The position numbers and the translations under genes were made by a program. Source: Elusimicrobiota bacterium (lineage in GTDB: Bacteria > Elusimicrobiota > Elusimicrobia > Elusimicrobiales > UBA9959). From it: a stretch of DNA of 64,000 bases. Location: the NCBI GenBank assembly GCA_036574205.1, contig JAINCQ010000040.1, forward strand, positions 32,001 through 96,000, read 5' to 3'. How positions within the stretch are numbered: position 1 is the stretch's first letter; the number at the start of each line of letters is the position of its first letter. The notes beneath the pieces were generated by a model, which worked only from the letters and a program-made list of their open reading frames with translations, had not been told where the DNA came from and ran no database searches. Positions 1 to 64,000 of the stretch are shown here, piece by piece.

Positions 1-83
1 TGCACCATATTGACTTTTTGGCTTTTAACTTCATCTATACTTTCTTTTAAATAGAGCTTACAATTCCCCCACAATTTAGTCAT
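1..83 (-). CDS. 5' part of a possible CDS running off the window (MTKLWGNCKLYLKESIDEVKSQKVNMV...)
   Basis: ATG at 83, 11 nt after the gcvPB stop; frame stays open to the window edge; no recognisable motif. Confidence 0.35.
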   Translation of the reverse strand, partial: MTKLWGNCKLYLKESIDEVKSQKVNMV

Positions 84-94
84 TTAAAAATTTT

Positions 95-1549
95 TCACCA
101 TCTAATATTTGCTTCTCGTGCGGCTTTGACTTCATCAAGTCTTTTTACTGGCATATTATGAGGCGCGTTTTTTAATATTTCTGGATTTGTTTTCCCCTCT
201 TCGTATATCTTTTTCATCGCTTCTATAAAACTATCCAAAGTCTCCTTGTTTTCTGTCTCTGTTGGCTCAATCATTATAGCCTCATGAACAATTAAAGGGA
301 AATATATAGTTGGAGCATGAAATCCATAATCAAGTAATCTTTTGGCTATATCAAGAGTTTTTATGCCTTTATCTGTTAATTCTTTAGGCGGGGTTAAAAC
401 ACATTCATGCATACAATATTCTCTGGCATAAGGTGGATAAATATTTTCAAGGTTTTTCTTTATATAATTTGCGTTAATTATGGCATTTTCAGCTACTTCT
501 CTAAATTCTTTCATACCATGCATAAGCATATATGTATATGCTTTTATTAAAACAGAAGTGTTTGTAAAAAATCCTTTAACCCTTCCAATTGAATGAGGTC
601 TTTTCTCATCCAGATCATATCTCTGAGATTTTTTAACAACTATTGGAATTGGCAAGTAATCAGAAAGATGCTTTTTTACTAAAATTGCTCCAGATCCAGG
701 ACCACCTCCACCATGTGGGGTTGAAAATGTTTTGTGAAGATTTAAATGAAGTATATCAACTCCAAAATCGCCCGGCTTAACAAGCCCTATTAAGGCATTC
801 ATATTAGCGCCATCCATATAAATAAGCGTTCCGTTATCATGGCATAATTTTACAATCTCATCTATTTGCTTTTCAAATATACCCAGAGTGTTTGGGATTG
901 TAAGCATTAATACGGCAGTTTTTGAGTTTAAATGCTTTTTTAAAACATCAAGATCTATTCTACCCTGCGAATTTGAATGGATGTTAATGGTTTTAAATCC
1001 AGCCATAGTAGAGGTTGCTGGATTTGTTCCATGAGCGGAATCAGGGACTATAACCTCATCCCTATTTTCACCTTTAACCTCAAAATATTTTTTAGCTATT
1101 AAAATCCCTGTAAATTCTCCATGCGCGCCTGCCACTGGCCACATTGTCCCATCATCCATTCCACACAACTCGCATAATCTTGATTTTATGTCATATATAA
1201 TTTCAAGAGTTCCTTGAGCAAAATCAATCAGAGAATTTGGATTAAGCGAGGTAAATCCTTCAAAAGAAGCAACCTCTTCATTTATCTTAGGGTTATATTT
1301 CATAGTGCAGGAACCTAAAGGATAAAAATGGGTATCAACTGAAAAATTTAATTTAGAAAGTCTTGTGTAGTGTCTTACGACATCAAACTCGCTCATCTGA
1401 GGAAGTTTCGGGTCTGTTTTTCTTAAATATTTATCGTTTATATTTGTTTTAATCTCTTTACTTTCATCTACCAGCAAAACTCCCCTTTTCCCTTCCTTTG
1501 ATTTTTCTATACTAAGTTTATTATCAAAAATCTTTTCAGTTAAGTTCAT
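95..1549 (-). CDS. gcvPB: Glycine dehydrogenase (decarboxylating) subunit 2
   Basis: YPLGSCTMKYNP, SAHGTNPAT, PLP-lysine motif HLNLHKTFSTPHGGGGPG, MIEPTETE; position in the gcv operon. Confidence 0.97.
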   Translation of the reverse strand: MNLTEKIFDNKLSIEKSKEGKRGVLLVDESKEIKTNINDKYLRKTDPKLPQMSEFDVVRHYTRLSKLNFSVDTHFYPLGSCTMKYNPKINEEVASFEGFTSLNPNSLIDFAQGTLEIIYDIKSRLCELCGMDDGTMWPVAGAHGEFTGILIAKKYFEVKGENRDEVIVPDSAHGTNPATSTMAGFKTINIHSNSQGRIDLDVLKKHLNSKTAVLMLTIPNTLGIFEKQIDEIVKLCHDNGTLIYMDGANMNALIGLVKPGDFGVDILHLNLHKTFSTPHGGGGPGSGAILVKKHLSDYLPIPIVVKKSQRYDLDEKRPHSIGRVKGFFTNTSVLIKAYTYMLMHGMKEFREVAENAIINANYIKKNLENIYPPYAREYCMHECVLTPPKELTDKGIKTLDIAKRLLDYGFHAPTIYFPLIVHEAIMIEPTETENKETLDSFIEAMKKIYEEGKTNPEILKNAPHNMPVKRLDEVKAAREANIRW

Positions 1550-1560
1550 AAATCCTCCAA

Positions 1561-2907
1561 TTATTTCTTTAAGTTTATACTTACTTTTGATGAAATTATA
1601 TTTACAAGTTCATCTATATCTTTTTCAGTTTTTGTCTCTGTAAATGCCATTAACACAGTATCTTTAAACTCTTTTCCAAGTTCATCTATATTCAACCCTA
1701 TATCTATTCTATTTGATTTAGCTATCTCTCTTCTAATATCTATAGAATCAGGGATATCAACTGGAAATTCATTAAAAAATGGTTGATTGTATTTTATATC
1801 AAAGCCGCTTCCTTTTAATTTTTTAAGAGCATAATTTGCAAGATAATTGTTAAAGATTGCCAATTTTTTAAGACCTTCTTTTCCCAGAGCAGTCATATAA
1901 ATGCTTACCCATAAAGCGCAAAGCGCTTGATTGGAACATATGTTTGAAGGGGCTTTTTCCCTTCTTATATGTTGTTCCCTTGCTTGAAGAGTCAATGTAA
2001 ATCCTCTTTTGCCGTCTCTATCCACAGTCATACCACATATTCTCCCCGGCATCTGCCTTAAATGTTCTTTCTTACAGGTAAAAATCCCGAGATATGGTCC
2101 GCCATAAGAAAGTGGAAGTCCGAGAGATTGCCCCTCGCCTACTGCAAAATCAAACCCTGCTTCCCCCGGAGTTTTTAACAACATAAGAGAAAAAGGATCA
2201 GCAAGGCATACTGTAAGTATATTTTTAGATTTTGCTATTTTATTAAACTCCTCTATATCTTCTATAAAACCAAGATAATTAGGGTTTGAAATTACTGCGC
2301 ATGCCGTTTTTTCATCAATAAGTTTTTCAAATTTATTAAAATCAATGATACCATTATTATGAGGTATGGCAATAAATTCATATTCTTTTGAATTGGCAAA
2401 ATATGTTTTTAATACCTCAATATATTTTGGGTTTATCAAAGATGAATAAATTATTTTATTTTTATTGCTTATCCTTACACATGCTTTAACCGCCTCAGCA
2501 AGCGCAGTTGAGCCATCATACATAGAAGCGTTTGAAAAATCCATACCATATAAATTTGCCATCAAGCTTTGATACTCATATATTGTCTGTAAAATACCCT
2601 GACTTGCCTCAGCCTGATAAGGGGTATAAGCTGTTAGAAACTCTGATCTTTGAGCTATAGACTTAACAACAGCTGGTGTATATCTTTCATATACCCCACC
2701 ACCAACAAAGCTTTTAAGATTAATATTTTTATTTGAAAGATCTTTCATCCTGTTATATGCTTCCATCTCAGTTAATGGCTGTGGAAGATTATATTCGGGA
2801 TTTAAGAACTTTTCAGGCACAATCTTTTTTATCAGAGATTCAAAAGATTTTTCGCCTATAATTTCAAGCATCTCTTTTTTTTCATTATTTGTATTAGATA
2901 TAAACAT
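1561..2907 (-). CDS. gcvPA: Glycine dehydrogenase (decarboxylating) subunit 1
   Basis: EFLTAYTPYQAEASQG, NASMYDG, LQAREQHIRREKAPSNICSNQAL. Confidence 0.97.
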   Translation of the reverse strand: MFISNTNNEKKEMLEIIGEKSFESLIKKIVPEKFLNPEYNLPQPLTEMEAYNRMKDLSNKNINLKSFVGGGVYERYTPAVVKSIAQRSEFLTAYTPYQAEASQGILQTIYEYQSLMANLYGMDFSNASMYDGSTALAEAVKACVRISNKNKIIYSSLINPKYIEVLKTYFANSKEYEFIAIPHNNGIIDFNKFEKLIDEKTACAVISNPNYLGFIEDIEEFNKIAKSKNILTVCLADPFSLMLLKTPGEAGFDFAVGEGQSLGLPLSYGGPYLGIFTCKKEHLRQMPGRICGMTVDRDGKRGFTLTLQAREQHIRREKAPSNICSNQALCALWVSIYMTALGKEGLKKLAIFNNYLANYALKKLKGSGFDIKYNQPFFNEFPVDIPDSIDIRREIAKSNRIDIGLNIDELGKEFKDTVLMAFTETKTEKDIDELVNIISSKVSINLKK

Positions 2908-2960
2908 AGAATCTCCTTCTATAAATAAAAATTATTTAAGAAATTTAAAAAAACTATAAA

Positions 2961-3347
2961 TCAATGTTGCTGGGTTTTTAAAAATTCCTCATATTGTTTA
3001 TAATCCATCAAAGAATCCAATTCAGCTAAATTTGAAATTTTAACCTTAAATATCCAGCCTTTACCAAAAGCATCTTGATTTATGGCTTGAGGATCATTGG
3101 AAAGTTCATTATTAACTTCAATAACCTCACCTGAAACAGGGGAATAGACATCCGAGGCAGACTTAACAGACTCAACAACACAACACTGCTTTTCTTTTTC
3201 AACTTTTTGCCCAATTTTGGGAAGATCTACAAAAACTATATCTCCCATCTGGCTTTGCGCAAAGTCGGTAATCCCGACAACTCCTTTATCGCCTTCAACT
3301 GCTATCCATTCATGAGTCTTTGTATATTTAAGGTTTTCTTTGTTCAT
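2961..3347 (-). CDS. gcvH: Glycine cleavage system H protein
   Basis: KYTKTHEW, GITDFAQ, lipoyl-lysine motif VESVKSASDVYSPVSGEV. Confidence 0.97.
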   Translation of the reverse strand: MNKENLKYTKTHEWIAVEGDKGVVGITDFAQSQMGDIVFVDLPKIGQKVEKEKQCCVVESVKSASDVYSPVSGEVIEVNNELSNDPQAINQDAFGKGWIFKVKISNLAELDSLMDYKQYEEFLKTQQH

Positions 3348-3356
3348 AATCTCTCC

Positions 3357-4472
3357 TTATTTGTTTAATTTAAAATAAAAAACTCCACCTTTAAAAAACG
3401 GAATTTCACATACTTTTGCTTTAATCATTTTACCCCTGACTTCAACCTCAACCTCATCACCTATATTTAACCCAACAGGCATATATCCCATGGCTATTGA
3501 CTTTTTAAGTGATGGGGAGTAAGCGCCGCTTGTAAGAGTCCCCAATTCTTTCCCATTGCTAAAAACTTTATAACCTTCTCTTAAAACCCCGCTTTCCGCA
3601 ATTATACCTGTAAGTTTAATTTTTACACCTTCTTTTTTCTCTTTTTCATAAAGATCTTTTCCTATAAAGTTTCCCTTATTTAATTTAACAACCCATCCAT
3701 AATTTGCCTGATAACTTGAATGTGCATCATCAATATCAGAACCATATAAAAGATATCCAGATTCAAGCCTTAAACTATCCCTTGCTCCAAGCCCACACGG
3801 TTTAATATCATAATCCTTTCCAAGTTTCATTAATTCTTCCCATATCCTTTCAATTATATAGTTTGGGGCAGTTATTTCAAAACCATCTTCCCCGGTATAG
3901 CCAGTTCTTGAGATATAACAGTGCTCATCATAGATATCTTTTTCAATTATCCCAAACCTTGGATAGCTTAATATTTCTTTAGCAAATTTTTCCATCACAT
4001 TAACTGATTTAGGTCCCTGAATGGCTATCATAGAAAACTCGCTTGATTTATTTGTTATTCTAACCTCAAAGTTTTTTGATTGAGATAAAAACCAGTTATA
4101 ATCTTTCTCTGTTGTGGTTGCATTAACTATAACAAGAAATCTCTCATCATCAAGGCAGAAATCTATAACATCATCCACTATACCACCATTTCCATTTGGA
4201 AGATGAGAATAGACGCCTTCTCCTTTTTTAAGTTTTAAAATATTATTTGAATTTACATAATCTAAAAATTTCTTTGCATCTTTGCCTTCAACAAAAATCT
4301 GTCCCATATGGCTTACATCAAACATTCCAACACCATTTCTTACAGTTAAATGCTCTTTTATTATTCCTTCAAATTGAACTGGCAACTCCCAGCCGTGGAA
4401 ATCCACCATCTTTCCACCATACCTCCTGCAAATATTATTTAGATAAGTTCTCTTTATTGTTACATTGGTCAT
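3357..4472 (-). CDS. gcvT: Glycine cleavage system aminomethyltransferase T
   Basis: FDVSHMGQ, SRTGYTGEDGFE, GLGARDSLRLE; AGGAGG Shine-Dalgarno upstream. Confidence 0.97.
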   Translation of the reverse strand: MTNVTIKRTYLNNICRRYGGKMVDFHGWELPVQFEGIIKEHLTVRNGVGMFDVSHMGQIFVEGKDAKKFLDYVNSNNILKLKKGEGVYSHLPNGNGGIVDDVIDFCLDDERFLVIVNATTTEKDYNWFLSQSKNFEVRITNKSSEFSMIAIQGPKSVNVMEKFAKEILSYPRFGIIEKDIYDEHCYISRTGYTGEDGFEITAPNYIIERIWEELMKLGKDYDIKPCGLGARDSLRLESGYLLYGSDIDDAHSSYQANYGWVVKLNKGNFIGKDLYEKEKKEGVKIKLTGIIAESGVLREGYKVFSNGKELGTLTSGAYSPSLKKSIAMGYMPVGLNIGDEVEVEVRGKMIKAKVCEIPFFKGGVFYFKLNK

Positions 4473-4647
4473 GATTTCCTCCTAAAACAATTATATAAAA
4501 TTTAAAGAATATAAATTATAAGATATCTATACAGGTTAGATTTTTTCTTTTTATGATTTTGAAACTGTTCATCTAAAAAAATACTCCATTGGCGTTTTTT
4601 TGTTTATTCCTTATAGGCATTCTCATTTAGCTTATCAAACTTTGCAT

Positions 4648-4701
4648 AAACAATTATCCAAAGTTTAACTATGACCGTGTAAAATTAGTGGATGTTGTTT
4701 T
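4648..4701. repeat. Intergenic repeat module A (imperfect palindrome), copy 1
   Basis: 50/54 nt identical to 16742-16795. Confidence 0.9.
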
Positions 4702-4767
4702 GAAAAACACCTCAACTGACCGCCCCGGTCAGTCCGGCGCTCACTTCCGCTACGCTCAAACCTTCTT

Positions 4768-4903
4768 TTCCCCCTTAAATTTCCTCACCCCAACCCTCTC
4801 CAAAAAAGGAGAGGGAATTTGTGTAGCAGAAAGATGGAGGCTCTTTAAAATAGAAAATGGCATAGGCGAGTGTCAAAATCCCTTCCCCCTTGATGGGGGA
4901 AGG
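4768..4903. repeat. REP-like palindromic elements (CCTCACCCCAACCCTCTCC-AAAAAA-GGAGAGGG type, plus a related 9-bp hairpin)
   Basis: 4768-4815 matches 16639-16685; 4881-4903 is the perfect hairpin CCTTCCCCC-TTGAT-GGGGGAAGG. Confidence 0.8.
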
Positions 4904-4919
4904 TGAAGGATGAGTGTAA

Positions 4920-4970
4920 AAAAAGGAGAGGGGACATAGCAGTTAAACCGTCTAAGGAAGGTAAAACCAG
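4920..4970. repeat. Intergenic repeat module C, copy 1
   Basis: 47/51 nt identical to 16673-16723. Confidence 0.9.
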
Positions 4971-5125
4971 GTTTTGTTTTTCTAATATTTTGCAAATTTT
5001 TTGATTTACAAACTAATCCAATAAATAGAGGGAAGACTATAGCATTTTTTAATCCAGAATTAGTTAACCCATGTTAACTCATCATAAACAGCAGGCTACT
5101 TGCAATTTTAAAATTAAAATGCAAT

Positions 5126-6307
5126 CTAATACATAACAATATTATTCTTTTTAAGATATTTCTGGTATTTTTTAATTCCTTTTTGAAATTTATTTAAAAT
5201 ATACTGAGGTTCTTTTCCTTTATATAACCATTTCAAAAACTTCTCATTAACCATTCTTTTCATCCCATCTTCTTCTATTAAAAGTTTATCTCTATGATTT
5301 CTATAAATAAAATAGATTGAATGAACAAATATATCCATCGCCCTAACTTTTTCCTTATCAAGAACTTTTATATAAACACCTTTAACCTTTTCACCTTTAT
5401 AAAGATCAGAGTCTGGAATTTTTTCTACTGGATAGAACTCAACCCCATCAAGTTTTTTAGAATTTAAATACTCTACAAGACTTTCATTATCAAGCCATGG
5501 CGAACCAAAAAATTCAAAAGGCATCTCAGTTCCCCTTCCAACAGATATATTTGTAGCCTCAAAACATCCTATACCAGCATACAATATAGCAGCATTTAAG
5601 TTTCTTATGTTGGGAGACGGATTAACCCAGGGAAGATTTGTCTCATTAAAAAACATCTTATGATTATAGTTTTTCATCTTTACACACTTTAAGTTAATTT
5701 TCAAATTTGATTTTAATTTATGGAAATAAGCCATTTCACATGGAGTAAGGGAATGTCTAACCGGAACCTCATAATAAGCTGTAAAAGCTTTTATATCCTT
5801 ATCAAGAACAGGTCCTTCAATAACATCTGAAATAGGGTTGGGTCTATCAAGAACAATAAACTCTATATCTCTTTTTGTTGCCTCCTCCATAGCATAACCC
5901 ATCGTTGTAAGATATGTATAAAATCTAACTCCAACATCCTGAATATCAAAAACAAGAGTATCTAAATCTTTAAGCATTTCATCAGTAGGTTTTTTAGTTT
6001 TTCCATATAAACTATATATCGGCACTAAATTATATGTTGAATTATCAATTGAAAATCCCCCCTCTATATCACCTTTAAACCCATGCTCAGGGGAAAATAT
6101 AGCTATAAGATTTATGTTGTTTTTAATAAAAATATCAACCAAATTTAAACCTTTTGAGTTTATGCTTGTATGATTGACTATAACCCCAATCTTTTTGTTT
6201 TTCAAGATATCAAAATTCTCTTCTTCTAAAACTTCAAGCCCGCTTTTAACTCCTTCGCAATATAAGGAAAAGCTAAAAACATAAATTAAAATAAAAACTC
6301 TTATCAC
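5126..6307 (-). CDS. namZ: Exo-beta-N-acetylmuramidase NamZ / DUF1343 family protein
   Basis: Signal peptide; FSPEHGF, DIQDVGVRFYTY, VLDRPNP, WVNPSPNI, ISVGRGT motifs. Confidence 0.88.
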   Translation of the reverse strand: MIRVFILIYVFSFSLYCEGVKSGLEVLEEENFDILKNKKIGVIVNHTSINSKGLNLVDIFIKNNINLIAIFSPEHGFKGDIEGGFSIDNSTYNLVPIYSLYGKTKKPTDEMLKDLDTLVFDIQDVGVRFYTYLTTMGYAMEEATKRDIEFIVLDRPNPISDVIEGPVLDKDIKAFTAYYEVPVRHSLTPCEMAYFHKLKSNLKINLKCVKMKNYNHKMFFNETNLPWVNPSPNIRNLNAAILYAGIGCFEATNISVGRGTEMPFEFFGSPWLDNESLVEYLNSKKLDGVEFYPVEKIPDSDLYKGEKVKGVYIKVLDKEKVRAMDIFVHSIYFIYRNHRDKLLIEEDGMKRMVNEKFLKWLYKGKEPQYILNKFQKGIKKYQKYLKKNNIVMY

Positions 6308-7584
6308 TTGCTATCCTTTAAGATAAGAAGATACAGATTACCAGGTTCCCAGATAGAATAAGCAAATTTTTTAGCCTTATCGCCTGTTCCCGCAAAAAAA
6401 TCAACCCGCGCTCCTTTTATGGCTCCACCTGTATCATGACAGAATACAAGCCTCTGTGATTGCTTAAAAGAATTTATATTAAGATTATCGTCAAAAACTG
6501 GAAGTTTTAAATTAACAACCGCCGGCATTCCAAGTGGAATTATTGAGTTATCTATAGCTATTGATCTTTGTGCAACAAGATTTAAACCATAAGTTCCTAT
6601 AGGACCCTCATCAAAAGATTTCATATCGTCAAGATAAAAAAAAGTATATCTTTTATTCTGGCTTATAATAGGCCTTTGTAAATCGGGTTTTTCATTTATA
6701 AATTTCTTTGCTCTGTCATAAAATGTTTTATCTTCTCCAACCCCACCATATCTCTGGATATACCCCCCTTCTATAAGCGCTGTCATCCAACCTTTAAATT
6801 TAAGCGAATTAGTTGCCGCAAATTTAGCTCTTTTATATCCACCTTCTTTTAGTTTTAATATTCCCGAACCCTGCGTATGAATATCTAAAACATCAGCTAT
6901 ATCTTTCATATAGGCAATTTCATAATTTTTGCCAGAAAGAACTTTATCAAAATCTATCTCCTCCCTTGTGTAATACGGGATAATTTTCGTCCCCAAAAGC
7001 CTGCCAGTTAATTTCTGACCTTTATATTTATCAGCATCAAAATCTTCAAGATTTATTTCAATCATATCATCAGGTTTTCTATATAAAGGATATTTATAAA
7101 TCTCGTCACTGCTTAAACTTGCCTCAAAAACAGGTTCATAATAAGAACTAAATATTACAGGGTTTGTACCCTTTTTAAGTTCATATATATCAAAACTTTC
7201 TTTTATCTTTGTGTTTAAATCTTCATCGTCTTTTGAGTTCTGATAAATCTCCATTAATTTTTGTGTGGATTCTAACAATATTTTAGGGGTTACTTTTTTG
7301 TCAGGGAAATTATAAGAGATATTTTTATCAAGAGAGTTTGTTAAATAATTAATATTTAAATCAAAAGCTCGTTTAATATCCTCATCCCATTCTTTACTAA
7401 ATAATGGATAATCCTTTTCATTAACCTTTATCAATCTCGCTTCTGGTGGCTTTATCTTCTGACACACTAAAACCTCATCTTTTCCACAGACAATTGACTC
7501 TTGAGCAGTTTCTTGCTTCTTTATAGCATGATGACATGATGAGAACAAAAATACAGTAAGAATAATTTTTTTTAAGTTTTTCAT
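6304..7584 (-). CDS. mltA: MltA-family lytic murein transglycosylase (lipoprotein)
   Basis: Lipobox-like FSSC, YYEP, QGSG, 3D-domain motifs SIAID / DTGGAIKG / VDFFAG. Confidence 0.9.
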   Translation of the reverse strand: MKNLKKIILTVFLFSSCHHAIKKQETAQESIVCGKDEVLVCQKIKPPEARLIKVNEKDYPLFSKEWDEDIKRAFDLNINYLTNSLDKNISYNFPDKKVTPKILLESTQKLMEIYQNSKDDEDLNTKIKESFDIYELKKGTNPVIFSSYYEPVFEASLSSDEIYKYPLYRKPDDMIEINLEDFDADKYKGQKLTGRLLGTKIIPYYTREEIDFDKVLSGKNYEIAYMKDIADVLDIHTQGSGILKLKEGGYKRAKFAATNSLKFKGWMTALIEGGYIQRYGGVGEDKTFYDRAKKFINEKPDLQRPIISQNKRYTFFYLDDMKSFDEGPIGTYGLNLVAQRSIAIDNSIIPLGMPAVVNLKLPVFDDNLNINSFKQSQRLVFCHDTGGAIKGARVDFFAGTGDKAKKFAYSIWEPGNLYLLILKDSK

Positions 7585-7599
7585 TTCTCCTCCATTAAA

Positions 7600-8595
7600 C
7601 TAAATAGTATATGTAACCTTTTTAAGACCTTTTGGGTTGTCAGGATTTAATCCTTTTGTAACAGCTATTTTTAAAGCACAGAGTTTAATAAATACATCCA
7701 TACTAAGAGCATTAAATGGATAATTTTCTGAAAAGGGAGTTAAGATTATATATTTAATTCCTCTTTCATCAAGCTTGTTTTTAACAAGTAATAAATCTTC
7801 TGTTAACTTCTTGTCCCTTGAAAGTATAACAACCAAATCTTTTTTGGTATATGCTCCTATAGGTCCATGCAAAAACTCAGCAGCAGAGTATCCCAGACTA
7901 TGAGTCATAGCCATCTCTCTAAATTTAAGCGCCGAGTCCTCCGCCACAGCATTAAAAGGCCCCCTACCAACAAAACCAACAATAAATGATTCTAAAATCA
8001 AATCAAATCCAGTTTTATTGTAAATTTTTTCAAAATTATTTATTAAATAGTTAATCTCCTCAATTGTTTTTTTAAATATGCTTTCCTTAAAATTTGCTCC
8101 GAAAAACTTAGCTAATTTCAAAATACACCATAATTGTAAAATAAAGCTTTTAGTGGCAGCAACAGGTACCTCCTTTGAGTTTGAAAGAAGTATATGAATA
8201 TCAGACATCTTTGCTAAATCATTATTTTTTATTTTGCTTTCATTTGTAATTGCAACAATCTTTCCTCCCATCTTTTTTATTATCTTACTGCATTTTACTA
8301 TATCATAACTTTTTCCAGATTGTGAAAAAGAAAAAAGAACTTTATTGCTAAAATTCATCTTTTTTTTAGTATTAAATATAGAAAATGGATGAACTATATT
8401 ACTTATAATTCCACAATATATTTCCCATATATATTTTGCAAAAAGTGTGGCGTTGCCAGAACTTCCTCTTCCCAGTAAAAAAACCTCTCTATATTTTGAA
8501 ATCTTATTGAGATTTTCCGGAAGATTAAACCTTTCAAGTAAAATAGGTATTTCTGATATATCTTTATATGTTAAAGTATTTATATATTTGTTCAT
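7600..8595 (-). CDS. Tandem SIS-domain protein (GlmS isomerase-like / NagB-II-type glucosamine-6-phosphate deaminase)
   Basis: GRGSSGNA, SQSGKS, VAATKSF, ALKFRE, EFLHGP, NPDNPKGLKKVT; no glutaminase domain. Confidence 0.8.
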   Translation of the reverse strand: MNKYINTLTYKDISEIPILLERFNLPENLNKISKYREVFLLGRGSSGNATLFAKYIWEIYCGIISNIVHPFSIFNTKKKMNFSNKVLFSFSQSGKSYDIVKCSKIIKKMGGKIVAITNESKIKNNDLAKMSDIHILLSNSKEVPVAATKSFILQLWCILKLAKFFGANFKESIFKKTIEEINYLINNFEKIYNKTGFDLILESFIVGFVGRGPFNAVAEDSALKFREMAMTHSLGYSAAEFLHGPIGAYTKKDLVVILSRDKKLTEDLLLVKNKLDERGIKYIILTPFSENYPFNALSMDVFIKLCALKIAVTKGLNPDNPKGLKKVTYTI

Positions 8596-8635
8596 ACCGC
8601 CTCTTTTTTATGCAGTATAAATAAATTATATAATT

Positions 8636-8664
8636 TTGACAAATTAAAAATACTATGATAAAAT
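8636..8664 (+). promoter_or_regulatory. Sigma70-type promoter of the aminotransferase gene
   Basis: TTGACA (8636-8641), 17-nt spacer containing the extended TG, TAAAAT (8659-8664). Confidence 0.75.
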
Positions 8665-8711
8665 CTTGTTAGGAGCTAATCTGCTCCGCTTTTTTGTTGA
8701 AGGAGGATTTT

Positions 8712-9896
8712 ATGAATTTGGCAAAACGTATGAGCAGGCTTGGAACTGAAACAGCTTTTGAAGTTTTAGCAAAAGCAAAAAAACTTGAGGCTGAAGGAAA
8801 GGAAATAATCCATCTGGAAATAGGAGAGCCAGATTTTGACACCCCAAGAAATATAAAAAAGGCAGCGATAGACGCTATTAAATCTGGATATACTCACTAT
8901 ACCCCCTCTGCTGGGATCCCACAGGCAAGAGAGGCTGTGGCAGAATATCTGAATAAAACAAGACCAGGTATTGATGCAAAACCAGAGGATATAGTTATAA
9001 CAGTTGGAGGGAAACCAGTAATGCTTTATACGATAACAGCCCTTGTTGATGAAGGAGATGAGGTTATATGCCCAAACCCTTCTTACCCTATATATGAATC
9101 GCTTGTCAATTTTGTTGGAGGAAAAGTTATTCCAATACATATAAAAGAAGAGAAAGGATTTAATTTTGATGTTGATGAACTTGAAAAACTGATAACGCCA
9201 AAAACCAAACTGATTGTTATAAATTCACCAGCAAATCCAACAGGTGGAGTCATTCCCCAAAAAGATTTAGAAAAAATAGTTGAATTACTAAAGAAAAATC
9301 CGCAAATATACGTTTTATCTGATGAGATATACAGCGAAATTATATATTCTGGTAGTCATTTTTCAATAGCTACATATCCGGGGATGAGGCAAAGAACTAT
9401 TGTGCTTGACGGGCTTTCCAAAACTTACGCAATGACTGGATGGAGACTTGGTTATGGACTCTGTCCATCAGATATTGCTCCGTATATAACCAAATTGATA
9501 ACAAACTCTGTTTCATGCGCTCCCGCTTTTGGACAAATGGCATTGGTAGAAGCTCTTAAAGGGCCACAAAATTCTGTTAAGAAAATGCTCAGAGAATTTA
9601 AGAAAAGAAGAGATGCTATAGTAAAGGGATTAAATGAAATACCAGGTTTTTCATGCCAGGTTCCAAAAGGAGCTTTTTATGTTTTCCCCAATATAACAAA
9701 AACCGGGATGAAATCTCAACAATTAGCAGACATAATACTTTATGAAGCAGGTGTGGCATGTTTAAGTGGAACCTGTTTTGGATCATATGGGGAAGGATAT
9801 TTAAGATTTTCCTATGCAAATTCCCTTGAAAATATAAACAAAGCTATAGATAAAATAAAAGCTATATCAGGAAAGTGGGCAAGTAACGTAAAATAA
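8712..9896 (+). CDS. Class I/II PLP-dependent (aspartate-type) aminotransferase
   Basis: GEPDF, NSPANPTGG, SDEIY, SKTYAMTGWRLGY; start moved to ATG 8712 after AAGGAGG. Confidence 0.92.
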   Translation: MNLAKRMSRLGTETAFEVLAKAKKLEAEGKEIIHLEIGEPDFDTPRNIKKAAIDAIKSGYTHYTPSAGIPQAREAVAEYLNKTRPGIDAKPEDIVITVGGKPVMLYTITALVDEGDEVICPNPSYPIYESLVNFVGGKVIPIHIKEEKGFNFDVDELEKLITPKTKLIVINSPANPTGGVIPQKDLEKIVELLKKNPQIYVLSDEIYSEIIYSGSHFSIATYPGMRQRTIVLDGLSKTYAMTGWRLGYGLCPSDIAPYITKLITNSVSCAPAFGQMALVEALKGPQNSVKKMLREFKKRRDAIVKGLNEIPGFSCQVPKGAFYVFPNITKTGMKSQQLADIILYEAGVACLSGTCFGSYGEGYLRFSYANSLENINKAIDKIKAISGKWASNVK

Positions 9897-9916
9897 ACAA
9901 CTTAAGTCATTTTCAA

Positions 9917-11758
9917 TTATTTAGCTTTTGCAAGGGCAAAATAAAAAGTACTTCCCTTTCCCTTTTCAGATTCAAACCATATTCTTCCATTATGTTTTTC
10001 TATAATACTTTTGGCTATTGAAAGTCCAAGCCCTGTTCCATCTGTATTAAGCATGATATCTTTTGAACGATAAAATTTTTCAAAAATATATTTTTTATCT
10101 TCTTCACTTATTCCATAGCCGCTGTCTGAAACAGAAAATACCACTACACTGCCTCTGTCATGAATATTAACATTTACTTCAGAACCACCAGGTGAATACT
10201 TTATAGCATTATCTACAAGATTCATTACTGCCTGCAATATCCATCGTTTATCAACCATTACATAAACTTTATCTGAATTGTGATTAAAATTTATTTTTAT
10301 TTTTTTGAGATATGACTTAAACTGTAAGGATTTTAAAGAATTATCAACAATTTCAATTAAATCATTTTTTTCAAGCTCAATATCCTGCTCCGAGTTGAGT
10401 CTTGAAATATCAAGAAGATTTGTAACTATACCTATCAACCTGTCAGTAGCCTGACCTACCATATTTAGGAAAGCATTCTGCTGTTCATTCAACTCCCCCG
10501 CTTCTCCATTGAGCAATATTGAAACAAATCCCTTTATTGTAGTAAGAGGTGTTTTTATCTCGTGATTTATTGTTGAAATAAACTCATCCTTAATTTTATT
10601 AAGGTTAGCAAGATTGGCAGCATCTATAGAAATATTTCTATAAAGCTCAAATAAATTTACCATAACCGCCAATTCTTTTGAGATTATCTCCATTAACCTT
10701 ATATCATCCAATGAAATTTCTTTCTTCTCAGAAAATCCTGCGACAAGCACCCCGAACTTGTTTTTGGGACTATATATTGGTAAAATGACTGCGGTTTTTA
10801 TTTTATTATCAAGAAAAATCTTGTCTGATATATTCTTTTCATCATAAACGTAAAGAGTATTTTTATTAAGGAAAGATTTTACTATAAGCGAATCATAATC
10901 TCCAAGGTCTATTGAATAATTGGCTATATTTAAATTACCAGGGGCATAAGAATTAGGCGAAAGTTTTTTTTCCATTTCGTTATATGAATAATAAATGACA
11001 AATGTCGGTGTTATTGTGTTATATATCAACTCCACAAGATGTTTTATTGTTTTTCCCATATCATCTGAACTGAAACTTGTTATGCCTTCATAAAAAATTT
11101 TAGATTCCTTGCTTTTCTTTATAAGTCTTGAACCTTGATTTTCAAGTTCTTTAATTACGCTATCTATTTCTATTTTAAGCTTCTTGTTTTCATCAGAAAT
11201 TCTATATAAAGACTCATAATAATTATTTAAAAATCTAAAAAAAGAAAGCATAAATTTCAAATAATGTAAAATGCAATTTTTGTCTTCATCCCCTATATTT
11301 ATTGCGGAAATAATTTTTCTTGTAGATGTAAAAAGCGGCATAAGTATAAATTTTTTATGTTTACCTTCAAAAAGAGTACCTTTTTCCACCACAATAATAT
11401 CGTCCTTTATAGAAGATATGTTTTTTTCTATCTCAGAGAAATCTATTTCATCCCCCTCATTATTTACCCCTCCTATATAAGTCCATTGTCCATCTTTTTC
11501 CTCAAACAAATAAACTGATATATCTGAAAATATAGAAGTAAGCTTTATAAAAATCATGTTAATCAGATTGATATGGTCTTGCCTTGAAAGATTTGCAGAA
11601 ACAGAAAGGGTTGAAGAAACGAATTCATCAAACTTTACATAGAATTTATCAAGATATTCAATCCTGCTATATAAAGGAATAACCTGATAAAATTTTATAA
11701 ACCAATAGACAATAAAGACTAATACAACTATTATTGTAAAAACCGACAGGAAACTCAT
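9917..11758 (-). CDS. Membrane-anchored GAF-domain sensor histidine kinase (no adjacent response regulator)
   Basis: N-terminal TM helix, GAF-like region, H-box INHEIKTPL, N-box NLVDNAIKYS, DSGYGI, IFEKFYR, GTGLGL. Confidence 0.92.
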   Translation of the reverse strand: MSFLSVFTIIVVLVFIVYWFIKFYQVIPLYSRIEYLDKFYVKFDEFVSSTLSVSANLSRQDHINLINMIFIKLTSIFSDISVYLFEEKDGQWTYIGGVNNEGDEIDFSEIEKNISSIKDDIIVVEKGTLFEGKHKKFILMPLFTSTRKIISAINIGDEDKNCILHYLKFMLSFFRFLNNYYESLYRISDENKKLKIEIDSVIKELENQGSRLIKKSKESKIFYEGITSFSSDDMGKTIKHLVELIYNTITPTFVIYYSYNEMEKKLSPNSYAPGNLNIANYSIDLGDYDSLIVKSFLNKNTLYVYDEKNISDKIFLDNKIKTAVILPIYSPKNKFGVLVAGFSEKKEISLDDIRLMEIISKELAVMVNLFELYRNISIDAANLANLNKIKDEFISTINHEIKTPLTTIKGFVSILLNGEAGELNEQQNAFLNMVGQATDRLIGIVTNLLDISRLNSEQDIELEKNDLIEIVDNSLKSLQFKSYLKKIKINFNHNSDKVYVMVDKRWILQAVMNLVDNAIKYSPGGSEVNVNIHDRGSVVVFSVSDSGYGISEEDKKYIFEKFYRSKDIMLNTDGTGLGLSIAKSIIEKHNGRIWFESEKGKGSTFYFALAKAK

Positions 11759-13545
11759 ATAAGGTCTAATATAGCATTAAGATACATTGATTTGGCTTTT
11801 AATCTGTTCAGATATATCCATCCAGTCTTAATATTAAGACTTTCCATTATTTTTTCAGTAATATGCCTGAATTCTTCTTCTTTTGCGCTTAAAGCACTTG
11901 TTGGAGGTGGACCGATAACAACAAGCCCGTTTATATTTTTATCTACGACAAAATTTCCTATCTTAAAAGGAATTCCATATACCTCATCCGGATCATATTC
12001 CTCTACAAAAATATTTTTCCACGAGATATCCATAGATAAAGTTTTTGATAATTCTTCCTTCATTTTGTTAAAAACATAATTTACATAATTTTTCATGTTT
12101 TTAGGACAGAATACTCCCCCTTTATAAAAGCTTTCATCATCATTTGCAGCATAGAAATTGGCGCCGCTTATCTCCTTTTCAGAAGGAGAGCTCATATCAT
12201 CTTTTTCCCCTATAAGCATGGCAATAAGATCCTGATGCAAAAGAGATGGATTAAAAGGAGATATATATTTTTCTAACTTTTTCATTCTAAAAAGTATTTT
12301 ATTTACGGTTCTAAAGTCCATATTCTTAACAACAAAAAAATTCTTTATGTGATCTTCAGAAAGTTTAATATCCATATTAGTCAATATCTGATTTAATATC
12401 ATTCTATATGTCTGCGGATTAGGAGGCTTTATATCAACCATCCATCCCTGAGAAAATTGTATGCCTAACATATTCTCAAGCGGCTCAAGCTCCTGAGGAG
12501 AAAAAAGCGATGAAAAAACAACCTGTTTATTTGATTGCATGGAATTGTTTATAACCTTGGATATAAAAGATTTATTTTCTTTATTTATGAGCATTAAATG
12601 TATATCATCTATTATTATAACCTTACAATCATTTATAATTTTCTCAAGGCTATCAAGAAATGAATTCTTTATTGCAAGATTAACCCCCATAGAAAACTTT
12701 ACACCACTTGTAACGAATATATCCTTCTGCCCAATTGTTGAGGAAAGCCCATAAGACATTGAATGTATAAAATGAGATTTTCCATTGCCGCGAGGGCCAT
12801 ATATCAAAATCGGATTATACATTACGCCTGGGTTTTCAACAACCGCCATAGCTGCTGCATGAGCGAAACGGTTATGAGAAGCAGTTATTAGAGTTTGAAA
12901 ACTGAGCGTGGGATTTAAAGGAAGTTCTATGGACCATTTAAGTCTCAAGCTTTCTATGACCGTTTTATTTACTTTTGTCTGGCTCTTTTTAGCTTTTTCA
13001 TCCTTTTCTTTTCCTTCTTCCTCTGCACTTTTTTTTATCTTATCTAAACTCATTCTCATTGATTGAGACGCAGGCACAGCTGGACCAAAAGATTTGATAA
13101 CTTTTCTATCTGTTTCTTCCTTCCCTTTTTCTTGAGGTTTTGCCTCAACTATTGGCGGTTTTGTATCCTCTATATTACGTTGCTGGGCTTTAACTTCAAG
13201 ATCTGGCATCGGGATAGACAATGAATCAACCTCATTATTTTTAACAGATCCAGCACTAACAAAATCAACCTGAGCATTTGAAACGACAGTACTAGATTCC
13301 GTATCTGTAATTCTTCCACTAGTTATCTCTTCTATAGTTTTCCTTAGTTTTTTATCTACTTCTTCATTAAAATCAAAAAGATATATTAAGAAATTATAAT
13401 CAGAAGAAATTATTCTTTCAGGCCTTGAACATACTGCACCTAATTTTTTAACTATTTTTAAAATATCCTTTAATTCACACTTAAGCAAAAGCATATATTT
13501 GTTTTCTGAGTCTTTAACCTTTGAAGTCTCCCATTTACTAATCAT
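11755..13545 (-). CDS. DnaA/Hda-family AAA+ domain protein with non-DnaA N- and C-terminal domains
   Basis: LNPTLSF...NRFAHAAAMAVVENPGVMYNPILIYGPRGNGKS (Walker A), IIIDDIH (Walker B), MVDIKPP; no recognisable domain IV helix-turn-helix. Confidence 0.85.
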   Translation of the reverse strand: MISKWETSKVKDSENKYMLLLKCELKDILKIVKKLGAVCSRPERIISSDYNFLIYLFDFNEEVDKKLRKTIEEITSGRITDTESSTVVSNAQVDFVSAGSVKNNEVDSLSIPMPDLEVKAQQRNIEDTKPPIVEAKPQEKGKEETDRKVIKSFGPAVPASQSMRMSLDKIKKSAEEEGKEKDEKAKKSQTKVNKTVIESLRLKWSIELPLNPTLSFQTLITASHNRFAHAAAMAVVENPGVMYNPILIYGPRGNGKSHFIHSMSYGLSSTIGQKDIFVTSGVKFSMGVNLAIKNSFLDSLEKIINDCKVIIIDDIHLMLINKENKSFISKVINNSMQSNKQVVFSSLFSPQELEPLENMLGIQFSQGWMVDIKPPNPQTYRMILNQILTNMDIKLSEDHIKNFFVVKNMDFRTVNKILFRMKKLEKYISPFNPSLLHQDLIAMLIGEKDDMSSPSEKEISGANFYAANDDESFYKGGVFCPKNMKNYVNYVFNKMKEELSKTLSMDISWKNIFVEEYDPDEVYGIPFKIGNFVVDKNINGLVVIGPPPTSALSAKEEEFRHITEKIMESLNIKTGWIYLNRLKAKSMYLNAILDLI

Positions 13546-13548
13546 AAA

Positions 13549-14679
13549 TCACCTTACAATTAACTCCATTATTAATTCTAACGCTATGCTTCTATTAAAA
13601 TTATTTTTTTTGAAATTAACGAAATAAATATTATTATGAGAAAGCGCATTTTCTATTTCATACTTTTTCTCCATAGGCAACTCACCTATAAGGACAACAG
13701 CACAGACTTTCTCCTCTTTTGAATTTAAAAGCACAGAATCAGCGTTAAGATCGTCACTATACGGCAAAACAAAAGCCCTTTTTACAAACATTGGCTTATC
13801 TTTTGAGCTAAGACATATCTCATCTATTGTTTTAAGAGCCTCTTTAAAAACCTCTTCGTCTGAGCCATAAATAAACCCTACACTTTTTATACGTTCAGGT
13901 AAAACCTCAGGTGGTGGTTGTAAAGAAAGATATTTATTTAATTCCATGGAAAATTCAAGGTTTATATTAGAATTAGAGTTTTCATGTCCCATAGTAGCAG
14001 ATACATCGTTTTTTTCAATATCTAAAGCTAACGTTTCTTCAGATTTTTTTATATTATCTTCTAAAACAGGACTAAATTCAATAATTTCATCAGGTTTATT
14101 TTCTTTTAATCCCTCCGACAGGTTTATATCCAGGTTAATATCTTTTTCAATTTTTTCATCATTCTTTTCTTCGGTCTTAACCTCAACACCAACACTATCT
14201 TCATTTGTGTTTACAGAAATATCTTCTTTTTCCTTTTCTCTTTCCAAATTTTGACTATTATCAGCCGTCTGTAAAACAACATCAGAACCTTCCTCCTTAG
14301 TTTCATTGTTATTTACTTGTTCTATATTTTCAGATTTGACCTCAGTTTGATTTACATCTACTTTTTTTTCATCTTTATTTTCAGAAATAATAGTATGGTC
14401 AAACAACTGGATATCATCTAAATTAATATCATCGGTTGTTTTTTTAGAATCATCAGAATTTTCATTCTCGTTATTAATCTTGGAGGTATCAGCGTTTATC
14501 TTTTTTGTCTCTTCTTCCACCAATTGTTTGTCTTTGTTTAAATCAGTCAATTCTTCTTTCTCTTCTGAAGTTTTTTTAACACTATCAAGGACTTCCGGCA
14601 TTTTATCAAGCAAAGAATTCAAATCATTTAAAATATCATCAAAAGACCTTTTTTTATTTTTATCATCACTATTATCCAT
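13549..14679 (-). CDS. Hypothetical protein: N-terminal amphipathic helix, long acidic disordered linker, C-terminal alpha/beta domain
   Basis: 376-aa ORF with GGAG SD; D/E/N/K-rich middle; ordered C-terminal ~115 aa. Confidence 0.8.
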   Translation of the reverse strand: MDNSDDKNKKRSFDDILNDLNSLLDKMPEVLDSVKKTSEEKEELTDLNKDKQLVEEETKKINADTSKINNENENSDDSKKTTDDINLDDIQLFDHTIISENKDEKKVDVNQTEVKSENIEQVNNNETKEEGSDVVLQTADNSQNLEREKEKEDISVNTNEDSVGVEVKTEEKNDEKIEKDINLDINLSEGLKENKPDEIIEFSPVLEDNIKKSEETLALDIEKNDVSATMGHENSNSNINLEFSMELNKYLSLQPPPEVLPERIKSVGFIYGSDEEVFKEALKTIDEICLSSKDKPMFVKRAFVLPYSDDLNADSVLLNSKEEKVCAVVLIGELPMEKKYEIENALSHNNIYFVNFKKNNFNRSIALELIMELIVR

Positions 14680-14817
14680 ATCTATATCTCCAAAAATAGT
14701 ATTTTCTAGAGCTAAACTGTTACCAATATAAATTATACAATTTATTTAATTCATATTTCAGGATCTTTTATGTTTTAGTTTTCGCATAATAAATTCCTAA
14801 AATGTTATAATAATTTT

Positions 14818-16236
14818 ATGATAACAATTAATAATTTAAACCCAAATTTAAGAAAAGCGCAATATGCCGTGCGTGGCAAAATACTTCAACGGGCTTATGA
14901 ACTTGAAAAAAAAGGGAGAAAAATAATTTATTGCAATATAGGAAATCCTCAGGCTTTAAAACAAAAACCTATTACATATGTCAGGCAACTTTTAGCTCTT
15001 ACTGAATACCCATCTCTAATAGACAATCAAAAAAGAGGACTTTTTTTTAATGATGTAATAAAAAAAGCAAAACAAATATTGAAAGAAAATCCAAATGGAC
15101 TTGGAGCCTATACCCAAAGCGAAGGAATGCCCTTTATTAGAAAATCTGTGGCTGAATTTATAAAAAAGCGTGATACAATAGATGCTACTCCAGAGAGGAT
15201 AATTTTAACAGATGGGGCTTCAAAAGGAATTCAGGCAGTTTTTACCCTTTTAATAAAAAATTCAAACTCAGGCTTTATGATCCCGATTCCTCAGTATCCC
15301 CTTTATAGCGCTACAATAGCATTATATGGAGCAAAACAAATAAATTACTATTTAGACGAAGATAAACACTGGGAACTTAATGAGAATGAACTAAAATCAA
15401 GCATTAATGAGGCAGTTAAAAATAAAATAGAACCAGTTGCTATAGTGGTTATAAATCCAGGCAATCCAACAGGGGCTGTTCTTTCAAAAGAAAACATAAA
15501 AATGATAATAAACTTTGCAAGGAAATATAATCTTTCAATACTGGCAGATGAAGTTTATCAAGAAAATATATATAGTTCCAAACATTCCTTTCATTCTTTT
15601 GCTAAAGTAATGTCGGAGATGAAAATAACAGACGTTCCATTATTCAGTTTTCATTCAACCTCAAAAGGCTTTTTTGGTGAATGTGGACATAGAGGTGGAT
15701 ATCTTGAAACAAGAAATGTAGGAGATGATGTATATTATGAAATAATAAAACTTCAATCCATAGGGCTTTGCGCAAATACAGCAGGTCAAATTGTTACTTA
15801 TGCAATGGTCAATCCACCTCAAAAAAATGAAGATAGTTATGAGTTATACATGAAAGAGAAAAATTCAATACTTTCAGAACTTAAGAAAAAAGCTGAAATA
15901 CTGGGGGAGGAATTAAATAAAATAGAAGGGGTTTCCCTTAAAATACCATATGGTGCAATGTATGCTTTTGTAAAAATAGACTTACCCCAACCAAAGGATA
16001 TTAATTTTAAAAATATGACTCAAAAAGAGATTGTTGAGTATGAATCAAAAAGAGATTTTGATTACTGCCTTAATCTGCTTGAAGAAACAGGCATATGCGT
16101 GGTCCCGGGGTCTGGATTTGGTCAGAAACCTCATACATATCACTTCAGAACTACATTTTTGCCGCCATTAGAGGAAATAAAGTATTTTGTAAAAAAATTT
16201 AAAAACTTTCACTTTAATTATTTAAAAAAAATATAA
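14818..16236 (+). CDS. Alanine aminotransferase (eukaryote-like AlaAT/GPT subfamily)
   Basis: QYAVRG, CNIGNPQ, PIPQYPLYSA, NPGNPTG, HSTSKGFFGECGHRGGY, VVPGSGFGQ..TYHFRTTFLP. Confidence 0.88.
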   Translation: MITINNLNPNLRKAQYAVRGKILQRAYELEKKGRKIIYCNIGNPQALKQKPITYVRQLLALTEYPSLIDNQKRGLFFNDVIKKAKQILKENPNGLGAYTQSEGMPFIRKSVAEFIKKRDTIDATPERIILTDGASKGIQAVFTLLIKNSNSGFMIPIPQYPLYSATIALYGAKQINYYLDEDKHWELNENELKSSINEAVKNKIEPVAIVVINPGNPTGAVLSKENIKMIINFARKYNLSILADEVYQENIYSSKHSFHSFAKVMSEMKITDVPLFSFHSTSKGFFGECGHRGGYLETRNVGDDVYYEIIKLQSIGLCANTAGQIVTYAMVNPPQKNEDSYELYMKEKNSILSELKKKAEILGEELNKIEGVSLKIPYGAMYAFVKIDLPQPKDINFKNMTQKEIVEYESKRDFDYCLNLLEETGICVVPGSGFGQKPHTYHFRTTFLPPLEEIKYFVKKFKNFHFNYLKKI

Positions 16237-16272
16237 CAAATTAGTTTCTAAATAAGGTAAAATTTATTTAAT

Positions 16273-16360
16273 GGGCTGGTGGCGGAATTGGTAGACGCGA
16301 CGGACTTAAAATCCGTTGGCTGATTAAACAGCCGTGCGGGTTCGAGTCCCGCCCTGCCCA
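16273..16360 (+). tRNA. tRNA-Leu (anticodon TAA), CCA end not encoded
   Basis: Cloverleaf: D arm GGCGGAATTGGTAGACGC, anticodon arm ACGGA-CTTAAAA-TCCGT, long variable arm GGCTG/CAGCC, T arm GCGGG-TTCGAGT-CCCGC, discriminator A. Confidence 0.96.
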
Positions 16361-16373
16361 CTGCTGGTACTAA

Positions 16374-16611
16374 GTCATGGCGGTAAGCCATGACGTGGGT
16401 GAGGACTGCCTTTAGAGCGAAACCTCAAATGGTTTTGCGTGCAGTCCGCAAGGCCGCAGTTCGCCCTGGGCATACAGGCGAACGAGGCGGGGTCGCGCAA
16501 AGCCCGCCAGGCTTATGCGTGACTCGAAAGCCCGCAGCAAAACTTGGGCAATACAGTTTTGCGAGGGGCGGCCCGCAAAAAATTTTGCGGTTAGCAAAAT
16601 TTATTTGTGGG
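16374..16611 (+). ncRNA. GC-rich multi-hairpin structured element downstream of tRNA-Leu (unclassified ncRNA or ssDNA element)
   Basis: Six consecutive hairpins found by eye; two share flanks and loop but have different, fully pairing stems; strand and RNA nature are inferred. Confidence 0.6.
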
Positions 16612-16630
16612 AGAATTCCTTTGACATATT

Positions 16631-16795
16631 AAAATCTCTTCCCCCTTAACTCTTCTCACCCTAACCATCTCCAAAAAGGAGAGGGGATATGGCAGTTAAA
16701 CCGTCTAAGGAAGATAAAATCAGTTTTTCTTTGGCTTAAGAAAACAATTATCCACAGTTTAATTATGGCCGTGGAAAATTAGTGGATGTTGTTTT
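16631..16795. repeat. Intergenic repeat modules B-C-A, copy 2
   Basis: Matches 4768-4815, 4920-4970 and 4648-4701, in a different order. Confidence 0.9.
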
Positions 16796-17672
16796 ATGGC
16801 TGACTGTTCTTATAAAACTGGCCAATATGTTTCTGATATTTTGCAAAAATATTTTTAAATTTAAGAAAATCACTAAATTTTTTAATAAAGTATGAACTTA
16901 TTAGAGAAAATCCAAAAAGGCAAATAATTGTAGCACCTGTAGGAGTATCCAGTTTAACTGACAGAAAAATTCCAGCTGACATTATTAACAATCCTGAAAT
17001 CCAGGAAAATATTACTCTTTGTTTTATCGTTGAAAAGAATATAATAGACATAGCAGCTGGTATTATTAAAAAATTGAAAACAAGAAAAACTCCTGCAACT
17101 TCAACTGAACTTGTTACCACCATTCCAAACAAAACATAGAATAAAAAATCCCAGAAACGAATATTTAAGGATTTTTCGGCTTTTTGTGGCTCAAAAGAAA
17201 TCATTATAAACTTTTCTCTGAAGATATAGTGCAGTATACCTATGAAAGAATAAAGAAGGGCAGTTTTAATTATCTGGGGCCAGGAAACAAAAAGTATGTT
17301 TCCTACCAGCATCTCCTTTAAATGTTCAGCCTCTTTTGGCATTCTATCAAGCAATAAAACACTTAAAGCTGCGCTAACTACATATACTATTCCTATTATT
17401 GCCTCCTGTGGAATTTCCTTTATCTTTTTAGCTCTGGAAAAAGAAAAAATAAATGCCCCAATAAGAGTAAAGGAAAAAGATGTGATATATGAACCTAAAC
17501 TGTGAAGCTGAAAACCCAATAGTATCCCAAATATAGCTCCACATGCAGCAAGCTGTGCTAAAGCTAAATCAACAAATATAACACTCCTTTTAAGTATATG
17601 AAGACCTAAGTAAGAATGTATACCTATAAGTATAGTTGAAATAACAAAAGCTGGTAGAATTATTTCAATCAT
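16794..17672 (-). CDS. Mn/Zn ABC-3 family (ZnuB-like) permease
   Basis: Polytopic membrane protein; GLHILKRSVIFVDLALAQLAACG, EAIIGIVY, AGVFLVFNFLIIPA; start at 17672 after GGAGG. Confidence 0.88.
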   Translation of the reverse strand: MIEIILPAFVISTILIGIHSYLGLHILKRSVIFVDLALAQLAACGAIFGILLGFQLHSLGSYITSFSFTLIGAFIFSFSRAKKIKEIPQEAIIGIVYVVSAALSVLLLDRMPKEAEHLKEMLVGNILFVSWPQIIKTALLYSFIGILHYIFREKFIMISFEPQKAEKSLNIRFWDFLFYVLFGMVVTSSVEVAGVFLVFNFLIIPAAMSIIFFSTIKQRVIFSWISGLLIMSAGIFLSVKLDTPTGATIICLFGFSLISSYFIKKFSDFLKFKNIFAKYQKHIGQFYKNSQP

Positions 17673-17699
17673 AAAACCTCCATTTATAAAAAATAACAA

Positions 17700-18587
17700 T
17701 TACCTGTTTTGCAAAATCCTTTCTATTATTGTGTCAAAAAGCGATATGTAATCAGCTGTTTCTTTTTCTCCGCCAACTGAAGAAGGTAAAACTATCACCT
17801 TTGCCGATGTTTTTTTAGCTATTTCAGTAGCAGCTTTAAGAGGGTAAAAATTATCAACTAAGATAATATTTACATTCTCTTTTTTGATAAGCTCTATTAA
17901 ATATAAGATATGATTTGCATTGGGAGGCATTCCAGGTTTTGGTTCTATATTGGCAACAAGATCAAGATTAAAAGCCTTAGCAAAATAAACCCAGGAATTA
18001 TGATATGTTATTATTTTTCTATTTTTAAGTACCTTCATTTTTTCTTTCCATTCATTTATTTTAAAATCCAGCTTATTACAAAACTCAATGTAATTTTTTT
18101 CAAAATATTCTTTTCTTTCAGGTTTAATAGCTAAAAGAGCATTTTTTATATTTTTAGCTATTATCTTTCCATTTTCAGGATCAAGCCAATAATGAGGATT
18201 GCCAAATATGTGTATATCACCCATTGAACCATCTATACGATGTTGGGGCTTTTGCAGTATTTCAATTCCAACAGAAGCATCAACATAACCTTCTCTTCCA
18301 TAAAACAATTTTTTATTTCTTGCCGCATTTATAAGAGAATCAAGCCACATATCAAAATCAAGCCCTATCTTAACTACCATATCTGCTTTTTTCAGTTTAA
18401 ATACCATGCTCGGTCTTGGCTCTATCATATGTAAGTCAAAATTTCCAGAAGTAAGCGATTCAACATCAACTTCATCTTTTCCAACAAACTCTGCAATACT
18501 TTTTAAGTCCCAAGATGAAGTTACAATCTTTATCTTAGCTAAAAGAGGTGAATAAAAAAGAAATAAAATTAAAAAAAGATTTCTCAT
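17700..18587 (-). CDS. Zn/Mn ABC substrate-binding protein (ZnuA/TroA cluster A-I)
   Basis: Signal peptide; DLHMIEP, GDIHIFGNPHYWLDP, YHNSW, IEPKPGMPP. Confidence 0.92.
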   Translation of the reverse strand: MRNLFLILFLFYSPLLAKIKIVTSSWDLKSIAEFVGKDEVDVESLTSGNFDLHMIEPRPSMVFKLKKADMVVKIGLDFDMWLDSLINAARNKKLFYGREGYVDASVGIEILQKPQHRIDGSMGDIHIFGNPHYWLDPENGKIIAKNIKNALLAIKPERKEYFEKNYIEFCNKLDFKINEWKEKMKVLKNRKIITYHNSWVYFAKAFNLDLVANIEPKPGMPPNANHILYLIELIKKENVNIILVDNFYPLKAATEIAKKTSAKVIVLPSSVGGEKETADYISLFDTIIERILQNR

Positions 18588-18652
18588 ATAAACTCCTTTT
18601 AAATTTAAAATATGCTGTTTTATGACCAGGGAGTTGCCCTGGCTATAAATAT

Positions 18653-19768
18653 TTACTCAAGCTCATGGCTATGAGGACCTATGCCAAAAGAAAGTTGAAT
18701 CCATGCCTCAGTAACTTTTTTCCCATTAATATTCCTATGTTTTCCAGTTAAACGCCAGAATGAAGTTTCAGTAAGATGCCCTGTGATTATGGCTGAAAAA
18801 GCTCTTTCGTATGAAATATCTGGAAATGCATTTTCCGAGTAATCAAATCTCAAGCCATAATCAAAGTATTTATTGGCTCTGTAGTTTATAAAAGAATAAA
18901 AACCATCTCTATTAATTTTTCCAGTAGGTACCTCTCTTCTAAGGTGCAGCCATTCATTTTGAAATGTTAGTTTTTTATAACTGGATGGAAACCATTTAAA
19001 TGTAATATCCAAGCCAACTATCTCAACATTGTCGTTAAAACGCATATTTTCTTCAGGATGCTTATAGTGAGGTCCTCTACCTTTAAGTCCACTAAAACCA
19101 ACTTCAAGTTCTTTCTGACTTCCTATCTCAAATGAAGAATTCCATCTAGCAGTATAGACCTTATCAGCTGGAGAAAAAGAAGAATCATGATGATCTTCCT
19201 CATCATGATGATGGGCGTTTATTTTCCAGAATCCTGCTTGAAGTTGACTGTAGAAAGGCAGTACAGGAATTAAATATTTAAGTGTCATTCCCTGCCCTCC
19301 AAGCTCATGCTCACCTAAAAATTTCTCTAAAACAAAAGGTCTGTCAGTTGTTGGAAGATGATGAGTATGAAGTTTGTTTAACTTTCCAAAATCGATATGT
19401 ACTTTTCCTATTTCTGCTGAAAAACCATATCCAAGATTTAAAAAACTTGCTTTTGCCTCGCATATCTCAGTTTCATACTCATCACCATGTTTATGAATGG
19501 CAAGTATAATGTCAGCTCTCATTTCAGGATAAATATATCCTTGAAATGCAGTTTCAACTTCATTGATATAAAGATCATTTCTACCTTCATCTTTTTTATC
19601 ATCGCTTGTATAGCCAACTATGTTAACCAGAGCACTTACATCTGGAAGATTTATAGGCTTGCCTCTCATCCCTTGAGGAGGCGTTCCCTGGCTAAAATTA
19701 GAAATGTCTGCCGATTTAACATATTGAGATAAGAATAACATAACAAATACAAAAAACATTTTTTTCAT
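18653..19768 (-). CDS. His-rich outer-membrane beta-barrel protein, probable metal channel
   Basis: Signal peptide, alternating hydrophobic strands, FGKLNKLHTH, HHHDEEDHH loop, C-terminal WIQLSFGIGPHSH; no TonB plug apparent. Confidence 0.7.
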   Translation of the reverse strand: MKKMFFVFVMLFLSQYVKSADISNFSQGTPPQGMRGKPINLPDVSALVNIVGYTSDDKKDEGRNDLYINEVETAFQGYIYPEMRADIILAIHKHGDEYETEICEAKASFLNLGYGFSAEIGKVHIDFGKLNKLHTHHLPTTDRPFVLEKFLGEHELGGQGMTLKYLIPVLPFYSQLQAGFWKINAHHHDEEDHHDSSFSPADKVYTARWNSSFEIGSQKELEVGFSGLKGRGPHYKHPEENMRFNDNVEIVGLDITFKWFPSSYKKLTFQNEWLHLRREVPTGKINRDGFYSFINYRANKYFDYGLRFDYSENAFPDISYERAFSAIITGHLTETSFWRLTGKHRNINGKKVTEAWIQLSFGIGPHSHELE

Positions 19769-19832
19769 ATAACCTCCTTAACATTTAAATAACCTTAAAT
19801 TCAAAGACACAAAAGATATAGATATATATAAC

Positions 19833-20129
19833 TCAGCAAGGATTTTTTAACAGAATTGGAGGTGAGCGTATTAATGTTTTATAGAAAAAATTTTCGACTA
19901 ATATGTTTTCAAAAGATAGTTGAATAGTTAAAATAAAACCTTCAGGTTTATTAATAAGCTTATTCCCAAAATCTGAATTAACTTGAGGCGAAGTTATAGA
20001 GATACAAACAGCACATTCACCATCTTCATGTGTATGCCCTTTTTCATTTATATGCAATGGCCATACTATAAGAAGAATCAAAGATATAATGAGATTGAGT
20101 AAAAAAGCAAATTTATTTTTTTTACTCAT
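19833..20129 (-). CDS. DUF2946-like small membrane leader protein (HxH..CxxC, C-terminal RSPP)
   Basis: N-terminal TM helix, GHTHEDGECAVC, IRSPP near the C-terminus; first gene of the metal-uptake operon. Confidence 0.7.
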   Translation of the reverse strand: MSKKNKFAFLLNLIISLILLIVWPLHINEKGHTHEDGECAVCISITSPQVNSDFGNKLINKPEGFILTIQLSFENILVENFFYKTLIRSPPILLKNPC

Positions 20130-20207
20130 AGCAAAATTTTACAAATTTATACTTTTTAAATCAAATCACTTTTTTTAAATTTGCTATAATTAAATTTGGA
20201 GATAACT

Positions 20208-20840
20208 ATGAAGATAGTGAGAGAAGCGTATTTAGTTGTATTATTAAGTTTAACAGGTCTTTGTTTTTCATTATATGCCATCAGATTCTCAAAGCTTTCA
20301 TATATACTTGTATTTTTATTTTTAACTACTTTAGTGTTTTCTTTGTATTTTTTCAGAGATCCTAAGCGCAATATTCAATTTAGTGAAGATGAAATAGCAT
20401 CTCCTGCAGATGGAACTATCATTTCAATAAGCAATGAAAACTTTAGTGATATTCTTGTTGTAAGAATTTTCTTATCAGTGTTTGATGTTCATCTGCAAAG
20501 AACCCCTATAAATGGAAAAGTAAAAGATATAACATTTACCCCAGGAAAATTTCATATAGCATATAAGCCCCAGGCAAAGGATAACCAAAGAAACATAATA
20601 AAAATAGAAGGAGAAAACAATAAATGGGCATGGGTTGAACAGATAACTGGCGCAATAGCCAGAAGAATAGTATCATATGTTAAGGTTGGAGACTATGTAA
20701 AAACTGGTGATAAGATAGGAATGATTTATTTCGGTTCGCAGGTTGCATTATATCTGCCAAAGGATGTTGAATTAAAAGTCTCAGTGGGAGATAAGGTAAA
20801 AGCCGGGGAAACATTGCTGGGTTTATGGAAGAAGAATTAA
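20208..20840 (+). CDS. psd: Phosphatidylserine decarboxylase proenzyme
   Basis: YFFRDP, SPADG, IFLSVFDVH..RTP, QITGAIARRI, cleavage motif FGS; adjacent to pssA. Confidence 0.93.
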   Translation: MKIVREAYLVVLLSLTGLCFSLYAIRFSKLSYILVFLFLTTLVFSLYFFRDPKRNIQFSEDEIASPADGTIISISNENFSDILVVRIFLSVFDVHLQRTPINGKVKDITFTPGKFHIAYKPQAKDNQRNIIKIEGENNKWAWVEQITGAIARRIVSYVKVGDYVKTGDKIGMIYFGSQVALYLPKDVELKVSVGDKVKAGETLLGLWKKN

Positions 20841-21625
20841 ATAAAACTTCATCTATAAAAATAAAAACTAAAAACGCAATTCCATCTATATTTACTCTTT
20901 CCAATATGGCATTCGGGATGATGGCTATTTTAAGCATATCGAGAGAGGAGTATATAACAGCATGTTATTTTATAATAGGCTCATACATTATGGATATACT
21001 TGATGGAAGAGTGGCAAGATTTATAGGCGCGGAGACAGAAATAGGAATTGAACTTGATTCATTTTCTGACTGGTTATCCTTTGGTATAGCACCAGCTTAT
21101 ATGATATATGAATTTGCGCTTAAAGAATATGGTATTGTCGCCTATCCCGTAGTCCTTATATATGTTATATGTGGCGCATTAAGGCTTGTCAGATTCAATC
21201 TTAAATCACTATCAGGAGAAAGCTCAAAAACTTTTTTTCAAGGGCTACCAATACCAGCTGCAGCAGGTGTGATAGTATTTTTCGTTTTATCTTATTCAAT
21301 AATAGAAAGCGATTTACCTTCAAAAACAATATCTCTTTTAAACAAACACATGCCACTGCTTTATACTATATTCCCATTTATAATGATAATTATATCTCTT
21401 TTGATGATATCATCAGTACCATATGTTGCGCTAAAATCAGGGAAAAACTTTAAAGTAAAATCTCCATTGGGTTTATTAGCAACAGTTTCTGTTATCTTTC
21501 TTTTTATTTTTTACCCGCAAAATGCTTTATTAATATTCTTTTTCTTATACGCCATATCTGGCATAATATATTTCTTTTATAGATTATTTTTCTCAAAAAA
21601 TACCGGAAACACTGAAAATAAATAA
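20825..21625 (+). CDS. pssA: CDP-diacylglycerol--serine O-phosphatidyltransferase
   Basis: CDP-alcohol phosphotransferase motif DILDGRVAR...GIELDSFSD; LRLVRFN, FQGLPIP. Confidence 0.93.
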   Translation: MEEELNKTSSIKIKTKNAIPSIFTLSNMAFGMMAILSISREEYITACYFIIGSYIMDILDGRVARFIGAETEIGIELDSFSDWLSFGIAPAYMIYEFALKEYGIVAYPVVLIYVICGALRLVRFNLKSLSGESSKTFFQGLPIPAAAGVIVFFVLSYSIIESDLPSKTISLLNKHMPLLYTIFPFIMIIISLLMISSVPYVALKSGKNFKVKSPLGLLATVSVIFLFIFYPQNALLIFFFLYAISGIIYFFYRLFFSKNTGNTENK

Positions 21626-21634
21626 TTTTTTTAA

Positions 21635-23110
21635 CTAACTTTTTTTTGGGAAAAGAGGAGGAATTTTTTCTGATTTTTGTTCGCTACCTCTGGCATCTCC
21701 AATAGCAAGATACATATTCATTCTCGCTGATGTATCAGGCATAAACGGATAAATCCATCTTGAAATAAGTCTCAGACACCATACTGTTTCATTAAGAAAC
21801 TTTCTTAAGCCCTCAAGATTATCCTTAGCCATATCCCATGGCTTTTTATCTCCAATCTCCCTATTTACTATAGCGATTGCCTTCCATATATTATCAAGAG
21901 CAACTGAAAATTGAAGAGACTCTATACTTTCGTAAATATCTTTTTGCATATCAAGAAGTCTTGAAAAAAGTTCGGATTCTTCGGGTTTTTCAGGCATAAC
22001 ATTATCAAGATATTTTTTAATCATATTAATAACTCTTGAAAATAAGTTTCCAAGTCCATTAGCGAGATCAGCATTATATCTTACCTTAAGCATTTGTGTT
22101 GAAAAATCTCCATCCTGTCCAAAAGGGACTTCCCTGAATATAAAATATCTGAAAACATCCACACCATACTCCTGAACTATATCTATAGGATTTATTATAT
22201 TCCCTCTTGACTTAGACATCTTTTCACCCTCTACAGTCCACCATCCATGCGAATAAACTTTTTTAGGAAGTGGAAGTCCTAAAGACATCAGCATAGCAGG
22301 CCATATTACACAATGAAACCTTGATATTTCTTTGCCTATAAGATGGACATCGCATGGCCATAAACTTTTAAATACCTCATTGTTTTCATCTTCCGCTCTG
22401 TATCCCGCTCCAGTTATATAATTAAGCAAAGCATCAAACCAAACGTAAATTGTATGGCGACTATCACTTAAAACAGGTATTCCCCATTTAACCCTGGTTC
22501 TTGAAACAGATATATCCTTTAATCCACTTTCCACAAACCTTAATATCTCAGGCGCTCTAAACGACGGGGATAAAAACTCTGGATTTTTATTATAATATTC
22601 AAGAAGTCTTTCCTGATATTTTGAAAGTTTAAAAAAATAAGTTTCTTCATTGACTTTTTCAACCGGTTTTTTATGTATAGGGCACATACCGTTAATAAGT
22701 TCAGATTCATCATAAAAGTTTTCACATGAACTACAATAAAGCCCATCATATTCACCTTTATATATATCCCCGTTTGCTATCATCTTCTCAAATATAACCT
22801 GAACCTGTCTAACATGATTGTCATCAGTAGTTCTTATAAAATAATCATATTCTATATGAAGGCTGTGCCACATATCTTTAAATTCGCCAACTATGATATC
22901 AGCCCATTCCTTTGGCGATTTTAAATTTTCCCTTGCAACTCTCTCTATATTTATCCCATGTTCATCCGTACCAGTTTGAAGGTAAACCTCTTTGCCTGTG
23001 GCTTTTAAATGTCTTTTAAGCACATCGGCAGCAAGTGTGGTATAGGCATGTCCTATATGCGGCTTTGAATTAACATAATAAAGCGGAGTGGATATATAAT
23101 ATTTTTTCAT
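21635..23110 (-). CDS. metG: Methionine--tRNA ligase (short form)
   Basis: YYVNSKPHIGH, GTDEHG, YVWFDAL, KMSKS. Confidence 0.97.
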   Translation of the reverse strand: MKKYYISTPLYYVNSKPHIGHAYTTLAADVLKRHLKATGKEVYLQTGTDEHGINIERVARENLKSPKEWADIIVGEFKDMWHSLHIEYDYFIRTTDDNHVRQVQVIFEKMIANGDIYKGEYDGLYCSSCENFYDESELINGMCPIHKKPVEKVNEETYFFKLSKYQERLLEYYNKNPEFLSPSFRAPEILRFVESGLKDISVSRTRVKWGIPVLSDSRHTIYVWFDALLNYITGAGYRAEDENNEVFKSLWPCDVHLIGKEISRFHCVIWPAMLMSLGLPLPKKVYSHGWWTVEGEKMSKSRGNIINPIDIVQEYGVDVFRYFIFREVPFGQDGDFSTQMLKVRYNADLANGLGNLFSRVINMIKKYLDNVMPEKPEESELFSRLLDMQKDIYESIESLQFSVALDNIWKAIAIVNREIGDKKPWDMAKDNLEGLRKFLNETVWCLRLISRWIYPFMPDTSARMNMYLAIGDARGSEQKSEKIPPLFPKKS

Positions 23111-24090
23111 AAAACAACTCCCTTAATAAAATAGTTAAAATTTTTGAGAAATTTGTAAATAACAACCGTTAATATAATCTTTGTGTTTACGTTTCTTTTA
23201 ATATACTCTTTATATTTAAAATTTTCTCTCAAAAGCTCAAGAATCTGTTCCATCCCTGCATTCCCCTCTCCAATTTTAAGATATAAATAAGCATTTATAA
23301 AATTAATAACAAGATTTGCAAATTCTCTGAAATCCCCTCTTTTTGAAAGCTTTGAAACAATTAAAAAAGGGGATAAAGAGCGGTAAATAGAAACTTCACT
23401 AAAAATACTTAATATTTCATCATATTTTAAAGCAATAGAAACCGAACCTTCGCTTAACTTAGCTAATAACTCAGCTCTTTTAAACTCGTAATTTTTAGAT
23501 ATAAGGATATCCATCACATCCTGCTCTCTCAATTTTTTAAACATTATTTTATAGCATCTGGAAAGAACAGTTGGAAGTAGTAAATTTGGATTTGATGAAA
23601 CAAGCAATATAACAGTATTTTGCGGTGGTTCCTCAAGAGTTTTAAGCATAGAATTCTGGGCATCAATAGTCATCTTATCAGCCGTATCTATAATTATAAC
23701 CTTCCTTTGACAAAAGGAAGGGCTTAAATTTGAAAACTTTATAACCTCACGCAATGTATCTATCTTTAAACTTTTTTGATCCTCAATTTTCTCATTCAAA
23801 AGCGCAGCCTGATATCCCATATTAACAAGCAAAAAGTCTGGATGAATACCTTTATCAAACATATTTTCGCATTCTGATTTTTTATCCTCATCGGCTATTG
23901 CGCCAAACAAATTAGAATCTCCGCCGCAATATTTTAAAAGTATCTCTCTGGCAAACTCTTTTGCGACCATAAGTTTCCCAATCCCATCTTTGCCGTAAAA
24001 AATGATAGTTGAGGGAATTTCACCCAAATCAATCATTTGTTTTAGTTTTTCAATAATGTTTCTATGACCCTTTATAAATTCAAAAGACAT
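23107..24090 (-). CDS. holB: DNA polymerase III delta' subunit
   Basis: HPDF, AQNSMLKTLEEPP, LLPTVLSRC; tmk-holB synteny. Confidence 0.9.
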   Translation of the reverse strand: MSFEFIKGHRNIIEKLKQMIDLGEIPSTIIFYGKDGIGKLMVAKEFAREILLKYCGGDSNLFGAIADEDKKSECENMFDKGIHPDFLLVNMGYQAALLNEKIEDQKSLKIDTLREVIKFSNLSPSFCQRKVIIIDTADKMTIDAQNSMLKTLEEPPQNTVILLVSSNPNLLLPTVLSRCYKIMFKKLREQDVMDILISKNYEFKRAELLAKLSEGSVSIALKYDEILSIFSEVSIYRSLSPFLIVSKLSKRGDFREFANLVINFINAYLYLKIGEGNAGMEQILELLRENFKYKEYIKRNVNTKIILTVVIYKFLKNFNYFIKGVVL

Positions 24091-24719
24091 TTTACCTTCT
24101 TCAAAACAACCTTTCCAATATACTCACTTATCTTGTGTATTGGCTTTGACGCATCAATAAGTACAATATCTCTGGTTTTACTGAAAATTTTAGAATAACC
24201 CATATTAACCCTTCTTCTAAAATCCTCATCTTCCTGTTCAATCCTATCGTTATCCCCTCTATTTCTTTTTTCATATTCTTCATCCGATATCTTAAAACCT
24301 ACAATAATATCAGGTTTAAGGCCTAAAGTTGCTATATCGTTTAAATCTTTAACCAATTTCAATTCTATCTTCCTTCCATACCCCTGATATGCCATAGTAG
24401 CAATAGTAAATCTGTCGCAGATAACTATATACCCCTTGTCAATGGCAGGCTTTATTTTTTCAAAAACATGCTGCGCTCTTGAAGCCTCATAGAGCAAAAG
24501 TTCAGTTAATGGAAATATTTTATTTGAAGGATCCAGCAATATTTCCCGTATTTTTTCCCCTACATCTGTGCCACCAGGTTCTCTTGTCATTAAAACTTTA
24601 AATCCACTTTTTTTTAAAAAATCACACAACAACTTAGCCTGAGTAGTTTTTCCACTTCTATCAGGTCCTTCAAAAAGTATAAATACACCCTTTTTTTTAC
24701 CTCCATTAACTTTTTTCAT
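24072..24719 (-). CDS. tmk: Thymidylate kinase
   Basis: FEGPDRSGKTTQ, TREPGG, CDRF, AYQGYGR. Confidence 0.96.
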   Translation of the reverse strand: MKKVNGGKKKGVFILFEGPDRSGKTTQAKLLCDFLKKSGFKVLMTREPGGTDVGEKIREILLDPSNKIFPLTELLLYEASRAQHVFEKIKPAIDKGYIVICDRFTIATMAYQGYGRKIELKLVKDLNDIATLGLKPDIIVGFKISDEEYEKRNRGDNDRIEQEDEDFRRRVNMGYSKIFSKTRDIVLIDASKPIHKISEYIGKVVLKKVKCLLNL

Positions 24720-24777
24720 AGAATAATATTTTATAAAATTTAATTATAATATAAATTAAACTTATCAAGGAGATGAA

Positions 24778-25233
24778 ATGCCAATTGAAAAAACTCTTTT
24801 ACTAATAAAACCGGATGCTGCTAAAAGAAAACTGACAGGACTTATAATAGACAGACTTGAAAACTCAGGTTTTGAAATGGTAGCTGCAAAACTTGTAAAG
24901 GTAAGCGATTCCTTAGCAAGAAAACATTATGAAGCATTAAAAGATCAGCCATTTTTTGAAAACCTCATAAAATACATAAAAGGAGAATTTCATAACATAC
25001 CTAATAATAAAATACTTGCTCTTGTATATAAGGGAGAAAATGTTGTAGCGGAAATGAGAAAGATTGTTGGAAAAACAAACCCGGAAGAAGCCGACCCAAC
25101 TACAATAAGAGGGTCATTTGGAAGGATAACAACAAATGGACAATTTGAAAATGTTATACATGCAAGTGGAAATACTGAAGATGCTGAGAGAGAAATAAAA
25201 TTATGGTTTAAGCCGGAAGAAATAATAGAATGA
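24778..25233 (+). CDS. ndk: Nucleoside diphosphate kinase
   Basis: EKTLLLIKPDA, GKTNP...TIRGSFG, NVIHASG, EIKLWF. Confidence 0.96.
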   Translation: MPIEKTLLLIKPDAAKRKLTGLIIDRLENSGFEMVAAKLVKVSDSLARKHYEALKDQPFFENLIKYIKGEFHNIPNNKILALVYKGENVVAEMRKIVGKTNPEEADPTTIRGSFGRITTNGQFENVIHASGNTEDAEREIKLWFKPEEIIE

Positions 25234-26099
25234 AAAAAAACATTTTCTTGTGTTTTTTGCTTTTTGTATTTTCATGCTTTTTGTTTTCACAGGAAAGTGT
25301 ATTTCTTGAAACAGATGACGGATGGAAAATACATGCTAAATTTGTAAAACCAAAAAAAGATTTTATCCCAACGCTTTTATTAATACATTCTCAGAAATCA
25401 AATCATACTGAATGGAAGAAGTGGTTTGGGGATATAGAAAAATACGGATTTGGCTGGATGGCATTAGATTTAAGAGGGCATGGAATTTCAACATATAAAA
25501 CTGATGGAAGCACTCAAAGCTATCTGTCCTTTTCTATCTCTGATTTCAGTAATGATTATAATAAAATGATAAGGGATATAGATTCTGCTGTAATATATCT
25601 TTCTTCTATGGGAATAACAGAGGATAAAATAATCCTGGTCGGTTCAAACTTAGGGGCAAATTTAGCTATGAAATATGCTGCAATAAATAAAAATATATAT
25701 GCTGCAGTAGTTATAAACCCTTCTACCAATATAAATGATGTTTTAACAGTTAACCCGGCAAGGCTTTACGGAGAAAGACCTATTTTGTTTGTAACATCAC
25801 AAAATAATAGAAGGAAAATGGGAGAAGGGCTTATACTTTATGAAATAACAAAGAAAAAAACAGGTTTTGAAAATACTTTTTTAATTGTTGAATATGCATT
25901 TAAGTCTGCTGATGATATCTCAAAATCAGGAATATACAAAATTTTAAACTGGATAAAAAATCCAGTTATGCCAAAAATTATAGAGATTGACGATATTTTA
26001 ATATCGTCCCAAACAGTTATTGATACAATTACTGCATCTTCGCCATATATTATATTAAATGATGATGAAGAAAAGGAGAATAAAAAAAAGAATGAATAA
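25230..26099 (+). CDS. Secreted alpha/beta hydrolase-fold protein, probably catalytically degenerate
   Basis: Signal peptide, ALDLRGHG; nucleophile elbow reads GSNLG. Confidence 0.75.
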   Translation: MKKNIFLCFLLFVFSCFLFSQESVFLETDDGWKIHAKFVKPKKDFIPTLLLIHSQKSNHTEWKKWFGDIEKYGFGWMALDLRGHGISTYKTDGSTQSYLSFSISDFSNDYNKMIRDIDSAVIYLSSMGITEDKIILVGSNLGANLAMKYAAINKNIYAAVVINPSTNINDVLTVNPARLYGERPILFVTSQNNRRKMGEGLILYEITKKKTGFENTFLIVEYAFKSADDISKSGIYKILNWIKNPVMPKIIEIDDILISSQTVIDTITASSPYIILNDDEEKENKKKNE

Positions 26100-27000
26100 A
26101 AAAGAGGATAATTTTTTAATTTATTCCAGACTTCCAACTGAAAAAATAAATAAGAACACGTTTAATATAGATAGAATTGATATTTTAAGTGTTGTGAAAA
26201 AATTAAATGATGAAGATAAAAAAATCCCATTAGCAATTTCAAAAAAGCTAAAAGAAATAGCAAAAGCGGCACAAATCGTTTCTGATGCTTTTTTAAATGG
26301 TAAAAAAACTTTATTTATTGGCGCAGGCACAAGCGGGAGACTTGGAGTTTTAGAGGCGGTAGAATTAGTTCCAACATATGGAGTTAATTCAAACAGATTT
26401 ATACCCATAATAGCTGGTGGGAAAACTGCTATGTTTAAAGCTAAAGAAGGTGCTGAAGATTTATATATAAATGGGAAGAAAGAGATTAAAAAAATCGGCA
26501 AAGAAGGTGATATATTGATAGCTATTGCAGCAAGCGGCATAACCCCATATGTAAGAGGAGCAATAGATCAAGCTAAAGATCAAAAAATGAAAGTTATATT
26601 CATAACCTCAAACACAAAAATAGAAACAAATAAAGCTGATATTACAATAGCAGTAGATGTAGGACCTGAGCCTATAAATGGATCCACACGAATGAAAAGT
26701 GGAACAGCAACCAAGCTTGTTTTAAACATGATTACCACCTCCGCAATGGTATTATCAGGAAAGGTATATCACAACTGGATGGTGGATTTAAAACCAACAA
26801 ATTATAAATTAATTTTAAGAGCCCAGAGAATCTTTTGCGAGATAACTGGCAAGGATATAAAAACAGCAAAAAAAATTTTAAAGGAAACAAATTACGATTT
26901 AAAAACGGCAATTGTTATGGCTGTTAAGGGAATTTCACAAAAAGAAGCCAAAAAACTTATAAATGACAACAACGGTTTTTTAAAGAATATTATTGGATAA
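26092..27000 (+). CDS. murQ: N-acetylmuramic acid 6-phosphate etherase
   Basis: TEKIN, GAGTSGRLGVL, EGAED, AASGITPYV, GPEPINGSTRMKSGTATKLVLNM. Confidence 0.94.
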   Translation: MNKKEDNFLIYSRLPTEKINKNTFNIDRIDILSVVKKLNDEDKKIPLAISKKLKEIAKAAQIVSDAFLNGKKTLFIGAGTSGRLGVLEAVELVPTYGVNSNRFIPIIAGGKTAMFKAKEGAEDLYINGKKEIKKIGKEGDILIAIAASGITPYVRGAIDQAKDQKMKVIFITSNTKIETNKADITIAVDVGPEPINGSTRMKSGTATKLVLNMITTSAMVLSGKVYHNWMVDLKPTNYKLILRAQRIFCEITGKDIKTAKKILKETNYDLKTAIVMAVKGISQKEAKKLINDNNGFLKNIIG

Positions 27001-28980
27001 ATGAACTTTAACCTTATATCAAGATTCAAACCTAAAGGTGATCAACCCAAAGCAATACAAAAATTATTTGAAAATATAAAAAGCGGAGCAAGAAATCACA
27101 CTCTTTTAGGTGTTACTGGAAGTGGTAAGACCTTTACAATGGCAAATCTAATAGCAAAGCTAAACAAACCCGCTCTGGTAATTTCTCCAAATAAAGTTCT
27201 TGCAGCGCAACTTTATTCTGAGTTTAAAACTTTTTTTCCTAACAATCATGTTGAATATTTTATATCTTACTACGATTATTACCAGCCTGAAGCATACATT
27301 CCACAAACAGACACCTATATAGAAAAAGATGCCTCAATAAATGAGCATATAGACAAACTTAGAATAAAAGCCACAACCTCAGTTTTAAATTTTTCAGATA
27401 CTATTGTAGTAGCATCAGTATCGGCAATTTATAATATTGGTTCTCCAAAGAACTTTGAAAGGTTTACTTTTTTAATAAAAAAAGGAGACGAATTTAATAG
27501 AAAAACATTCATAGAAAGACTTGTTGAGATGGGATACACAAGGAATGATAATAAATTTGAAAGATCAAGTTTCAGGATAAGAGGAAATATAATAGATATT
27601 TTTCCATCAGATTCAGATAACTTTATAAGATTAGAAACTTCAAGTGTGATAGAGAACATAATAGAGATGGACCCGCTGAACATAACTGAAAGAGCCCGAC
27701 TTAATGAATATATAATTTCTCCAACCTCACATTTTATAACAGATTTTAACACTATAGAAATTGCTATAAAAAGCATACAAGAAGAACTCAATCAAAGATA
27801 TAAAGAACTTATGAAGATGAAAAAAACTTTATATGCTGAACGTTTAAAACAGAGAACAAACTATGATATAGAAATGTTAAGAACCACAGGCTTCTGTCAT
27901 GGCATAGAAAATTACTCAAGACACATTACACAAAGGCCTCCGGGAGCACGCCCAATATGTCTTATGGATTATTTTCCAGAAGATTACATATTATTTATAG
28001 ACGAATCTCACATATCAATTCCTCAAATCAGGGGAATGTATGAAGGGGATAGATCACGTAAGCAAACTCTTGTAGATTATGGCTTTAGACTTCCATCGGC
28101 TCTTGATAATAGACCTTTAAAATTTGAAGAATTTGAAAATATTAGACCTCAAACTATATTTGTCTCCGCAACACCAGGTCCATATGAGCTATCTATATCA
28201 GGCGAAAAAATAGTAGAGCAAATAATAAGGCCAACGGGACTTGTTGATCCAGAAATAAAAATAATGCCATATAATAACCAGATTAAATTTTTAATTGAAG
28301 AAATAAAAAAACAGATTGAAAAAAAACAGAGAACACTTGTCCTAACCCTGACAAAAAAAATTAGCGAAGATCTTTCAAATTTTTTTAACCAGAATAAAAT
28401 AAAATCAAGCTATATACATTCTTCCATGGATACCCTTGAAAGACTTGAGATAATAGAAAAATTCAGAAAAGGGGAATTTGATGTTCTTGTTGGAATAAAC
28501 CTTTTAAGGGAGGGTATAGATATTCCAGAAGTTTCTCTTGTAGCAATACTAAATGCTGATGCCAGCGGTTATCTAAGAAGCAAGACAACTTTAATACAAA
28601 TTTCAGGCAGAGCGGCAAGAAATAAATGCGGAAGGGTTTTGTTATTTGCTGACACAATTACTGAAGCTATTAAAGAAGCAAAATCTGAGATGGATAGACG
28701 AAGAAAGATACAGATTGAATATAACAAAAAACATAAAATAACACCACAAACAATACAAAAAGAATTTATAACCTATGAGGAACTAAGAAAACAGAAAAAT
28801 ACAAAAACAATTAAAACCATTGAAGAGATATACTCCAAAATAACCCCTGATAATCTAACTGAACTAATAAAAGAACTTGAAAGACAAATGAAAGAAGCAG
28901 CTGACAATTTGAACTTTGAGCTTGCAATAGAGATTAGAGATAAAATAAAATTTCTAAAAGATATGCAGGCAAAACATTGA
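27001..28980 (+). CDS. uvrB: Excinuclease ABC subunit B
   Basis: GDQP, LGVTGSGKTFT, YYDYYQPEAY, IDESH, GINLLREG, GRAARN, C-terminal UVR domain. Confidence 0.98.
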   Translation: MNFNLISRFKPKGDQPKAIQKLFENIKSGARNHTLLGVTGSGKTFTMANLIAKLNKPALVISPNKVLAAQLYSEFKTFFPNNHVEYFISYYDYYQPEAYIPQTDTYIEKDASINEHIDKLRIKATTSVLNFSDTIVVASVSAIYNIGSPKNFERFTFLIKKGDEFNRKTFIERLVEMGYTRNDNKFERSSFRIRGNIIDIFPSDSDNFIRLETSSVIENIIEMDPLNITERARLNEYIISPTSHFITDFNTIEIAIKSIQEELNQRYKELMKMKKTLYAERLKQRTNYDIEMLRTTGFCHGIENYSRHITQRPPGARPICLMDYFPEDYILFIDESHISIPQIRGMYEGDRSRKQTLVDYGFRLPSALDNRPLKFEEFENIRPQTIFVSATPGPYELSISGEKIVEQIIRPTGLVDPEIKIMPYNNQIKFLIEEIKKQIEKKQRTLVLTLTKKISEDLSNFFNQNKIKSSYIHSSMDTLERLEIIEKFRKGEFDVLVGINLLREGIDIPEVSLVAILNADASGYLRSKTTLIQISGRAARNKCGRVLLFADTITEAIKEAKSEMDRRRKIQIEYNKKHKITPQTIQKEFITYEELRKQKNTKTIKTIEEIYSKITPDNLTELIKELERQMKEAADNLNFELAIEIRDKIKFLKDMQAKH

Positions 28981-29000
28981 TAGTTTTATATAATTTACTT

Positions 29001-29846
29001 ATGAAACAAATAGAAAAAATAATAAAAAGCGCATTAAGGGAAGATATTAATGGCGGGGATATTACAACAATGTTTTTTATTGATAAAAAATCTTTATTTA
29101 AGGGTGTTATGATAGCAAAATCAAATATGATTTTATGCGGCACAGATTTTGCTATAACCTGTTTTAGGCTTCTAAATAATAATTTAAAAGTTAAAAAATT
29201 AAAGAATGATGGCGATTTCGTTAAAAAGAAAGAAATTATAATGGAGATAATCTCAGATAGAAGTATTTTAAGCGCCGAAAGAACTGCTTTAAATATAGTT
29301 CAGAGATTAAGCGGGATAGCATCAAAGACTCATAACTTTGTTAAAATAGCAGAAAAATATGGTGTTAGTATATTTGATACAAGGAAAACGACACCCAATC
29401 TAAGAATAATGGAAAAATATGCTGTAAACTGCGGTGGAGGAGTTAATCATAGATTTGGACTTTTTGATGCATTTATGATAAAAGATAATCATATAAAGGC
29501 TTTTAATAATTTAAATGAGATAGAAAAAAAAATTAAAATTGCAAGAAAAAAACATCCTGAAAAAGAGATTGAGATAGAAGCGCAAAATATAAAACAGGCA
29601 AGTAATTTTGCAGATCTTGATATTGATGTTATAATGTTAGATAACATAAAACTCAAAGATGCAAAAAAAGCCATTGAAATCATAAGAAAAAAGAGAAAAG
29701 ACATTGAAATTGAAATATCTGGCGGAATAACTGAAAAAAATTTTGTGGATTACCTTAAATTGAAACCGGATAGAATCTCAATCGGCGCTCTTACTCACTC
29801 ATATGACTCCGCAGATATATCTCTTGAAATTGAGAAAATAAGATGA
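29001..29846 (+). CDS. nadC: Nicotinate-nucleotide pyrophosphorylase (carboxylating)
   Basis: ED...GDITT, AERTALN, DTRKTTP, NHRFGL, IKDNH, IMLDN, ISIGALTHS; ATG 29001 preferred over TTG 28977. Confidence 0.95.
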   Translation: MKQIEKIIKSALREDINGGDITTMFFIDKKSLFKGVMIAKSNMILCGTDFAITCFRLLNNNLKVKKLKNDGDFVKKKEIIMEIISDRSILSAERTALNIVQRLSGIASKTHNFVKIAEKYGVSIFDTRKTTPNLRIMEKYAVNCGGGVNHRFGLFDAFMIKDNHIKAFNNLNEIEKKIKIARKKHPEKEIEIEAQNIKQASNFADLDIDVIMLDNIKLKDAKKAIEIIRKKRKDIEIEISGGITEKNFVDYLKLKPDRISIGALTHSYDSADISLEIEKIR

Positions 29847-30409
29847 ACTTATGTGGGATAAATTTTTTAGTCGTTCTTAATAAGATTGACTCTACGCAAA
29901 CACTGGCAAAAAAATTAATTAACAATAGTCAGATTCAAAAAAAAGATAAAATATTAATAATTTCAAAAACTCAATATGCTGGAAGAGGACAAAAAGATAA
30001 CAAATGGTCAAGTGAATATGGAGGACTTTATTTTTCTTTTATTACCAGAACAGGTGAAAAAAATATAAAAGATATCCAGAAATTATCATTAATCACAGCA
30101 AAAGCGATAAAAGATACAATAGAAAAAATTTATAATATAAAATGTTTTATAAAGCATCCAAATGATATTTATGTCAATCAAAACAATAAAAAGATATCAG
30201 GGATATTAATTGAAACAATTCCATATGGTAAGATAAGATATATAATTACTGGCATAGGAGTTAACTTCCATAACAAAATCCCACAAGAACTAAAAAATAC
30301 CGCCACAACAATATATGAGATTACAAAAAGAAAAAATAATCAGGAGCTATTTCTTAAAGATTTTTTTTCTAAATACTTTAAATTGACAGATTTTTTATAT
30401 GAACCATAA
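29843..30409 (+). CDS. birA: Biotin--protein ligase (no DNA-binding domain)
   Basis: IDSTQ, QYAGRGQ, KHPNDI, KKISGILIE, GIGVN. Confidence 0.88.
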   Translation: MNLCGINFLVVLNKIDSTQTLAKKLINNSQIQKKDKILIISKTQYAGRGQKDNKWSSEYGGLYFSFITRTGEKNIKDIQKLSLITAKAIKDTIEKIYNIKCFIKHPNDIYVNQNNKKISGILIETIPYGKIRYIITGIGVNFHNKIPQELKNTATTIYEITKRKNNQELFLKDFFSKYFKLTDFLYEP

Positions 30410-31238
30410 AATAGCAGAAATTTCAAAAGAACTTAATATTACAGATTTTGCGATAATATCATATGAAAGCCTTAAAAAAGCAATAAAATATCCATATGAA
30501 ATATTAAAGGGATATCCTCCTGAAATAAAAAAATACTTAGAGGAAGAAAATGTTGATTTAAAAAATTTTTTCCCTGAGGTTAAATCTGTAATAGTCTGTA
30601 TCTTTCAATACTGGAACAGTAAAAAAAGTTATGAGTCTGAAATTAAGAAAATAAATGATATAAATCTTTTTCTAAATCAAAGAAAGGGAAAAATAGAAAA
30701 TCCCCAATTAATAAAGAATAGAAAGTTTAAAATATCAAGATATGCTCTTGTGGATGAATATCATAAAAAAATAAAAGAAACACTTAAAAATATGATTGAT
30801 AAAATTAAAACTATAAATCCAGAAACTAAAGGCAAAATATTTGTGGATAGTTCAGGGATATTTGAAAAACAAATTGCTGCTGCATCAAACCTTGGATTTT
30901 ATGGAAGAAACACAGTTTTAATAAATCCTGTATATGGAAGTTATTTTTTTATAGGTGGAATTGCATTAAATATAAAATTGGATGAAATGATACCCTCCAA
31001 AAAAGAAAATTTACTGTGCAATAGTTGTAGATTGTGTGAAGAAAGATGTCCCACAAAGGCGTTGAAGGATTTTAAAATAGATCCCTCAAAATGCATTTCA
31101 TACTGGACAACTCATCCGGGAAAACACAAAATCCCGGATAATTTAATGAAAACATCTGAATATATTTTTGGATGTGACATATGCCAGGAATGCTGTCCAT
31201 ATAATCAAAACATCCCAAAAGCAAAAAGTATTTTCTAA
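30399..31238 (+). CDS. queG: Epoxyqueuosine reductase QueG-like Fe-S protein
   Basis: ISRYA...YH, FVDS..IFEK, GRNTVLINP.YGSYFFIG, CNSCRLCEERCPT, CISY, FGCDICQECCPYN. Confidence 0.88.
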   Translation: MNHKIAEISKELNITDFAIISYESLKKAIKYPYEILKGYPPEIKKYLEEENVDLKNFFPEVKSVIVCIFQYWNSKKSYESEIKKINDINLFLNQRKGKIENPQLIKNRKFKISRYALVDEYHKKIKETLKNMIDKIKTINPETKGKIFVDSSGIFEKQIAAASNLGFYGRNTVLINPVYGSYFFIGGIALNIKLDEMIPSKKENLLCNSCRLCEERCPTKALKDFKIDPSKCISYWTTHPGKHKIPDNLMKTSEYIFGCDICQECCPYNQNIPKAKSIF

Positions 31239-31250
31239 TGAATTTTAAAT

Positions 31251-32983
31251 TTATTTTCTCAAATCTAAAAGAATATAAATAAAAATCTCTGAGAAATTAT
31301 CTTTCCCAACACCATTATCTTTTATATATCTTAACATCTCATCCTTAATTTTTTTAAAAGAGCGAGTATCTTTTTCCGCTATTAGATAAATATATTCAAA
31401 ATCATAAGGTTTTAAAAATTTATATTCGTTTCTTTTTAAAAATTCTTTATCAACAAGAGTTTTTTTCACAAAAACCATATTCTTTCTATCAAAATAAATC
31501 AACCCCCACTTATCAAAATTTATATTCTTAATAAAATATGGCCTTGCTACAAAATATTCTCTTTCATTATTGATAACTTTATACATTTCCTTTTTGACAG
31601 ATGGAGGAATATGAAAATAAAGAAGGCCAAAGTTGTATTTTCTGTCATATTTTTCGAAATTATTTGAATTCTTAGTAGTTTCAATATATTCTTCAAGCAT
31701 ATTTGAAAATATATATCTTCCATCCATAAATGTTTTATTATAGCCATACAATCCAAAAGCAAGACTGCCACCAGTATTCCATCCATTATAAAGCTTAAGA
31801 GATCCAAGATATTCTTTGTTTTTAACAATAAAATTTATAGACGCATCGCTTACCCACTGATTGACATAAAAACCGTTTTCAATTAAAACTTTTATATTCT
31901 TTTCAAACTGATTAAACCCTTTAAATAAAATAAATGATACAAGCAAAATTGCCAAGATATTTTTTAGTGCTGATGAAGCAAAACCAAGAAAATACTTAAT
32001 CCCCAAAAAAGATACAATAATAAAAGTATAGATAGTTATCCTTTGATGCAAAAAACCTGAAATAACAAAATAAGCAATTAAAATAATTTCGGTAAAATTC
32101 AACCGTTTATTTTTAAAATTCCAGTAAATGTAAGCGATAAGATTTACTCCAACTGAAATAATATATGTAATATAATTTTCCCGTTTTATATCCACAGGCA
32201 TCCACTCATATATATATTTTTCAAAGATTTTAACGCTTACAAGGTTTTCCAAAAAAACTAAATATATCTTTAACCCAAATGGATTTATTAAAGTGGCAAA
32301 AAAAGAAACAATAAAGAGCTGTAGATAGATGTCGTTCAGGTTAAACCACTTTCTTTTTTCAAATGATATAACTCTATTTATTAAACCTCCTATAAAAAAA
32401 ACAGATATCAAAAACAATCCATATACAAAACCACTATGTACATTAGCCCATAAAGCAAAGATAATTACAAAATAAAAATAATATTTTTTCCTTTTTTCCA
32501 TTCCAATCCCAAAATCTATCCTGTTTAAAAGCCGAAGTATTATAACAAAGAAAACAACAGAATAATTTTCGCTCTTAAAGTCAAGACTGTCTATTAAAAT
32601 ATATGAAAAAAGCGGGAAAAACCATAATAAGTTTAAGGAAGGAAATTTCAAATCCTTCAATAATCCGCCAACCGCTAAAAATAGAACAAGCAAGGTTATT
32701 ATTTTAAAAACATATATACCCCCATATCCCCAAAAAAAGTAAAAAAGCCAGGATATCAAATTCACCGCCCAGCTATGACTTATCCACTGTTTATTTTCAT
32801 TCGTCCAGCTTATAAAATCATAATTTGTTATACTCTTGTTTTCAAGGATATGTTTCCCATCTGCAAGATGCCATCCAAGATCGGCATTATATACAGGGAA
32901 AGATATAAAAAGAAAACTTATTACAAATGCAAGTAAAAAATGAAGATAAAAATCTTGTTTTTTTTATCACTTAAAAAATCCAT
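31251..32983 (-). pseudogene. Polytopic membrane protein (GT-C-like, DxxWHL..G family) with a 1-nt frameshift near its 5' end
   Basis: The frame of ORF 31251-32765 continues upstream through a TM helix and NADLGWHLADGKHI; the natural ATG at 32983 is 1 nt out of frame across homopolymer runs at 32935-32978; downstream motifs WANVHSGF, INPFG, EW, FMDGR. Confidence 0.65.
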
Positions 32984-32995
32984 ATATGAAATTTG

Positions 32996-33238
32996 CTATT
33001 TTCCTATAACTCCGACTGAATTATATTTTATCCGTTCAATTGACAAAGGACTTACTATAGAGGTTGCTGGAAGTACAATTTCGTTATTTTTGAAATACTT
33101 TTTCCTCAACTCCCAGTCGCCTATGAAAACTTTTCTTTGTGGTTCTGACAATTTTCTTTTAACAGCGTCTTTATCTAAAACATCAACTTCCTTTAAAATA
33201 TTACAATATATTACCTCGGCTATATGCCTTATATCCAT
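32996..33238 (-). CDS. Small microcompartment-associated-like protein, possibly degenerate
   Basis: N-terminal amphipathic helix; PATSIVSPLS resembles the 'AIITPLA' motif of BMC-locus proteins; follows the BMC shell gene. Confidence 0.5.
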   Translation of the reverse strand: MDIRHIAEVIYCNILKEVDVLDKDAVKRKLSEPQRKVFIGDWELRKKYFKNNEIVLPATSIVSPLSIERIKYNSVGVIGK

Positions 33239-33262
33239 AGAATAATCTTCAAAAATTCACAT

Positions 33263-33558
33263 TCAGACAACTTTAACTGAAATTCTCGAAAGATATTTTT
33301 CAAGATCCTCATGAGGTCTTGGGATCAGATGTATGCCAACACGCTCTCCAACTTTCTGAGCACTAGCGGCACCAGCTTCTACAGCCGATCTTACCGCTTT
33401 AACCTCCCCAACGCATAAAGTAGTTACATATCCAGACCCTATCTTCTCATATCCTATAAGTCTTACCTTATAAGCTTTAGCCATAGCGTCTGAAGTTTCT
33501 GTCATAGCTGTAAATCCTTTGTCTCTACCATTGTAGGATCTTCTTTCATCTCTGCCAT
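33263..33558 (-). pseudogene. BMC-H shell protein (EutM/PduA-like), frameshifted and degenerate
   Basis: KGFTAM.E.SDAMAKA, YEKIGSGYVT, GEV.AVRSAVEAGA, IPRPH; the SD-preceded ATG at 33558 gives MAEMKEDPTMVET in a frame shifted by 1 nt at about 33518-33520. Confidence 0.75.
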
Positions 33559-33577
33559 AATACTCCATAAATAATTA

Positions 33578-34351
33578 TCAATATTTTCCATCACCTGAAG
33601 CTTTAGCAGTAATTATAGCTACACTTGCGCTGGTTCCAAGTCTTGTTGCTCCAGCTTTAATCATCTCATAGGCAGTTTTTGCGTCTCTTATACCACCTGA
33701 AGCCTTCACACCCATTTCAGGACCTACAACCTCTCTCATTAACTTAACATCTTCAACTGTAGCGCCAGCTGGAGCAAAACCAGTTGATGTCTTAACAAAA
33801 TCAGCTTTTGCAAGTTTTGCTAATTTACATGCTTTTATCTTTTCATCCCTTGTAAGATAAGCAGTTTCTATTATCACCTTCAAAATTTTGCCATAAGTTG
33901 CTTCTCTAACTGCTTTTATGTCCTCCAATACAAGTGTATCATTTCCAGATTTTAAAGCTCCTATATTTATGACCATATCTATTTCATCAGCCCCATTAGC
34001 TATTCCATCCCGCGCTTCTATAGCTTTTACTATATGAGTAGTTGAACCAAGAGGAAAGCCTATAACCGTACATACTTTTACTTTGCTTCCTTTTAAAAGC
34101 TTTGAAGCAAGTGACACATAAACTGGGTTTACGCAAACAGATGCAAAACCATATTGCCTTGCTTCCTGACATAATTTTACTATCTCTTGCTCTGTAGCGT
34201 TGGCTTTTAAAAGAGTATGATCTATTATACCAGCTAATTGAAGAGGGGCTTTATCGAGATTATTTTGTTCAGTTATATCATTATTCTGATTTTCAAGAGG
34301 ATTTATTTTTACCATCTCATCAGCTATTTTCTTTATTTCATCATCTTGCAT
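33578..34351 (-). CDS. deoC: Deoxyribose-phosphate aldolase with N-terminal extension
   Basis: [54 protein letters not shown]; about 38 extra N-terminal residues. Confidence 0.96.
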
Positions 34352-34486
34352 ATCTTTCTCCTTAATTTACGAATCCTACACTATCTATTATAGCAAACAG
34401 TACGTTATTACTCTACTATATTACTATATGAATGATCATGCTATTTTTTTTAAAACAAAAAAGATTAAACCATAAAATAAACAATA

Positions 34487-36523
34487 CTAATAATCTCTTT
34501 CTTCATCAAATTTTCGCCAGGGCTTGAAGAATTCATCAATCTCTCTATCTATATTGTTTTTCCTGTAAGGATCGTTCATTTTCATTGTAACATAAAAGAA
34601 AAACTCATTTACATCTTTTCTATTTCTAAATAAAAATTTAGCCCTGAAATCATGAAACTCCTTGTTTATGATAAATGATTTTTCAAAAAACTTTACCCCC
34701 ATATCTTTTGAAAAATCCACATAATATCGCAGTGTAAATTCTCCATACCATCCTTTTTGTGGGGAAGGGTAATATCCAATAGTATTTGAAATTATAAATC
34801 GCTCTCTATTGCTTGCATAGTTAGCAAAACCAATATTAAGATAATTTTTATCATAATCTGAACTCAATTGAGTAATAAAACTTTTATTTCCTTTGTTTAT
34901 ATCGTAATCGTCTTTGAAATATATTTCATAGTTGGAAAACTTTTTATAAAACTCAAAGGAAAATGGCGAAAACCTGTCCTTAAATTTAAGGTGATTGTTC
35001 CTTAAATCGTAATTGTTATTAAATCTAAAATATTTATCTATACTATTAAAAAGGTAAATACTAAGACTCAGATTACTTTTTTCAACCCCCTTATCAGCAG
35101 AGTCTTTATCTATAGAAATTTTATTTTCTTTAGACCTGAAAATTCCATTATATCCCAATTCATATGAGTTTGAAAGAGTTGAATATCTTAAACCTGAATT
35201 ATAATAATATCTTGAAATCACAACATCGCTTAAGTTAGAAGATGTGGAAAATTTTATATTCCCTGAATAAGAAACCGAATTATAAAATGAAACCTTTTTA
35301 GAAATATTGAAACTATTTGACAGAGTATAAACTCCGGATATTTTTTTGCGAAAAAATGTATTATCATATCTTGAATTTTCAACAGAAAGATAAAGAGAAT
35401 GATTTATAGGAAGAAATTTTATTTTTTGAGTTATTGTTTGGTATTCAAGTTTTGGAGATATATTCGTTGCTTCAATAAATTCATAATCTCCATAACGTTT
35501 ATATAACACTTTTGTATTTGCCCTTAAATATGAAAAAGGCATCTTATAGGTTAAAGAAATATCCCATTGTTTGTCGTCAGATATGGCAAAAGGATTTGAC
35601 CTGAAATAATTATTATTAAAATCGGGGGATGACATAAGTCTTATATAATTTTGTAGATAAAGCTCATTTCTGTCTTTTTCGTATATTTTTGTCCACATCC
35701 CACCATTTAAGCCCCATTGAATCTGTCCATCACCATATTCGTCTATTCTATAATATGAAACATCAAGTTTTATATTGTCTTTGTTATACTTGTACACCTC
35801 ACCACCAAATCCCCATCCTCTTCTGGAAAAATAATCCACAAAGAGCTTGAACTTGGTATAACTTGAGAATTTATAAGTATAGTTGGACTTAATATAAAAA
35901 CCGTTTCTTTTATCATACCCCGGGTAAAACTGACTTAAAACAGGCGTTCCTTTCCCAAGCGGTTTGTATATCAATGGGAAATATAAGATAGGAACTTTAC
36001 CAATATAAAAAATATTATTATATGAAAGAAAATATTTTCCGGAAACAAAGCTTAATCTCTGTGAAGATATATGATAATGCGGAGGGTTCTTATCGCATGT
36101 AGTAAAAAAAGAGGATTTATAAATATATTTATCCCCATTTATTTCTATTTTTTTTCCTTTCATTATAAATCGGTCATAACGTGAAATGCCTTTTTCAAAA
36201 ACACCTTTGTTTTCCTTAAAATCATATTCTCCTTTTTCAGCATTTATTATCATAGAAGATGTTTCCACAGTAAAAGAAGTCTTAAGAACAATACTTGAAG
36301 ATGCTATATTGACTATTGCATTATCACTTTTAATTTTCACTATAACTAAATTATCTTCGTTCAAATTATTTATAATAACATTTGTGGAAAGTTCTATTAC
36401 TGATTTTATATCATCATAGAAAGCCCATTCACTTTTAAACTCTATTTTTTTAAAAGATGATTCATCAAACTGATAAGAATAAGAGAATGAACAAAAAAAG
36501 AATAGAAAAGCGATTAATTTCAT
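34487..36523 (-). CDS. lptD: LPS-assembly protein LptD-like outer-membrane protein
   Basis: Signal peptide, FTTCD..PHY, VPILYFP, long aromatic beta-strand C-terminal region. Confidence 0.72.
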   Translation of the reverse strand: MKLIAFLFFFCSFSYSYQFDESSFKKIEFKSEWAFYDDIKSVIELSTNVIINNLNEDNLVIVKIKSDNAIVNIASSSIVLKTSFTVETSSMIINAEKGEYDFKENKGVFEKGISRYDRFIMKGKKIEINGDKYIYKSSFFTTCDKNPPHYHISSQRLSFVSGKYFLSYNNIFYIGKVPILYFPLIYKPLGKGTPVLSQFYPGYDKRNGFYIKSNYTYKFSSYTKFKLFVDYFSRRGWGFGGEVYKYNKDNIKLDVSYYRIDEYGDGQIQWGLNGGMWTKIYEKDRNELYLQNYIRLMSSPDFNNNYFRSNPFAISDDKQWDISLTYKMPFSYLRANTKVLYKRYGDYEFIEATNISPKLEYQTITQKIKFLPINHSLYLSVENSRYDNTFFRKKISGVYTLSNSFNISKKVSFYNSVSYSGNIKFSTSSNLSDVVISRYYYNSGLRYSTLSNSYELGYNGIFRSKENKISIDKDSADKGVEKSNLSLSIYLFNSIDKYFRFNNNYDLRNNHLKFKDRFSPFSFEFYKKFSNYEIYFKDDYDINKGNKSFITQLSSDYDKNYLNIGFANYASNRERFIISNTIGYYPSPQKGWYGEFTLRYYVDFSKDMGVKFFEKSFIINKEFHDFRAKFLFRNRKDVNEFFFYVTMKMNDPYRKNNIDREIDEFFKPWRKFDEERDY

Positions 36524-37458
36524 CTTTTTTCAAAAACAAAAGCTGCTGCCCCCATTACTCCAACATTATAATGACGAGAAACTATTATTTTTGAAAATTT
36601 TATCGGAGCTTTTATACCAAATTCGCAAAGCCTTTTTTTTACATATGGCATAAAGAATCTTGCCGCCCGTGAAACTCCACCGCATAAAACAACTCTATCC
36701 GGGTTAAAAGATAAAATCACATTCCCTATCCCGGTACCAAGACTAACCCCATATTCACTCCATAATTTAAGAGCCACAGGATCGCCTTTTAAAGCAGCAT
36801 TATACAGAAGTTTTGGAGATAATTCTTTTTCCTCCATAGAATATTTTTTAATATAATCAGACAAATTCTTAATTTTTTTAATGGCATTTTTTTTAAGAGA
36901 ATATGTAGAACAATATGCTTCAAGACAACCATAATTTCCACAGTTGCATTTCTCACCTCTATAATTGATAACCATATGGCCAAACTCTCCAGCGCTTGAG
37001 CTTGAACCACAATAAAGTTTACCATCCAATATTATTCCACCTCCAATTCCTGTTCCAAGCGTAAAAACTGCGACATTCTTAAATTTTCTTTTTAAGTCAA
37101 ATATAAAGCATCCCCATGCTGCCATATTGGCATCGTTTTGAACTATACACTTAAGATTAGAGAGATTCTCAATATCTTTTTTAATATACTTATTTTTCCA
37201 GCCACTTAAATTTGGAGCGTATCTCAACACCCCGTTATTACTATCAACATCTCCGGCTATGGCAAAACAACACCCTGCTAGTTTCTGTTTATATTTTTTT
37301 CTCATATCAGAGATGATGTTAGAGATTTTTCTTATAAATAATCCATATCCTTTTTCAACATCGGTAGTAGTCTCAAATACTTCAAGGAGTTCCTTTTTTT
37401 CATTCATAGCCGCAACTTTTATATTTGTGCCTCCAACATCAATACCTAAAGATATCAT
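36520..37458 (-). CDS. ROK family sugar kinase (glucokinase/GlcNAc kinase-like)
   Basis: GIDVGGT, NDANMAA, TLGTGIGGG, AGEFGHM, CNCGNYGCLEAY. Confidence 0.92.
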   Translation of the reverse strand: MISLGIDVGGTNIKVAAMNEKKELLEVFETTTDVEKGYGLFIRKISNIISDMRKKYKQKLAGCCFAIAGDVDSNNGVLRYAPNLSGWKNKYIKKDIENLSNLKCIVQNDANMAAWGCFIFDLKRKFKNVAVFTLGTGIGGGIILDGKLYCGSSSSAGEFGHMVINYRGEKCNCGNYGCLEAYCSTYSLKKNAIKKIKNLSDYIKKYSMEEKELSPKLLYNAALKGDPVALKLWSEYGVSLGTGIGNVILSFNPDRVVLCGGVSRAARFFMPYVKKRLCEFGIKAPIKFSKIIVSRHYNVGVMGAAAFVFEKR

Positions 37459-38747
37459 AATTTCTCCTTTATAATCTTAATTGCATCAGAAGCAAGATAA
37501 AAAGAACCACAGACGCAAATATTATCAGAGACATCTAATGCCGCTTTTAAAGCCATTTCTATATCGGAGTTTACAGAGACATCAATCGAGGGATCTAATG
37601 AAGAAATTTTATTGGCTATAAAAACTGGATTAATTCTTTTATAATTATCTATATCAGAAATGAAAATATTTTTAAATATCCCTGCGTCAATTATTTTTTT
37701 AATAACAGACTCATAGTCTTTTGTAGATAAAATAGAGAATATTAAAACAGGATCGGTTATTTTAAAAAATAGAACATTTTCTATAAAGATTGAAATAGCT
37801 TGAGGATTATGCGCTCCATCAAGAATAAAACGCTTTTTTACGCCATTTATATATTTTTCAATAATATCAAATCTGCAATTTATAGATATATTAGAGACAG
37901 CTGTTTTTAAAACTGCTTTATCAACTTTAACCCCAATCTCCTTAAGCCCGTCTAAAACCATTGAAAGATTTGCTGTCTGTTTGATCCCCATAATATTTAT
38001 ATCGCATTTTATCCCATCCTCGTCGCTTTCAATTGTCATAAGGCGATTTTTTATATCAAAATCAATAATCTTAAATCTATCGCGACTTACAACCATTTTT
38101 GCGTTTTCTATACTACATTTTTCCTGTATTGCTTTTTTTGAATCATCATCTATATCACCAACTACACACACTGAATTTTTCTTTATAATCCCTGATTTTT
38201 GCCGTGCTATCTCAATTTTTTCTTTTCCAAGCATTTCAGTATGGTCAAGATCTATTGAGGTTATAAAACATAATCTGGAGTTTTCAATTACATTTGTGGT
38301 ATCATAAATCCCGCCTATTCCAACCTCTATAACCGCATAATCCACTTTATCGGCGAAATATCTGAAAGCTATAAGTGTCATTATCTCAAAAAAACTTAAA
38401 TCCCTTGAAATAGCATAAACATCCTCAAATATTTTTATAAATTCCACTTTTGTAATATTTTTACCATTTAACTGAATTCTTTCTGTAAGTGAGTTTATAT
38501 GCGGAGAAACGTAAAGCGCCGTTCTATAGCCAAGATTTCTCAATATAGATTCAGTTATATAAGCAACGGAGCCCTTCCCATTTGTACCAGTTATATGAAT
38601 TACTTCTCCAATTCTTTTATGGGGATTTTCAAGTTTTTCAAGCACCTCTACAATATTCCCAAACCCGCTTTTTTTAATCTGGGAATGCTTTGTATATAAA
38701 AGATTTTCAATCTCAGCAAATCTAACATCTATCTTTTCGTCTATCAT
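37455..38747 (-). CDS. folC: Dihydrofolate synthase / folylpolyglutamate synthase
   Basis: HITGTNGKGS, SPHI..TERI, EVGIGG.YDTTN, LDHT, LDGAHNP, CGSFYL. Confidence 0.95.
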   Translation of the reverse strand: MIDEKIDVRFAEIENLLYTKHSQIKKSGFGNIVEVLEKLENPHKRIGEVIHITGTNGKGSVAYITESILRNLGYRTALYVSPHINSLTERIQLNGKNITKVEFIKIFEDVYAISRDLSFFEIMTLIAFRYFADKVDYAVIEVGIGGIYDTTNVIENSRLCFITSIDLDHTEMLGKEKIEIARQKSGIIKKNSVCVVGDIDDDSKKAIQEKCSIENAKMVVSRDRFKIIDFDIKNRLMTIESDEDGIKCDINIMGIKQTANLSMVLDGLKEIGVKVDKAVLKTAVSNISINCRFDIIEKYINGVKKRFILDGAHNPQAISIFIENVLFFKITDPVLIFSILSTKDYESVIKKIIDAGIFKNIFISDIDNYKRINPVFIANKISSLDPSIDVSVNSDIEMALKAALDVSDNICVCGSFYLASDAIKIIKEKL

Positions 38748-40000
38748 TATTCTCCAACCCTCTTAATTTTAACACCCAATAAAGCCAGCTTGGATTCTAT
38801 CCCTTCATATCCTCTATCTATGTGGTAGACCCTTCTAATTTTACTGATTCCCTCAGCTTTTGCTCCTGCTATAACAAGACCGGCTGCGGCTCTTAGATCG
38901 CTTGCCATAACCGTTGCCCCAATAAGACTCTTTACTCCATTAACGAACGCAGTATTTCTTTTTATGGTTATATCAGCGCCCATTCTAACCATCTCAGGAA
39001 CATGCATAAATCTATTTTCAAATATGCTTTCAACTATTTTTGAAGAGCCGCTGGCTACGCTCATATAAGCCATCCACTGAGCCTGTAAATCAGTCGGAAA
39101 ACCAGGATAAGGAGCGGTAGTTATTGAGCAAGGTTTTATCCTGCCACTGGACTTTATATGGATATTCTCTTCACAAATTTTTATTTCTGCGCCAGTCTTT
39201 TTTAATTTTGATATTAAAGCAGTAAGATGTGAGGGTTGACAGGATTTTAAAGTAAGCACTCCACCACAGGTCGCACATAATAAAAGAAACGTCCCGGCTT
39301 CAATTCTATCAGGTATAACGCTATGAGAAAAACCAATAAGATTTTTTGTTCCTTTTATAACTATCTCAGAACTACCGTCTCCTGATATATCAGCTCCCAT
39401 TTTTTTCAAAACAGCAGCAAGATCCGATATCTCAGGTTCTTTAGCAGCATTTCTTATAACAGTTTTACCATCTATTAATGAAGCTGCCATCATTAAATTT
39501 TCAGTTGCTCCAACGCTTGGAAATTTAAGATAAATATTAGCTGGTTTCAATTTTTTTGCTTTGAGAATAACATATCCACCATCTAAAACTACATTTGCTC
39601 CCATTTTTTTAAAACCCTCTAAATGTATATCTATTGGCCTTACACCTATAGCACACCCGCCGGGCATAGAAAATTTAGCATAACCAAATCTTGCCAGCAT
39701 TGGACCTGAAACCAGAACAGATGCTCTCATCTTCCTAACAAGATCATAAGGAGCTTCTGTTTTTATTTTGCTATTTTCAATTACCTTAAAACGATTATTT
39801 TCAAAAAAACACGTCTTTCCCGAATATGACAAAAGTTCATAAGTAGTTTTTATATCCATAAGCTGTGGAACATTTTCCAGCTTACACTCATCCCCGGTTA
39901 ATATCGTTGCAAAGAGGATAGCAAGAGCAGAATTTTTTGAACCACTTATGTTAATTTCGCCTTTTATTTTAGATGGCCCCTCTATTATAAAACTATCCAT
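38747..40000 (-). CDS. murA: UDP-N-acetylglucosamine 1-carboxyvinyltransferase
   Basis: SGSKNS, KMRASV, PGGCAIGVRPIDIH, SVGATEN, PGFPTDLQ, IFENRF, DLRAAA, HIDRGYE. Confidence 0.98.
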   Translation of the reverse strand: MDSFIIEGPSKIKGEINISGSKNSALAILFATILTGDECKLENVPQLMDIKTTYELLSYSGKTCFFENNRFKVIENSKIKTEAPYDLVRKMRASVLVSGPMLARFGYAKFSMPGGCAIGVRPIDIHLEGFKKMGANVVLDGGYVILKAKKLKPANIYLKFPSVGATENLMMAASLIDGKTVIRNAAKEPEISDLAAVLKKMGADISGDGSSEIVIKGTKNLIGFSHSVIPDRIEAGTFLLLCATCGGVLTLKSCQPSHLTALISKLKKTGAEIKICEENIHIKSSGRIKPCSITTAPYPGFPTDLQAQWMAYMSVASGSSKIVESIFENRFMHVPEMVRMGADITIKRNTAFVNGVKSLIGATVMASDLRAAAGLVIAGAKAEGISKIRRVYHIDRGYEGIESKLALLGVKIKRVGE

Positions 40001-40832
40001 TATATACCGCCTTAATATACCTATCCTTATTGTTATAATCCTTTATAATTTGAAACTCTTTTATAAATGGCAATTTGAATATTTTTATCAACTTATCAGA
40101 ATAATATTCTCCTACTTCAACAAATAATACCCCACCTTTTTTTAAAACATCTTTTGCATTAATAGCTAAATGTTTTATCATCAAAAGCCCGTCATTGCCA
40201 GAAATAAGGGCTGATTTTGGTTCAATTTTGACATCGTCTGGAAGAGAATCATACATATAAGAAGGCACATATGGAGGATTTGAAACTATTATATCAAATT
40301 TTCTTGTAAAATAATTTAACTTATCAGAATTAACACAAAAATAATTTTGTAGTTTCATCTTTTTCTTATTTTCAATTGCTATTCTATAAGATTTTTTTAA
40401 TTTTTCTATAGCAAAAACATTCGCGTTTTGGTTTTTAAAAGCTATATAAAGCCCTATTGCTCCGCTACCAGAACAAAAATCAAGTATAATAGGTTTTTCT
40501 ATTTTAAAGCTATATTCCAATACCATCTGAGCAAGATCTTCGGTTTCAGGCCTTGGGACAAAAACGCCTGTGTCTATTATAATTTCCATTCCACAAAAAT
40601 TATGTTTCTTGAAAATCCAGCTTAAAGGTATTTTTTTAGCTCTTTTTTTAGCAAACTCATATGTTTTTTTGATATTAGAATCAGAGACTATTTTGTCTGG
40701 AAAAGCCAGAACATCAAGCCTTTTTATTCCTAAAGCTTCTGAGATTATATATTCCACCTCAGCATCACAAAAACCATCACAATTTTTTTTAAAGAAACAA
40801 CTCAAATTATTATAAAGTTCTCTAATCGTCAT
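39993..40832 (-). CDS. prmC: Release factor glutamine methyltransferase
   Basis: [23 protein letters not shown]; follows prfA; start placed at MTIRELY. Confidence 0.93.
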
Positions 40833-41874
40833 TTTCACCCATCGCAAGTTGTATGTCTTCAAACATCTTTTTCATATCCCCTTCCATTATCTCATCTATA
40901 TTAAACCATGACATATTAACTCTGTGATCAGTGACTCTATTTTGTGGAAAATTATATGTCCTTATTTTTTCAGACCTATCGCCGCTACCAACCTGTTTCT
41001 TTCTTTGCCTTACAATTTCATTATTAGTATTTTGCTCATTTATCTCGTTAAGCTTGGCATAAAGTAAATTTAAAGCCCTTTCGCGGTTTTGCGCTTGAGA
41101 ACGTTCTTTTTGACATTGAACCACTATTTGTGTGGGGATATGAGTTATTCTAACTGCTGTCTCAACCTTGTTTACATTCTGTCCACCATGTCCGCCAGCA
41201 CGATATGTATCTATTTTTAATTCAGATGGATCAATCTTCACTTCTTTAGCTTCTACTTCCGGGAGAACCGCAACTGTCACTGTTGATGTATGTATTCTTC
41301 CACCTGCTTCAGTCTGTGGAACTCTTTGAACCCGATGAACACCAGCCTCATACTTAAACCACCAATAAGGTTTATTACCTTTTATATAAATAACTGCTGT
41401 TTTAATGCCTTTTAAATCACTCAAAGATATATCTTCTATCTCAACCTTCATACCCAGGTTTTGAGCAAATTTTGTATAAGCTCTTAAGAGCTCAGAAGCA
41501 AACAATGCGGCTTCTTCCCCCCCCACCCCTGCCCTTATCTCAAGATATATATTTTTCTCATCATTTTTATCTGGGGGTATAAAACTCAGCCTCAAAAGGT
41601 TGTAATATTCCTTTTCTTTTTTAAGCAAAGATTCAAGTTCAGCAGCAGCTATCTCAGACATTTCTTTATCACAACAGCCAACCATCTCTTTTACATGAAG
41701 GATATTTTCTTTGATTTTACAATAATTTTTATATAAGTCAAGAATTTGTTTTAACTGATGATATCTTTTAGAAAAAGTTTCATATTCCGAAGAAGATAAA
41801 GTAGAAGAAAGTCTTTCTTCAAGTTTTTTAAACTCTTCCTCTATAATCTTTATCTTTTCCTCTATCTGAACCAT
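40822..41874 (-). CDS. prfA: Peptide chain release factor 1
   Basis: [24 protein letters not shown] (PxT motif), [27 protein letters not shown]. Confidence 0.97.
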
Positions 41875-41878
41875 AAAA

Positions 41879-41914
41879 CAAAAAAGGCCAGACACTCAAA
41901 AATGCCCGGCCTTT
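41879..41914 (-). terminator. Intrinsic terminator between rpmE and prfA
   Basis: Minus strand GGCCGGGCA-loop-TGTCTGGCC followed by a T6 run. Confidence 0.7.
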
Positions 41915-41926
41915 AAAAAAGTCTAA

Positions 41927-42262
41927 CTATTTTGTTTTTTTCTTGGTATCCTGTTTTTCAATTTTTTTGGTGATCTTCTTTGCAACTCCTGTTGGGGTTG
42001 ATTTCCTATGAGCAGGAGTAACTTTTGGAATTTTGGCTTTAACTGTCTTCTTTTCTATTTTTTTGACAGAAGAATATTTCTTATTAAACTTCTCTACCCT
42101 TCCTTCTGTATCCAATATTTTATGTTTTCCAGTATAAAAAGGATGGCAATTTGAGCATATTTCCACTTTTATAGATCCTTTTGTTGATCTTGTTGTAAAA
42201 GAGTTTCCGCAAGCACAAACAACTTCACATAACTCATATTTAGGATGAATATTTTCTTTCAT
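41927..42262 (-). CDS. rpmE: 50S ribosomal protein L31 (Zn-binding type) with Lys-rich C-terminal tail
   Basis: [31 protein letters not shown]; start at 42262 after GAGG. Confidence 0.96.
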
Positions 42263-42350
42263 AAATACCTCTCTTTGAAATAAAAGCATTAGTTTATAAC
42301 TTTTTGCCTCATTATATTTTAGCATATTATTAATTGGTATAATTATACTG

Positions 42351-44327
42351 ATGACTTACCTCATTGCACTATATGGCATAAACTCAATTCTTGCTCAAAC
42401 ATTAATAATAAGAGAAATAGCTTCAAATTTTTACTCCAATGAGATTTTTCTTTCACTTTCATTAGCAGGGTGGCTTGGCGGTTCAGTTTTTGGGGTATTC
42501 TTATTCAAAAATAAAAGTTATGATGAGAGGATAATTAAAACATATCATCTAGCTGTTCCTTTTTTAATAATACTTCCGATATTCATAATAAAAACGATTA
42601 AAATAAATCTCTCACCATTAGGCGAAAATGTTGATTTTTTCACTGCTTCAATTATATCTTTTTTTTCATCGCTTATATATAGCTCCTTCAACGGGATATA
42701 CTATATAGCCGCAGCAAGAAAAATTGGAACAAATGGATATACTAAAGCATATTATATAGAAGCTATTGGATATGCTATAGGTGGCTTACTGTTATATATC
42801 CTTATCCCGAAACTTACTGCTATCTGCCTGATTATTTTCACTGGAATACTAAATATCTTATTCCTGTACAAACATTATAAAAGTAAAAATCTATTTTTAT
42901 TTTCCTTATTATTCATTGTCTTATCCTTTATCACATATAATGCATATTTTAAAAAATCGTATTTAAATAAGAAGATAATAGAAACCGCAAACTCAAGATT
43001 TTCCAAACTAGAAGTTTATAAAAGCTACTCAAATACTTTTATATATTCTAACTCATCATTATGCTATCTTGATATTGATGATATATCTATTGAAAGAAAA
43101 TCATACATACCAATGGTCTTTACAAATAAAAACCCAAAAGTAGCATTATTCGGAACTGACTTAAATATCGCAAGTAAAATTCTTGAAAATGCATCAGTGT
43201 TGTATGTGGTTGATGATGATGAAAAACTTTTTAAGATTCAGAAGAAATATGCAAAAAGCAACTTAAACAATTTATATTTCATAACTCCTCAGGATTTTTT
43301 TAAAAAAAGGAATGAAATTGATTTGATAATAATATCAAATGGCTTCCCACAAAGTATATATTCCAACAGATTTTATACTACGGAATTTTATCATAAAATC
43401 AAAAAAACTCTTAAAAATGAAGGTATCTTATCAATAAACCTTCCTTACCCAGATTCTATTCCATCAGTAGAATTAAAATCTGCCATTAATATAGTTTTTA
43501 AAACCCTATCTGAGATTTTCACAAATATATCTGTATTTTATGATGATGAAATAAGCTTAATAGCATCAGATTCAATAATAAAAGTAAAAACAACAGATAT
43601 TTTTAGTAAAGCAAAATTTTTAAACGAAGATTATATTGATTATTTTTTAACAAAGAGATTATATTTTGATAAAAAAGATGTAAGAATAAATCACGATAAA
43701 AATCCAATTTTATTTTTTTATAGCATTCTTTATGAAACCTCAAGATTTTACCCTAAAACCACTTACTTCATTACTAAAAACGCAAATCTATTATCTAAAA
43801 TTCTATTTTTATTTATTACCATAATTTTAATACTAATATTTTTTAAAAACAGAAATGCTGCTTCTATGGCGATAACTTCATTTAGTATGATGTCAGTAGA
43901 GATTATCTCAATATTTTTATTTCAACTAAAATATGGATATATCTACCTTGCAATAACTATAATAATTATGTTATTTATGATTGGAATTTTATCCGGCGTT
44001 GCTATATATAATGCCAAAAAGATATCTGCAAATACAAATTTAATCTCACTATTTGCTATCTCTTTACCATTTATACTTGAAAATCAACCTGGATTTTATT
44101 TAGCTGCTTTTGCGGCAGGGGCAATAAACGGATATGTATTTTCAAAAAACATTCAAGAAAGTTTTGGGAAAGAAATAATTGTCTATGTCTTTGATATCAT
44201 AGGATCTGCGATTGCAACAGCCTTTCTACCATTCTTTTTTATATCAATCTTTGGTTTTTATTATGCGGCTATTTATATAGCAATTTTAAACCTTATTTTT
44301 CTATCCCTTAATAAAATTATCAAATAA
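42351..44327 (+). CDS. Membrane-fused spermidine-synthase-like protein
   Basis: N- and C-terminal TM bundles (Q..IIRE, Y.IEAIG, Y.FDIIGS) around a methyltransferase-like core with [13 protein letters not shown] and DKNPI. Confidence 0.65.
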
Positions 44328-45098
44328 TCCTTTAATAAATTTTCTTTTGTCTTTTGGAAAATACAATATTGAATAGTTGCTTACTGAAAGCAATAAACAG
44401 GCATAATGCGCAATATTTGACAACACATTTATATCATGATTAAAATTCATCAGACATTTAAGAATCTTTATATAAGCAGATTTAAAAGATATTTTTTTTA
44501 TTTTAAAATCATCTGATTTACTAATAAAATTTATATTTTTAACTGGAAGCTTCATCCATTTATTGTAAGGTCTTTTCATGCTCCCCCAAAAAGGTGATGA
44601 ATATGTATAAGCTCCATTCTTGTTAACAATTATTGGCAAAAGCTCATCGCTTAGAACTTCGAAATTATCTTTTACCATTTCAGATATCGTAGTTTTTCCA
44701 CTTCCACTTTTACCAACAAATAAAACAGCACTTTTGTTTATTTTTATCCCTGCAGTATGCAAAAGAAATCCATTTTTCTTAACAAGATTTACTGACATAA
44801 AAATTCTAAGAAAGCTATCAAAAGAATAAATATTAGGTTTTATTATTAAAGTTTTACCATCAAAATAGAAATCTTCTCTTTTTATTTCAAAAATTTTTTG
44901 ATTCTTAAAAACTAATTTAACAGATGTTTCTTTAAAAGAGATTTCTTTGTTTAAAATCGTTAAAATTCTAAAATTTGATTTTTGCTTTGTAAGAAAAGAA
45001 TTATATCTTTGAAAAACTTCATTTAAAAAAATCTCATCTGAATTTTTAAATACAAAGCTTATACAAAAACAGGCTATTTTAATATTAATTTCTTTCAT
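44301..45098 (-). CDS. HPr-kinase-related P-loop protein
   Basis: FLLHTAG, LFVGKSGSGKTT, LSDE, SPFWG. Confidence 0.7.
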   Translation of the reverse strand: MKEINIKIACFCISFVFKNSDEIFLNEVFQRYNSFLTKQKSNFRILTILNKEISFKETSVKLVFKNQKIFEIKREDFYFDGKTLIIKPNIYSFDSFLRIFMSVNLVKKNGFLLHTAGIKINKSAVLFVGKSGSGKTTISEMVKDNFEVLSDELLPIIVNKNGAYTYSSPFWGSMKRPYNKWMKLPVKNINFISKSDDFKIKKISFKSAYIKILKCLMNFNHDINVLSNIAHYACLLLSVSNYSILYFPKDKRKFIKGLFDNFIKG

Positions 45099-46161
45099 CA
45101 GAAACTATATTAATAACAAGAATTTCAGCCGTTGAAAGGAAACGTAGAGGTGGTCCCCAGCTTCCTGCTCCTGAACTTACAAATAATATTGAGTTTTTAT
45201 TTTTATATTCTCCACAAAAATAGTTATAAAAAATCCTGGTAAAAAGATGGAATGGGAATATTTGTCCACAATGTGTATGTCCACTTAACATCAAGATATC
45301 ATAGATTTCAGAAACCTCTTTAAAATAAAGAGGTTGATGAGAGACAAGGATATTAAAGGCATTTTTTTTGTAGTTTTTTGAAATAATATTTTTAACTGTT
45401 TCAACTTCCATGTATTTTGTTTTAATATCGCAAAGACCAATAATATTTATATCACCTAATGACATAGCTGAATTATCTAAAACTTTAAAACCAAGTTGGT
45501 GGGTAATTTCCATTGATTTATAAATTCCGTAATAATATTCATGATTGCCAAAAACAAAAAAAACTGGAAATTTAACTTTTTTTATCCTGTATACATATTC
45601 ATCCAGTTTAAATCCGGGATCAAACAAATCTCCACCTATAATCAAGGCATCTGGTGATATTTCTTCTATTTTTTTAGTAATAGTTGAAAATAATTTATTC
45701 TTAAAACTGAAGTCAAGATGAATATCAGAAATAAAAACTAATTTATAATTTCTTGAAACATATGGAGAATATATATTAATCTCCTTTACCTTAGGGGTTT
45801 TAAAAATATTATAAAATGACTTAAATAAAATAAAAACTGAAAGAGCACATGTTATTATAAAAACTTTTTTAAATTCAAATGGATAAAATAAAGTAAGAAT
45901 TTTTGCTAAAAGTATTAAAAATGAAAATATAATTACATATCCCATCCAGACAAAAGCCAGTATATAAAGATACTCCAATAAACCACCGTTTAAAAATCTT
46001 CTTAAAAAAAGCGTTAATATACTAATCAAACACAGGGTTAAAAAAAACCTATTCCAAAAAATCTTAGTATATGCAAATTTTGAGAAGAAAGAAGATATAA
46101 AATAATGAAGATAAATGTAAAAAGCAGATATTATAAAAAAAATAAAAAAGAATTTTTTCAT
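45085..46161 (-). CDS. Membrane-anchored calcineurin-like metallophosphoesterase
   Basis: 4 TM helices; SDIH, GGDLFD, GNHEYY, SHQP, SGHTHCGQ. Confidence 0.92.
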   Translation of the reverse strand: MKKFFFIFFIISAFYIYLHYFISSFFSKFAYTKIFWNRFFLTLCLISILTLFLRRFLNGGLLEYLYILAFVWMGYVIIFSFLILLAKILTLFYPFEFKKVFIITCALSVFILFKSFYNIFKTPKVKEINIYSPYVSRNYKLVFISDIHLDFSFKNKLFSTITKKIEEISPDALIIGGDLFDPGFKLDEYVYRIKKVKFPVFFVFGNHEYYYGIYKSMEITHQLGFKVLDNSAMSLGDINIIGLCDIKTKYMEVETVKNIISKNYKKNAFNILVSHQPLYFKEVSEIYDILMLSGHTHCGQIFPFHLFTRIFYNYFCGEYKNKNSILFVSSGAGSWGPPLRFLSTAEILVINIVSDERN

Positions 46162-46832
46162 ATATAATTTACTGAATATTCTCCACAATTAAAAAGAAGA
46201 TCAAGGGTTGAAAGATCAGCCAAAAACTTACCGTAGAGTTGCGGATATTCTTTTACTTCAAAATCCTGCCATATAACTTTTATATCTGCTTTTTCAAACT
46301 CCTTTTCATCAAGATAACTTTTTGCGCCCCTGCCAGATAGATACATATCAGCATTTAATCTTTTACATAACTCAACCAGTCTTTCAGTAGACTTTTTATC
46401 AATATTTAAGCTTGATGAAAAAACAAAAGGAGTTTTTATATTAAGATGTTTTCTAAAAAAATCTATTAGTTTAAGTGAAATATCAATAAGTTTGTTGTAA
46501 TCTGAATTATAAATTTTAACTAACTCAGGAAAATATTTATAAAAATATTTTGCTTTTGCATAATTTATCTCAATTGCTTTTAGATGTTCAGTCTTCCAAT
46601 TATAACTATTATTTATCTCAACATCTTTAATAATCTGATTGAATCTTCCTTTTGTAATTACTGGAACTGTTAAATACTGAAATCCATATGATGTCTTTAT
46701 CTTATTTCTATTTTGAAACTCCCTTTTTTCATATTGGACATCATCTAAGAAAACAAACAAATCGGATTGTCTCATCTTAGAAAAAAATCTAAGTCCAGGC
46801 ATAAAATGGATCTGATGAGCTGATAATATCAT
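46158..46832 (-). CDS. WbqC family protein
   Basis: AHQIHFMP, DDVQY, NRNKI, LTVPV, YLSG.GAKSY, YPQ, LSTLDLLFN. Confidence 0.9.
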   Translation of the reverse strand: MILSAHQIHFMPGLRFFSKMRQSDLFVFLDDVQYEKREFQNRNKIKTSYGFQYLTVPVITKGRFNQIIKDVEINNSYNWKTEHLKAIEINYAKAKYFYKYFPELVKIYNSDYNKLIDISLKLIDFFRKHLNIKTPFVFSSSLNIDKKSTERLVELCKRLNADMYLSGRGAKSYLDEKEFEKADIKVIWQDFEVKEYPQLYGKFLADLSTLDLLFNCGEYSVNYI

Positions 46833-46913
46833 AAAAATAGTTTATCAAAAAATGGAAATTAAAGAGATAAAATTATACGCTAAAACCAAATATAAATTAT
46901 TTTTTATAAAAAA

Positions 46914-48086
46914 CTACAAAGAATCACTTTTATTTGATATAGAAAAATATAATTTTTTATGGAGATAAAAACATCTTTCAAAAGAATATTTTTTAAAACC
47001 ATCTTCTTCTCTATTTATGAAATCAAATGAATTTTTACCCATCTTAATTCTTAATTCCTCATCCTTTATAAGATCATAAATTTTAATAGCTATTTGAAGT
47101 GAATTCTGACTTTCTACAAGAAACCCATTATACCCATCCTGAACTAAATCTTTAAGTCCACATACATTTGAAGCAATAACAGGTTTTGATAAAAGTTCCG
47201 CAATAACAACTGCTCTTCCCATACCTTCATTTAAAGATGACTGAACATATATATCCATAATATTAATTAAATCTACAACATCTTTTCTATAACCTGTGAA
47301 AATTATTTTACTACTAACATTATCCTTTAAAGATATCTCTTTCAAATAATTAAGCTCGCTTCCATCTCCAACAATAAGGTAAACAATATCTTTATTTATA
47401 TCATTTAGCATGAGTATATTCATTAAGTATTTTAAACTTCTAACAAAATATTCCATCCCTTTCACCTTCTCTAATCTACCAGCAGTTCCAGCAACAATTT
47501 TATCTTCAGAAATTAAAAGTTCCTTTTTCAAATTACGATTAGCAATTTTTATATCATAACTAATTCCACTTGGTATTACAAGCCATTTATCTTCCTTAGC
47601 AACTCCAAAGTTAATACTTTCTTTTTTTTCATTTTCAGTTAAGGCTATTAGTTTATCAGTTATCAAAGAGGATATTTTCTCAATAAACAAAAATAGATAA
47701 GATTTTAATCTATTAAAATACCCATAGAATATATGACCATGAGGAGTGTGAATTATTTTAATTCTTCTAAAATGAGTTAAATTATAAAAAAAAGCCGTCC
47801 ATCTACCAATAATACCTGCTTTTGAAGTATGAGTATGGATAATATCTGGTTTTTCTTTTTTTATTATATTAAATATTTTCCAAAAAGTTTTTAAATCATA
47901 AATTAAATTTATTTCTCGTCTTAAAGTTGGAATATGATAACTTTTAAATTTAAAATTTCTTAGAGCACTTCCTCCATAAATTAAAATAATATCATTCCCT
48001 TCATTATAAAAACCTTCAGCAAGTTCTATTAAATTCTCGCTTGATCCGCCCCAATCAAGCCTTGTTATAATATATATCAATTTCAT
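46914..48086 (-). CDS. Glycosyltransferase family 4
   Basis: GGSSE, HTHTSKAG, HTPHG, GRLEKVKG, EGMGRAVVIAE. Confidence 0.9.
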   Translation of the reverse strand: MKLIYIITRLDWGGSSENLIELAEGFYNEGNDIILIYGGSALRNFKFKSYHIPTLRREINLIYDLKTFWKIFNIIKKEKPDIIHTHTSKAGIIGRWTAFFYNLTHFRRIKIIHTPHGHIFYGYFNRLKSYLFLFIEKISSLITDKLIALTENEKKESINFGVAKEDKWLVIPSGISYDIKIANRNLKKELLISEDKIVAGTAGRLEKVKGMEYFVRSLKYLMNILMLNDINKDIVYLIVGDGSELNYLKEISLKDNVSSKIIFTGYRKDVVDLINIMDIYVQSSLNEGMGRAVVIAELLSKPVIASNVCGLKDLVQDGYNGFLVESQNSLQIAIKIYDLIKDEELRIKMGKNSFDFINREEDGFKKYSFERCFYLHKKLYFSISNKSDSL

Positions 48087-48088
48087 AT

Positions 48089-49123
48089 TTATATCTCATT
48101 AAAAGTTCTGATAATATCCTCCACTCCTATTTTTTTCACACAAATCATATAATCTTCTCCTTTATTTGGACATCTATATTTATCACATGGGGAACAGAAA
48201 ACTTTTTTTGAAATTGCATATACAAAATTATTATTGTAAGATTTTCCTCTTTCAAAGTTTGTAGAACCAAGCAACAAGATAACCTTTTTTCCTAAAAGAG
48301 AAGCTATGTGATATGTAGCTGAATCAACAGAAATAACGATATCAGAGTGTTTTATATATAATATCCATTCTACAAACGAAAGATCATTTAATCCTATAAT
48401 ATTAGATGAGTTTAAATTTGCTAATATTTCTTTTAATTCCAGTAAAAATTCTTTAGTTCCAATTAAAAAAATGATATGTTTTTCATTTTTTATAAGAAAG
48501 TTGATTAATTCCCTCCATTTATAATTATCAAATTTTTTAGAAGGAACATTTGTAAAAGGATTTATTAAAATTATTTTCTTACCTTCAAAATTCTTTAGAT
48601 TTTCTTTTATTTTCAACTCAATATCATTTCCATACCAGATTATTTCATTATAATTAACATCTTCATCAAAAACACCTATTTTATTGAAAAGCAAGGAATA
48701 ATAAAAATAATAACTTTTCTTAAAATCATCTTCTATATACTCATCATAATAATTTAAAAAGTCAGTTTTTAATCCAATGCTCTTTTTAAATCTTAGGAAC
48801 TTTAAAAATAACAACATTTTAATATGGCCAGAAAGGCTATAAACACCATGAGTATTTAAAACAACATCATAATAATTTTCTCTAATTTTTTTTATAATCT
48901 TAAATAAATCAGCATTCCAAATACTTACATAATTCTTTCTTGTTTTTAAATAAAAAACATTTCTAACATAAGGACACTTTTTAGCATAATTATAAACCCT
49001 ATCTGAAACTAATAAATCTATATTTACATCTGGTTTTTGTTTTTTAGTTAAATAAATCCATCTTATAAGTTCAAAAAAATCCCCTATACCTGCAACATTT
49101 AAAATAAGATAATTCATAGTCAT
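48089..49123 (-). CDS. Glycosyltransferase family 9 (heptosyltransferase-like)
   Basis: GIGD, ISVDSATYHIA, CSPC...C...C. Confidence 0.85.
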   Translation of the reverse strand: MTMNYLILNVAGIGDFFELIRWIYLTKKQKPDVNIDLLVSDRVYNYAKKCPYVRNVFYLKTRKNYVSIWNADLFKIIKKIRENYYDVVLNTHGVYSLSGHIKMLLFLKFLRFKKSIGLKTDFLNYYDEYIEDDFKKSYYFYYSLLFNKIGVFDEDVNYNEIIWYGNDIELKIKENLKNFEGKKIILINPFTNVPSKKFDNYKWRELINFLIKNEKHIIFLIGTKEFLLELKEILANLNSSNIIGLNDLSFVEWILYIKHSDIVISVDSATYHIASLLGKKVILLLGSTNFERGKSYNNNFVYAISKKVFCSPCDKYRCPNKGEDYMICVKKIGVEDIIRTFNEI

Positions 49124-49144
49124 ATTCAAAAAACTAATAACCTA

Positions 49145-50203
49145 CTAGACTAAGCTATTTAAAACCTCTTTAACATTACAAAGAAAATTCTCAAGTTTAA
49201 AACGTGACAAATCAATATTCTTTTTTTCTATATCCTCCTTTAATAGTTTTATTATTCTTTCTTTAAGTTCATCTACATCATCTGGATTAAAATAAAACAC
49301 CATATCTCCAAGTATTTCTGGTAAAGAAGATTTATTGGAAGAAAGAACCCTTGCGCCACAACTAACAGCTTCAAGGGGAGGATAACCAAAACCCTCATAA
49401 AGTGATGGGAAAACAAACAGACTGCACATTGAATATAAAGCTTTTAAATCATCATCTTCAACATAACTTAAAACTTTTGCCAGTGGATATTCATTTTTTA
49501 TATCTTTAAAACCAACTAAAATAAGCAAATATTCTTTTTTTATATTTTCAGGCAAAAGTTTATAAGCCTCATAGAGTGTTTTTATATTTTTATGCGCAGA
49601 GTTATTGCCAACATGCAGGATATACTTTCTATCAATTTTAAACTTTTGCTTAACAGAATCCGTTTTTTCTTTGCTTTGCGGTTTAAATGAATCTTTGATA
49701 GGAAGATATATTACCTTTATTTTTTCTTCATTTATATCAAAAAAAGAAAGGATATCCTTCTTTGTGTTATAGGAAGAAGTTATAATAATATTTGTTCGTG
49801 CAGTAAAATATTTAATGAAATTTTTAATATAAAACTTGTTTATAAGTTTGCTTTTATATGGTTCTATCTTTAAATAAGTAACATCAAAAACACTTGTAAT
49901 TACAGGAATTTTTGTAAAAATTGGATATTTATAATAAGGTGAAAAATAAATATCTGGTTTAATCTTTTTTATTAATCTACTAATTGCAATTTGTTCAGAA
50001 ATAAAAGGGAATGAATCATTAATTATATGTTTTTCAAAGTTAATCAATAAAGATTTATCAAAATCAGTTTTTTTATTCCCGACCAAAATAAACTCAAAAT
50101 CCTTAAAGTAATCCTTATTCTCCAGAATAGCTAAAACAAATCTACCTATACCGCTAAACTTTTTCCTTTCAAGTTCTCTCACATCAAAAAGGATCTTTTT
50201 CAT
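49145..50203 (-). CDS. Glycosyltransferase family 4
   Basis: GIGRF, HKN, FPSLYEGFGYPPLEA, SSLPEI. Confidence 0.92.
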   Translation of the reverse strand: MKKILFDVRELERKKFSGIGRFVLAILENKDYFKDFEFILVGNKKTDFDKSLLINFEKHIINDSFPFISEQIAISRLIKKIKPDIYFSPYYKYPIFTKIPVITSVFDVTYLKIEPYKSKLINKFYIKNFIKYFTARTNIIITSSYNTKKDILSFFDINEEKIKVIYLPIKDSFKPQSKEKTDSVKQKFKIDRKYILHVGNNSAHKNIKTLYEAYKLLPENIKKEYLLILVGFKDIKNEYPLAKVLSYVEDDDLKALYSMCSLFVFPSLYEGFGYPPLEAVSCGARVLSSNKSSLPEILGDMVFYFNPDDVDELKERIIKLLKEDIEKKNIDLSRFKLENFLCNVKEVLNSLV

Positions 50204-51224
50204 AAATTATTTCTAATTTTTTAATATAATTTAAAACATCAAAGTTAAATGACTTTATTTTAGCATTATCAGAGATTTTTTTATATAAATTTCCATCACT
50301 TAATACTTTCTCAATAGCAAGTTTTAAAGATTCAGCATTCGTTTTTACCAGAATGCCATCTATGCCATCTATAATAATTTCAGAAGGGCCTCCCATATCT
50401 GTGGCTATAACTACTTTTCCCATAGCCATTGCCTCAATTATAACCCTTCCAAATGGTTCTGCCTCAACAGAGGGATTTACAACTATATCACATATATTTA
50501 TATAATCATAGACATTTTCAACAAACCCCATAAATTTAATCCTTTCATATATATTAAGGGTTTTAGCAAATTCAATCAAATTATTTTTTTCACTTCCCTC
50601 TCCGCACACAATCAAAAATACATTATATTTCAACCTGGATATAGCTTCAAATAAAATTCTATGACCTTTCCATTTTTCAAGCCTTGAAAAAACTCCAATA
50701 ACTTTTAAATCCCTAGGGATATTAAGCCTTTCCTTTAATTCATCAGCTTTTATTTCAAGTCTGATATTATTTAAATCAACTGGATTATACAACACAACCA
50801 CTTTTTTATCCGCATATCGAAACTTTTTTGCTACCTCATTTGATATGGCAATAATTCTATCAACAAAAAATGTTATAACTCTTTCCTTTAATGGAGATGA
50901 TTCTAAAACCCTGTTATGCCATACTACCTTTTTCTTTAATATCTTTGAGAAAAAAGCGCCCCAAAAAGTATATTTCGTACATGCAGAGTTTATATGAACT
51001 ATATCAGGGTTAAATTCTTTTATCTTTCCGAAAAGTTCATACGTTTTTACGAATTCAACTTTAACACCATTTTTTTCAAGAATGTCTTTAAATAAATAAT
51101 CTTTTTTTAAGAAAACAACAAAATCATATTTTTCTTTATCAATATTCTTTATGATAGTTAAAAGACTTATCTGACCGCCACCAGGAGGATTAAGAGGCTC
51201 ATCTATATAAATTATTCTTTTCAT
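50184..51224 (-). CDS. Glycosyltransferase family 4
   Basis: GGGQ, RLEKWKG, EPFGRVIIEAMAMG. Confidence 0.92.
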   Translation of the reverse strand: MKRIIYIDEPLNPPGGGQISLLTIIKNIDKEKYDFVVFLKKDYLFKDILEKNGVKVEFVKTYELFGKIKEFNPDIVHINSACTKYTFWGAFFSKILKKKVVWHNRVLESSPLKERVITFFVDRIIAISNEVAKKFRYADKKVVVLYNPVDLNNIRLEIKADELKERLNIPRDLKVIGVFSRLEKWKGHRILFEAISRLKYNVFLIVCGEGSEKNNLIEFAKTLNIYERIKFMGFVENVYDYINICDIVVNPSVEAEPFGRVIIEAMAMGKVVIATDMGGPSEIIIDGIDGILVKTNAESLKLAIEKVLSDGNLYKKISDNAKIKSFNFDVLNYIKKLEIIYEKDPF

Positions 51225-51999
51225 TTTTCTCTGTTAATTCTAAAAATTTAATGTAAGACATAAAAACAGTTATAGCACTTGATACGCTTATAAAAAAGCC
51301 TCTCCATCCATCTAAAAAACCTTTTTTAAAAAAATATTTCAAAATAAAAAAATATATAGGTCTTATTACTAACTCTTTTACTGAAAGAAAAAAATTTGGA
51401 GTTTTATATTTAGCTAAATATTCTTCTGCATATTTAGAAGTATACCTATCAAACTTAGAGATCCAACTGCCTATTGAATCATATGAGTAATGAATTATCG
51501 GATTTTTTAAGTATCCTATCTTTTTGGTAAATATTTCACCTTCTTCATGAATATTAGGTGAAAACTTTATTTTTCCTTTAATAAAAAGCCTCGGCATATA
51601 ACCAGGCCACCAGCCACAACCCCTAATCCATTTCCCTATAAAATAATTCTTAGCAGGTAGATAAAAAACTTCTTTATCGCTAGAAAGTGATAGAAGAATT
51701 TCTTTCCTTAATTCATCTGTTATTCTTAAATCAGCATCAATAAGTAATATCCAACTGTTTGAAGCCATTTGAATAGCAAAATTTCTATCTGGCTCACATA
51801 TTCCCTTAGGCTCTGTTATATATATCTTATCAGTGTAGTTTTTGGCTATCTCAACAGTTTTATCAGTTGATGATTGATCAACAACTATTATTTCATCAAC
51901 CCACTTTATGCTTTCAAGACAATCTTTTATATTTTTTTCCTCATTTCTAACTATAAGCACAGCACTTATTTTTTCTTTTCTCTTTATTATTTCATTCAT
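51199..51999 (-). CDS. Glycosyltransferase family 2 (LPS-core type)
   Basis: RNEE, VVD.SSTDKT, IDAD, IHE, GFLDG. Confidence 0.92.
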   Translation of the reverse strand: MNEIIKRKEKISAVLIVRNEEKNIKDCLESIKWVDEIIVVDQSSTDKTVEIAKNYTDKIYITEPKGICEPDRNFAIQMASNSWILLIDADLRITDELRKEILLSLSSDKEVFYLPAKNYFIGKWIRGCGWWPGYMPRLFIKGKIKFSPNIHEEGEIFTKKIGYLKNPIIHYSYDSIGSWISKFDRYTSKYAEEYLAKYKTPNFFLSVKELVIRPIYFFILKYFFKKGFLDGWRGFFISVSSAITVFMSYIKFLELTEKNEKNNLYR

Positions 52000-52979
52000 A
52001 GTATTCTTTTTAACCTCCCAAAATCAAAAGAAAGATCGGAAATGGCTTTAAAGAATGGATAAATAATAAAAATAAAAACTTTACTCCCTGCTTTATAATC
52101 ATAATATTTAAAATAATCAAACATAAACCGTGCTCTATAAAGTACAAGCAAATACCACATGAAAAATACATAAACAAAAACATAGATATTAGTTATTAAA
52201 GAAACTGTTAATACAAACAAAACCTTGAGAAGAAAACTTGTTCTTAAAAAATAACTCAGATGACTTTTGTGGGAAAGCAGTAAATCAGCATCAGAAATTC
52301 CCCTTCTAATATACCATCTTATATAATCGAAAATCTTATTAGGTGAGTAATGCCATACAAATACCGATGGCATATATAAAAATCTGTTTCTACCAAATTT
52401 TTCAATTACTCTTAAACAAAATTCGCTATCCTCACTACCATATCTATTTGCTTCGTCAAATCCTCCAAGCTCTTCAATTATGCTTTTCTTAATCACGGTA
52501 TTGCATGTTGCAACTTGAGATAAAAAAATATCCTTACCTTTTGAGTAAGCATGTAACTTAAAACCTCCTCCAGGATGGCCTAATACTCCGGTTATAAAAC
52601 TTATAAAACCCATTTCTTTTGGAAAGACCGCTCCCATTGCTCCAAAAATTTCTTTATTTTCTAAAAGCTTTTTTTGAGCTTTTTTTACAAATTCATCAAA
52701 CCATCTATCAGTTATCTCAACATCATCATCTATAAAAACAATATATTCATAACTTGAGTTTTTTACCCCAATATTTCTTTGCTGCGAAAAACCTTTATGC
52801 TGTGGTAAAACCCTTATTTGCTTTACAAAATCGTAGTTTAACTTAAAAAACTCTTTACTTGCATCAACTACAACTACCTCAGCCTCTTTATATACCTCAA
52901 AATATTTTAACTTATCCAAACAATTTAATAATCTCTCATGCCTATCTGCAGTAATTATAACTATTGAAAAATTCTTCAT
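51996..52979 (-). CDS. Glycosyltransferase family 2
   Basis: VVVD, RNIG, FIDDD, GGFDE...SED; start at ATG 52979. Confidence 0.9.
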   Translation of the reverse strand: MKNFSIVIITADRHERLLNCLDKLKYFEVYKEAEVVVVDASKEFFKLNYDFVKQIRVLPQHKGFSQQRNIGVKNSSYEYIVFIDDDVEITDRWFDEFVKKAQKKLLENKEIFGAMGAVFPKEMGFISFITGVLGHPGGGFKLHAYSKGKDIFLSQVATCNTVIKKSIIEELGGFDEANRYGSEDSEFCLRVIEKFGRNRFLYMPSVFVWHYSPNKIFDYIRWYIRRGISDADLLLSHKSHLSYFLRTSFLLKVLFVLTVSLITNIYVFVYVFFMWYLLVLYRARFMFDYFKYYDYKAGSKVFIFIIYPFFKAISDLSFDFGRLKRIL

Positions 52980-53017
52980 ATAACCTAATGATAACTTTCC
53001 AGTATTAAGCCAACACC

Positions 53018-54199
53018 TCACCTATTTTTGCTATAAAATTCATTTAATATTTCATTACAGTAATTTACCATATCACTTGCAATCTTATCCCACCGGTAAT
53101 TTTCCTCAACTAGCTTGCGTGCATTTTCAGAAATTCTTTTTCTTTTATTATGATCTAAAAGTACTTCTATAACTTTGTCAGCAAAATCTTTACGCTGGGC
53201 AATTATCACGTTTTTTTGATCCTCCACCGAAATACCCTCAACAGCATTTTTAGTCGCAACAACTACAAGACCACATGCTAAAGCTTCAAGGATCTTATTT
53301 CTTATACCTGCTCCAGTTCTGATAGGAGCCACAAAAACCGAAGCCTTTGATAAATACTCCCACATATTTTCTACATACCCAGTAACGATTATAGAGTTAT
53401 CTTTTTGACTTAAACCCAAAATACTTTTGTGAGGGTTTTTACCTACTACATAAAACCTTATCTGTGGAATTTTAGCTTTTATATATGGGTAAATCTCATT
53501 GACAAAGAAAATTACAGTATCTACGTTTTGAAAAAAACTCATATCACCCGTAAATATCAAAGTGTAGTTAATGTGATCATTACTGGATCTTTTTATCATC
53601 TCTAACTCAACTCCATTAGGAACTACATAAACCTTTTTTGAAGGAAAACGTTTAAGGATATAACTTTTAGCTTCATTTGATACAACAAAGAAATAATCAA
53701 AATTTCTATAATACTTTCTATCAGCAAGATAGAATCTCGGCAGTCTTGTAAGTTTTATAAGTTTATCAAATAAATTTTTTTCATAAAGCACCTCATTTAA
53801 TGCGCCAGACAAACCACATGCCCACAAATCTACAATAACAGGAATATGGTGTTGCATTAAAAAATACTCTGCCATTTGAAATTTATGTATGTGAATTAAA
53901 TCATATGTTTTATTCCTAAGCAAGCTGTTAGCCAGGTTTAAAAAATTCCTGTCTATGTCATATGCTTTCAGAGTCATTAATTTTTTAAGACGCTTAGTTA
54001 GATTATTAGGTTTTAAGGGAACTGTATATACCGCTTCTGTAAAACTTTTTATATCATCAGAGATTTTTTCTCCTTGAGCACTAAAACATAATAGATGAGG
54101 TTTTATCCCATTTCTACTTAAATATTTAAGCTGATAGTACATTCTCAGCCCTCCGCCATAAAGATGCGGTATATGAGGAGTTACAAAAAGAACTTTCAT
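53018..54199 (-). CDS. Glycosyltransferase family 4
   Basis: VVPNGV, FTGDM, APIRTGAGIRNKILEALACG. Confidence 0.9.
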   Translation of the reverse strand: MKVLFVTPHIPHLYGGGLRMYYQLKYLSRNGIKPHLLCFSAQGEKISDDIKSFTEAVYTVPLKPNNLTKRLKKLMTLKAYDIDRNFLNLANSLLRNKTYDLIHIHKFQMAEYFLMQHHIPVIVDLWACGLSGALNEVLYEKNLFDKLIKLTRLPRFYLADRKYYRNFDYFFVVSNEAKSYILKRFPSKKVYVVPNGVELEMIKRSSNDHINYTLIFTGDMSFFQNVDTVIFFVNEIYPYIKAKIPQIRFYVVGKNPHKSILGLSQKDNSIIVTGYVENMWEYLSKASVFVAPIRTGAGIRNKILEALACGLVVVATKNAVEGISVEDQKNVIIAQRKDFADKVIEVLLDHNKRKRISENARKLVEENYRWDKIASDMVNYCNEILNEFYSKNR

Positions 54200-55323
54200 A
54201 AAACTGCTCTCTTAAAAACGTCTAAAGTAAGTTTGGCTGTTTTATCCCAGTTAAAATTTCTAGAAACACTTAAGGCTTTTTCAGAAAGTTTATTACGAAA
54301 AGCTTTATCACTTAAAACTTTTAATATTGCACCAAGGATTTCCTCTTCATCTATAGGATTTACGAGTACTCCTCCATCTCTAACCACCTCAGGAAGCGAT
54401 GTTGTATTTGAAGCCACCACAGCAGTTCCACAATTCATTGCCTCAAGAACTGGAAGTCCAAAGCCTTCATATAAAGAAATATACACAAACACATCCGCTC
54501 CATTATAAAGATATGGTAAATCTTCATCAGGCACATAATCAAGCAACAAAACTTCATCTTCAAGAAACAAACTTTTTATTTTATCCACTACCTCACCACC
54601 CCAGTATTTTTTACCACATAAAAGTAATTTGTGTGATATCCTATAAACCTTCTTTAACTTTTCAAAAACTTTTATAAGTCTTACGAGATTTTTGTGTGGA
54701 CCTAAGTTCCCAACATACAGAATATATTCATTTGTTATTTTATATTTACTTTTAACTTTAATAATCTTTTCTTTATCCTCTATGACTTTAAATCTTTCAT
54801 CAGCTGCTAAAGGAGTTACAAAAACTTTATCTGGATTAACCTGATAATGCTCACACAAATCTTTTTTTGTATATTCAGAGATGCTAATTATATATTTTGC
54901 TCTTTTTATCATATTTTTAAGCCTCATATCAAAAATTTTAGCATTTTCCTTATAACCTTCATATTTTAATACAGTGAGATCATACACCACCGCCACAATA
55001 CTACATTTAGCAAAAACAGGGGAAAAATACATAGTTGCAAAATATACATCTGGATTTAGAAAAAAGCTTTCTGTATAAGGAATATAAAAATCATTTTTAG
55101 TCCACAAGAATTCTAAAAGACGATTTGGAATAGCTATTCTATGAAAAGAAACATTTTCTGGATAGTTGAACTGTTTTTTAAAGCTAAACGATTTTAAAGT
55201 TCTAAAAAATAAAAAATAATCATTAGACTTATCAATCTTAAAAAGATGCTTTAAGAGAGAGGAAAGATAACTTTTTCCTCCTGCATGTGCAAGTAAAGGA
55301 AGTGAATCAATTGCTATCCTCAT
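54196..55323 (-). CDS. Glycosyltransferase family 4
   Basis: SISEYTK, PHKN, SLYEGFGLPVLEAM, SLPEV. Confidence 0.92.
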   Translation of the reverse strand: MRIAIDSLPLLAHAGGKSYLSSLLKHLFKIDKSNDYFLFFRTLKSFSFKKQFNYPENVSFHRIAIPNRLLEFLWTKNDFYIPYTESFFLNPDVYFATMYFSPVFAKCSIVAVVYDLTVLKYEGYKENAKIFDMRLKNMIKRAKYIISISEYTKKDLCEHYQVNPDKVFVTPLAADERFKVIEDKEKIIKVKSKYKITNEYILYVGNLGPHKNLVRLIKVFEKLKKVYRISHKLLLCGKKYWGGEVVDKIKSLFLEDEVLLLDYVPDEDLPYLYNGADVFVYISLYEGFGLPVLEAMNCGTAVVASNTTSLPEVVRDGGVLVNPIDEEEILGAILKVLSDKAFRNKLSEKALSVSRNFNWDKTAKLTLDVFKRAVL

Positions 55324-55338
55324 ATAATATAAACAATA

Positions 55339-56313
55339 CTACACAAACCATTTTTTTAGTTCCTCATTAGATATTACCCGTTCTGAAAAAATTTTTTTTC
55401 TTTTCCTTATCATCTTAAAAAGTTTACCTAATGCCATAATATTTCCTTTAACATAAAAAAAGTTTAACCTGGCTTTTTCAAAATCTTTTGATTTTAAAAA
55501 AATAATTATCTTAAAAATAGCATAGAGAACACTTTGAAATCTCTTAAACAATCCATAAAAAATCATATCAACTGGTAAGTTTTTTATTATGCAATAATTA
55601 TAATTTCTTGCCATGTAAAAAAACGTAAATGGAGAGTTTTTTTTGCTTGTACCTGCTCCTTTATGATATGCCACTGCTTCTGGAACATAAACTGCTTTCC
55701 ACCCATAAATTCTTGCTCTAATAGAGATATCTACATCTTCATAGTAAGCAAAAAAATCTTCATCAAATAATCCTATTTCTTTAAGCATCTTAATTTTATA
55801 CAGGACAGATGCTGCAGTAGCACCAAATATCTCAAAGGAGTTTTTATACTGTCCTATATCTTCTTCTCCCCATCCGATATGATAAACAAGTCCATCACGT
55901 TTTATTCCCATTCCAACAGCATCTATAATCTTAGGGTTTTCCAGTGAAAGTATTTTTGGCTGACAAATTCCAATTTTTTCTTCACTTTCTGCAACTACAA
56001 CTAACTCCTTAAGCCAATTTTTATCTACTATTGCATCATTATTTAATAATGCTACATACTTTATATTTACATCTTCCATAGCCTTTTTTATGCCTGCATT
56101 ATTTCCTCCTGTAAAACCATAATTATTATCAAGTTGTATAATCTGAACCTGTGGGAAATGAGCTTTTATAAACTCCACTGAGCCATCGGTTGAAGCATTG
56201 TCAACTATAATAACATTGAAGTCATCATATTCTTGTTTTAATACTGACTCAATGCATCCCTTTAAATAATCTTTTCCATTGTAGTTGACTATAATAATCG
56301 AAACTTTTGACAT
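55339..56313 (-). CDS. Glycosyltransferase family 2 (rhamnosyltransferase-like)
   Basis: IIVNYNG, VDNASTDGS, GFTGGNN, LLNND, FDEDFFAYYEDVD. Confidence 0.92.
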   Translation of the reverse strand: MSKVSIIIVNYNGKDYLKGCIESVLKQEYDDFNVIIVDNASTDGSVEFIKAHFPQVQIIQLDNNYGFTGGNNAGIKKAMEDVNIKYVALLNNDAIVDKNWLKELVVVAESEEKIGICQPKILSLENPKIIDAVGMGIKRDGLVYHIGWGEEDIGQYKNSFEIFGATAASVLYKIKMLKEIGLFDEDFFAYYEDVDISIRARIYGWKAVYVPEAVAYHKGAGTSKKNSPFTFFYMARNYNYCIIKNLPVDMIFYGLFKRFQSVLYAIFKIIIFLKSKDFEKARLNFFYVKGNIMALGKLFKMIRKRKKIFSERVISNEELKKWFV

Positions 56314-56329
56314 AATGTTTTTCAAAAAC

Positions 56330-57706
56330 TCAAGATTTAAGCAAATATTTATTAATCTTTAGATAACTTAAGCTTAAAAGTGCAAGGGAAAACCAGTATG
56401 GCTCCATTATCCTCACAATAATAAAGGTATTGACACCAAGGCTCTGCACCAAAAAACCAATAGTCGCACAAAAAACTCCAAGCCCAATTGACCTTTCATA
56501 AATATCTTCACTTTTGTTATAAACTTTTAAAGAAATATTTAAAATAGAATATATAAGCCATAAAAAAAGTAAAAAACCAGTTATTCCGGTTTCACCCAAA
56601 AGTAGTGAATATTGATTATCACCGAGTCCTATCCCAGTAACCCCTTTACCTAAAAGTGGATAATTTGGCAGGACATTTAAAATAACATTCTCAATGGATC
56701 TATATCTTGCATATGCTGAATCCTCAAGCTTAACAATACCAAAAGGAGTTACAACCAGATTTCTTGCCTCCCCTCCTTCATATGTTGATTTTATTCTCAT
56801 TCTAACTTTTTCACCAACACCCGGAAGCAAAATACTAAAAGAAAAAATAAAAAAACTTGTAATAATAAAAAAAGGCTTTTTCTTCTTAACAAAAAACAAA
56901 AAAGTTAAAAATAAAGCAATAAACCCCATATAACTTGCTCTTGAAAAAGTTAGTAAAAAAGAAGGATATATAAAGACAATAAGAAGCATTAAAAAAAGCG
57001 CTTTTTTCCCTCTTACCTCAGATATCAAAGCAAGTATTATTCCCATACAAAGTAGATAATATCCTCCAAGTGATGCTGGTTCCGATTCCTGTGGTTTATT
57101 AAGAGGAGCCTCAAAAGGAGCAGTAGTTCTTACAAATTCACCTGATGAATTAAAATAATAGTAATATGAATAAATTACAACAATTATCAAAACAATAACT
57201 CCATATTTTAAATATTTATAAAAATTCTTCTCGTCTTTTAAAATATTGACAACCATAAAATACATAAGATAATATTCAATAACTTTTAGAACATAGAAAA
57301 AAACCTTTTGCCAAATTAAATCTCCCCTTAAAATTCCAAGAAAACTTGATAAAACATAAACAGAAGTATACAAAAACAGTGGAAGTTGAAATGGAGTTTT
57401 TATTAAAAAAGGCTCCTTCTTAACAACAGCAGATTTTAAAAGCCATATCAAAAATATAAGGACCAATAAAATATCGTCATATCTAACAACGACCTCTCTT
57501 CCCGGAATTTTTCCAACCCCAATTTCTGGAGAAAAAAGCATTGAAAAAATTAATATTATAACTGCTTTTACAGGGTTTATAAATGTTATAAAAACAACAA
57601 TAAGGCTAAATATAAAAATGATAAGTTTTGCTGGATTTATACTCCCTGCATTTTTCCCTATAAAAAAAGCGATAAAAATAAAAAAAAGAAAAACAGCTAA
57701 TTGCAT
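56330..57706 (-). CDS. O-antigen ligase / Wzy polymerase family membrane protein
   Basis: Many TM helices, LTFSRASY, periplasmic loop with R..PLLGKG, ETGITG; next to wzc. Confidence 0.82.
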   Translation of the reverse strand: MQLAVFLFFIFIAFFIGKNAGSINPAKLIIFIFSLIVVFITFINPVKAVIILIFSMLFSPEIGVGKIPGREVVVRYDDILLVLIFLIWLLKSAVVKKEPFLIKTPFQLPLFLYTSVYVLSSFLGILRGDLIWQKVFFYVLKVIEYYLMYFMVVNILKDEKNFYKYLKYGVIVLIIVVIYSYYYYFNSSGEFVRTTAPFEAPLNKPQESEPASLGGYYLLCMGIILALISEVRGKKALFLMLLIVFIYPSFLLTFSRASYMGFIALFLTFLFFVKKKKPFFIITSFFIFSFSILLPGVGEKVRMRIKSTYEGGEARNLVVTPFGIVKLEDSAYARYRSIENVILNVLPNYPLLGKGVTGIGLGDNQYSLLLGETGITGFLLFLWLIYSILNISLKVYNKSEDIYERSIGLGVFCATIGFLVQSLGVNTFIIVRIMEPYWFSLALLSLSYLKINKYLLKS

Positions 57707-57707
57707 T

Positions 57708-59588
57708 TCATCGCCTTGAAGTAGAATACTCCGAATATTCGGTATAATAACTATATCTTGGTCCTAATTCGCTAGTCTTAATACCATTTAAAACAACGCC
57801 TATCATTTTAACCCCAACGCCAGTTATCTGGTCTTTTGCGCGTTTTAACGCGGTCCTTGCTATTTTACCTGATTTATAAACAAGTATAGCACCATCAACT
57901 TTTTTACCTATTACTATGCTATCTACGAAAAGAAGAACCGGCGGGCCATCAAATATTATAAGATCAAAATATGACTTCATATCATCTATTATGTCCTTCC
58001 AGTTGGCATTATCTATGATATCAATAGGGTTATACGGTGTTGTACCACTTGTTATTATTTTAAGGTTTTCTGCTCCGGGAAATTTAATAAGAGCACCCGG
58101 AGAAAAATCTCCACTAACAAAATCTGTAACATCTCTTAAAACTTCATCTAAATCGGCTTTATTTACAAGCAAATCAGCCAATCCTGGACTTTTATAAGTT
58201 GAAAATATCTGATGGATAACAGGTCTTCTAAAGTCTGCTTCAACAAAAAGAGTTTTTAATCCAGCACTTGATGATGCCAATGCCAGATTTAAAGCAGTTA
58301 AAGTTTTACCTTCAGCCGCGCCAGCAGATGTTATCACTAAAGCCAGCGAACCCTTTTTTTCTGTATTAGACATTATGTTTGCCCTTAATGTATGATAGGA
58401 CTCCACAATATTTGTAGTTATCCTTTTATTAAAGATAAGAGCGCTTCTAAATCCTTCAAGCGAAAACCTTTCTTTTTTAAATAAATTAACAAGCCAGTTA
58501 TCAGAAATTTGCGAAGATCTTATATGTGGAATTATACCAAGGATTGGGGCATTTAAAAATGCTTCTATATCTTCTATCGTACTTATTGAAACATCAAGAT
58601 TTTCAAGAATGAAGACTATAACAATGCCAAGAAAAAGCCCCATCAATATACCTACTGCAAGATTCAATTTTTTATTTGGAAGTATAGGGGTGGTATTTAA
58701 AACAGGAGGATTTATGACAGTGACAAAAGAAACTATTGACGAAAGCCCAAGCTTTGCCTCTTCATACTGTTTATTTATTGTTGTATAAAGTTCTTCTTGA
58801 AGTTTAATTTCTCTTTCAATTCTTAATAATTCCAGCTCGCGATAAGGCATTTGTTTTAAGCGTGCGTTAAGAGTTTGAAGTTTTTTATCTATCAAAACTA
58901 CATCAGGATGATTTTCAGTATATTTTTCCATTAATTCTTTCTTTTTTATTTCAAGATCTGATATCTGATCGCTTATTATTGAAGCCATTCCAGTATTTGG
59001 ATTTTTTTGTATAAAATTTCTCTTCTGGCTTTCAAGACTTTCAAGCTTCCTTTCCACCTCCATCTTTCTCTGAAGTATATCGTTAAACGTTTTTTTTGCC
59101 TGAGCGCTTTTTTGTTCAAGATCATATTCCTTGTAAGAATCAATTACAGCATTAACTATATCATAAGCTTTATATGGATTTGGGGAATAAGAAGTTATGG
59201 ATATAAGATTTGTATCCTGAACCCTCTCGGCTTTATATGAGGCAAGCACCTCCAATGCAATTTTATTCAAATCCAATTCGCTTTGAGAAGTAACAAGGTT
59301 TAATTTTAATACAGCTTTTTTTGCTATCTCAATTGAAGAAATAACTTTTATTTCAGTGTTAACTGCACCCCATGGATCTATATCCATAACATCAGATCCG
59401 GGAATCTGCGAATATATTTTCGGTGGCTGAATCTTTATAACCGCTGAACTTGAGTATATAGGTGGGGAAAGTTTTGTATAGAAAACAGTTGCAAGAATAG
59501 TAATAAGAAAGATAGAAAAAAAAGCAAATTTTCTCTTATTAAGTATTCTCCAGTAATCATAAAGTGTAAATCCGTCATTACTGTTCAT
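57708..59588 (-). CDS. wzc: Polysaccharide co-polymerase / tyrosine kinase (Wzc-like)
   Basis: Two TMs around a coiled-coil domain; AEGKT, EADFRRP, IFDGPP; C-terminal Tyr cluster YSYYTEYSEY. Confidence 0.9.
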   Translation of the reverse strand: MNSNDGFTLYDYWRILNKRKFAFFSIFLITILATVFYTKLSPPIYSSSAVIKIQPPKIYSQIPGSDVMDIDPWGAVNTEIKVISSIEIAKKAVLKLNLVTSQSELDLNKIALEVLASYKAERVQDTNLISITSYSPNPYKAYDIVNAVIDSYKEYDLEQKSAQAKKTFNDILQRKMEVERKLESLESQKRNFIQKNPNTGMASIISDQISDLEIKKKELMEKYTENHPDVVLIDKKLQTLNARLKQMPYRELELLRIEREIKLQEELYTTINKQYEEAKLGLSSIVSFVTVINPPVLNTTPILPNKKLNLAVGILMGLFLGIVIVFILENLDVSISTIEDIEAFLNAPILGIIPHIRSSQISDNWLVNLFKKERFSLEGFRSALIFNKRITTNIVESYHTLRANIMSNTEKKGSLALVITSAGAAEGKTLTALNLALASSSAGLKTLFVEADFRRPVIHQIFSTYKSPGLADLLVNKADLDEVLRDVTDFVSGDFSPGALIKFPGAENLKIITSGTTPYNPIDIIDNANWKDIIDDMKSYFDLIIFDGPPVLLFVDSIVIGKKVDGAILVYKSGKIARTALKRAKDQITGVGVKMIGVVLNGIKTSELGPRYSYYTEYSEYSTSRR

Positions 59589-59591
59589 ATT

Positions 59592-60287
59592 TTATTTCCT
59601 CGCTATAATTCCAACACTCATAGCAAAAGTGGCAAGGATCGTCCATGGTATTATATTATCACTTATCCATTTAGTTGTGGATGTGAATTTTTGTCTTGGG
59701 ATATAGACTATATCACCGGGCATAAGCTCTATATTTTTATCCAGGCTACCTTTAAAAAAACTTTCCATTGAGACAGCAAAAATTTCCTCCTTGATTTTTC
59801 CCTGTTTATCCTTCAATTTTCTATAAACCTTTATATTCTTGCTATCAGCATAATCAGTGGGACCACCACTGGCAGCTATTAAATCAAGAAGTTTCATTCC
59901 TTCACTATATTCATAATAACCGCTCCTTTGAATCTGCCCTATTATAGCCACTTTATATGCCGAAAATTTTCTTACACTAACAGTCACCCTTGGATTTGCA
60001 ACATATTTAGAATACATATCAGAGAGAAGATTTTCTATTTCCGATATTTTCATCCCACTTACTTTTATTCCTCCCAATAAGGCAAGATCTATTGTTCCAT
60101 CAGGCGAAACAGTTATCTCTTTTGAAAACTCCTCAGCAGGAGAAATATTTATACTCAAAACATCGCCATTTGAAATACGATAATCAGAGTTTAAAATCTG
60201 AACACCAGAGGGCAAATCAATAGAAAACAATGTACTCTGCGAAAAAAACAAAATTATAATAAAAATGGAAATTATTTTTTTTGTCAT
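59592..60287 (-). CDS. wza: Polysaccharide export protein (Wza/OPX, SLBB domain)
   Basis: YRISNGDVL, VSPDGTI, GQIQRSG, L.PGDIVYIP, C-terminal helix. Confidence 0.85.
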   Translation of the reverse strand: MTKKIISIFIIILFFSQSTLFSIDLPSGVQILNSDYRISNGDVLSINISPAEEFSKEITVSPDGTIDLALLGGIKVSGMKISEIENLLSDMYSKYVANPRVTVSVRKFSAYKVAIIGQIQRSGYYEYSEGMKLLDLIAASGGPTDYADSKNIKVYRKLKDKQGKIKEEIFAVSMESFFKGSLDKNIELMPGDIVYIPRQKFTSTTKWISDNIIPWTILATFAMSVGIIARK

Positions 60288-60300
60288 ATTTCTTCCCTTT

Positions 60301-60834
60301 TCATTTTATTTGTCCAACAATAGTTTTTACTATTGTTCTTAATTCTTCAACTGAGTTTTCAAGTTCTGAAATCCTCTCTCCCGACACAGAACCAAGTCCA
60401 GTCTTTCCTTTTTTTGAAAGAAAATCAAGCTTGCTTTCAAGCATATTTATTCTATTAGATATCTCATCTGGTATTTTAGCGCTACTTGAAGAAACAGTTA
60501 TATACTTAAAAAAAGCCATAAAAACCAATATACTGAAAAGAAGAAATGCAATAATCCCGGCAAAAAGAACATATTCATATCCAGAAATAAGTCCAAGAAT
60601 AATAACAATTATTGCTGAAAGAAGAGAAAAGAGAAGTGTTTCTTTGTTTTCACTCCATATAACATTAAACTTGCTAGAGGGGGGCTGGTGGGTATGAGAA
60701 GAGATAATTTGATATTTAGGCAACTCATTGTCAGAAACTTGCTCGTTTATCTCTACAAAAGATTTAACACTATCATCTATGTCCATCTCAGATTTCAAAT
60801 CATTAATAAGCTTTTCTAATTTATTTCCCCTCAT
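60301..60834 (-). CDS. Hypothetical 2-TM membrane protein with C-terminal coiled coil
   Basis: ORF in the operon; two hydrophobic helices; GGAG upstream of ATG 60834. Confidence 0.7.
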   Translation of the reverse strand: MRGNKLEKLINDLKSEMDIDDSVKSFVEINEQVSDNELPKYQIISSHTHQPPSSKFNVIWSENKETLLFSLLSAIIVIILGLISGYEYVLFAGIIAFLLFSILVFMAFFKYITVSSSSAKIPDEISNRINMLESKLDFLSKKGKTGLGSVSGERISELENSVEELRTIVKTIVGQIK

Positions 60835-61573
60835 CGCTATCTCCATCAAATTTCATTTCACTTTCATTTATTCCAAGTTTTCTAATTACATCATCTAACT
60901 TTTTTTCTCTTTCGGATATAATCTTTTCTCTTATATTAAGATCATCTTTGAGTTTTTCAAACGTTTTAACAAGCTCCTTCTTTTTTCTCAAATATTCCTC
61001 CTCAAGTTTTCTCTCTTTGATTTTAATCTCTATGTTTTTCTTATCATATTCATTTTCAAGTTTACTTTTAAGTGTTTCCAGTTCTTTATTTTTCTCATCC
61101 CATCTTTTTAAAAGTTCCATTTCTTTTATTCTAAAATTGTCATAAAATTCCTGAGTTTTTCTTGAATATTCGCTTACCAATCTAGCTCTTTCTGAGGAAA
61201 TCTCCATCATCTTGGCTTCCATTTTGCGATTTTGTTCTTCAATCTCCTTTTTTAATGAAAGATTCTCACTTATAATCTTATCCCTTTGCTTTTTCAAATC
61301 CTCGTTTTCTTCCTTAAGAGCGGATATCTCTGAGTTGAGTTTTTCAATTTTGGCATCAAATTTCTTCTGCAAATATTTCATTTTCTCTTCATACTCTCTT
61401 TCCTTTTCTCTTATAAATTCATCAGAGGACTGAATCTGAGAGGCAAACTCCTCCATAAGCGCTATCATCTCAACAGATGCTGGATTTTTATCAGCCCATA
61501 ATTTATCAGCAAACTTAACAAGTTTAGAATAAAGTTCTTCTGGAATACATTTTACACCTTTTAATATATTCAT
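60821..61573 (-). CDS. Hypothetical coiled-coil protein
   Basis: E/K-rich heptad pattern after a ~45-aa head. Confidence 0.75.
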   Translation of the reverse strand: MNILKGVKCIPEELYSKLVKFADKLWADKNPASVEMIALMEEFASQIQSSDEFIREKEREYEEKMKYLQKKFDAKIEKLNSEISALKEENEDLKKQRDKIISENLSLKKEIEEQNRKMEAKMMEISSERARLVSEYSRKTQEFYDNFRIKEMELLKRWDEKNKELETLKSKLENEYDKKNIEIKIKERKLEEEYLRKKKELVKTFEKLKDDLNIREKIISEREKKLDDVIRKLGINESEMKFDGDSDEGK

Positions 61574-61575
61574 AA

Positions 61576-64000
61576 CTATCTTTTATTCTGATTTATAGCT
61601 TTAACAAGTTCAACTCTAAGTTTTTCCAGCTCAGCCTCTTTTCTTGCATATTCTCTTTCCAAATTTATTCTTTCCTCGTTAAGCGCTTTTTCTTTTTCCA
61701 TCAACTCAGCTTTTTTGCTGGAAAGCTCTTTTTCATATAAGATTATTTTATCATTTATTGCCTTTTCCATTTCAACAATCTCTCTCCTGTTTTCCATTAT
61801 CAAAGCATCTTTTTCATCAAGCGCTTTTTTGAAATCAGATATAACATTTTCTAACTCTGTTATTTTATTAATATAGGATTGCTTCTCCGACGCAAAATTT
61901 TCCATAAGATTATCTATATTTTTTCTATAATTTTCTTTAATTTCAGCTATGTTTTTTTCATAAATTTCTACTCTGGTTTTATATTCCATAACAGCAGCGT
62001 TTATTTCTTTTTCAACCTGCTCTTTTAAAATATCTTTGTATTGTCTTTCTATGTTTTTTGTATACTCAATAAATTGTTTTTCCTTTTCATAAAGAAGATT
62101 TTCAAGCTCTATGTTTTTTCTGGACATCTCATCAGCTTTTGAAGAAAGTAGAATTAAAGAATTTTCAATCCTTTCCTTTTCCATTTTAATATAATTTAAC
62201 CTGTCTTCATACTCCTTTTTAATAGCTTCTATCTCATTATTATACTCAATACTTTTTTCTTTAAGAGATTTATCTATCTGATATTGGTATTTTTCCTGAA
62301 GAGCTCTTAAATTATCATCCTTTTTAATTAGTTCATTTTCATAAAATTTTGTTATTTCATCAACTTTTTTCTGATAAGATGTTTTAGTTTCATTAATTTC
62401 TTTTTCAAGACGTTCCGCTCTGGATTCATAAGACGACAACTGTTTTAAAAGCTCGCTTTTAACTTCTTCCATTTGTTTTTGATGTTCACTTTTTAAATTC
62501 TCTATTTCAATCTTTTTGCTATTTAAAATTTCATTTATTTCCTTTTGATATTCTATTTCTTTTTCTTTCCCTTCACTCATAATTTTTTCATATCGGTTGT
62601 TTGCATCTACAATTTCCTTTTCAAGAACTTTTATTTTATTTTGATATTCCAGCACAGTTTTAGATTGCATTTTAATGATATTCTCAATTTCTTTTTTATT
62701 TTGCTCTATAATTTCACTTATCCTATTTTCATAGGATTTCTTAAGTTCCTCAATTTCGTTTTTTAAAGCTTTTAACTGAGATTCATACTCCTGATTTATT
62801 AAAGATATTCTGGATATTTCTTCTTTAAGTTCTTCAGATTTATTCATCTCTCTTTCGATAGCAGAATCATAAATTTTCTTCTGCTCAGATATTATCTCAT
62901 CCAGCTTTTCATTAAATTCTTTTTCTACCAAAGTTCTTATTTCAGATACCTTTTTGGAATATGAATTATTAATCTCATTCATTTTTTGAGAAAGAGCATT
63001 ATTTTCAGTCATTAAATCCGCCACTTCTTTCTTTGATTTTTCATATTCCTCTTTAATCTCTTTTATCATCCTCTCATAATTACTTCGCTCACCCTCCCAT
63101 ATACCCCTTTCCGATTCAATCATTTCAGTATACTTCTTTAAAACTTCCTTCTCCTTCTCTTTGAAATCCTTTTCTATTTCAGAAATTCTCTTATTATATT
63201 CCTTCGTTAAATTCTCCTTAACCTCCATTATCTTTTGCTCCTGCTCCTTCGCTCTCTCTTCTATCATCACTTCATATCTCTTCTTTAATTCTGTCATCTC
63301 ATTATTAAGCTTCTCCTTCTCTTCTCTAAGTAATGCTATATCTGCATTAAGCCTCTCCCTCTCGGCTAATATCTCTCTCTCATTCCTATCCCTTAACTCC
63401 TTCAGATCTTTCTCCTTCTCCTCCTCCTTCAGCATTATCATCTCTTTTAGATTCTGTTGCCATTTCCTGTCGTTTTCTATCAACCTCTCATTAAGAACCT
63501 TTATCTCTTCATTCATCTCATTTATCTTCTTTATAAAATTATCCTTCATCGCTTTTATCTCTTCCTCGTATTTCAATGCACTCTCCTTCTCAACCTTGCT
63601 TATGCTCTCCTCCATTAGCTTCTCGGTCTTAGTTATCTCAGACTTCATCTCCTCATTCCTCTTCTTCAGTTCCATTATCTCTTTCTCATAATAATCCCTC
63701 TGTGCCTTCACAGATTCTTCAAGTTTAGCCTTGTATTCGTTTTCAATAGCTTTCCTCTGTTCATCCATCTCCTTTATGTGATTAAATTCCTTCTCCTTTA
63801 TCTCACTAAGCAGATTCTTGTTCTTCTCCACCAACTCCTTCACCTCACCCTCTAAACTCATCCTCTCGCCCTTTAACCCCTCTATTACCCTGTTATACCT
63901 CCCTTCTAGATCTAACCTAACCGCTTCAACCTTAGCCTCCTTATCCCTCTTAAATTCTTCCATCGCTTGCTCATATTCAGCCCTCTTTGCCTCTATAACC
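61576..64000 (-). CDS. Very large coiled-coil protein, 5' end outside the window
   Basis: Over 800 codons, E/K-rich, no Pro and very few Gly; frame stays open beyond 63963 (VIEAKRAEYEQAM) to the window edge. Confidence 0.85.
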   Translation of the reverse strand, partial: VIEAKRAEYEQAMEEFKRDKEAKVEAVRLDLEGRYNRVIEGLKGERMSLEGEVKELVEKNKNLLSEIKEKEFNHIKEMDEQRKAIENEYKAKLEESVKAQRDYYEKEIMELKKRNEEMKSEITKTEKLMEESISKVEKESALKYEEEIKAMKDNFIKKINEMNEEIKVLNERLIENDRKWQQNLKEMIMLKEEEKEKDLKELRDRNEREILAERERLNADIALLREEKEKLNNEMTELKKRYEVMIEERAKEQEQKIMEVKENLTKEYNKRISEIEKDFKEKEKEVLKKYTEMIESERGIWEGERSNYERMIKEIKEEYEKSKKEVADLMTENNALSQKMNEINNSYSKKVSEIRTLVEKEFNEKLDEIISEQKKIYDSAIEREMNKSEELKEEISRISLINQEYESQLKALKNEIEELKKSYENRISEIIEQNKKEIENIIKMQSKTVLEYQNKIKVLEKEIVDANNRYEKIMSEGKEKEIEYQKEINEILNSKKIEIENLKSEHQKQMEEVKSELLKQLSSYESRAERLEKEINETKTSYQKKVDEITKFYENELIKKDDNLRALQEKYQYQIDKSLKEKSIEYNNEIEAIKKEYEDRLNYIKMEKERIENSLILLSSKADEMSRKNIELENLLYEKEKQFIEYTKNIERQYKDILKEQVEKEINAAVMEYKTRVEIYEKNIAEIKENYRKNIDNLMENFASEKQSYINKITELENVISDFKKALDEKDALIMENRREIVEMEKAINDKIILYEKELSSKKAELMEKEKALNEERINLEREYARKEAELEKLRVELVKAINQNKR

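Follow-up and report, generated by a model that had tools for sequence, protein, structure and literature searches.

Organization of the locus

The window, a 64,000-nucleotide stretch of DNA from an Elusimicrobiota bacterium, carries three consecutive minus-strand genes, referred to here as g1, g2 and the kinase gene (Table 1). A preliminary description of this DNA had called the genes tightly coupled and flanked by aminotransferase genes on the other strand. Both observations were borne out. According to the ORF coordinates, a 3-nt gap separates g1 from g2 (13546-13548) and a 4-nt overlap joins g2 to the kinase gene (11755-11758), and both flanking genes encode class I/II aminotransferases. 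No minus-strand terminator-like site was seen within the putative operon. The trio had also been credited with its own TATAAT box and SD sequence. The elements themselves are present, with TATAAT 18 nt from CTGAAA and a GGAGA a few bases ahead of the g1 ATG, but sites of this kind were not enriched in this AT-rich region, where 30 promoter-like sites were seen against 27.0 ± 5.3 in shuffled sequences. The upstream site is compatible with a promoter and weakly supported as one.

Table 1. Genes and domains of the three-gene locus, with positions in the window
Feature	Position	Strand	Description
g1	13549-14679	(-)	ORF, 376 aa; partner protein with N-terminal helix motif, acidic disordered linker and C-terminal alpha/beta domain
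g1 N-terminal amphipathic helix motif, residues about 8-36	14572-14658	(-)	kept in 19/19 aligned orthologues
g1 acidic low-complexity linker, residues 41-245	13945-14559	(-)	205 aa, 28% D+E, net charge -33
g1 C-terminal domain, residues 246-376	13552-13944	(-)	paralogue of g2 C-domain; AlphaFold pLDDT 94
g2	11755-13545	(-)	ORF, 596 aa; DnaA-derived AAA+ protein
g2 N-terminal domain, residues 1-78	13312-13545	(-)	family-specific; conserved across order and phylum; no Pfam match
g2 variable disordered linker, residues 79-200	12946-13311	(-)	poor alignment, variable length
g2 AAA+ module with lid	12241-12945	(-)	DnaA domain III type; Walker A/B kept
g2 C-terminal domain, residues 436-596	11758-12240	(-)	replaces DnaA domain IV; model pLDDT 86
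Kinase	9917-11758	(-)	ORF, 613 aa; orphan membrane-anchored sensor histidine kinase: TM, GAF-like region, GAF, HisKA, HATPase_c
Kinase HisKA (phospho-acceptor) domain, residues 390-456	10391-10591	(-)	PF00512, E 4.2e-16, 59.2 bits, above cut-off
Kinase HATPase_c domain, residues 503-610	9929-10252	(-)	PF02518, E 9.7e-30, 103.7 bits, above cut-off
Promoter-like site 5' of g1 (CTGAAA, 18 nt, TATAAT)	14732-14761	(-)	10/12 consensus positions matched
Aminotransferase, one flank	8694-9896	+	class I/II, domain match
Aminotransferase, other flank	14818-16236	+	class I/II, domain match

Domain architecture of the three proteins

The first protein, g1, matched no Pfam family at E ≤ 0.01, and its only NCBIfam row was at chance level (TrlF, 15.8 bits against a cut-off of 350). 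The layout proposed for it at the outset, a short N-terminal helix followed by an acidic linker and a folded tail, was upheld by the domain analysis. Within the helix motif L17, L20, L24, M27 and P28 were invariant or nearly so among the 19 aligned orthologues, and the same motif was visible by eye in g1 proteins of other orders and classes. The linker was net negative in 18 of 19 orthologues, with lengths ranging from 45 to 602 aa. The C-terminal domain was modeled by AlphaFold as four beta-alpha units. A phospho-acceptor Asp after strand 3 of this domain was not conserved, the residue varying among E, D, N, A and T; receiver domains ranked low among its fold matches (Z 8.4-9.3), and neither g1 nor g2 matched the receiver family PF00072.

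The DnaA-type ATPase core previously noticed in g2 was recovered with high significance. Residues 210-370 matched Bac_DnaA (PF00308) with E 2e-28 and 100 bits against a cut-off of 23, and the PDB sequences matched by the AAA+ module were those of DnaA alone (E 1e-35 to 1e-22), with IstB next in line. In the g2 alignment the Walker A motif GxxGxGK[ST]H and the Walker B DD were invariant. Neither DnaA_N (PF11638; domain I) nor Bac_DnaA_C (PF08299; the DnaA-box-binding domain IV) was matched, and g2 scored below the cut-offs of both the DnaA equivalog TIGR00362 (136.9 vs 343.9 bits) and the Hda model TIGR03420 (39.1 vs 194.8 bits). The arginine finger of box VII helps DnaA to assemble on DNA in an ATP-dependent manner. 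This arginine is retained in the genome's own DnaA; it is a glutamine in the g2 of the window, Q, E or H in all 19 sequences of families f1 and f3, and also replaced in g2 of other orders of the same class. Members from other classes retain a canonical box VII and sensor II. The conserved g2 N-terminus corresponds to a folded domain of roughly 75 aa, for which the atlas offered no structural neighbors beyond small alpha/beta modules (Rpb11/RpoL, Pcc1 and ACT-like; TM 0.6-0.7), none of them usable. In family f2, the linker grows to about 700-1100 aa. These long f2 proteins were considered as possible g1-g2 fusions and rejected, as they are g2 proteins with an extended linker that begin with the g2 N-domain and have no g1 domain. 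In sum, g2 is a rebuilt DnaA paralogue, devoid of the DNA-reading parts, whose N-domain is new and whose C-domain is small and Rossmann-like.

The third gene had been described as encoding a complete TM-GAF-HisKA-HATPase kinase, and the catalytic half of this assignment is clear (Table 1). A single hydrophobic segment was found, at residues 1-30. GAF_2 was weak in the window kinase (19.8 bits, below the cut-off of 28.6) and clear in orthologues (E 2e-17 in locus L021). The best NCBIfam rows, PnpS, WalK and PhoR, covered the catalytic half only and were all below their cut-offs. As had been noted, no response regulator accompanies the kinase: none of the 25 receiver matches of the genome lies on C34, the contig that holds the window, and none was found beside the kinase in four loci from other orders (L050, L052, L053 and L054). 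An orphan kinase is not unusual in this genome, and many unpaired regulators are available, because 25 receiver matches face only 12 HATPase_c matches.

g1 and g2 share a C-terminal domain

Comparison of full-length g1 and g2 by hhalign gave a weak signal (E 0.017). When the C-domains were compared separately, the E value was 3.7e-4 with 19 g1 and 21 g2 sequences and 1.3e-9 with 39 g1 and up to 64 g2 sequences (probability 96%, 117 columns). The homology signal was thus convincing only from domain alignments with more sequences. The two domain models have an identical order of secondary-structure elements and identical top fold matches, and the gene in the g1 position of one other-class genome also bears a g2-type N-domain. 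The C-domains are homologous, and g1 is an AAA-less paralogue of g2.

The common C-domain had been overlooked in the preliminary description.

For the g2 C-domain, no Pfam match was obtained at E ≤ 0.01 among 21 members, and no Foldseek match in the PDB at E ≤ 1e-3. With VIA-align, the top 18 matches of the g2 C-domain (Z 8.0-10.8) and the top 10 rows for the g1 C-domain (Z 9.5-11.8) were MID domains of Argonaute and Piwi proteins, followed for g1 by many Rossmann/flavodoxin-like folds. The gradient was shallow, falling for g1 from Z 11.8 at the top to 8.4 at rank 50, and the MID alignments covered 107-133 residues with an rmsd of 2.7-4.7 Å. A match of predicted models to the MID fold at this level implies no function for either C-domain.

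Conservation of the trio

The initial description had proposed synteny in related genomes as a check, and the trio does recur as a unit. Within the order Elusimicrobiales, g2 was present in 40 of 41 genomes, the sole miss being a 60%-complete genome. g1 was found in 23/24 genomes of family f1, 2/2 of f3 and 0/14 of f2, and adjoined g2 in 23 of 26 f1/f3 genomes. Kinase orthologues (E ≤ 1e-75) occurred in 23 genomes; in 20 of the 26, the kinase gene and g2 were neighbors on one contig. All three genes shared one contig in 18 of the 26 sampled f1/f3 genomes, in 16 of which the ORFs were checked, and the arrangement was also found outside the order.

Across the phylum, the C-domain profile matched 157 of 301 genomes, including f1 (21/21), f2 (88/88) and f8 (23/27), and none of the 89 genomes of f15. 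A search of 1.84 billion proteins matched only 158 cluster representatives, and 42 of the 44 checked representatives carried Bac_DnaA. The source names seen were Elusimicrobia/Elusimicrobiota, Endomicrobiales or unspecific ("bacterium", "subsurface metagenome"); as far as seen, the family is confined to Elusimicrobiota labels.

A PilT-family gene usually leads the cassette outside the order

Outside the order Elusimicrobiales, a gene of the PilT/PilU family was located directly upstream of the cassette in 24 of 39 loci, and the kinase gene lay downstream of g2 in the same number. PilT, g1, g2 and kinase occurred together in 15 of the 39, comprising 14 of 27 loci from the same class and 1 of 12 from other classes, and ORF calls often abut or overlap. 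The three operon-linked PilT proteins tested all scored 425-451 bits on TIGR01420 (cut-off 319.1). In a quick tree, the operon-linked PilT proteins formed one clade (24 rows, SH-aLRT 97) that contained none of 18 PilT paralogues from six Elusimicrobiales genomes. Within the window's own order, the cassette-linked PilT is absent and the trio persists.

PilT-family genes were found in 246 of 301 phylum genomes, among them lineages without g2 (35/89 in f15; f5, f9, f10 and f11 all positive). With PilT close to ubiquitous, comparison of the phyletic patterns of g2 and PilT is not discriminating and gives no tie of g2 to pili. In the phylum, conservation of gene order around the cassette extends far and takes in genes without any obvious connection, namely DeoC, a lipoprotein/GNA1162/CsgG set and ComM; part of the neighborhood conservation may therefore be inertia. 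A conserved 369-aa downstream gene was considered as a fourth member and rejected, since it encodes the lipoprotein heading the GNA1162/CsgG set.

Proposed mechanism and alternatives

The trio has the look of a so far undescribed control device, not of a replication gene. Our preferred reading, to which we give a probability of roughly 40%, is that g1, g2 and the kinase gene form one operon, the version found here of a cassette that is restricted to the phylum Elusimicrobiota, and encode an ATP-gated g1/g2 scaffold with an orphan kinase, whose ancestral tie is to type IV pili or to DNA uptake instead of origin firing. It starts from the observed anatomy, paralogy, conservation and gene order, and from the loss of catalytic and DNA-binding features. 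The core is g2: it has kept the ATP-binding AAA+ fold of its DnaA ancestor, replaced domains I and IV by a new N-domain and a MID-like C-domain and, in the lineage of the window, also lost its trans-acting arginine finger; in this reading it would act as a nucleotide-binding switch instead of a DNA-melting motor. g1 would contribute a helix for interaction, a disordered acidic tether and a g2-type C-domain, and the two proteins would join through their paralogous C-domains. The membrane-anchored kinase, putatively sensing the cytoplasm through GAF and translationally coupled to g2, would be recruited to this scaffold or read its state, and would signal to one of the many unpaired response regulators of the genome. 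We infer this assembly, the kinase coupling and the output. The ancestral cassette was probably led by its own PilT-family retraction ATPase, and the order of the window would have lost the motor and kept the trio. With such an ATPase at its head, the cassette most likely controls an envelope process, either DNA uptake or the activity or positioning of type IV pili, and not origin firing. g2 itself has a role needing neither the motor, g1 nor the kinase, because the trio persists without PilT in the order and g2 stands alone in the small f2 genomes (88/88).

A bolder version is somewhat less probable. It would see a phylum-wide reuse of the initiator fold as the nucleotide switch of a new envelope-organelle device, in which a g1-g2 hetero-oligomer held by the MID-like domain tethers a dedicated PilT and the GAF kinase and governs pilus retraction or DNA uptake, the version in the window having shed the motor.

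The preliminary description had instead suggested a cell-cycle module linked to DnaA-family regulation. In its sharpest form, this alternative has g2 regulate replication or the cell cycle through the true DnaA, whose oligomers it could cap or titrate with its AAA+ face, with the kinase linking the initiation state to signaling. A canonical 446-aa DnaA with DnaA_N, Bac_DnaA and Bac_DnaA_C (E 3e-27) is encoded on contig C27, so that g2 is not the only DnaA of the genome, a point that the description had wanted checked. The membership of g2 in the DnaA clade, with its PDB matches, fits this alternative, and an intact ATP site without an arginine finger could in principle terminate a DnaA filament. 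In other classes, the family members come close to the canonical form (Bac_DnaA E about 1e-70), which makes co-assembly with DnaA conceivable; with their fully canonical AAA+ core they could act on DNA or DnaA. g2 is also retained throughout the reduced f2 genomes like a housekeeping gene, and topA, dprA and comM lie nearby in the order. However, g2 fails the Hda and DnaA models, and Hda-type stimulation of hydrolysis requires the arginine finger that it lacks. No dnaA or dnaN was seen beside g2 in the loci examined, where the conserved partners are the PilT motor and the kinase, and family f15 manages without g2. No result connects the trio with the cell cycle or with regulation of DnaA, and we consider this alternative unlikely.

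Less probable still is that g2 with g1 handles nucleic acid itself during pilus-driven DNA uptake, for transformation or food, the DnaA-type ssDNA-binding core and the MID-like end-binding domain receiving or guiding the incoming DNA and the kinase reporting its availability. The gene setting is in its favor, with a dedicated PilT upstream, DeoC and microcompartment shell genes beyond it, and ComM, joined in the order by DprA and TopA, downstream on the same strand. The closest folds of both C-domains, Argonaute MID domains, bind nucleic-acid 5' ends, but the match is to a generic Rossmann-like fold, and the arginine finger is gone in the clade of the window. The trio in the window has itself left the DeoC/PilT/ComM context. 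ComEC and DprA are encoded in the genome, but they are common in bacteria (10/14 and 11/14 control genomes positive).

It is equally improbable that g1 and g2 are a unit of their own with the kinase as a co-transcribed neighbor serving an unrelated signaling task: the parts do separate in evolution, as g2 lacks an adjacent kinase in genus g8 (2/2 genomes), all 14 f2 genomes and several other-class loci and is followed by one without g1 being present in L055, L067, L069 and L077, but one kinase orthologue follows g2 in three taxonomic tiers (20/26 f1/f3 genomes, 20/27 loci from other orders of the class, 4/12 from other classes), with E values of 1e-130 to 1e-169 on the kinase profile of the order, where generic paralogues reach about 1e-30, and with frequent stop/start overlap.

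Comparison with known systems

Literature searches outside the subscription journals found no paper on the trio or the g2 family, in keeping with the earlier impression of an undescribed system. Public records often label family members "DnaA", "DnaA/Hda family" or "chromosomal replication initiator protein DnaA". These labels are misleading and can distort origin prediction and gene counts in Elusimicrobiota genomes. To our knowledge, the DnaA paralogues described so far all act on replication. Here, a DnaA-derived ATPase without any DNA-reading part occurs with a paralogous disordered partner and is apparently wired to a sensor kinase and, ancestrally, a pilus motor; its family is conserved through much of a phylum with few cultured members. 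Should the trio serve pili or DNA uptake as a switch-plus-scaffold, the initiator fold would have found a new use, and pilus regulators would gain a new class.

With DnaA, g2 shares the AAA+ fold of the clade and equally spaced Walker A and B motifs, and its layout of N-domain, flexible linker, AAA+ module and C-domain mirrors DnaA domains I-IV. It differs in lacking DnaA_N and the domain IV helix-turn-helix, in the replaced box VII arginine and in its score below the equivalog cut-off. Like Hda/HdaA, g2 is a DnaA paralogue without a DNA-binding domain and unable to read DnaA boxes. Hda carries an N-terminal beta-clamp-binding motif; the conserved g2 N-terminus instead forms the folded domain of roughly 75 aa. 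At about 600 aa, g2 has two extra domains and a disordered linker but no arginine finger, and is operonic with a kinase and ancestrally PilT rather than with replication genes. The Argonaute/Piwi MID domain is the best structural match of both C-domains, but identity is only 4-15%, no Pfam match supports it, and other Rossmann/flavodoxin-like folds follow closely.

The likeness of g1 to PopZ that had been pointed out turned out to be architectural only. With scaffolds of the PopZ/HubP/FimV type it shares a conserved short helix, a disordered stretch that is long, acidic and in many cases rich in proline, and a folded module at the C-terminus. However, there is no sequence relation, as g1 matches no Pfam family, including the PopZ model of Pfam, and its C-terminal module is not a helical oligomerization domain but an alpha/beta paralogue of the g2 C-domain. 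The kinase, although without an adjacent partner regulator at any locus examined, resembles orphan HisKA-type GAF kinases and pilus-linked kinases such as PilS in its HisKA and HATPase_c domains, single N-terminal anchor and cytoplasmic GAF-type sensing; ancestrally, it shared an operon with a pilus motor.

Locus organization and the histidine kinase

The trio consists of three adjacent genes encoding an acidic disordered protein (g1), a DnaA-derived AAA+ protein (g2) and a histidine kinase. Judging by the taxa named for its close homologues, the organism belongs to the order Elusimicrobiales of the Elusimicrobiota. The preliminary description had proposed tight coupling of the genes between unrelated aminotransferases on the other strand, and both features were confirmed: g1 and g2 are separated by 3 nt, g2 and the kinase gene overlap by 4 nt, and both neighbors gave class I/II aminotransferase domain matches on the opposite strand. 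The GC content is ~31% throughout the region, and no minus-strand terminator-like site was detected within the trio unit. For the proposed promoter and Shine-Dalgarno sequence the result was mixed. A promoter-like CTGAAA, 18 nt, TATAAT arrangement and a GGAGA sequence are present upstream of g1, but promoter-like sites were not enriched in the region (30 observed versus 27.0 ± 5.3 in shuffled sequences).

Features of the trio region and the nearby tRNA gene
Feature	Coordinates	Strand	Description
Trio	9917-14679	minus	three ORFs
g1	13549-14679	minus	ORF, 376 aa
g2	11755-13545	minus	ORF, 596 aa
Histidine kinase	9917-11758	minus	ORF, 613 aa
tRNA-Leu(TAA)	16273-16361		within 16273-16650

The kinase carries a single N-terminal hydrophobic segment, a GAF region that is weak in the window but clear in the orthologues, and HisKA and HATPase_c domains, in agreement with the complete TM-GAF-HisKA-HATPase architecture read from the sequence before. 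As the protein has one anchor only, its sensing parts would all lie in the cytoplasm. The genome yielded 25 receiver matches compared with 12 HATPase_c matches. None of the 25 is located on the contig of the window, which extends the initial observation of a missing response regulator to the whole contig.

A GC-rich stretch follows tRNA-Leu(TAA), with ~42% GC in the composition window 16000-16499 compared with ~31% regionally. The stretch of 271 nt folds with −114.5 kcal/mol (z −5.4), and 0 of 200 shuffled sequences folded as well. No Rfam family matched it at E≤0.1. An unclassified structured RNA is one possibility, the remnant of an integrated element another.

g2 has a DnaA-type core but is not the initiator

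Residues 210-370 of g2 match the DnaA ATPase domain (E 2e-28), and no match to DnaA_N or DnaA domain IV was found in the protein. Scores against the equivalog models were far below the cut-offs for both DnaA (137 bits, cut-off 344) and Hda (39 bits, cut-off 195). Alignment of 19 orthologues divided the protein into four parts: the N-domain (~1-78) and the C-domain (~436-596), both conserved, enclose a disordered, variable linker followed by the AAA+ module. Walker A and Walker B are invariant in this alignment. The box VII arginine-finger position is occupied by Q in the window protein and by Q, E or H across the 19 sequences, compared with R in the true DnaA of the genome. The latter, 446 aa in length, has DnaA_N, Bac_DnaA (E 5e-51) and Bac_DnaA_C and is encoded on another contig (C27), where the proposal of a DnaA paralog called for a canonical dnaA elsewhere in the genome. 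g2 is not the genome's initiator. In the order-level search, the second matches listed were weaker and fell mostly within DnaA-sized frames. From its motifs, g2 is predicted to be a DnaA-derived ATP-binding module devoid of the DNA-reading parts and of the arginine finger. That it acts as a replication regulator directed at DnaA is an unlikely reading.

Structural neighbors of the g2 N-domain were weak and comprised the Rpb11/RpoL and Pcc1 dimerization modules and ACT-like folds (TM 0.6-0.7). Two deviating forms were noted. In the distant family members P0244, P0259 and P0255, an insert resembling a zinc ribbon, with four cysteines, interrupts the linker immediately before the C-domain. At L048:7070-9111, in a genome from a different class, two adjoining ORFs share the g2 domains: one of 227 aa encodes the N-domain and linker, the other of 448 aa the AAA+ module and C-domain. 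The split is either real or an assembly or frameshift artifact.

g1 and g2 share a C-terminal domain

No Pfam match was found in g1. Its N-terminal helix motif and its C-terminal domain are conserved, and the linker is acidic (28% D+E, net charge −33) and varies from 45 to 602 aa among orthologues. The predicted models of the C-domains (pLDDT 86 for g2 and 94 for g1) are each built from four beta-alpha units, arranged in the same order in both. When the domain profiles were compared, E was 3.7e-4 for the initial alignments and 1.3e-9 (probability 96%, 117 columns) once homologues from other orders and other classes had been included. As judged from these profiles, the C-domains are paralogous. 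The best solved neighbors of both models were Piwi/Argonaute MID domains, with Z scores of 8.0-10.8 for g2 and 9.5-11.8 for g1. Foldseek returned no match at E≤1e-3 for the g2 C-domain. Numerous further Rossmann- or flavodoxin-like folds scored close behind in the case of g1 (Z 8.4 at rank 50), so the MID match names a fold type, not a function.

The gene in the g1 position at L081:2655-4199, from another class, combines a g2-type N-domain with the helix motif, an acidic linker and a g1-type C-domain. Because of this N-domain, g1 is best read as a g2 copy that lost the ATPase. A 922-aa g2 with two tandem N-domains at L086:4071-6839 abuts pilT, with no separate g1, and may be a fusion.

Conservation within Elusimicrobiales

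Of the 41 genomes of the order searched, 40 contain g2, and the one without a match is 60% complete. g1 was present in 23/24 genomes of family f1 and 2/2 of f3, and in 0/14 of f2. A clearly orthologous kinase (E≤1e-75) occurred in 23 genomes; the remaining genomes of the order gave generic kinase matches only (~1e-25 to 1e-34). Synteny in relatives, named in the preliminary description as a check, was found by coordinates in 18 of the 26 f1/f3 genomes, where the trio lies on one contig. The genes are split over contig ends in another five, and one incomplete genome has none of the three. The two genomes of genus g8 encode g1 and g2 with no orthologous kinase. That the kinase is a mere neighbor of g1 and g2 is improbable. 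The ORFs of the trio were confirmed in 16 fetched loci.

In f2, where genomes measure 1.2-1.7 Mb, g2 has a length of ~900-1600 aa, with the same N-domain and a 700-1100-aa linker, and neither g1 nor the kinase was found beside it. Examples are proteins of 1624 aa (L033:8398-13272) and 1206 aa (L034:8220-11840), where the linker of ~700-1100 aa separates the N-domain from the AAA+ module; that of L034 contains three near-identical tandem units of ~49 aa each. One f2-family genome (G081) encodes the g2 C-domain in two proteins, of 798 and 681 aa, whose genes are located on separate contigs (L057 and L058). Directly upstream of g1 in one f1 relative (L021:4680-5225) lies a gene whose 181-aa product gave zinc-ribbon and HEAT-repeat matches; the gene has no counterpart upstream of g1 in the window.

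An ancestral cassette with a PilT gene

Outside the order, 39 loci were inspected, several of them cut by contig ends. Of these, 27 are from the same class but different orders, and 12 are from other classes. A PilT/PilU-family gene lies directly upstream in 24 loci (17 same-class and 7 other-class), a separate g1-type gene was detected with the enlarged profile in 23 (18 and 5), and in 24 (20 and 4) the orthologous kinase is encoded immediately downstream. The complete set of four genes was seen in 15/39 loci (14 and 1). The upstream gene scored 425-451 bits against the PilT/PilU model (cut-off 319). In a quick tree, the operon-linked PilTs formed one clade (24 rows, SH-aLRT 97), which included 0/18 PilT paralogues of six Elusimicrobiales genomes, the three of the window's genome among them. 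The window's order has accordingly shed this dedicated motor and retained the trio. The trio combines g2 with a paralogous disordered partner and a translationally coupled orphan kinase, and a dedicated PilT is ancestral to it.

The wider gene order is also conserved in the phylum (L045, L046, L050, L052, L053, L054, L021, L031 and L033), so that any single neighbor means less. DeoC is found upstream of pilT-g1-g2-kinase, in some loci with BMC microcompartment shell and EutN genes. Downstream follow a 350-370-aa lipoprotein, a GNA1162-like lipoprotein, CsgG and ComM, with DprA and TopA in the order.

Range and age of the g2 family

The g2 C-domain profile matched 157 of 301 sampled genomes of the phylum, with 21/21 in f1, 88/88 in f2, 23/27 in f8, 4/4 in f6 and 0/89 in f15. 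Among 1.84 billion proteins it matched 158 cluster representatives, nearly always at the C terminus. Bac_DnaA was present in 42 of 44 checked matches, the exceptions being proteins of 217 and 253 aa. Named records belong to Elusimicrobia/Elusimicrobiota, with one from Endomicrobiales, or are unspecific, and public labels often read DnaA or DnaA/Hda. Within what a full-text literature search covers, no publication on the family was found. The other-class members retain canonical Walker A, sensor I, box VII and sensor II motifs, and a normal DnaA with domain IV is also encoded in 5/5 of their genomes checked, which indicates that the paralogue is old. Loss of the catalytic arginine is a later event in the window's class.

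Proposed function and comparison with known systems

We propose, with a probability of roughly 0.4, that an ATP-gated scaffold of g1 and g2 acts with the kinase to control the activity or placement of pili, or DNA uptake. The two proteins would assemble via the common C-domain. The membrane-anchored kinase would be recruited to the scaffold, or would read its state, and may have its target among the numerous unpaired receivers in the genome. Two findings argue against a purely pilus-accessory role: g2 occurs alone in 88/88 f2 genomes, and PilT is found in lineages without g2. Direct handling of incoming DNA by g2 and g1 would fit the ComEC and DprA encoded in the genome; we consider it doubtful, and prefer the scaffold with its kinase.

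Among HisKA kinases, that of the trio is an ordinary member. The likeness of g1 to PopZ/HubP-type scaffolds is confined to layout. g2 lacks the defining features of DnaA as well as those of Hda, and is neither.

Follow-up and report, generated by a model that had tools for sequence, protein, structure and literature searches.

What is the GC-rich block that directly follows a tRNA-Leu(UAA) gene in this Elusimicrobiota genome? The window (the whole 64,000-nt stretch of DNA that was analysed) carries an intact tRNA-Leu(UAA) gene at ~16273-16361 on the plus strand (ARAGORN; Rfam tRNA, 59.6 bits), with the hairpin block immediately 3' of it. The original prediction described six consecutive hairpins, H1 to H6 (16374-16394, 16403-16447, 16454-16487, 16490-16525, 16532-16566 and 16572-16611), and offered three options for the block: an unclassified non-coding RNA, a non-autonomous element targeting tRNA genes, or a signal in single-stranded DNA. 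The minimum free energy (MFE) fold of 16362-16625 yields the same six stem-loops, including H1 (GTCATGGC-GGTAA-GCCATGAC), and the suggested likeness between the loops of H1 (GC-GGTAA-GC) and H6 (GC-GGTTA-GC) is present. The plus-strand fold reaches -125.6 kcal/mol (z = -7.27), with none of 200 dinucleotide shuffles as stable, and the minus strand of the same interval is less stable (-103.2 kcal/mol, z = -5.11), in keeping with the claim that G-T pairs favor folding of one strand. The block is also as markedly GC-rich as predicted, with a G+C fraction of 0.57-0.65 across 16300-16550 (100-nt windows) versus ~0.2-0.37 in the flanks and 0.314 genome-wide. In the acceptor stem of the tRNA itself, the Rfam alignment flags one non-standard pair, which we read as U5 opposite U68.

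The block had been said to resemble no recognizable RNA class, and searches against Rfam 15 agree: at the gathering threshold on the whole window and at a permissive setting on 15500-17500 only tRNA is found, the best matches inside the block staying below 19 bits. Among 12 loci of relatives, only tRNAs and a fluoride riboswitch score above threshold, none of them on the two repeat modules described below. A scan of 16100-16950 for promoter and terminator consensus sequences returned zero sites. In public RNA runs (the best sharing 5% of sampled words; four assembled), contigs cover only the conserved part of the tRNA (~16271-16322) and carry other organisms' sequence.

The block belongs to a multicopy family. 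With 16362-16625 as the query against the window's own assembly (G000; 1.85 Mb, 43 contigs, 95% complete), 46 BLAST matches cluster into 26 loci, 21 of which have a tRNA directly upstream on the same strand (22 tRNA genes) and the remaining five of which abut contig ends; contig-end matches lie at the end of C1, on C16 and C17, and at both ends of C30. ARAGORN finds 43 tRNA genes in this genome, and 22 of these are followed on the same strand by an array built from two modules, A and B. Profile searches (nhmmer) recover 30 copies of A, 32 of B and 127 of a third repeat, C; all A and B matches fall in such tRNA-oriented arrays or at contig ends. Module A often occurs as two tandem copies, and repeat C follows B at some loci. 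The A/B units are 130-400 nt long and contain no open reading frame (ORF). Two loci of this genome differ in kind. Behind tRNA-Gly(CCC) on C31 (34000-34950) stand two tandem 56-nt mini-units, each made up of a 32-nt insert, which opens with the anticodon arm in reverse complement (GGGAAGCTCT), and a subsequent copy of the last 24 tRNA nucleotides. The small contig C30 (3008 nt) has A/B arrays of tRNA-Asn on both sides and carries ORFs of 523 and 226 amino acids, which by eye, from their translations, look like a putative restriction-modification pair.

Comparison of the arrays resolves the window's copy into a mosaic of separable modules, namely trailer plus H1, A (H2-H4) and B (H5-H6), all on the plus strand. 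A conserved trailer, (C)TGCTGGTACTAA(G), occupies 16361-16373; its family consensus, TGCTKKNNCTAAG, compiled from the flanks of the 43 tRNA genes and from the arrays, opens every array of G000 right after the discriminator base. Hairpin H1 with the following GTGGG spans 16374-16399, and across loci its stem varies in sequence and retains its pairing. Module A (125 nt, 16399-16523; covariance model R2, 138.5 bits) is followed by a TCGAA-AG junction at 16524-16530, delimited by comparing units that begin with B with A-B units and by the flanks of A in three other genomes (G024, G022 and G013). Module B (~90 nt, 16524-16612; covariance model R1, 107.8 bits) reaches past the predicted end of the block at 16611; next come a tRNA 3'-end copy in decay, GAATTCCTTTGACATAT (16613-16629), and a decayed piece of repeat C (16646-16692; nhmmer, E = 4.9e-7). 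Repeat C consists of palindromic REP-like hairpins (for example CCTTCCCCCTTGATGGGGGAAGG and CCTCTCC-AAAAA-GGAGAGG) on both strands; it is dispersed genome-wide independently of tRNAs and within the window is also found at 4775-4923.

Hairpins H3 and H5 had been read as one motif with different, complementary stems, and CCGCAG-stem-loop-stem-CGAGG(C/G)GG is indeed found in both. The accompanying interpretation, covariation within one locus, has to be abandoned, as the two are paralogous motifs from two different repeat modules; modules A and B are therefore related, since H3 of A and H5 of B have CCGCAG-hairpin-CGAGGNGG in common. Covariation among homologs, a check proposed with the original prediction, is seen in each module, with 0 of 500 shuffles reaching the observed score. 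In the alignment of module A (28 sequences from 7 genomes, 22 of them from G000 and 6 from others), pairing holds in 96.8% of cells, compensatory change has affected 23 of the 34 pairs and a single G-U pair never varies; changes between genera are extensive. For module B (28 full copies), 97.2% of cells pair, compared with 36-53% in slid controls, and 10 of 22 pairs are compensatory. Two positions of B are mostly G-U, and such pairs occur on this strand only, as strand-specific folding predicts. These counts overstate the number of independent events because copies within one genome are related.

The flanks of the modules are derived from the target tRNA. In the 14 B units that stand directly after tRNA, trailer and H1, the 14 nt ahead of the core match, in reverse complement, the cognate tRNA's T-loop and T-stem (positions 64 to 54). 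The exact match, counted from position 54, averages 9.2 nt and reaches at least 9 nt in 11 of the 14 units, against a mean of 4.9 nt and a 16% share of such long matches when non-cognate tRNAs are used. A direct copy of the T-arm at this place can be rejected: the non-palindromic T-loops TTCGAGT and TTCAAAT appear as ACTCGAA and ATTTGAA, and the tmRNA T-loop TGCGAAT, also non-palindromic, is likewise reverse-complemented. On its other side the B core is followed by local tRNA sequence copied in direct orientation (positions 57 to 73), a copy that often continues through trailer and H1. Because its 3' end is duplicated in this way, the tRNA gene stays whole. Identity to local positions 57-73 is 17/17 in 15 of the 27 B copies with a tRNA on the same contig. 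Direct duplications in G000 extend from 17 to ~74 nt (matching runs of ~54-74 nt under a loose stop rule), and in relatives they reach, by eye, ~100 nt or more (L050 and L143). Whole-unit tandem duplication was considered as the origin of the long perfect repeats and rejected, since on C3 and C37 the B cores differ strongly and the repeat is (nearly) perfect. In seven arrays with two B units the duplication proximal to the tRNA is the better kept in four, tied in two and worse in one, and distal copies of the tRNA end decay.

Module A is flanked in a related manner. Reading the arrays by eye, we find that the 3-4 nt ahead of A correspond in reverse complement to positions 61-64 of the local T-stem: GAGG at tRNA-Arg(TCG), AAGG at Trp, CGGG at Asp and Glu(CTC), and GGG at Leu(UAA) in the window. 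From this T-stem complement before A and the TCGAA after it, it follows that A sits inside the antisense T-loop, ahead of B. In the window, TCGAA (within 16524-16530) is the remnant of an antisense T-loop copy (reverse complement of positions 58-54), with module A lodged between GGG and this remnant. The window's own copy is without the diagnostic duplication, as GAATTCCTTTGACATAT has 7/17 identity to the local tRNA end; it resembles instead the tRNA-Leu(GAG) end of a B-C composite found elsewhere in the genome, and stretches homologous to it follow B on contigs C1, C5, C7, C10, C31, C36 and C42. The window's copy is probably an old unit, and recombination between arrays would have brought in, or written over it, a block of the form A-B-(Leu-GAG end)-C.

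Comparison of orthologous loci, another of the checks proposed at the outset, reveals presence/absence differences. Located through an upstream aminotransferase gene, the tRNA-Leu(UAA) site is empty in G010, which belongs to another genus, carries a B unit in the sister species G001, and carries A plus B in G000. In G001 the tRNA is followed by the trailer, H1, GGGACTCGAA, B and a perfect GAGTCCCGCCCTGCCCA, a 17-nt copy of positions 57-73, and then by unique DNA, making a unit that is complete without cargo. Among 21 B loci examined in G001, B lies behind 17 tRNA genes and, at one locus, behind the tmRNA gene. For seven of these tRNAs (Met, Pro-GGG, Val-TAC, Val-CAC, Arg-CCT, Arg-GCG and Thr-CGT) the site in G000 is unoccupied. 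At the tmRNA locus (L129, C21:48250-49400 of G001; ARAGORN tag ANSYEMAWANA), the antisense flank ATTCGCA mirrors the unusual tmRNA T-loop TGCGAAT, and the direct flank copies the tmRNA 3' end; the contig with the tmRNA gene of G000 (a contig whose label is ambiguous) has no A or B profile match. Four further loci of G001 (L131, L133, L138 and L139) hold an additional ~85-nt module, TGGACTTTGCTT...GCCACAGTAG, nested in B between H5 and H6, and in several arrays it sits in the second unit. One unit of this species (L135, C32:10700-11850) is complete, has a tRNA-Ser-type direct arm and lies in the middle of a 1151-nt stretch that contains no tRNA gene; it may be a copy that moved together with its arms, or a rearrangement.

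The modules extend well beyond this genus. The B covariance model matches 25 of 151 sampled Elusimicrobiota genomes, strongly in G000 and G001 (at least 27 copies each) and G010 (5), and weakly (28-41 bits) in 22 genomes of five other families. Nearly all of the weak-match loci examined (23 of 24) lie 80-250 nt behind a same-strand tRNA, mostly tRNA-Ser, as in family f2, where B follows tRNA-Ser in 16 of 45 genomes, which are small. These distant units keep the antisense-core-direct layout, in the order antisense 72-66, H1, antisense 65-54, core, direct 57-73. Several open with a short copy of the 5' acceptor strand of the tRNA (read in L046, L050, L057, L060, L063 and L064), the place of which is taken by the constant trailer in the genus of G000. 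A distant unit of this kind can adopt a fold that mimics either the acceptor/T-stem "top half" of its tRNA or the duplex target. Other cores with the same layout occur at L045 and L065.

Module A is distributed differently. Among the matches listed for the 151 genomes, strong ones occur only in G000 (22), G013 (13) and G012 (5), and in the sister species G001 the A model gives only cross-matches of 34-38 bits on B. In G024, G022 and G013, a direct partial tRNA copy harbors A in its antisense T-loop, and A is hence antisense to the tRNA. G013 and G012 have many A copies far from tRNAs, one of which (L106) is flanked by a ~56-nt direct repeat. Module copy number among relatives ranges from 0 to at least 27, with different modules multiplied in different genomes. 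Three loci of G013 show A in unusual surroundings. At L105 a copy is lodged within a B-like core behind tRNA-Val(CAC) and adjoins the fluoride riboswitch (379-457; 54.2 bits, gathering score 34). At L108 and L114, the A-like copies have a variant 3' strand with GGAGG at its end and stand a few bases before the ATG of an ORF, a position in which the repeat may supply or mask a ribosome-binding site.

Copies also occur on viral contigs. A degenerate motif of the B module of the G000 genus has zero matches in the viral contigs of IMG/VR, and the f2-type B motif is found there in four stretches on three contigs, with partial tRNA-Ser ends and a phage MuF gene as neighbors, so phages may carry units between cells. 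No integrase lies within 1.5 kb of these f2-type copies. At L140, L141, L142 and L143, B-like units stand by partial tRNA-Ser 3' ends behind a small gene resembling the C-terminal part of NrdD. Two of them, L142 and L143, are ~9 kb apart on one IMG/VR contig; the direct arm of L142 ends after AAATCC and is followed by the phage MuF gene, and the CCTCCCTCTCCG end absent from L142 is present in L143, as if integration had taken place into the pseudo-tRNA arm of the unit.

We propose that the block is an old composite array of non-coding, non-autonomous mobile modules directed at the T-arm of tRNA genes, and of tmRNA in G001, an explanation to which we assign a probability of about 60%. Among the options of the original prediction, the tRNA-targeted non-autonomous element fits best, given a multicopy family strictly behind tRNAs, target-derived flanks, presence or absence differing between species and module expansion specific to each genome; the notion of one six-hairpin RNA unit finds no support in a mosaic of modules. 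Insertion would proceed through a single-stranded form, DNA or RNA, with the hairpins recognized by an enzyme acting in trans. The joint would lie in the T-loop, given a direct copy that begins with position 57 and an antisense copy whose last position is 54. In one conceivable scheme, a staggered break is filled in and the T-loop is copied by fold-back; another, by analogy with phage CTX, is a folded single-strand att site that would be recombined by the XerC/XerD-like recombinases of the cell. Arrays would then grow by repeated insertion at the restored target, the most recent unit being the one closest to the tRNA. The chemistry of insertion is conjecture because an antisense copy of the target is without precedent in ordinary transposition. 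In the sequences examined, neither a free nor a circular or excised form was observed. More tentatively, the modules could constitute a new class of non-coding mobile element that finds its target in the T-loop of a tRNA or tmRNA gene, leaves an antisense T-loop copy, rebuilds the 3' end and uses a folded single strand with a host housekeeping enzyme (Xer-type or other), the resulting hairpin mimicking a tRNA top half or duplex target; as one joint proposition this has, in our judgment, a minority chance of being right.

Few candidate enzymes are encoded in the genome of G000. In this 95% complete assembly there is no match to RVT_1 (reverse transcriptase), TnpB-type proteins (PF07282), IS110 transposases or serine recombinases/resolvases. 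Its only two tyrosine recombinases score best as XerC and XerD, and its single Cas1 belongs to a type II CRISPR system, beside cas2 and a cas9-like fragment. Three RayT-like HUH proteins score 51-73 bits, below the family cut-off of 80. Their genes are packed tightly between other genes without flanking repeats and, across 41 genomes, do not track B: G010 has five strong B copies and no RayT-like gene, while several such genes occur in many genomes that lack B.

A cellular RNA function would also be compatible with the deep conservation of structure, the fixed orientation and the persistence of the modules in small genomes of 1.2-1.7 Mb. The modules could be functional structured RNAs released from tRNA co-transcripts, in which antisense arm, core and direct end together mimic a tRNA top half, H1 replacing nucleotides 8-48 and the B domain sitting in the T-loop; excision by RNase P and RNase Z would be possible, and the product could act as a decoy, sponge or regulator of the cognate tRNA. 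An orientation that is always that of the tRNA, G-U pairs confined to the sense strand, covariation in both modules and the persistence of B behind tRNA-Ser in many small f2 genomes (16/45) all speak for such a role, and the copy of the acceptor 5' strand in units of other families would complete an acceptor stem. This copy is replaced by the constant trailer in the genus of G000, however, distal tRNA-end copies decay, and the A copies of other genera are antisense to the tRNA or remote from tRNA genes. With copy numbers from 0 to at least 27 among relatives and orthologous tRNA loci empty in G010 and in G000, we regard this explanation as rather unlikely when taken on its own; mobile modules and tRNA-mimicking RNAs are not mutually exclusive.

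Two further explanations dispense with mobility of the modules themselves. If the arrays were att-site scars of larger, integrase-bearing elements using tRNA T-loops, the modules would be conserved element ends, and a duplication from T-loop to tRNA 3' end is what T-loop-targeting tyrosine integrases leave behind. The f2-type B motif on three IMG/VR contigs by partial tRNA-Ser ends and a phage MuF gene, and the putative restriction-modification island between arrays at tRNA-Asn, are compatible with this origin. It is nevertheless improbable in view of the same 90-125-nt modules behind 22 different tRNAs of G000 with flanks matched to each, of units complete without cargo, such as that at tRNA-Leu(UAA) of G001, and of integrases limited to the XerC-/XerD-like pair in G000 and missing within 1.5 kb of the viral copies. 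Alternatively, replication slippage, template switching and gene conversion at tRNA-gene hairpins might have generated the arrays locally with no dedicated mobility. Tandem A-A units, perfect duplications (matching runs of ~54-56 nt under the loose stop rule, 51-53 nt by eye) and the transfer of the B-(Leu-GAG end)-C composite to further tRNA loci have this character, and template-switch correction of quasi-palindromes is a known process. Such local events leave unexplained the same cores at many unrelated tRNA loci, at tmRNA and in several families, as well as the A copies away from tRNAs in G013 and G012, and we consider them very improbable as the sole cause. Mobile modules directed to the T-arm remain our preferred reading.

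How do such modules compare with known systems? Tyrosine integrases of prophages and islands that target T-loops make partial tRNA duplications (attL/attR), as reportedly described by Williams in 2002. Like the islands at tRNA genes, the modules have a direct repeat from T-loop to 3' end, leave the gene intact and form tandem arrays by repeated insertion, and the direct repeat of the tRNA 3' end is present in 15 of 27 B copies and at Leu(UAA) of G001. The modules differ in being non-coding and only 90-250 nt long, with no element-encoded integrase, one core family for at least 22 tRNAs and an extra antisense copy of the T-arm. Tandem islands at ssrA have been described in Dehalococcoides (PMC3146451).

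A folded single-stranded attP of phage CTX, an element exploiting XerCD, was reportedly described by Val et al. in 2005. The resemblance lies in an inverted arm, a loop of ~90 nt and a direct arm that mimic a duplex target, in strand specificity, and in the fact that host tyrosine recombinases would suffice. The modules differ from CTX in that the target is the tRNA T-arm rather than dif, the units are ~150 nt without genes, and the arms change with each tRNA. In casposon-type insertion, the Cas1 integrase belongs to no CRISPR system and the duplication made at a tRNA 3' end measures 14-15 bp; here the sole Cas1 is that of the type II CRISPR system and the duplication varies in length.

Several families of small repeats share some of these features. 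REP, BIME and REPIN elements are short GC-rich hairpin repeats tied to RAYT HUH transposases, and they resemble the modules as GC-rich, hairpin-forming, strand-specific intergenic repeats with compensatory changes in stems; RayT-like genes are also present in G000. The modules, by contrast, are larger and multi-helix, bound to the tRNA T-arm and bordered by target-derived flanks, and the repeats neither flank the RayT-like genes nor co-occur with them. MITEs and pneumococcal BOX elements are likewise non-autonomous, modular, multicopy repeats, and the modules share with them the habit of breaking assemblies at contig ends. Unlike MITEs, the modules have no short fixed target duplication and no matching insertion sequence (IS); the duplication is variable and starts at position 57, the arms that could pass for "terminal inverted repeats" are copied from the end of the target tRNA itself, and no transposase family is found besides the RayT-like proteins. 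The PATEs and omega-RNAs of IS200/IS605 go with TnpA and/or TnpB and leave no target duplication; relatedness to them finds no support in a genome with no PF07282, with Y1 matches that are RayT-like rather than TnpA, and with long duplications.

The nearest comparisons on the RNA side are with tRNA-like RNAs, such as the tRNA-like domain of tmRNA and the bacterial Y RNA YrlA, and with the trailer RNA 3'ETS-leuZ. The modules share with these the possibility of an RNA that is trailer-encoded or mimics a tRNA, and a mimic of acceptor and T-stem is possible in the copies of other families, several of which have the acceptor 5' copy; none in the genus of G000 has it, and the core stands in place of the T-loop. 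Unlike YrlA, the modules are multicopy, polymorphic between species and without a partner gene, and the Rfam YrlA match of 17.3 bits (gathering score 69) covers only the real T-arm. In Methanopyrus kandleri, an 18-nt palindromic motif follows about every second tRNA gene at a distance of ~10 bp and is reported to be species-specific (PMC5217627); it resembles the modules as a hairpin-forming motif directly behind roughly half of tRNA genes, and differs from them in that neither tRNA-end duplications nor larger modules are reported in the portion of that paper available to us.

No description of the A/B element was found in the full-text literature, with subscription journals outside the scope of that search, and the modules look like an undescribed kind of tRNA-targeting mobile DNA. 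tRNA genes are classic landing sites of large, integrase-bearing elements; here they receive tiny non-coding modules without an enzyme of their own. To our knowledge, no described pathway of transposition or integration predicts a target that is copied in both orientations. At a practical level, the arrays break assemblies, mask the 3' flanks of tRNA genes and can be mistaken for novel non-coding RNA genes. Should the modules prove to be functional RNAs, they would form a new family of tRNA-mimicking RNAs in one-to-one correspondence with their tRNAs. The mechanism of insertion, once solved, could reveal a new form of site-specific DNA insertion guided by the fold of a nucleic acid, and could explain the recurrent tRNA-end duplications in several uncultured phyla.
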